DNA of 20,000 nt from an uncultured virus (IMG/VR IMGVR_UViG_3300035670_000180) (taxonomy: Duplodnaviria; Heunggongvirae; Uroviricota; Caudoviricetes), in the IMG/VR virus record IMGVR_UViG_3300035670_000180; one strand, written 5' to 3'. The notes under the pieces are model-generated. The model made no database searches. It was not told where the DNA came from and saw only the letters and a program-made list of their open reading frames with translations. A program made the position numbers and the translations under genes. Positions 1 to 20,000 of this stretch are shown piece by piece; within the stretch, counting starts at the first letter, position 1; each line of letters begins with the position of its first letter.

Positions 1-60
1 GGCCTTTTTGTGATTCACAGATTGCAGATTGTGCAAGCGTCAACGGAACGGAGATTGCGT

Positions 61-753
61 GTGACGCAAGCACAAACAGCCGCATGGGACCGCGAGCCCG
101 ACGTCGAGGACGTGTCGCGGTCCCTGGTCGAGCACATCGCGGCCCGATCAATCCACGCCGAGATGACGCCAATGGCAAAGATCGCGCTCGACGGCGCGCT
201 GGGCGTTGGGGACCTGCGGCGCATCGAGGATCAGCTCGGCGGCATCGAGATCGTCGCGCCGCATCGCCTGAGCCCTGTCGAATATCTCGTGCAGCGGGGC
301 ACGCTTAGTGATCTCGAGCAGGCGGTCTGCCGCATGTACAGGCTCGACTACGACATGGCGATGGATCGGTCGTCCGGCGTGATGAATTACGACGCCATCG
401 GGTTCCACGCGACCGAGCAGACCCGCCAGGATCAGAAGCGCGGATGGACCGGCAAAGGGGCCGCGCGGACGGTGAGGGCTCGGGATATCGGCGCCGCCCG
501 TCTGACGGCGATGCAGAGGCGGGGCGCGTTCGCGCGGGATCACTACGTGGCGGCGTGGCTGGCCGAGGCGATCATCGGGCGTGAGATGTTCCCGTCCGCC
601 CTCGAGGGCACGCTGGGCTGCGGCTCGCGGCAGATCATGGCCCATTTCCGGGTGGCCCTGGCCGAGCTGGCCGCGTTCTACCGGCTGGCGGCTCAAGCCA
701 AGCCGAGGCCGCGCGGAATTACGAGCTGGAACGATGGGGACATGGCGAAATAG
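61..753 (+). CDS. Phage protein, DUF6456-like (possible late transcriptional regulator)
   Basis: GGAG at 50-53 precedes an in-frame GTG at 61. LSPVEYLVQRGTLSDLEQAVCRMYRLDYD and the C-terminal 'LEGTLG...FRVALAELAAFY' resemble DUF6456/GafA C-terminal-type alphaproteobacterial phage proteins (recalled, not searched). Confidence 0.5.
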   Translation: MTQAQTAAWDREPDVEDVSRSLVEHIAARSIHAEMTPMAKIALDGALGVGDLRRIEDQLGGIEIVAPHRLSPVEYLVQRGTLSDLEQAVCRMYRLDYDMAMDRSSGVMNYDAIGFHATEQTRQDQKRGWTGKGAARTVRARDIGAARLTAMQRRGAFARDHYVAAWLAEAIIGREMFPSALEGTLGCGSRQIMAHFRVALAELAAFYRLAAQAKPRPRGITSWNDGDMAK

Positions 754-1033
754 CGATTGCCGGGCCGTAGCTGGCCGCTGGCTGAGTTTTGTTGCGTGGT
801 GGTGGGTATGGCTAGGGCCAATCGAAATGGCCGCCACGGGTCAAATTCAAGGGTTCTGCGTTCTGTAGCGTTCGAGTTGGCCCGTGGAATGCCGTTTGCT
901 CGCGTTGGGGCTGCGCGCTGGCGGGCAAGGCGGGGTCGGCCGCTAGGGTACCCAAGGCTCCCGCAAACGGCCGCTGGCGAGCGAACTGGTGAAGATTTCT
1001 TGAGAGGCCCAATCGGGCAAGAGGGGGACGACA

Positions 1034-1498
1034 ATGGCAGGCAGTCTGAACAAGGTGACGTTGATCGGCAGGGTCGGCAAAGACCCAGCGGTGCGGTCGT
1101 TCAACGATGGCAATCGCATGGCGACGTTCTCGCTTGCGACGAGCGAGAGCTGGAAGGACAAGGGGACGGGCGAGCGCAAGGAGAAATCCGAGTGGCATAA
1201 CATCGTCGTCACCGGCGCGCTCGTCGGCACGGTCGAGCAGTACGTCAAGAAGGGGATGCTGCTCTACGTCGAGGGCCAGCTGCGGACCCGCAAATATCAG
1301 GACCAGAGCGGCGCCGAGAAATACTCGACCGAGATCACGCTGGGCGGATTCAACGGTTCGATCCAGATGCTGAGCCGGGCAGATGAGGCGGGCGGATCGC
1401 GTCCCGATCACCAAGCGCCGTCCGGCTACAGCGCGCCCGCCAAGGCAGCACCGGCCAAGGCCGCGCCCAAGATGATCGACGACGAGATTCCGTTCTGA
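1034..1498 (+). CDS. ssb: Single-stranded DNA-binding protein
   Basis: MAGSLNKVTLIGRVGKDP, FSLATSESWKDK, EWHNIV, YVEGQLRTRKY and acidic C-terminal tip DDEIPF; RBS GAGGGGG upstream. Confidence 0.98.
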   Translation: MAGSLNKVTLIGRVGKDPAVRSFNDGNRMATFSLATSESWKDKGTGERKEKSEWHNIVVTGALVGTVEQYVKKGMLLYVEGQLRTRKYQDQSGAEKYSTEITLGGFNGSIQMLSRADEAGGSRPDHQAPSGYSAPAKAAPAKAAPKMIDDEIPF

Positions 1499-1500
1499 TC

Positions 1501-1689
1501 ATGGAGCTTGGCAGCGGATATCGCGTCGATAGCCCAGGCGATGAGCAGGGCTGGACGTTCAAGGTAGGAGCCTGGGAGGCATTTGTTGTGCCCGGCTGGC
1601 GAATTAGCAGGATGGTGCCGAGCGAGCCGTATCTGGTCCGCTCGGTCTGGAGAATAGGCCCGCTAGTGCTGATTCGCTGGGCTGTGTGA
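1501..1689 (+). CDS. Small hypothetical protein (Trp-rich)
   Basis: Starts 2 nt after the ssb stop and ends just before a terminator; no recognisable motif. Confidence 0.5.
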   Translation: MELGSGYRVDSPGDEQGWTFKVGAWEAFVVPGWRISRMVPSEPYLVRSVWRIGPLVLIRWAV

Positions 1690-1692
1690 GGC

Positions 1693-1723
1693 GATGCCGG
1701 GCCAAGTGTCCGGCATCTTTTTT
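1693..1723 (+). terminator. Rho-independent terminator
   Basis: GATGCCGG-N9-CCGGCATC followed by TTTTTT. Confidence 0.8.
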
Positions 1724-1772
1724 GCAGAATCTGCAATTTTCTGTTGATCGCAGAATTGCGACGCACTATAGC
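1722..1772 (+). promoter_or_regulatory. Putative sigma70-type promoter with operator-like palindromes
   Basis: TTGATC (1744-1749), 17-nt spacer, TATAGC (1767-1772). Palindromes TTGCAGAATCTGCAA (1722-1736) and TCGCA-GAAT-TGCGA (1748-1761). Confidence 0.6.
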
Positions 1773-1818
1773 TAAGTCATCGCCAACGGCATTGCGCCAA
1801 CCCGATAGGACGACGAAC

Positions 1819-2370
1819 ATGGCACACGCAGCAAAGCATTCCGGCACCTGCCAAGTCTGCGGCTCCAAGCAGAAGCTCCCGCGCGGAGTTCTCGCGCTCC
1901 ACGGATACACAACAGCCCTCGGCTTTTTCTCCGGCACATGCCGGGGATCGGGCCACCTGCCGCTCGAACAGAGCTGCGATCTCGCCAAGCAAGCGGTCAG
2001 CTGGACCGAGGCCCGCATCGCGCAGCTCGAGGCGCAGGTGCGCTGCCTGACCGCCCCGCCCACCGAGGCGCGCGCATGGGTGCAGATCACCAAGTACGTC
2101 GGCCGCAAGACGATCAAGAGCGCCGCGAAGGTCGAGATCGAGGTCGACGGCAACGGGCGGCCCTTCTACGTCACCTGCGGGGATCGCCCGATGCGCACTT
2201 CGGCTTTCCAGCTCGGCATGCCATCGGCCAGCGCGCTCGAGATGGCCGCGCATCTCAACCGCCAGCACGCCAACGTCGTGACGCGGGAGATCGGCATGGC
2301 CGCCGCCTACCTCGCGGACCTGCGCCGCATGATCGCTGCATGGCAGCCACGCCCGCTCATCGCAGCCTGA
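1819..2370 (+). CDS. Hypothetical phage protein with probable Zn-binding N-terminus
   Basis: ATG 1819 after AGGA; TCQVCG...ALHGY...GTCRGS gives a CxxC/H/C ligand pattern; coding-like codon usage. Confidence 0.75.
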   Translation: MAHAAKHSGTCQVCGSKQKLPRGVLALHGYTTALGFFSGTCRGSGHLPLEQSCDLAKQAVSWTEARIAQLEAQVRCLTAPPTEARAWVQITKYVGRKTIKSAAKVEIEVDGNGRPFYVTCGDRPMRTSAFQLGMPSASALEMAAHLNRQHANVVTREIGMAAAYLADLRRMIAAWQPRPLIAA

Positions 2371-2426
2371 TCTCAACGGAGGCGGCCTCAGCGCCGCCTT
2401 CCCAGCCCAATTAGGAGGACACGACG

Positions 2427-2633
2427 ATGGCTCAAGTGGCGACGAAACGCATCAAGGTCAGCAAGCAGACGCTGCACACTCTCGCCATGGCGGATCTTGT
2501 CCGGCTGCGCGCGCTGTGCAGGGCGGACGCCATCACGGCGGACCGCATCGGCGACGACACCATGTGGATGAGGACAAGATCGTGGCACGATGCGATCAGC
2601 AAGGAATTGGATCGTCGCGGGCACAATATCTGA
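2427..2633 (+). CDS. Small hypothetical protein
   Basis: Strong RBS AGGAGG at 2413-2418; 68 aa; fits between neighbouring genes. Confidence 0.7.
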   Translation: MAQVATKRIKVSKQTLHTLAMADLVRLRALCRADAITADRIGDDTMWMRTRSWHDAISKELDRRGHNI

Positions 2634-2695
2634 CGCGACCAACGGCCCGGCCCTCAACTGAGGAGCCGGGCGCAAAAACCGAGGAGGACACGGCT

Positions 2696-3034
2696 ATGGC
2701 ACGCATCAAATCATCAATCGCAGCAGCGGCAATCTTCATTGGCGGGATCGGAGCCGCCCAGGCGCAAAGCCAAAAGGCGTTTCGGGAGGCCGTCGAGGCG
2801 ATGGGCTCGCTCATTGCAGCCTCTGAGTTCTGCAGCATGCCACTTAGCCGTGAGGTCTCAACCTTTCTCGATAACCTCCCGGCATCGGCGCCAAACATGG
2901 CAGGCATCGCCAACGGCATGGAGCGGATGAGAACCCAACTTGAAAGCAACGCGCGCCGCATGGGCCGCGCCAACGCCTGCGCCGATCTTCGCCTGCGGAT
3001 GAGAAATAGCAACGTCGGCGAGCTGCTTCGCTGA
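2696..3034 (+). CDS. Small secreted/periplasmic protein
   Basis: RBS GAGGAGG at 2681; signal peptide MARIKSSIAAAAIFIGGIGAAQA; two Cys in the mature part. Confidence 0.75.
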   Translation: MARIKSSIAAAAIFIGGIGAAQAQSQKAFREAVEAMGSLIAASEFCSMPLSREVSTFLDNLPASAPNMAGIANGMERMRTQLESNARRMGRANACADLRLRMRNSNVGELLR

Positions 3035-3051
3035 TCAAGGAGGAGGACACC

Positions 3052-3606
3052 ATGACGGACGGAATTGACACGGACGAGCCCAAACGGAAGCGCAAGCGTG
3101 TGAAATGGGCGGACTACCGGCCATCCAATCTGGACCAAGCAGCCATCGACTGGACCCGGCAGAACATCAAGCGGATGGGACTCAAGAACAAGCACGTCGC
3201 TCATCACCTCGGTGTGTCGGAGCAGCGTTTCAGCAACAAGATGTGCGGCAAGAACCGTCTGAACATCATCGAGCTGCGCAAGTTGGCCGCGTTCTTCGGC
3301 GTGCCTCCGCCCAATTTTGTCAAAGAGCCGCAGACCGCCGATGTGTCGAGAGTCAGAATTATTGGGCGCATCGTCGAGCAGCCCGCACGTGAGGAGACAG
3401 CCATGACGCCAAACGAGATGAAGAGGGCCAGGGCAGCGCTGGAACTCACCCTGGACCAGATGGCCGAGATGCTCGGCTACGAGGGCACCCAGAGGCGCCA
3501 GCAGCAGTATGACCTGGAGACGGGGAAGAGGCCGATCAGAGGCTGCCAGCGGCGGCTCATTGAGGCGTATTTGGCCGGATGGCGCCCTGAGGACTGGCCC
3601 AGATAG
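3052..3606 (+). CDS. Double XRE/Cro-type helix-turn-helix protein (second domain has its own in-frame start at 3403)
   Basis: HTH1: MGLKNKHVAHHLGVSEQRFSNKMCGKNRLNIIELRKLAAFFGV. HTH2: MTPNEMKRARAALELTLDQMAEMLG...DLETGKRPI. RBS AGGAGG at 3041 and GAGGAG at 3391. Confidence 0.8.
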   Translation: MTDGIDTDEPKRKRKRVKWADYRPSNLDQAAIDWTRQNIKRMGLKNKHVAHHLGVSEQRFSNKMCGKNRLNIIELRKLAAFFGVPPPNFVKEPQTADVSRVRIIGRIVEQPAREETAMTPNEMKRARAALELTLDQMAEMLGYEGTQRRQQQYDLETGKRPIRGCQRRLIEAYLAGWRPEDWPR

Positions 3607-3636
3607 CAGCAAAGGCCGAGATCAAGACGCGGAAAC

Positions 3637-3668
3637 AGGGCGGGCAGCGGTGTCCGCCCTTTTTCTTT
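3637..3668 (+). terminator. Rho-independent terminator
   Basis: AGGGCGGGCA-GCGG-TGTCCGCCCT followed by TTTTCTTT. Confidence 0.85.
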
Positions 3669-3925
3669 GCGGATTGTGCAAAGCAAGCATCTAGTATAAA
3701 ACGCCCACATCGCGCAATAAAGTTGCGCGCAGGCCCGGGGAAGATAGAAAACCTTGCCATCGGCTCGAGATCAAACGATCCCAAAGTATTTCTACGCGAA
3801 TCAGATAGACATCGCGTGTTCTTCGGAGCACTCGAGCAGTCGTGCGCGCGTCATCTAGCAGTAAAACGACAGTATTTGCGGATACTTGCTTTGCCATTTT
3901 TGTTACTTGTTTCAAACACATAGCG

Positions 3926-3954
3926 TTGACAACGGTACGTTGCTTCGGCATGTT
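3926..3954 (+). promoter_or_regulatory. Possible promoter upstream of the late region and the omegaRNA
   Basis: Perfect -35 TTGACA (3926-3931) in an AT-richer intergenic region; weak -10 (CATGTT) at 17-nt spacing. Confidence 0.4.
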
Positions 3955-3997
3955 TTGGTCACATTCGAGAATTGTCTGCGGATACTTGCAGACGAGA

Positions 3998-4031
3998 GCG
4001 GCGGTCCCAAGGCGGGCCGCCGTTTTGCTTT
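3998..4031 (+). terminator. Terminator-like hairpin
   Basis: GCGGCGGTCC-CAAGGC-GGGCCGCCGT followed by TTTGCTTT. Confidence 0.55.
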
Positions 4032-4043
4032 GGAGGCAAAGCC

Positions 4044-4317
4044 GTAACTGATCCCCGGCCTGAAGGCCGGGGCTTTCCAGGAGGGAGACTGACTGGGAGG
4101 CCATAGTTACCAGACCCCGGCGCAAGCCGGAGCCGCACTTAGAGAGGTTAAAGACCCACCCCGCCGTGCTTCCTCAGCGGCGGGCTCTGGAAATTCCGAA
4201 AGCAGACACGCCAGGTCAGGCACGAAACGGTTCGGAATATAGCCGCTCTTTTGCAAGGTCGAGGGGAACTTTACTGGGGCCGCAAGGCCAAACTCTAAAG
4301 ACAGAAAGGAGGTCGCA
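4044..4317 (+). ncRNA. omegaRNA (HEARO-like) scaffold of IscB; guide taken from the flank just upstream (about 4024-4043)
   Basis: About 270 nt of structured non-coding DNA directly 5' of iscB. GTAACT (4044-4049) pairs with AGTTAC (4105-4110) and encloses the IS-end hairpin. Further stems: CCCGCCG-TGCTTCCTCAG-CGGCGGG and ATTCCGAA...TTCGGAAT. A GGTCGAGGGG motif lies near the 3' end. Confidence 0.85.
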
Positions 4318-5607
4318 ATGTCGGTGTTTGTTCTCGGGTCGGATAAGCGGCCTCTGATGCCGTGCTCTGAAAAGCGGGCTCGGCTTTTGTTGACGAGAAA
4401 GAGGGCGGCGGTCTTCCGGCGCTATCCGTTTACGATCATCCTCAAGGATCGGACGCAGGACGACTGCGAATTGCAGCCGGTTGAAATCAAGCTCGATCCG
4501 GGCAGCAAGGTCACTGGCATCGCCGTTGTTCGCGGCGGCGCCGGCAACAAGCCAGACACGGTGCTTTGGCTCGCCGAGTTGGCCCATCGCGGTGCGGCCA
4601 TACGCGACAAGCTGAAGGCCCGCGCAGCATTTCGTCGTCGTCGGCGCAGCAAGAACCTGCGCTATCGTCCGGCACGGTTCGATAACAGGACAAAGCCCAA
4701 GGGCTGGCTCGCGCCGTCGCTGCGGCACCGCGTCGAAACGACGATGTCTTGGGTTGAGCGCTTGCGGCGCTGGTGCCCCGTCACTGGCATCGCGCAAGAG
4801 CTTGTGCGTTTCGACATGCAAGCTATGGAAAACCCGGAGATCTCCGGCGTCGAGTATCAGCGTGGGACGCTCGCCGGAACAGAGGTCCGGGAATACCTGC
4901 TCGCAAAGTGGGGTCGCGCCTGCGCGTACTGCGGCATCGCCGACGTGCCCCTCAACATAGATCACATTGAGCCTCGCGCTCGTGGCGGATCGAACCGCGT
5001 GTCCAACCTCTGCGTTGCATGTGTCTCGTGCAATCAGAAGAAGGGCGCGCAACCGGTCGAAGTATTTCTCGCCAAGCAGCCGAAGGTGTTGGCCCGCATC
5101 AAGATCCAGGCCAAGGCGCCGCTTCGGGACGCAGCAGCCGTCAACTCGACTCGCTGGGCGTTGTTCCAGGAGATCAAGGCAACAGGACTCGCGGTGCGCT
5201 GTGGGTCTGGAGGCCGCACAAAGTGGAACCGCTCGCGGCTTGGCATCCCCAAGACGCACGCCCTGGATGCAGCCTGCGTCGGCGAGACGGATGCGCTCGC
5301 AGGATGGCAGGCCCCAGCACTTGGAATCAAATGCACCGGGCGCGGCGCGTACCAACGCACACGGCTAAATAAGTACGGCTTCCCGCGCGGGCATCTGATG
5401 CGGGGGAAGTCAGCGTTCGGTTTTCAGACCGGTGACATGGTGGTTGCCGATGTTGCGCGCGGAAAGAACTCCGGTCGCCATGTCGGTCGCGTTGCGATCC
5501 GCGCGAGCGGTTCGTTCAACATACAGACGCCGACGGGCGTCGTGCAGAATGTTTCTTGGAAGCACTGCACCACTATCGCTCGTGGCGATGGCTACAGTTT
5601 CTCGTAG
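4318..5607 (+). CDS. iscB: RNA-guided endonuclease IscB (PLMP, split RuvC, HNH)
   Basis: N-terminal RPLMPC; RuvC-I KLDPGSKVTG; Arg-rich bridge helix RRRRRSKNLRYRPARFDNR; RuvC-II ELVRFD; HNH CAYCG..IDHIEPRARGGSNRVSNLCVACVSCNQKK; RuvC-III KTHALDAAC. RBS AAGGAGG. Confidence 0.97.
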   Translation: MSVFVLGSDKRPLMPCSEKRARLLLTRKRAAVFRRYPFTIILKDRTQDDCELQPVEIKLDPGSKVTGIAVVRGGAGNKPDTVLWLAELAHRGAAIRDKLKARAAFRRRRRSKNLRYRPARFDNRTKPKGWLAPSLRHRVETTMSWVERLRRWCPVTGIAQELVRFDMQAMENPEISGVEYQRGTLAGTEVREYLLAKWGRACAYCGIADVPLNIDHIEPRARGGSNRVSNLCVACVSCNQKKGAQPVEVFLAKQPKVLARIKIQAKAPLRDAAAVNSTRWALFQEIKATGLAVRCGSGGRTKWNRSRLGIPKTHALDAACVGETDALAGWQAPALGIKCTGRGAYQRTRLNKYGFPRGHLMRGKSAFGFQTGDMVVADVARGKNSGRHVGRVAIRASGSFNIQTPTGVVQNVSWKHCTTIARGDGYSFS

Positions 5608-5690
5608 TCTCGGCGGGTAAAGCCCGCGCTCGATGCGAGAACTCCTATCCCGCCCCGGCCTGAAGGCCGGGGTAACCCGGAGAAAAGTTG

Positions 5691-5837
5691 ATGTCGTGCT
5701 CGGGATGCTCGAAGCGCAAGCAAGCCCTCGCAGGTGCCCGCACCGCCCAACAGGCGATCAAGCGGGCGGCGGTCGTCGCCAAGCACGCCGCGCGAGACCT
5801 CCGTAGGACCGTGCTGCCCTCCAGACGAGGGAGATAA
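5691..5837 (+). CDS. Small basic CxxC phage protein, 48 aa (not in the ORF track)
   Basis: MSCSGCSKRKQALAGARTAQQAIKRAAVVAKHAARDLRRTVLPSRRGR*. GGAG lies 8 nt upstream, inside the IS end. The ORF fills the gap before the gene at 5856. Confidence 0.65.
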   Translation: MSCSGCSKRKQALAGARTAQQAIKRAAVVAKHAARDLRRTVLPSRRGR

Positions 5838-5855
5838 ATAGATCGGAGCGGGACC

Positions 5856-6482
5856 ATGGCCGGGTACAATGTCGCCATCGACGTGAAGCTGGACCTGCAA
5901 CCCCTCGCTAACGCGTTGGCCGACCTACCCAAAGAGGCGATGGACAAGCGCATCGCCTGGGGGCTCAACAAGGCAATCCGCAAATTCGGCTCGGCGGCCC
6001 ATCGCCAGCTCAAGACCGACACCAAGATGGTCCGGGGCGTGTCCCGGCTCAAGCGGGGCGTCAGCTATCGCAACGCCAGCGCCGGGAACCTTGAGGCCAC
6101 GTATCGCATCCGCGACAAGAATCTCCCGATCACGAAGGCCTACTTCAAGGCGTCGTACTCCAACTTCGGACGTGCTGGTGCAATGGCGCGCAACGGCGGC
6201 ACCGCAACGCCCGCTGGTGCCAGCTGGCTATCCTGGGACGCCAATCGTCTCGGGCGGCGCACGTTCCAGATCAAGGGCAAGAAGCCGGTATTCATCAGGC
6301 TCCGCAGCAACGGCGGCAAGAAGGTCGAGACGGTGCGCGGCCCGAACCCGGCCGAGATGCTCCGGCTCTACAGCGCCCCATACGAGGCAGCCCTGCAAGC
6401 CGAAGGGCAGGAGCAGGTGCGCAGACAGATCGAGGCGTACCGCAAGGCCGAGGCCACAGTGAAGGCGCGCTACGGTCTATAA
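5856..6482 (+). CDS. Phage protein, lambda gpZ (minor tail/tail completion)-like
   Basis: Basic 208-aa protein with 'IAWGLNKA' helix and 'TFQIKG..PVFIR..VETVRGP' C-terminus as seen in gpZ-like proteins; RBS GGAG. Confidence 0.55.
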   Translation: MAGYNVAIDVKLDLQPLANALADLPKEAMDKRIAWGLNKAIRKFGSAAHRQLKTDTKMVRGVSRLKRGVSYRNASAGNLEATYRIRDKNLPITKAYFKASYSNFGRAGAMARNGGTATPAGASWLSWDANRLGRRTFQIKGKKPVFIRLRSNGGKKVETVRGPNPAEMLRLYSAPYEAALQAEGQEQVRRQIEAYRKAEATVKARYGL

Positions 6483-6497
6483 CATCGAGGCCCGCCC

Positions 6498-6758
6498 ATG
6501 CGCCCATGCCGCTCCTGCGAGTACTGCATCCCCGCAATCCTCGGGCCAACGGATGATCGATGCGCATTCGATCATCGCAACGGCGTTGTGCCGCCCACCG
6601 CCGCCTATCCCACGACCGAGTGGATGAGATCGCCAGCAGCACCATGCGGGCCATCGGCAAGGGCGCATCGCCCGATAGTGGCGCATAGCATTGGCGCCGC
6701 CCATGAAGCGATGCACGTCGCCCAGACAGGGCGCACGGGGCCACTCGTAGTCGCATGA
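6498..6758 (+). CDS. Small Cys-rich hypothetical phage protein
   Basis: CRSCEYC...RC...R...CGP pattern; GAGG upstream. Confidence 0.6.
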   Translation: MRPCRSCEYCIPAILGPTDDRCAFDHRNGVVPPTAAYPTTEWMRSPAAPCGPSARAHRPIVAHSIGAAHEAMHVAQTGRTGPLVVA

Positions 6759-6866
6759 TGCGCATTGCTCGCCCATAGGAAGGCGCAGACAGGGGCTTCG
6801 TGACGTAGCTATGGGTGCCTATGGGGCCCCTAATGAGGCCGCCAGCGGGCCGCCATGAGCGAACCA

Positions 6867-6915
6867 GGGTCCTCTGCCAAGGGGTGCCATATGGCGCGGC
6901 GAAACCCAGCCCCGC
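6867..6915 (+). other. Candidate cos site (cosQ-like heptamer plus cosN-like sequence)
   Basis: GGGTCCT (6867-6873) is identical to lambda cosQ. It is followed 20 nt later by GCGCGGCGAAAC (8/12 identity to the lambda cohesive end GGGCGGCGACCT), in non-coding DNA upstream of the packaging genes. Confidence 0.45.
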
Positions 6916-7043
6916 TTTCTGTTCAGCTAACGTCGTATTTTCTGGTTGTAGTCTGGTTCTGGCTGCACCAGGAAGTTGCGCTCGCCGCCACGGGCGCCAG
7001 CATTGGGATAAGCAACTCAAGCAACTAGAGGATGTGCTGGGGG

Positions 7044-8405
7044 ATGGCCGCCAAGCCGCAGAAAAAGCCGACAAAGACGAGCAAACCGACGAAGGCGAAG
7101 CCTGCCGAAAAGCAGGACGCCATCGCGCAGCCACAACCTATCGGCGAGAAGCACGTCGAATGGACGTGGCTGCCAATCGATGATGTTCGGCCGTATGAGC
7201 GCAACGCGCGCGTGCATTCGCCTGCACAGATCGAGCAGATCAAGGCATCGCTCGACACGTTCGGCTGGCAGAACGCCATCCTCGTCGATGCGAACCGCGT
7301 TGTGATCGCTGGGCATGGCCGCCTCGAGGGCGCTCGCGCTCGCGGCGACAAGGTCGTCCCGGTCGTCGTTGCCACCGATCTCGACGAGATGCAGGTCAGG
7401 CTCTACCGGCTGGCGGACAACAAGATCGCCCTCAACAGCGCGTGGGACGAGGACCTTCTCTCTGCTGAGATGACCGACCTTGCTGCCCTTGATCTCAACT
7501 TGAACGTCACGGGGTTCGACGGTCTGGAGCTCGACAAGCTCCTCACGCATTTCCTCGGCGACGACGGTGGCGGCATGACCGACCCCGACGAGGCGCCGGA
7601 GCCGCAGCCTAATCCGGTGACGGTGCCGGGCGACATATGGCTGCTCGGCTCCCACCGCATCATCTGCGGAAGTTCGACCGACGCCGCGACGGTTGCTGCC
7701 GTCCTTGCAGGGGCAAAGCCGCATCTGATGGTGACGGACCCTCCGTATGGGGTCGAGTATGATCCTGATTGGAGAAACAAAGCCGAACGGGCCAACGGCA
7801 AGAAGATAGGTGCCAAAGCTGTCGGCGTCGTTTCAAACGACGACAAGGCCGACTGGCGCGAGGCGTGGGCGCTTTTCCCCGGCGATGTAGCCTACGTCTG
7901 GCATGCCGGAAACAAGGCAGACATCGTCGCACGCAGCTTGAACGAATGCCGCTTTGCGATTCGCGCCCAAATTGTCTGGGCGAAGAATCAGCTTGTGATC
8001 GGGCGTGGCGACTACCACCCGAAGCACGAGCCGTGCTGGTACGCCGTCCGCGACGGCAAGACGGGCCATTGGAACGGCGACCGCAAGCAGACGACGCTCT
8101 GGGAAATAGACAAGCCGCGCAAGAGCGAGACGGGGCACAGTACGCAGAAGCCTGTCGAGTGCATGCTGCGACCGATCCGCAACAACAGCCAGCCGGGCGA
8201 TGCGGTCTATGAGCCGTTCTCCGGGTCAGGAACGACAATCATCGCCGCCGAGATGTCCAAGCGGCGGTGCCACGCCGTGGAGCTGAACCCGGCTTACGTC
8301 GATGTGGCGGTCAAGCGCTGGCAAGAGTTCACCGGCCAGGAAGCGGTCCACGAAAAGTCTGGCGCGACATTCGCCGCCATCCAGGCCATGCGAAAGGCAG
8401 CATAA
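7044..8405 (+). CDS. ParB-like N-terminal domain fused to an N6-adenine/N4-cytosine DNA methyltransferase (beta class)
   Basis: PYERNARVH...SLDTFGW...IAGHGRL...LADNK (ParB/Srx fold); VTDPPYG (motif IV) precedes HSTQKP and YEPFSGSGTT (motif I). Alternative start at 7032. Confidence 0.95.
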   Translation: MAAKPQKKPTKTSKPTKAKPAEKQDAIAQPQPIGEKHVEWTWLPIDDVRPYERNARVHSPAQIEQIKASLDTFGWQNAILVDANRVVIAGHGRLEGARARGDKVVPVVVATDLDEMQVRLYRLADNKIALNSAWDEDLLSAEMTDLAALDLNLNVTGFDGLELDKLLTHFLGDDGGGMTDPDEAPEPQPNPVTVPGDIWLLGSHRIICGSSTDAATVAAVLAGAKPHLMVTDPPYGVEYDPDWRNKAERANGKKIGAKAVGVVSNDDKADWREAWALFPGDVAYVWHAGNKADIVARSLNECRFAIRAQIVWAKNQLVIGRGDYHPKHEPCWYAVRDGKTGHWNGDRKQTTLWEIDKPRKSETGHSTQKPVECMLRPIRNNSQPGDAVYEPFSGSGTTIIAAEMSKRRCHAVELNPAYVDVAVKRWQEFTGQEAVHEKSGATFAAIQAMRKAA

Positions 8406-8408
8406 TCC

Positions 8409-8948
8409 GTGTCGGATCGATTGACTCCGAACGAGCTTGCGAAGGTGTGGGGCGTATCGAGGCAAGCTGTCGACAAGCAAATTAAGAATGGTCGCCTCAC
8501 GGTTGGGGCCGACAAGAAGATCGCGCGTGCTGACGCTGATCGGGTGCGCCTCGAGCTCAATCCCAACATCGCAGCAAAGGAGGCGGAGGCGAGGGCGCTT
8601 GGTGGGCAACAGTCAGCCCAACAGGATCAATCGCATCCGATTGTCCAGGCACGCACGATGGAGGCGGTCTACAAGGCCAAGCAGCGGGAGCTTTCGTTCA
8701 AGCTCCAAGCTGGTGCGCTTGTGCCGGTGCAGACCATCAAGAACGAGGGATTCGAGGCTGCCCGTGCGGCACGCCTCCATATCATGGCGATCCCCCAGCG
8801 GCTCACCGCTGAGATCGTGACGTGCCTGTCACTCCCTCGTGATCAAGTCGAGCCCGCAATACGGCGAATCCTCGAACGCGAGGCGAAAGCGGTCCTTGGG
8901 AACCTCATCGAGGCCCTGGAGCAGATCACCGCCCGCGAGGCCGCCTGA
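8409..8948 (+). CDS. Terminase small subunit (Nu1-like)
   Basis: N-terminal winged HTH TPNELAKVWGVSRQAVDKQIKNGRL; 'AKQRELSFKLQAGALVP...IMAIPQRL' as in Nu1-like proteins; lies upstream of terL. Confidence 0.85.
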   Translation: MSDRLTPNELAKVWGVSRQAVDKQIKNGRLTVGADKKIARADADRVRLELNPNIAAKEAEARALGGQQSAQQDQSHPIVQARTMEAVYKAKQRELSFKLQAGALVPVQTIKNEGFEAARAARLHIMAIPQRLTAEIVTCLSLPRDQVEPAIRRILEREAKAVLGNLIEALEQITAREAA

Positions 8949-8971
8949 GCGCGCCCAAACAGGAAACCACC

Positions 8972-9937
8972 ATGAACATGCTGAAACGCGGCGTCCTCGC
9001 CGTGCTGATCTCCCTTGCCTGCGCGCTGCCCGTATCGGCGGCCGATGTCGGCGGCAGCTGCTGTGCCGATCTCGAAGAGCGGGTGAAGGAGATGGAGGCC
9101 ACGGTTGCGACCAAGGGCAATCGCAAGGTCTCGGTGACGATCTCGGGCCAAGTGTCCAAGTCGCTTCTCTGGATCGATGGCGATGATGCTGTGATCGGCG
9201 ACAACGCCAACAGCCCGAGCCGGGTCCGTGTCGACGGCAAGGCCAAGGTCAATGCCGATGTCGAGGCGGGCTACGTGTTCGAGATGAACGCCGACGCCCT
9301 GACGCTGCGGCATTCGTTCGTCTACCTCAAGACGGCAATCGGCAAGGTCAGCCTCGGGCATACGTCGACGGCAACGGATGGCGTGAGCGAGGTATCGCTC
9401 GCCAACACGAACGTCGCGAACCTGCCGAGCAACATCTACGGCGGCATCGTCGATGGACCGCGCCGGAACCTGATCCGCTACGATAGCCCGACTATTGCGG
9501 GGTTCTACGCCTCCGCCTCATGGGCGAGCGAGGATGAGTGGGACGCGGCGCTGCGATACGCGAGCGAGCTGGGCGAGTTCCGGCTGGCGGGTGCTGTCGG
9601 GTACGCGACCGACTTCGGCCTCGAGCGCTTGTCGGGGTCTGGCAGCGTGATGCACGTCCCGTCCGGCGTATTTCTCAACGGCATCTATGGTCGCGTCGAT
9701 GATGCTGACGCTACGGCGTGGCATCTGACGGGCGGTGTTGAGCGCAAGCTGTCCGAGATTGGCGCGACGACGCTGTTTGCTGAGTACGGCAAGCTCGACG
9801 TGCTTGGCGTTTCCGGCGACGGCTTCGGCCTCGGGATCGTCCAGGCGGTCGACGCGGCGTCAATGGACCTGTTCGCGGCGTATCGCGACATCGACGATGT
9901 GTCGGTCATCCACGCGGGTGCCCGCATCAAGTTTTGA
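8972..9937 (+). CDS. Outer-membrane porin (alphaproteobacterial type)
   Basis: Signal peptide; AADVGGSCCADLEERVKEMEATVATKGNRKVSVTISGQV N-terminus as recalled for Hyphomicrobium-type porins; IRYDSPTIAGF motif; amphipathic beta strands; terminal Phe (GARIKF). Confidence 0.9.
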   Translation: MNMLKRGVLAVLISLACALPVSAADVGGSCCADLEERVKEMEATVATKGNRKVSVTISGQVSKSLLWIDGDDAVIGDNANSPSRVRVDGKAKVNADVEAGYVFEMNADALTLRHSFVYLKTAIGKVSLGHTSTATDGVSEVSLANTNVANLPSNIYGGIVDGPRRNLIRYDSPTIAGFYASASWASEDEWDAALRYASELGEFRLAGAVGYATDFGLERLSGSGSVMHVPSGVFLNGIYGRVDDADATAWHLTGGVERKLSEIGATTLFAEYGKLDVLGVSGDGFGLGIVQAVDAASMDLFAAYRDIDDVSVIHAGARIKF

Positions 9938-9997
9938 GGCCTGCCGCACGCCCTGTGCCGCCGCCTCAAACTCGCGGAGGCTGAGAGTCCTCCGCGC

Positions 9998-10038
9998 GGG
10001 TCCCGGCTGCTTCGTCCCAGCCGGGACCCCTCCTTTTC
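9998..10038 (+). terminator. Strong hairpin / probable terminator after the porin
   Basis: Perfect 12-bp stem GGGTCCCGGCTG-N8-CAGCCGGGACCC followed by CTCCTTTTC. Confidence 0.65.
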
Positions 10039-10219
10039 AATTCCACATTCGCGCGGCCCTCCAAGCAAAGGCCATTTACCAGTCGGGCGAGCGCGAGGCC
10101 GGTGGCGATCCCATCGGCCGAGATTGTCTGCGGATCGCGGAACACGCTTGAGCCGCGACATGGCGGGGCGGCACCAACACATGCCGCCCCGCGCTATCAA
10201 TCCGGGGGGATTGCATCGC

Positions 10220-12013
10220 ATGGCGTTGATTGACGGACTGATGGAAGGCTTGCGCCTCCCGCCAGACATGACGGTATGCGAGTGGGCGGAGCAGAACGTC
10301 ATCCTCGGCAATGAGAACGCGGAGCCGGGTCCATATCGCGTCTACCGCACGCCTTACGCGCGCGGGATGATGGACGTCTTGCTTGATCCAGACGTGGAGA
10401 TCGTCGCCTATCACACGAGCGCCCAGGTCGCGAAGACCATGAGCATGCTCATCGGGATCGGCTACCATATCCACCATGATCCATGCGCGATGCTGATGGT
10501 CCTGCCGGATAACGGCATCGCCGAGACGTTCAGCAAGGCGAAGCTGACGCCCTACCTCAATTCGACCCAGGTATTGCGTGATCGAATCGGCGGCCTCGAC
10601 GGCTCCAGGCAAAACTCCTCGACGATGTACCGCAAGGAGTTTCCGGGCGGCTACTTGGCCCTCGTGGGTGCCAAGACGCCTGCTGCCCTGGCAATGCAGT
10701 CCGTGAGGATCGTCTGGGCCGACGAGATCGACCGCTTCCCCATGTCAGCCGGGCGCGAAGGCGATCCGCTTTGGCTCGCATTCGTGCGCGCCAGGACCTA
10801 CGTCGGGCGCCGGAAGCTGGTCGTGTCGTCAACACCGACGATCAAGAGCCAGTCGAACATCGACAATTACTACGAGGCCTCCGACAAGCGGCTGTTCCTC
10901 GTGCCCCTTCCGTGTGGCTGCGACATGCAACATTTGGAGTGGGGCAACGTCAGATGGGAGCCGGGACGCCCTGAGAGCGCCGAATACGCCTGCCGATACT
11001 GCGGCGAGCTGCACTCTGATCCCGCGCTGAAGCTGGCGATCCGCGATCCGCGAGCGAAGTGGGTGGCGACGGCGCCATTTACGGGAACGGCCGGGTTCCA
11101 CATCTGGCAAATCTACTCGCCCTGGTCGTCGATGCAGGAGATCGTCTCCACATATGAGCGATCCAAGGACAACCCGCTCACTTACGAGGGCTGGGTCAAC
11201 ACGGTCCTCGGCGAGTCGTGGGACCAGGACGAAAACAACCGTACATCGCCGGACCTGCTCTATGAGGGCCGCATCGAATTTCCCGGCGACAAGATACCGC
11301 GCGGGGCGGCGGTCGTATGCGCTGGCGTTGACGTTCAGGGTGATCGCCTCGAGCTCCTTGTGGCGGCGTTCGGGCCGAAGCATTCGGTCTGGCTGCTCAA
11401 CCATCAAGTGTTCTTCGGTGACGTGACCGGCGACGATGTCTGGACGCGCCTGGAGGACGCTCTGAAACGGCGCTACGCGCACGAGACGCATCCGCTGGTA
11501 TCCCGGCCCATCGAAGGCGTTGCCATCGACTCCGGCGCCTACACGCAGCGCGTCTACGACTTCGTGGTCCGCGCGCATCGGCAGAGCCGCCCGTGGTTCG
11601 CGGTGAAGGGCCAGCCGGGCGAGCAGCGGCTGACGTGGGAGGCATCCAAGATGCGTCTCAAGGAGGGCACGCGGCTCTACAACGTCGGCGTCGATACGAT
11701 GAAGACGGAAATCTACGCGCGTCTCGCCTCGGAGAGCGCCTCGGAGAACCGCATCTACATTCGGAACGCCGAATGCTTCACGAAAGAGTTCTGCGAGCAG
11801 CTTCTGGCCGAGCGGGTGCGCATCGTCCCGACGCAGAAGGGGTTCCTGAAGCGTGAATGGCACAAGATCAGGCCGCGCAACGAAGCGCTGGACCTCTTGG
11901 TCTACGCAGAGGCGGTCCATCGCCACCTGAACATCGACCACGTCGGCAGATTGCGGCGATTGAGCGAAACAAGGCCGCCATCGACGGCTGGTCTTGCAAA
12001 ACTGTTCGTTTGA
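10220..12013 (+). CDS. Terminase large subunit, lambda GpA family
   Basis: TVCEWAE..PGPY...RTPY; Walker A-like SAQVAKT; Walker B IVWADEIDRF; SSTPT; AGVDVQGDRLE; AIDSG; RNEALDLLVYA. Start chosen at ATG 10220 after GGGGGGA. Confidence 0.96.
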   Translation: MALIDGLMEGLRLPPDMTVCEWAEQNVILGNENAEPGPYRVYRTPYARGMMDVLLDPDVEIVAYHTSAQVAKTMSMLIGIGYHIHHDPCAMLMVLPDNGIAETFSKAKLTPYLNSTQVLRDRIGGLDGSRQNSSTMYRKEFPGGYLALVGAKTPAALAMQSVRIVWADEIDRFPMSAGREGDPLWLAFVRARTYVGRRKLVVSSTPTIKSQSNIDNYYEASDKRLFLVPLPCGCDMQHLEWGNVRWEPGRPESAEYACRYCGELHSDPALKLAIRDPRAKWVATAPFTGTAGFHIWQIYSPWSSMQEIVSTYERSKDNPLTYEGWVNTVLGESWDQDENNRTSPDLLYEGRIEFPGDKIPRGAAVVCAGVDVQGDRLELLVAAFGPKHSVWLLNHQVFFGDVTGDDVWTRLEDALKRRYAHETHPLVSRPIEGVAIDSGAYTQRVYDFVVRAHRQSRPWFAVKGQPGEQRLTWEASKMRLKEGTRLYNVGVDTMKTEIYARLASESASENRIYIRNAECFTKEFCEQLLAERVRIVPTQKGFLKREWHKIRPRNEALDLLVYAEAVHRHLNIDHVGRLRRLSETRPPSTAGLAKLFV

Positions 12014-12037
12014 GCCCGAAAAAGCAGGGATTTTGGC

Positions 12038-12331
12038 ATGTCTTGCGACGAAAACACGGGCATCGACCCGTCCAATATGACCTGCTTCGAGTATGCCAAC
12101 GCCCTGCTCGCCGCTTACACGTCGGCGATCACGGGCGGGACGGCAGTTCAGGTCCGCCACGGCAACAACTGGGTGACGTATCGCACCGCCACGGCGAGCG
12201 ACATGGTGCAGCTGCGCAATCTCTATCAGGCGGTGAGGGCGTCGTGCCCGGATGCCGCGCGATTGCCCGACCTATCGCCGTCTGCGCGGGTCATTCGCGG
12301 CCCATCGGCACGCCTTCGGATTTGCCGATGA
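12038..12331 (+). CDS. Head-tail joining protein, gpW-like
   Basis: AITGGTAVQVRHGNNWVTYRTATASDMVQLRNL matches the gpW pattern; lies between terL and portal. Confidence 0.75.
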   Translation: MSCDENTGIDPSNMTCFEYANALLAAYTSAITGGTAVQVRHGNNWVTYRTATASDMVQLRNLYQAVRASCPDAARLPDLSPSARVIRGPSARLRICR

Positions 12332-12888
12332 TGCGCTGCGCGGCCCGGATGGCGATTGTCGCGGCGGCTGCGCTGATGTGCGGGCCTGCTGACGCGCAGA
12401 CATTCGACATGCGCTGGATCGGCGAGGCAATCGACGCTCGAAAGCCCGAAAAACCGCGAAAAAACAGCCATTTTCGGCCCAAAAAGCGCGAAAAAACACG
12501 GTCTGAAGCGCCGAAAAAGCCCGAAAAACCGCGTATTTTCGAGCGTTCCGACGCCCCAGAAGAGGCCGATAGCGTGCCGCGCGGGACGTGTTTGCCGCAA
12601 GTCGGGGCGATCTCGCATGAGCGTTTGAGCGCTGAAAACGCCTGGGAAGACGCTCAAAGGGCCTGGATGAACAGCGTCCGGTGGCTCTACGGCGAGCGTT
12701 TCATGTCGATTTCGACCGCATCGCGCGTTGTCCGCATCTGCAACATATCCGCATCGAGCCAAGGCGCGGCCGGACGCATGGGCGAAGCCTTGCGAGATGC
12801 TGCTGGCCTCGAGGTCGGCGGCTCGAAATGGCGCTGTCAGATCGAAGCGCAGCCCTGCATGGCGCCGCGCGAGGCGGGCGGCAGGTAA
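12328..12888 (+). CDS. Secreted hypothetical protein (Lys/Pro-rich linker and 4-Cys domain)
   Basis: ATGA overlap with the gpW stop; signal-like MAIVAAAALMCGPADA; KPEKPR twice; C-terminal C...AW...VRWLYGE.F...C...C.I.A.PC. Confidence 0.7.
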   Translation: MMRCAARMAIVAAAALMCGPADAQTFDMRWIGEAIDARKPEKPRKNSHFRPKKREKTRSEAPKKPEKPRIFERSDAPEEADSVPRGTCLPQVGAISHERLSAENAWEDAQRAWMNSVRWLYGERFMSISTASRVVRICNISASSQGAAGRMGEALRDAAGLEVGGSKWRCQIEAQPCMAPREAGGR

Positions 12889-12906
12889 AACACCAACGGA
12901 GGCCGC

Positions 12907-14601
12907 ATGTCCGGCGATAACGTGCCGCGCCGCATCGTCAGCGGCGAAGTCCTGGCCCCGAACCCTTGGGACTATCGCTCAAACCAGCATGCCGAGATCG
13001 CTTGTTGGCAGCCCCCGCTTGTCTCGGCAGACGTCGAGATGCAGCCGGGCCTGCACGTCAACAGGGCGCGATCTCGCGAACTGGTCCATACCAACGCGTT
13101 TGCGTCCAACGCGCTCGAAACGCTGCGCGACGGCGTCATCGGGCGGTCCTTCGATCTCGCGCTCATTCCCGACTACGATGTTCTGGGCGTGAGTGCCGAC
13201 GAGGCCGACACCTGGGCTCAATTCGCCGAGGGCGAGTGGCGCCGGTATGCCTCGAGCTACCATTTCGACGTGGACGCCAGCCGCAAGAGCACCTGGACGT
13301 TTTTGATGCATCAAGTCATGGCGGGCGTGCATGTCGATGGCGAGGTGCTTGGCATCGTGCGCGCCAAGGAAGGGCCGCTTGGCTATCAGACCTGCCTCCA
13401 GATGATCGAGCCCGAGCGCCTGGACGACCGCAACAATCAGGTCGACACGAACCTCGTGGAGATCAGATACGGCGTCGAGCGCGACGAATACGGCGAGCCC
13501 ATCGCGTATCACATTCGCAAGTCGCACCCGTCCGACGCGCGATGGAACCTGCCCAGGACAGGCGACGACACCGTCCGCATCGAGCGGTACGGGCTGAACT
13601 ATCGTCCCCAGGTGCTCCATGTTTTCGACGAGGATCGTCCCGGCATGACCAGGGGCGTGTCGCGGGCGATGATTACGTCGCTGCGGCAAATCAAGATGCT
13701 GCAGAGCTACAATGATGCGGAATTGGCAAAGCAAATCCAGGCGGCGTCGTTCGCGGCGGTCATCGAAAGCGAGCTGGACTATACCAAGGCGATGGGGCTC
13801 TTGGGCGACCAGATGGAGAGCTACGGCAACAACATCACGACGGCGGCCGTCAGCCACCTGAAATCCATCGCGCCCTATCACAAGGAGACCGGGCTGAATT
13901 ACGGGGGCGCGCGCGTTGTGCATCTCGTGCCCGGCGAGCAGCTTAAGCTGGTCCAATCAGCCGTCAGCGGCATGCAGATGGAGCCCTTCGAGCGGGCGTT
14001 CCTGCGCCAGATCGCGGCGGGCCTGAACGTGTCCTACGAGGACCTGTCGCGCGACTACTCCGACCTGTCCTATTCGGCGGCAAGGCAATCGCTCACCCAG
14101 GTCTGGCGGCGCTACCTGCGCATGCGCACGATGCTCGTCCAGAAGTTCGCCATGCCGTTTGTCGCGGCGTGGATGGAAGAGGCGATCATGACCAAGCGTC
14201 TGCCGATGCTCGGGCGCTTCAAGGCGAACGATCAGGGCTGGCGCAACGCGCGGCATGCCCTTGTTCGCGGCGATTTCATCAGCTGGGACCGCCCGATCAT
14301 CGATCCGGTGAAGGAATACACCGGCAAGGGCATCGCGATGGCCTACGGCCTGACGACGCTTCGTGATGAGGCGGCGGCCGAGGGCAGCGATTGGACGTCG
14401 AACCTTCGCCAGCGCGAACGCGAAATGCGCGAGCGCGAACGTCTTGGCCTGAACCAAGGCGGCGCCGATCCGACGCTCACGATTGGCGGCCAGGTGACGG
14501 ATATGCCCGACGCAACGGCTGATGCCGGATCGGGCGGCGGCAATCGCAAAGCAGGCAACACCCAAGAGCAACGCCGGGCGCGCTCGGACGGCCGAGGATA
14601 A
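12907..14601 (+). CDS. Portal protein, lambda family
   Basis: RARSRELVHTN, DGEVL, LQMIEPERL, GVERDEYGEPIAYHI, RPGMTRGVS, IAAGLNVSYEDLSRDYS..SYSAAR, IDPVKE; RBS GGAGG. Confidence 0.96.
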   Translation: MSGDNVPRRIVSGEVLAPNPWDYRSNQHAEIACWQPPLVSADVEMQPGLHVNRARSRELVHTNAFASNALETLRDGVIGRSFDLALIPDYDVLGVSADEADTWAQFAEGEWRRYASSYHFDVDASRKSTWTFLMHQVMAGVHVDGEVLGIVRAKEGPLGYQTCLQMIEPERLDDRNNQVDTNLVEIRYGVERDEYGEPIAYHIRKSHPSDARWNLPRTGDDTVRIERYGLNYRPQVLHVFDEDRPGMTRGVSRAMITSLRQIKMLQSYNDAELAKQIQAASFAAVIESELDYTKAMGLLGDQMESYGNNITTAAVSHLKSIAPYHKETGLNYGGARVVHLVPGEQLKLVQSAVSGMQMEPFERAFLRQIAAGLNVSYEDLSRDYSDLSYSAARQSLTQVWRRYLRMRTMLVQKFAMPFVAAWMEEAIMTKRLPMLGRFKANDQGWRNARHALVRGDFISWDRPIIDPVKEYTGKGIAMAYGLTTLRDEAAAEGSDWTSNLRQREREMRERERLGLNQGGADPTLTIGGQVTDMPDATADAGSGGGNRKAGNTQEQRRARSDGRG

Positions 14602-14605
14602 CCTG

Positions 14606-15919
14606 ATGGCAGACCTACCACTACTGGCCGAGCGGCTGTTCAACAGGCCGCTTCTGGCAACGCCTCGCTATGCTCAAATCGTGACGTCGGTGCTCGCGAA
14701 CCGCCTTCGGGTGCAGCCGATCCTGTCCACGGATGAGGTCGCGGCGAGCATGCGCCCAGGCCGGGCTCCTATGATGACGAAGGACGGCATCTACGTGCTG
14801 CCCATCGTCGGCGGCCTCGTCCATCGCGGCGACAGCATCGAGGCGATGAGCGGCGGACCGACGAGCTACACGGCGATCCATAACAATCTGCTCGCGGCGA
14901 TGGATAACCCGGACGTCCGGGCCATCCTGCTCGATATCGATAGCCCTGGCGGTCAGGCTGTGGGCTGCTTCGAGCTGGCCGACGCCATCGCGGACATGGG
15001 CAAGCGCAAGCCGATCCGGGCCGTGGCAAACGGCATGGCGTGCAGCGCGGCATACGCCATCGGCGCATCGGTCGGCAGAGACAATTTCTACGTCACGCCA
15101 TCCGGCGAGGTCGGCTCCATCGGCGTCGTCCTGATGCACGTCGACTATTCCGAGGCCATGAAGGAAGCCGGTGTCGCCGTGACCTACATTTACGCGGGCA
15201 GGCACAAGGTTGACGGCAATCCATACGAACCGCTGCCGCCTTCCGTCCGGGCTTCGATCCAAGACGAGATCGACGCCCGCTATGAAATGTTCGTCGCCAT
15301 GGTCGAGAAGCATCGGCCCATGACGGCGCGCGAAATCCGCAAGACTGAGGCTGGGTGCTTCCCGGCAGATCGGGCCGTCGAATTGGGCCTTGCGGATGAG
15401 GTCGCGTCCATCGACGCGGTCTTGACGGCCATGAGCCGAGAGCTTCGCCCCGCCAGCAGGGTCGTGAGCATTCCCAGGACTGGAGCAAACGCTATGACGA
15501 TCACTCCTGCCGCGTCCCTGTCTATCGATGAGATGGGCGCGGCTTTCGATGCCGCCGTTGATAAAGCCCGCGCCGATACGCGCGCGCTCGTGACGGCTGA
15601 GATGCAGGCATCCGTGGCCGAGGCCTACGCCAAGGGCCGCGCGGACGCCGCCGCGATCTTCGCCCATGAGGCCGCCGTTGGTCGCGCCCCTCTGGCAGCG
15701 CGCATCGCTGGCAACGCCAAGTTCGATGTGAGCGAGGCCGTCGACATGCTCGCCGCAACACCGTCCGAGGACGGTGGCGCATCGTTCTCCGCCCGCCTCA
15801 AGGCCGCCGACCCGAAGGTTCCGGCCGATGCAGCCGCGCGCGCCGACGTGCCCCAGGCCGATGAGTACCAGACCGCCGTTCGCGGCCATCTGTCTCGCCT
15901 GATCAACCCTGTCCGATAA
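14606..15919 (+). CDS. S49 prohead protease (lambda gpC-like) with C-terminal scaffold region
   Basis: ILLDIDSPGG, ACSAAYAI, VGSIGV, AGRHKVDGNPYEPL, AVELGLAD; ATG 14606 after GAGG. Confidence 0.95.
   Translation: MADLPLLAERLFNRPLLATPRYAQIVTSVLANRLRVQPILSTDEVAASMRPGRAPMMTKDGIYVLPIVGGLVHRGDSIEAMSGGPTSYTAIHNNLLAAMDNPDVRAILLDIDSPGGQAVGCFELADAIADMGKRKPIRAVANGMACSAAYAIGASVGRDNFYVTPSGEVGSIGVVLMHVDYSEAMKEAGVAVTYIYAGRHKVDGNPYEPLPPSVRASIQDEIDARYEMFVAMVEKHRPMTAREIRKTEAGCFPADRAVELGLADEVASIDAVLTAMSRELRPASRVVSIPRTGANAMTITPAASLSIDEMGAAFDAAVDKARADTRALVTAEMQASVAEAYAKGRADAAAIFAHEAAVGRAPLAARIAGNAKFDVSEAVDMLAATPSEDGGASFSARLKAADPKVPADAAARADVPQADEYQTAVRGHLSRLINPVR
15494..15919 (+). CDS. Putative nested scaffolding protein (Nu3-like), in frame with the protease
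   Basis: GGAG at 15482-15485 and in-frame ATG 15494 start an Ala-rich helical region; same arrangement as lambda C/Nu3. Confidence 0.6.
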   Translation: MTITPAASLSIDEMGAAFDAAVDKARADTRALVTAEMQASVAEAYAKGRADAAAIFAHEAAVGRAPLAARIAGNAKFDVSEAVDMLAATPSEDGGASFSARLKAADPKVPADAAARADVPQADEYQTAVRGHLSRLINPVR

Positions 15920-15928
15920 GAGGCAGCA

Positions 15929-16324
15929 ATGAGCAGCAATCTTCCCCATCCCGCTTTCGGCGGCACCGTCTCGGCCCTGGTGATCAATCACCTGTTCATG
16001 CCGGGCAAGGACCCCGTGATGATGCCCTTCGTGATCGCTGCCGGTCAGCAGCTTGAGCCGGGTTCGATCATGGGCTTCCGCACCGCGACCGGCGAGGCCG
16101 TCCTCTCCGTGGCGGCGGCTGGCGACGGCTCCGAGGTCCCGAGCGCGATTCTGATCGAGCCGCTTGATACGTCGGCCGGTGCGCAGACGTTCAGCCTCTG
16201 CGTTGAGGGCGCGTTCAACGAATCCGCCCTTGTCTATGGCGTGGGCCACACGGCGGACACCGTGCGTCTCCCTCTGCGGGATCGCGGCGTGTACCTGTCC
16301 GTCCCCCGCTACAGCTTCGCCTGA
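15929..16324 (+). CDS. Head decoration protein (gpD-like)
   Basis: IAAGQQLEPGSIMG...DGSEVPSAIL...GAFNESAL..LRDRGVY; lies between protease and capsid genes. Confidence 0.88.
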   Translation: MSSNLPHPAFGGTVSALVINHLFMPGKDPVMMPFVIAAGQQLEPGSIMGFRTATGEAVLSVAAAGDGSEVPSAILIEPLDTSAGAQTFSLCVEGAFNESALVYGVGHTADTVRLPLRDRGVYLSVPRYSFA

Positions 16325-16336
16325 TAGGAGCCCAGA

Positions 16337-17392
16337 ATGACCGTTGGAATGATCAACCGCTATACGAGCTGGGCGCAGGACGGCGTGGTGTCCACGATGG
16401 ACCCCGTCTTCTCGTTCTTCATGCCGCAGTTCTTCTCGACCGTGAAGCAGTTCACGACCGAGTTCATCGAGTACGACATCGTCGAAGGCGGCATTCGCAT
16501 CGCGCCGTTCGCGAGCCCGTTGTCTCTCGGCAAGAGCACGCGCGATACCGGGTACCGCACGTATCAGCTCAAGCCCGCGTACATCAAACTGCTGGACACC
16601 GTCCGTCCGCAGGAGGGCTTCATCCGCAAGCCGGGCGAGCAGTACGGCGGCACCATGACGCCGCTCCAGCGCCTTGCCATGTCGGAGGCGGAGAAGATCG
16701 CGCGTCACCGGCAGATGATCGACGTGCGCATGGAGGCGATGGCGGCCGAGGCTCTGTTTACCGGCGCCCTGACCATCGTCGATGACGACTATCCGCGCGC
16801 GACGGTCGACTTCGAGCGTTCGCCAAACCTCAATGTCACGGCGGCCATGCCCTGGACGAACCCCGCCGCTGACGCGATGGGAGACATCCAGACCATCGCG
16901 GACGTGATGAATACCGAGACGCGCTCGGGCGCCATCGCGGACACGCTGGTGATGCGTTCCGGGACGTTCGATCTCCTCATGAAGAACACGGCAGTCCGTG
17001 ACAGCCTGGATCGCAACGCCAACATCTCCGCGAACCAGAACCAGGGGTTCGAGGCGACGGGCCTGCGGTCGACCGACAAGCGCTCGCAGTATCGCGGCAA
17101 GCTCGGCGGCCAGTACGACCTGTGGACCTATGACGGGTACTACGAGACCGACGTCGGCGGTCAGGCGTTCTTCACGCCCATCGACAAGGTTCTGGTCCTG
17201 TCGCAGCAGTCCATCGAGGGCGTGCGCTACCACGGTGCGATTTTCGATCTCGATGCCGGGATGTCCGCCGTCGAAATCTTCGTGAAGACGCGCGAGCTGT
17301 GGAACCCCTCTGGCCGCGAAGTCCTGACGCAGTCGGCGCCGATGCTCGGCATGCGCCGCCCGAATGCGTCTGCGGTCCTCACTGTACGCTAA
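16337..17392 (+). CDS. Major capsid protein (lambda gpE family)
   Basis: FTTEFIEYD, IAPFASP, KPAYIK, RMEAMAAEAL.TG, WTYDGYY, TQSAP; 351 aa; synteny. Confidence 0.95.
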   Translation: MTVGMINRYTSWAQDGVVSTMDPVFSFFMPQFFSTVKQFTTEFIEYDIVEGGIRIAPFASPLSLGKSTRDTGYRTYQLKPAYIKLLDTVRPQEGFIRKPGEQYGGTMTPLQRLAMSEAEKIARHRQMIDVRMEAMAAEALFTGALTIVDDDYPRATVDFERSPNLNVTAAMPWTNPAADAMGDIQTIADVMNTETRSGAIADTLVMRSGTFDLLMKNTAVRDSLDRNANISANQNQGFEATGLRSTDKRSQYRGKLGGQYDLWTYDGYYETDVGGQAFFTPIDKVLVLSQQSIEGVRYHGAIFDLDAGMSAVEIFVKTRELWNPSGREVLTQSAPMLGMRRPNASAVLTVR

Positions 17393-17404
17393 GGAGCGAG
17401 ATCA

Positions 17405-17731
17405 ATGGCAAGTCCCTACAGCGCCAACATGACGAGCGTCGTGGTGCATCCCCCGTGGGCACCTGGGATGACATATGCGGTCGGCGACTTCGTCGTGGAT
17501 AGCGGGATCGCCTACTCGGTGCTCTCGCCCCACACGGCGGCATTCGGCGGCGTCACGCAGCCATCCACCGACACCGCGAACGTCAACTACAAGCCTCTGG
17601 GGCAGGTGAGCAGCAAGTTCGCCGCCTACGAGACGATGGACCCGTACGTCGCCGAGCGCGTTGCAGGCGCCTCGCTCAAGGTTCACGAGAGCGACAAGGG
17701 CATGCTGCGCCGTGGCCGCATAATCGGCTGA
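17405..17731 (+). CDS. Small protein with a CBM5/12-like carbohydrate-binding motif
   Basis: PWAPGMTYAVGDFVVDSGIAYSVLSPHT matches the W....Y..GD.V...G..Y....HT pattern. Confidence 0.65.
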   Translation: MASPYSANMTSVVVHPPWAPGMTYAVGDFVVDSGIAYSVLSPHTAAFGGVTQPSTDTANVNYKPLGQVSSKFAAYETMDPYVAERVAGASLKVHESDKGMLRRGRIIG

Positions 17732-17780
17732 TCCATTGGCGGCGGGGGAACCTGCCGCCTCAACCATCCAGGGGGATATC

Positions 17781-18143
17781 ATGAGCATGATCGAAGTGCG
17801 GCCCACGAAGCCGTTCGTCGGGAGCTACCGTTGTTCGTTTGCCGAGGCCGATATCATTGACGAGCAGCTGGTCGAGAAGGACGGGCTGATCGTCAAGGAG
17901 AAGGTGCCGCGCAAGCGCTTCGTCGGTCTGATCCCGGTGCAGCGCGCTATGACGCGCGAGGAAAGCAGCGCGTGGGCTGCTGGCAATCTGCCGCCTCATC
18001 TCGAGCCAATCGAGGATGGCCGGTACGTGATCGAGCATCCGAAGCAACGGACCGTCTTCGTGCCTGCCGAGGTCGCATCCAGCCTGATCTCGCGTGGCCT
18101 CGCCGAGAAGGTCGATAAAAAACCGCCCGCCAAGGCTGCATAG
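17781..18143 (+). CDS. Hypothetical phage protein (position of lambda gpFI)
   Basis: ATG 17781 after GGGGGA; C-terminal 'VPAEVASSLISRGLAE' is common in small head-associated proteins; followed by a terminator. Confidence 0.65.
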   Translation: MSMIEVRPTKPFVGSYRCSFAEADIIDEQLVEKDGLIVKEKVPRKRFVGLIPVQRAMTREESSAWAAGNLPPHLEPIEDGRYVIEHPKQRTVFVPAEVASSLISRGLAEKVDKKPPAKAA

Positions 18144-18157
18144 CCTTCGGGACATCC

Positions 18158-18191
18158 AGCCGCTCGGGTCATTCCGGGCGGCTTTTTCTTT
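18158..18191 (+). terminator. Rho-independent terminator ending the capsid unit
   Basis: AGCCGCTCGG-GTCATT-CCGGGCGGCT followed by TTTTCTTT. Confidence 0.8.
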
Positions 18192-18205
18192 CCCCCGAGG
18201 GTTGA

Positions 18206-18529
18206 ATGGGCAAGATACCGACACCGCCGACAATTGACGGCATTTGGGCGCCAAGCGACAGGTCGACGACGGACGCGACGACGAACGAAATCATCGTCGC
18301 GCGAGTCCCATTTCTCGACAATCCAAACGACTCCATCGGCCCGCCGATTCGATCCGTTCGTGATCAGGCTCCGGCCACCCTTCCGTACCCCGAGGCATCA
18401 TGGTGGTCCAAGGCGCGTATTGGATCGCGCGGCTTTGATGCGAACGGGACCATGCAGCCTACCGTCCTGATGGAGGCCGGGTTTGTCATTCTCGACATGA
18501 CCGGCGCCGCGATCCAAGTCAGCCCTTGA
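18206..18529 (+). CDS. Hypothetical phage protein
   Basis: GAGGG RBS; 107 aa; abuts the next gene. Confidence 0.65.
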   Translation: MGKIPTPPTIDGIWAPSDRSTTDATTNEIIVARVPFLDNPNDSIGPPIRSVRDQAPATLPYPEASWWSKARIGSRGFDANGTMQPTVLMEAGFVILDMTGAAIQVSP

Positions 18530-18538
18530 GGTTCTACG

Positions 18539-20000
18539 ATGCCCATTACCGCGCTCCCCGTCCCGACCAAGACCATCCCGCAGGTCGCCACAGAGATCAT
18601 CTCCGCCATTGATGGCGTTCTCGGCACCGCGTGGCATTCGAGCCTGCAATCGGCCAATTTCAACTCCGTTTCCCGCGTGCTGACGCTCAACATGAGCGAT
18701 GGCCGCTTGATTACGGTGGCGATCCCAGGCGCCACAGATACACTCACCACGCTCGCCTACAATTCGGTAACGCGCATCCTCACATACACGGGCGAGAATG
18801 GCCTCGCGACAGCGATTGACCTGTCGAACCTCGCCACCGATGTGTACGTGACGGGCGGCACGTATGATGCCGCCACGATGCGCCTGACCCTCACCGACAA
18901 CAACGGCACGACGCCGAACATCGTCATCGACTTCTCGGGCATGGTCGTCACGCTGCTCGACAACGGCGACGGCACCTATTCGCTCGGCGATGGCCGGGGA
19001 CCGACGTCCATTGGCATCATCAACGTCGGCAACGAGGTTGTTGTCGCGAATGCCGATCTCACCGGCGCCGCACCTGCTGGCGCCGAGCTTGGCGTTAACC
19101 GTGTGTCCGGGCAGACCTTTTTCGCTGATGGTTCGGGCAATTGGCAGCCCGTGCCGGGCTCCGGCGAGTTCGAGGTCGTTCGCGCCGCTGGCGCTCTGAC
19201 GGGCGCTGCGCCTGCTGGTGCGGAGGTCGGCGTCGATACGACAACCGGCCAGATGTACTATGTCGATGGTTCGGGGAACTGGCAGCCGGTCCCGATTGCA
19301 TCGGTCGATCTCAACACGACAGTTTCGTCTCAGGCAGGCTCCATCTATCCCGGCACGCCCATCGCTGCGCCCGCTGGCTCTGCCGCTGGCGACGTGCATG
19401 TGGAGACCTACGATGATTTCATCGCGTGGTACGTGTCGGACGGCGTCGGCGGCTGGACTGTGTCTGCAACGTCCCCTGTCGGCGTTGCGAACGAGTTCGA
19501 GGTTGTGTCCAGCGCTGGCGCTCTGACCGGTGCGGCCCCTGCTGGCGCTGAGCTTGGCGTGGATACCGGGCTCGGCCAGCTCTACTACGTGGACGGGTCC
19601 GGCAATTGGCAGCCCGTCCCGGCCGTAGTCGAATCCGAAGTCGTGAGAGATGCTGTCGACCTTGCGGGCGTAGCCCCTGCTGGCGCCGAGTGGGGCATCA
19701 ACACCACGAGCGGCAAGCAGTTCTTCGTGGACGCAGCCGGAAACTGGATCGCTGCCCCGGCGAGCGAGCTTGAAGTCATCCGCAATGCGGGCGCGCTCTC
19801 TGGCGCTGCACCTGCTGGCGCCGAGGTCGGCGTCGATGGGACAACCGGCAAGCTGTACTACGTGGACGGTTCTGGCAATTGGCAGCCCGTCCAGGCGGCG
19901 GCTGAAGCTGAGGTGGTGAGATCGCCTGCCGATCTCTCCGGCGCGGCTCCATCTGGCGCCGAGTGGGGCATCAACACGACGAGCGGCAAGCAGTTCTTCG
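18539..20000 (+). CDS. Large repeat-rich fibre/adhesin-like protein, partial (>487 aa; not in the ORF track)
   Basis: Hand translation from ATG 18539 (GAGG upstream) gives MPITALPVPTKTIPQVATEII..., open to the window end. Beta-rich N-terminal repeats are followed by 45-46-aa tandem repeats. Confidence 0.9.
   Translation, partial: MPITALPVPTKTIPQVATEIISAIDGVLGTAWHSSLQSANFNSVSRVLTLNMSDGRLITVAIPGATDTLTTLAYNSVTRILTYTGENGLATAIDLSNLATDVYVTGGTYDAATMRLTLTDNNGTTPNIVIDFSGMVVTLLDNGDGTYSLGDGRGPTSIGIINVGNEVVVANADLTGAAPAGAELGVNRVSGQTFFADGSGNWQPVPGSGEFEVVRAAGALTGAAPAGAEVGVDTTTGQMYYVDGSGNWQPVPIASVDLNTTVSSQAGSIYPGTPIAAPAGSAAGDVHVETYDDFIAWYVSDGVGGWTVSATSPVGVANEFEVVSSAGALTGAAPAGAELGVDTGLGQLYYVDGSGNWQPVPAVVESEVVRDAVDLAGVAPAGAEWGINTTSGKQFFVDAAGNWIAAPASELEVIRNAGALSGAAPAGAEVGVDGTTGKLYYVDGSGNWQPVQAAAEAEVVRSPADLSGAAPSGAEWGINTTSGKQFF
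19034..20000 (+). repeat. Coding tandem repeats, 135-138-bp unit
   Basis: Units start at 19034, 19172, 19499, 19637, 19772 and 19910; consensus EVVR..GALTGAAPAGAE.G.DTT.G..YYVDGSGNWQPVP. Confidence 0.9.

What the first reader, a model, noticed from the sequence alone, without database searches (positions are those of the whole stretch)
4024..5837. IscB element inserted exactly between the RBS and start codon of a phage gene, and supplies a replacement RBS
Seen: removing 4044-5690 gives ...GGAGG-CAAAGCC|ATG TCG TGC..., a perfect Shine-Dalgarno with 7-nt spacing in front of a 48-aa ORF (5691-5837). The element's last bases (GGAG-AAAAGTTG) recreate an RBS 8 nt before the same ATG. Known: IscB takes its guide from the 5' flank and needs a 3' TAM at the other junction; ATGA is the TAM of A. 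warmingii IscB. Inference: the TAM here (ATGT...) is the start codon itself, so the element can target translation starts and stay nearly neutral by carrying its own SD.
Basis: partly seen in the sequence, partly recalled or inferred. Interest (0 to 1): 0.85.

Follow-up and report, generated by a model that had tools for sequence, protein, structure and literature searches.

The report
IscB transposon parked at a start codon
A small transposon that carries an RNA-guided nuclease sits exactly between a phage gene's ribosome-binding site and its start codon, and its relatives in many bacteria sit in the same kind of place, so these elements appear to use start codons as landing sites.

Summary
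Window 4044-5690 is a 1,647-bp non-autonomous IscB (ISC, IS200/IS605-type) element. It holds a full-length HEARO/omegaRNA match starting at 4044, an intact 429-aa iscB, and the same 20-nt hairpin near both ends. It lies between GGAGG-CAAAGCC and the ATG of a 48-aa ORF in a phage operon leader.

A 1,659-nt contig from another study covers 4044-5695 at about 97% identity. One distant homologue of the ORF aligns from the same Met.

The start-codon reading generalises. In 42 independent ATGN insertions of related elements, 35 ATGs open an ORF of 48 aa or more. Twenty-two of these are anchored at a Pfam N-terminus and one is internal. A second sample gave 10 of 12, including obg and lepB. SD-like cores lie 4-12 nt before the left junction in 14 of 29 sites, against 50 of 540 control sites.

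N|ATGA as the ISC target is already published (Kapitonov 2016). I found no paper linking it to start codons.

The "replacement RBS" is only partly supported. GGAG with 8-nt spacing is present here and in the closest relative. SD-like tails occur in only 8 of 27 families, and function is untested. The element is a new member of a known kind.

The parts
3995..4026 (+). Terminator-like 13-bp hairpin in the operon leader, followed by a T-run. It lies just upstream of the presumed guide.
   Evidence: Fold of 3990-4043: -30.3 kcal/mol, z -4.2, 0 of 200 shuffles as good. The consensus terminator scan did not list it.
4027..4042 (+). Small hairpin GCTTTG-GAGG-CAAAGC that presents the native SD in its loop.
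4028..4043 (+). Last 16 nt of the 5' flank. This is the presumed guide segment of the omegaRNA and contains the native SD GGAGG (4032-4036).
   Evidence: Inferred from the published IscB rule that the guide lies 5' of the scaffold (Meers preprint). Position read. The 16-nt length is assumed.
4044..5690 (+). The mobile element: a non-autonomous ISC/IscB element of 1,647 bp.
   Evidence: It is single copy in the phage record. No TnpA was found in G001 or G002.
4044..4274 (+). omegaRNA scaffold (HEARO RF02033 match). The RNA probably runs on to the iscB SD near 4312.
   Evidence: 73.9 bits, E 1.7e-14, model positions 1-211 of 211, below the gathering score of 83.
4053..4072 (+). Subterminal hairpin CCCCGGCCTGAAGGCCGGGG at the omegaRNA end. 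This is the transposon RE in TnpA terms.
   Evidence: D7, 100% identical to 5653-5672. Orientation from Meers.
4318..5607 (+). iscB, 429 aa, with its own SD GGAGG at 4308-4312.
   Evidence: Pfam RRXRR 2.5e-74 and HNH 2.6e-11. PDB IscB chains match, for example 7utn at 2.6e-27. Aligned 1-429 to relatives.
5653..5672 (+). Second copy of the 20-nt hairpin, at the end next to the TAM.
5673..5690 (+). 18-nt tail of the element, TAACCCGGAGAAAAGTTG. It holds GGAG (5679-5682) 8 nt before the ATG and is the candidate replacement SD.
   Evidence: In the fold of 5640-5730 the GGAG pairs with CUCC at 5642-5645, while the spacer and the AUG are unpaired.
5691..5694 (+). ATGT: the TAM and TnpA target position, and also the start codon plus one base.
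   Evidence: Homologous position is ATGA in 38 of 42 relatives. Copies in X5 and X7 align through 5695.
5691..5837 (+). 48-aa ORF, the first gene of the operon that continues with Minor_tail_Z-like, methylase, porin, terminase, portal and capsid genes.
   Evidence: One homologue, P0001, at E 2.1e-7, aligned from its Met29 MSCGGCSKR to the shared C-terminal end VLPSRRG(K/R).

Best explanation
Window 4044-5690 is a non-autonomous IS200/IS605-type ISC element carrying omegaRNA plus iscB. A Y1 transposase (TnpA) supplied in trans inserted it immediately 5' of an ATGN target, the published N|ATGA rule. Here that ATG is the start codon of a small phage ORF, 7 nt downstream of its SD.

Because the IscB guide is whatever lies 5' of the scaffold, the guide is the gene's ribosome-binding region and the TAM is its start codon.

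This placement is typical of the ATGA-type family. I infer three reasons for it, none tested.
- The guide lies outside the element, so it can only be transcribed from a host promoter. Sense insertions inside 5' leaders are therefore the ones that yield a working omegaRNA and are kept by cut-and-copy.
- The coding sequence stays whole.
- An SD plus an ATG cannot easily mutate away.

In this phage the element would be transcribed with the operon it heads. It could home into element-free relatives during co-infection. The GGAG in its 18-nt tail may restore an SD for the displaced start codon.
For: Identity of the element. Boundaries.

Family-wide pattern, first sample: 47 independent insertion events, 42 with ATGN (38 ATGA, 2 ATGT, 2 ATGG). 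In 35 of the 42 the ATG opens an ORF of 48 aa or more, against 331 of 822 other ATGA sites in the same flanks (p 2.8e-8).

Of the 34 such ORFs outside the window, 25 have Pfam hits. Twenty-two are anchored at profile positions up to 23 near the N-terminus (PRAI, Exo_endo_phos, F420_oxidored, Acyl-CoA_dh_N, MFS_1, Cpn10 and others). Two are compatible by length and one is internal.

Second sample, drawn afterwards from 401 genomes: 12 new events, 10 with an ORF of 48 aa or more. Seven have Pfam hits, all starting at profile position 1-2, including GTP1_OBG and Peptidase_S26.

SD core 4-12 nt before the left junction: 14 of 29, against 50 of 540 controls (p 2.7e-7).

L009 shows AAGGAGACAGGT|ATGA uninterrupted at the exact point where L016's element begins.

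Published: N|ATGA verified with empty sites (PMC4810608, passages). The omegaRNA is bounded by the transposon RE, the GstIscB TAM is TTCAT on the TnpA strand, and there is an orientation bias with the upstream gene (Meers preprint, passages).

ORF reality: P0001.
Against: No empty allele of this site was recovered.

The fourth TAM base here is T, not the family's A. The TAM of this IscB is unmeasured.

Only one homologue of the 48-aa ORF exists and its DNA was not seen.

Seven of 42 and 2 of 12 ATGN insertions open only short ORFs. One is inside a gene (L049). Some long ORFs without a Pfam hit may be spurious in GC-rich DNA, for example L029.

A stricter start-like test gave only 9 of 29, against 34 of 540.

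The K. racemifer GTGA-type copies show no such pattern (0 of 4 with 48 aa or more).

The three reasons given for the bias are inference. A rough estimate of my own suggests that selection for non-disruptive, sense-transcribed ATGA sites alone might give a majority at start codons.

No promoter was found by the consensus scan.
Confidence: 0.8

Rival explanations
1. The start-codon association is pure survivorship with no specialisation. TnpA inserts at any ATGA, copies inside genes are purged, and what remains is enriched for start codons because ATGA is scarce elsewhere in non-coding DNA. The GGAG in the tail is incidental or serves TnpA.
For: Nothing is known in TnpA or IscB that recognises translation signals. 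The target is only 4 nt. Tails with an SD core occur in just 8 of 27 families, p 0.035 for the 6 of 27 where all members have one. The conserved CCCGCGCAA tail of most families has no SD. One insertion is inside a gene (L049).
Against: Insertions sit in front of genes that are essential in model bacteria (obg, lepB) and of trpF, proC, nadE and hisE-like genes. Initiation must therefore survive separation from the native SD, which suggests the tail is not neutral sequence. The window and its closest relative L020 share GGAG at the same 8-nt spacing. The size of the enrichment was not compared with a proper intergenic null.
Confidence: 0.35
2. The 48-aa ORF is not a gene. The element simply landed at an ATGT in a non-coding leader behind a terminator, and the SD spacing is coincidence.
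For: No Pfam family. No word-based homologue. Only one hit among 1.84 billion representatives. The ORF is GC-rich and basic.
Against: P0001 aligns from its internal Met29 with MSC-GCSKR and ends at the same VLPSRRG(K/R) stop. GGAGG lies 7 nt upstream, presented in a hairpin loop. The next gene starts 19 nt after the ORF's stop. The relatives' pattern makes a true start likely.
Confidence: 0.15
3. The element's true right end lies at about 5695-5699, so ATGTC belongs to the element, which would then supply a new start codon to the ORF.
For: Copies in X5 and X7 stay identical to the window through 5695, and the X5 contig runs 4 letters further. Comparing copies cannot separate a conserved target from the element's end, the same difficulty noted in PMC4810608.
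Against: P0001 keeps Met-Ser-Cys at its aligned start, while its 28 in-frame upstream codons are open. The window's tail has an in-frame TAA six codons before the ATG. In relatives, empty sites showed ATGA to be target DNA. L009 shows an unoccupied ...GGT|ATGA site.
Confidence: 0.05

Closest known systems
ISC2 transposons with an N|ATGA target (ISC2-1_HM, ISC2-1_MS, ISC1-1_MA; Kapitonov et al. 2016, PMC4810608, passages read)
   Same: Single iscB gene, no TnpA, subterminal hairpins, 5'-GT... start, no target duplication, insertion immediately 5' of ATGN.
   Different: Fourth target base is T here. The host is a phage. That paper does not mention start codons (0 occurrences). The link to SD and start codon is shown here.
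[quoted passage not shown]
   Same: The omegaRNA lies upstream of iscB and is bounded by the transposon RE. The guide comes from the flank. The TAM equals the TnpA target (TTCAT, which is ATGAA on the IscB strand). Co-orientation with the upstream gene is reported.
   Different: Activity was not tested here. They report orientation bias only, not coincidence with start codons.
Homing endonuclease genes and mobile introns of phages
   Same: A nuclease-bearing selfish insert at a conserved, functionally constrained site that leaves the host gene usable. Spread by cleavage of the empty allele during co-infection is expected.
   Different: No splicing. Target recognition is by RNA guide plus TAM. 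Insertion is by a transposase. Homing by this element is inferred, not shown.
IS607-family TnpB elements whose TAMs are AGGAG or GAGGG (stated in review PMC13565253, passage read)
   Same: Another OMEGA lineage whose adjacent motif looks like a translation signal.
   Different: Different transposase (serine recombinase) and a different nuclease. No analysis was made here.

Membership tests
IscB (OMEGA RNA-guided nuclease) | N-terminal RRXRR / RuvC-I plus bridge-helix region | tested here: met
   PF14239, residues 3-183, profile 1-174 of 174, E 2.5e-74.
IscB (OMEGA RNA-guided nuclease) | HNH domain inserted in RuvC | tested here: met
   PF01844, residues 202-244, E 2.6e-11. DHIEP...NL...C..CN..KG aligned to TbaIscB.
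IscB (OMEGA RNA-guided nuclease) | Sequence similarity to IscB proteins of solved structure | tested here: met
   9k30 1.3e-42, 7utn 2.6e-27, 7xht 3e-27. Individual catalytic residues were not checked one by one.
IscB (OMEGA RNA-guided nuclease) | omegaRNA (HEARO) directly upstream on the same strand | tested here: met
   RF02033 at 4044-4274, full model, E 1.7e-14, but 73.9 bits is below the gathering score of 83.
IscB (OMEGA RNA-guided nuclease) | RNA-guided, TAM-dependent DNA cleavage | not testable with these tools
   Needs a biochemical or plasmid-interference assay.
ISC / IS200-IS605 non-autonomous transposon | Subterminal hairpins at both ends and no terminal inverted repeats | tested here: met
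   Identical 20-nt hairpin at 4053-4072 and 5653-5672.
ISC / IS200-IS605 non-autonomous transposon | Insertion 5' of a 4-nt target (N|ATGA) without target duplication | tested here: inconclusive
   The position holds ATGT, a 3-of-4 match. No duplication is seen. Copies elsewhere share ATGTC. No empty site was found for this locus.
ISC / IS200-IS605 non-autonomous transposon | Presence in more than one genomic context (mobility) | tested here: met
   The X5 contig covers just the element at about 97% identity. X7 record 20 leaves the window's sequence after 5695. Whether these are new sites or the same site in diverged phages is open.
ISC / IS200-IS605 non-autonomous transposon | Y1 transposase TnpA in cis (would make it autonomous) | tested here: not met
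   PF01797 was not found in G001 (19 kb) or G002 (47 kb, 92% complete). The element is therefore filed as non-autonomous.

The most novel reading that the evidence does not exclude
ATGA-type IscB elements are specialised residents of the gap between SD and start codon. Their TnpA target and TAM is the start codon and their guide is the ribosome-binding site, so host transcription supplies the guide and the target cannot mutate away. Their 16-19-nt tails have been shaped to keep the displaced start codon translatable, by an SD in some lineages such as this one and by other means in the rest. That would explain why they persist in front of genes such as obg and lepB. In phages such an element would act as an RNA-guided gene drive during co-infection.
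Probability: 0.4. Interest if true: 0.75.

Novelty: new member of a known kind. Interest (0 to 1): 0.6.

Why it matters
IscB is regarded as the ancestor of Cas9, but how its elements live in genomes is only partly understood. If the TAM is normally a start codon and the guide normally the ribosome-binding site, three things follow. It explains how a guide that lies outside the element gets transcribed. It explains why these elements are tolerated in front of essential genes. It explains why their targets stay available.

It also predicts that the short element tails carry translation-initiation signals that could be tested and reused. For phage biology, it points to an RNA-guided homing element at the head of a structural operon.

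Tried and rejected
Rfam at gathering thresholds: no match in the window. The HEARO match appears only with E-value thresholds.

The window's own assembly is not held. G001 starts at window position 6899 and lacks the region. L006 is the same insertion, 99.96% identical over window 1818-6910.

Empty-allele pattern in viral contigs: 0 matches. Megablast of 3500-6500 against phages: none.

Minor_tail_Z-like neighbour: only the same contig in viral contigs and nothing in phages by tblastn.

End patterns of the element in viral contigs: only the same contig.

Closest IscB in genome contigs is 68% identical, so there are no near copies.

48-aa ORF: no word-based homologue.

In phages there was only one weak match, E 0.3. 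Its single contig of 903 nt could not be fetched.

By eye, the left flank translated in another frame (…SGGPKAGRRFALEAK) resembles P0001's N-terminal extension (…SRGGAFRASLLFAFKEAI). BLASTP gave no alignment, so this is not used as evidence.

The consensus promoter scan found 0 sites in 3550-5900.

No RNA holder was listed among the sequencing runs.

Weinberg 2009 (PMC4140389) is not held. Weinberg 2010 does not mention HEARO. Altae-Tran 2021 was not seen. My memory that HEARO elements were reported to precede ATGA or GTGA is recall only.

Full report
**What is in the window.** ORF 4318-5607 (+) encodes a 429-aa protein with Pfam RRXRR (E 2.5e-74, full profile) and HNH. It matches solved IscB chains, for example 7utn at 2.6e-27. 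Rfam finds nothing at gathering thresholds. At E-value thresholds the HEARO model (RF02033, the RNA now called the IscB omegaRNA) matches 4044-4274 over its whole length, at 73.9 bits and E 1.7e-14, below the curated 83 bits. Model position 1 falls on 4044.

The 20-mer CCCCGGCCTGAAGGCCGGGG, itself a hairpin, occurs at 4053-4072 and at 5653-5672. No Y1 transposase is encoded in the two viral records that cover this phage (G001, and G002 at 92% complete). The element is single copy there. It is therefore a non-autonomous ISC/IS200-IS605-type element.

**The junctions.** The sequence reads ...GGAGG CAAAGCC | GTAACTGAT-hairpin ... hairpin-TAACCCGGAGAAAAGTTG | ATG TCG TGC.... The native GGAGG is 7 nt from the ATG once 4044-5690 is removed. 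The element's GGAG (5679-5682) is 8 nt from the ATG.

Three lines of evidence support these boundaries.
- The covariance model starts at 4044.
- Copies of related elements within single genomes stop being alike at GTCAAY... on the left and directly after ...TG ATGA on the right. These were four in Cupriavidus basilensis, three in a Malikia MAG, two in C. necator and three in Noviherbaspirillum. The window's tail aligns with theirs, which puts the end at 5690.
- In a seawater run of another study (X5), a 1,659-nt contig covers 4044-5695 at about 97% identity (43 differences), with only 2 and 4 further letters. In X7 a 151-nt contig matches 5619-5695 and then runs on unlike.

A contig that ends at both ends of a repeat is what an assembly graph gives for a sequence present in more than one context. 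I cannot tell whether those contexts are new sites or the same site in diverged phages.

**The displaced gene.** The 48-aa ORF has no Pfam family and no word-based homologue. A full HMMER scan of 1.84 billion representatives found one relative, P0001 (E 2.1e-7). It aligns from its Met29 (MSCGGCSKR...) to a shared C-terminal end, VLPSRRG(K/R).

P0001's 28 in-frame upstream codons are open. In the window the element's tail has an in-frame TAA six codons before the ATG. So P0001's ATG is not preceded by this tail. Its DNA could not be retrieved.

The ORF heads a same-strand run of genes: Minor_tail_Z-like, DNA methylase, porin, large terminase, portal, S49 protease, decoration protein and major capsid. 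Upstream lies a strong hairpin followed by a T-run (3995-4026). After that comes a small hairpin with GAGG in its loop.

**Does the pattern generalise?** I collected IscB loci from viral contigs (12 loci) and from one genome per species (50 loci). The following rows were dropped:
- identical duplicates (L008, L012, L014, L015);
- the window's own phage (L006, L018, L019);
- the same or an orthologous site (L016, L046, L047);
- a copy without a right end (L037);
- loci cut by contig ends (L026, L030, L059, L061, L067-L069).

That left 47 independent insertion events. Forty-two have ATGN at the position after the tail (38 ATGA, 2 ATGT, 2 ATGG) and 5 have GTGN.

In 35 of the 42 that ATG opens an ORF of 48 aa or more. 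For 80 aa or more the count is 31 of 42, and for 100 aa or more it is 29 of 42. The control was every other ATGA in the same flanks, on both strands: 331 of 822, 209 of 758 and 177 of 725. Fisher p values are 2.8e-8, 2.1e-9 and 4.8e-9. This control is lenient, because internal in-frame ATGA sites also count as open.

The sharper evidence is homology. Of the 34 ORFs outside the window, 25 have Pfam hits. In 22 the first stretch starts at profile position 23 or lower near the protein's N-terminus. Examples are PRAI 6-210 on 1-192 of 193, Exo_endo_phos 4-250 on 1-225, F420_oxidored 2-96 on 1-94, Acyl-CoA_dh_N 6-117 on 1-113, MFS_1 11-263 on 2-253 and PRA-PH 8-93 on 2-85. Two are compatible by length only (L031, L060). 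One is clearly internal (L049, YgjP-like profile positions 164-206 of 207).

Seven ATGN sites open only 3-30 codons (L009, L013, L017, L044, L053, L063, L064).

A stricter start-like criterion required 100 open codons downstream and an in-frame stop within 25 codons upstream. It gave 9 of 29 against 34 of 540 (p 1.1e-4). It is too harsh for GC-rich DNA.

An SD core (GGAG, GAGG or AGGA) ending 4-12 nt before the left junction is present in 14 of 29 sites, against 50 of 540 control sites (p 2.7e-7).

**Replication.** After forming this view I drew a fresh sample: RRXRR matches in 401 genomes of one order, of which 8 genomes were positive. It gave 12 new events with a recognisable tail followed by ATGN. 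Ten open an ORF of 48 aa or more. Seven of these have Pfam hits, all starting at profile position 1-2: GTP1_OBG 4-158 on 1-155, Epimerase, HMA, Flavodoxin_3, Peptidase_S26, AI-2E_transport and HAD. Two are short. Obg and signal peptidase I are essential in model bacteria (my own knowledge). The displaced start codons must therefore still work.

**A natural near-empty site.** L009 and L016 are two viral contigs with 100%-identical flanks but elements only 82% identical. L016's element begins directly after ...AAGGAGACAGGT. In L009 the same bases are followed, uninterrupted, by ATGAACG... (SD, 6 nt, ATGA). L009's own element sits 204 nt further on, at a second ATGA.

**The replacement RBS.** Grouping tails into 27 families, an SD core ending 4-12 nt before the ATG occurs in at least one member of 8 families and in all members of 6. 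Against the 9.3% control rate the binomial p is 0.035. The window and its closest relative (L020, 68% protein identity) both have GGAG with 8-nt spacing. L044, L048, L051/L052, L053 and L041 have their own versions.

The commonest families end ...CCCGCGCAA..TG with no SD, and these include the copies before obg and lepB. So an element-borne SD is plausible for this lineage, is not a family trait, and is untested.

**Literature.**
- Kapitonov et al. 2016 (PMC4810608, passages read) established N|ATGA for proteobacterial and cyanobacterial ISC elements using empty sites. The words "start codon" do not occur in that paper.
- The Meers et al. preprint (passages read) shows that the omegaRNA is bounded by the transposon RE, that the GstIscB TAM is TTCAT on the TnpA strand, and that iscB is co-oriented with the upstream gene. 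"Start codon" occurs once, as a figure axis.
- The IsrB structure paper (PMC9581776, passages) reports NTGA/TTGA TAMs and an SD only for isrB itself.
- Full-text searches found no paper that links the TAM to start codons. The term sets were: IscB + start codon + TAM; IscB + Shine-Dalgarno; IscB + ATGA; IS605 + start codon + TnpA + target site; IscB + downstream gene; and transposon-adjacent motif + start codon.
- Weinberg 2009 and Altae-Tran 2021 could not be read here, so prior mention there cannot be excluded.

**Verdict.** The element is an ordinary IscB transposon of a known family with a known target rule. The reading extends to most ATGA-type relatives examined, which I did not find in print. 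Why the bias exists, and whether the GGAG works, remain inference.

Noticed in passing
L009:2006-2209 and L016:2219: Two viral contigs share 100%-identical flanks but carry IscB elements only 82% identical. L016's element starts at an SD-ATGA site that is unoccupied in L009. L016 lacks the 204 nt between that site and the second ATGA where L009's element sits. This suggests two insertions followed by recombination, or a replacement.
   Followed up: partly
run X5, record 12 (laid on window 5653-5695): A 57-nt contig reads CAGTAACTGAT + hairpin + the element's tail up to 5695. That is the element's first 9 nt joined through the hairpin to its last 18 nt. It may be a miniature (PATE-like) derivative or an assembly artefact at the palindrome.
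   Followed up: no
window 3877-3889 and 3977-3989: Exact 13-mer TGCGGATACTTGC repeated 100 nt apart in the leader, upstream of the terminator-like hairpin. It may be a regulator binding site. TTGACA lies at about 3925.
   Followed up: no
window 8972-9937: A Gram-negative porin gene (Porin_4, E 6.7e-21) sits between the phage methylase and the large terminase. It is a likely moron and a hint to the host.
   Followed up: no
window 18539-19999: An open-ended ORF with a weak Mtd_N match (major tropism determinant N-terminal domain, E 1.1e-6). This could point to a diversity-generating retroelement target further on.
   Followed up: no
L051:2831 and L052:2832: Two copies of a more distant IscB family, 80% identical to each other, end ...TTTTAGGAG(7-8 nt)|ATGA or ATGT. 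They carry a strong AGGAG in the tail. L052 shares the window's ATGT.
   Followed up: partly
L020:1156-1500: The closest relative of the window's IscB (68%) lacks the first part of the omegaRNA (no GTCAA-hairpin start). It sits between an HTH-like ORF end and a HicA_toxin-family ORF, so this copy is probably decayed.
   Followed up: no
L081-L091 (genome G219): One genome holds 8 RRXRR matches. In these copies the iscB reading frame runs into the end hairpin and stops at the TGA of its loop. Two copies are broken (L087, L090).
   Followed up: partly
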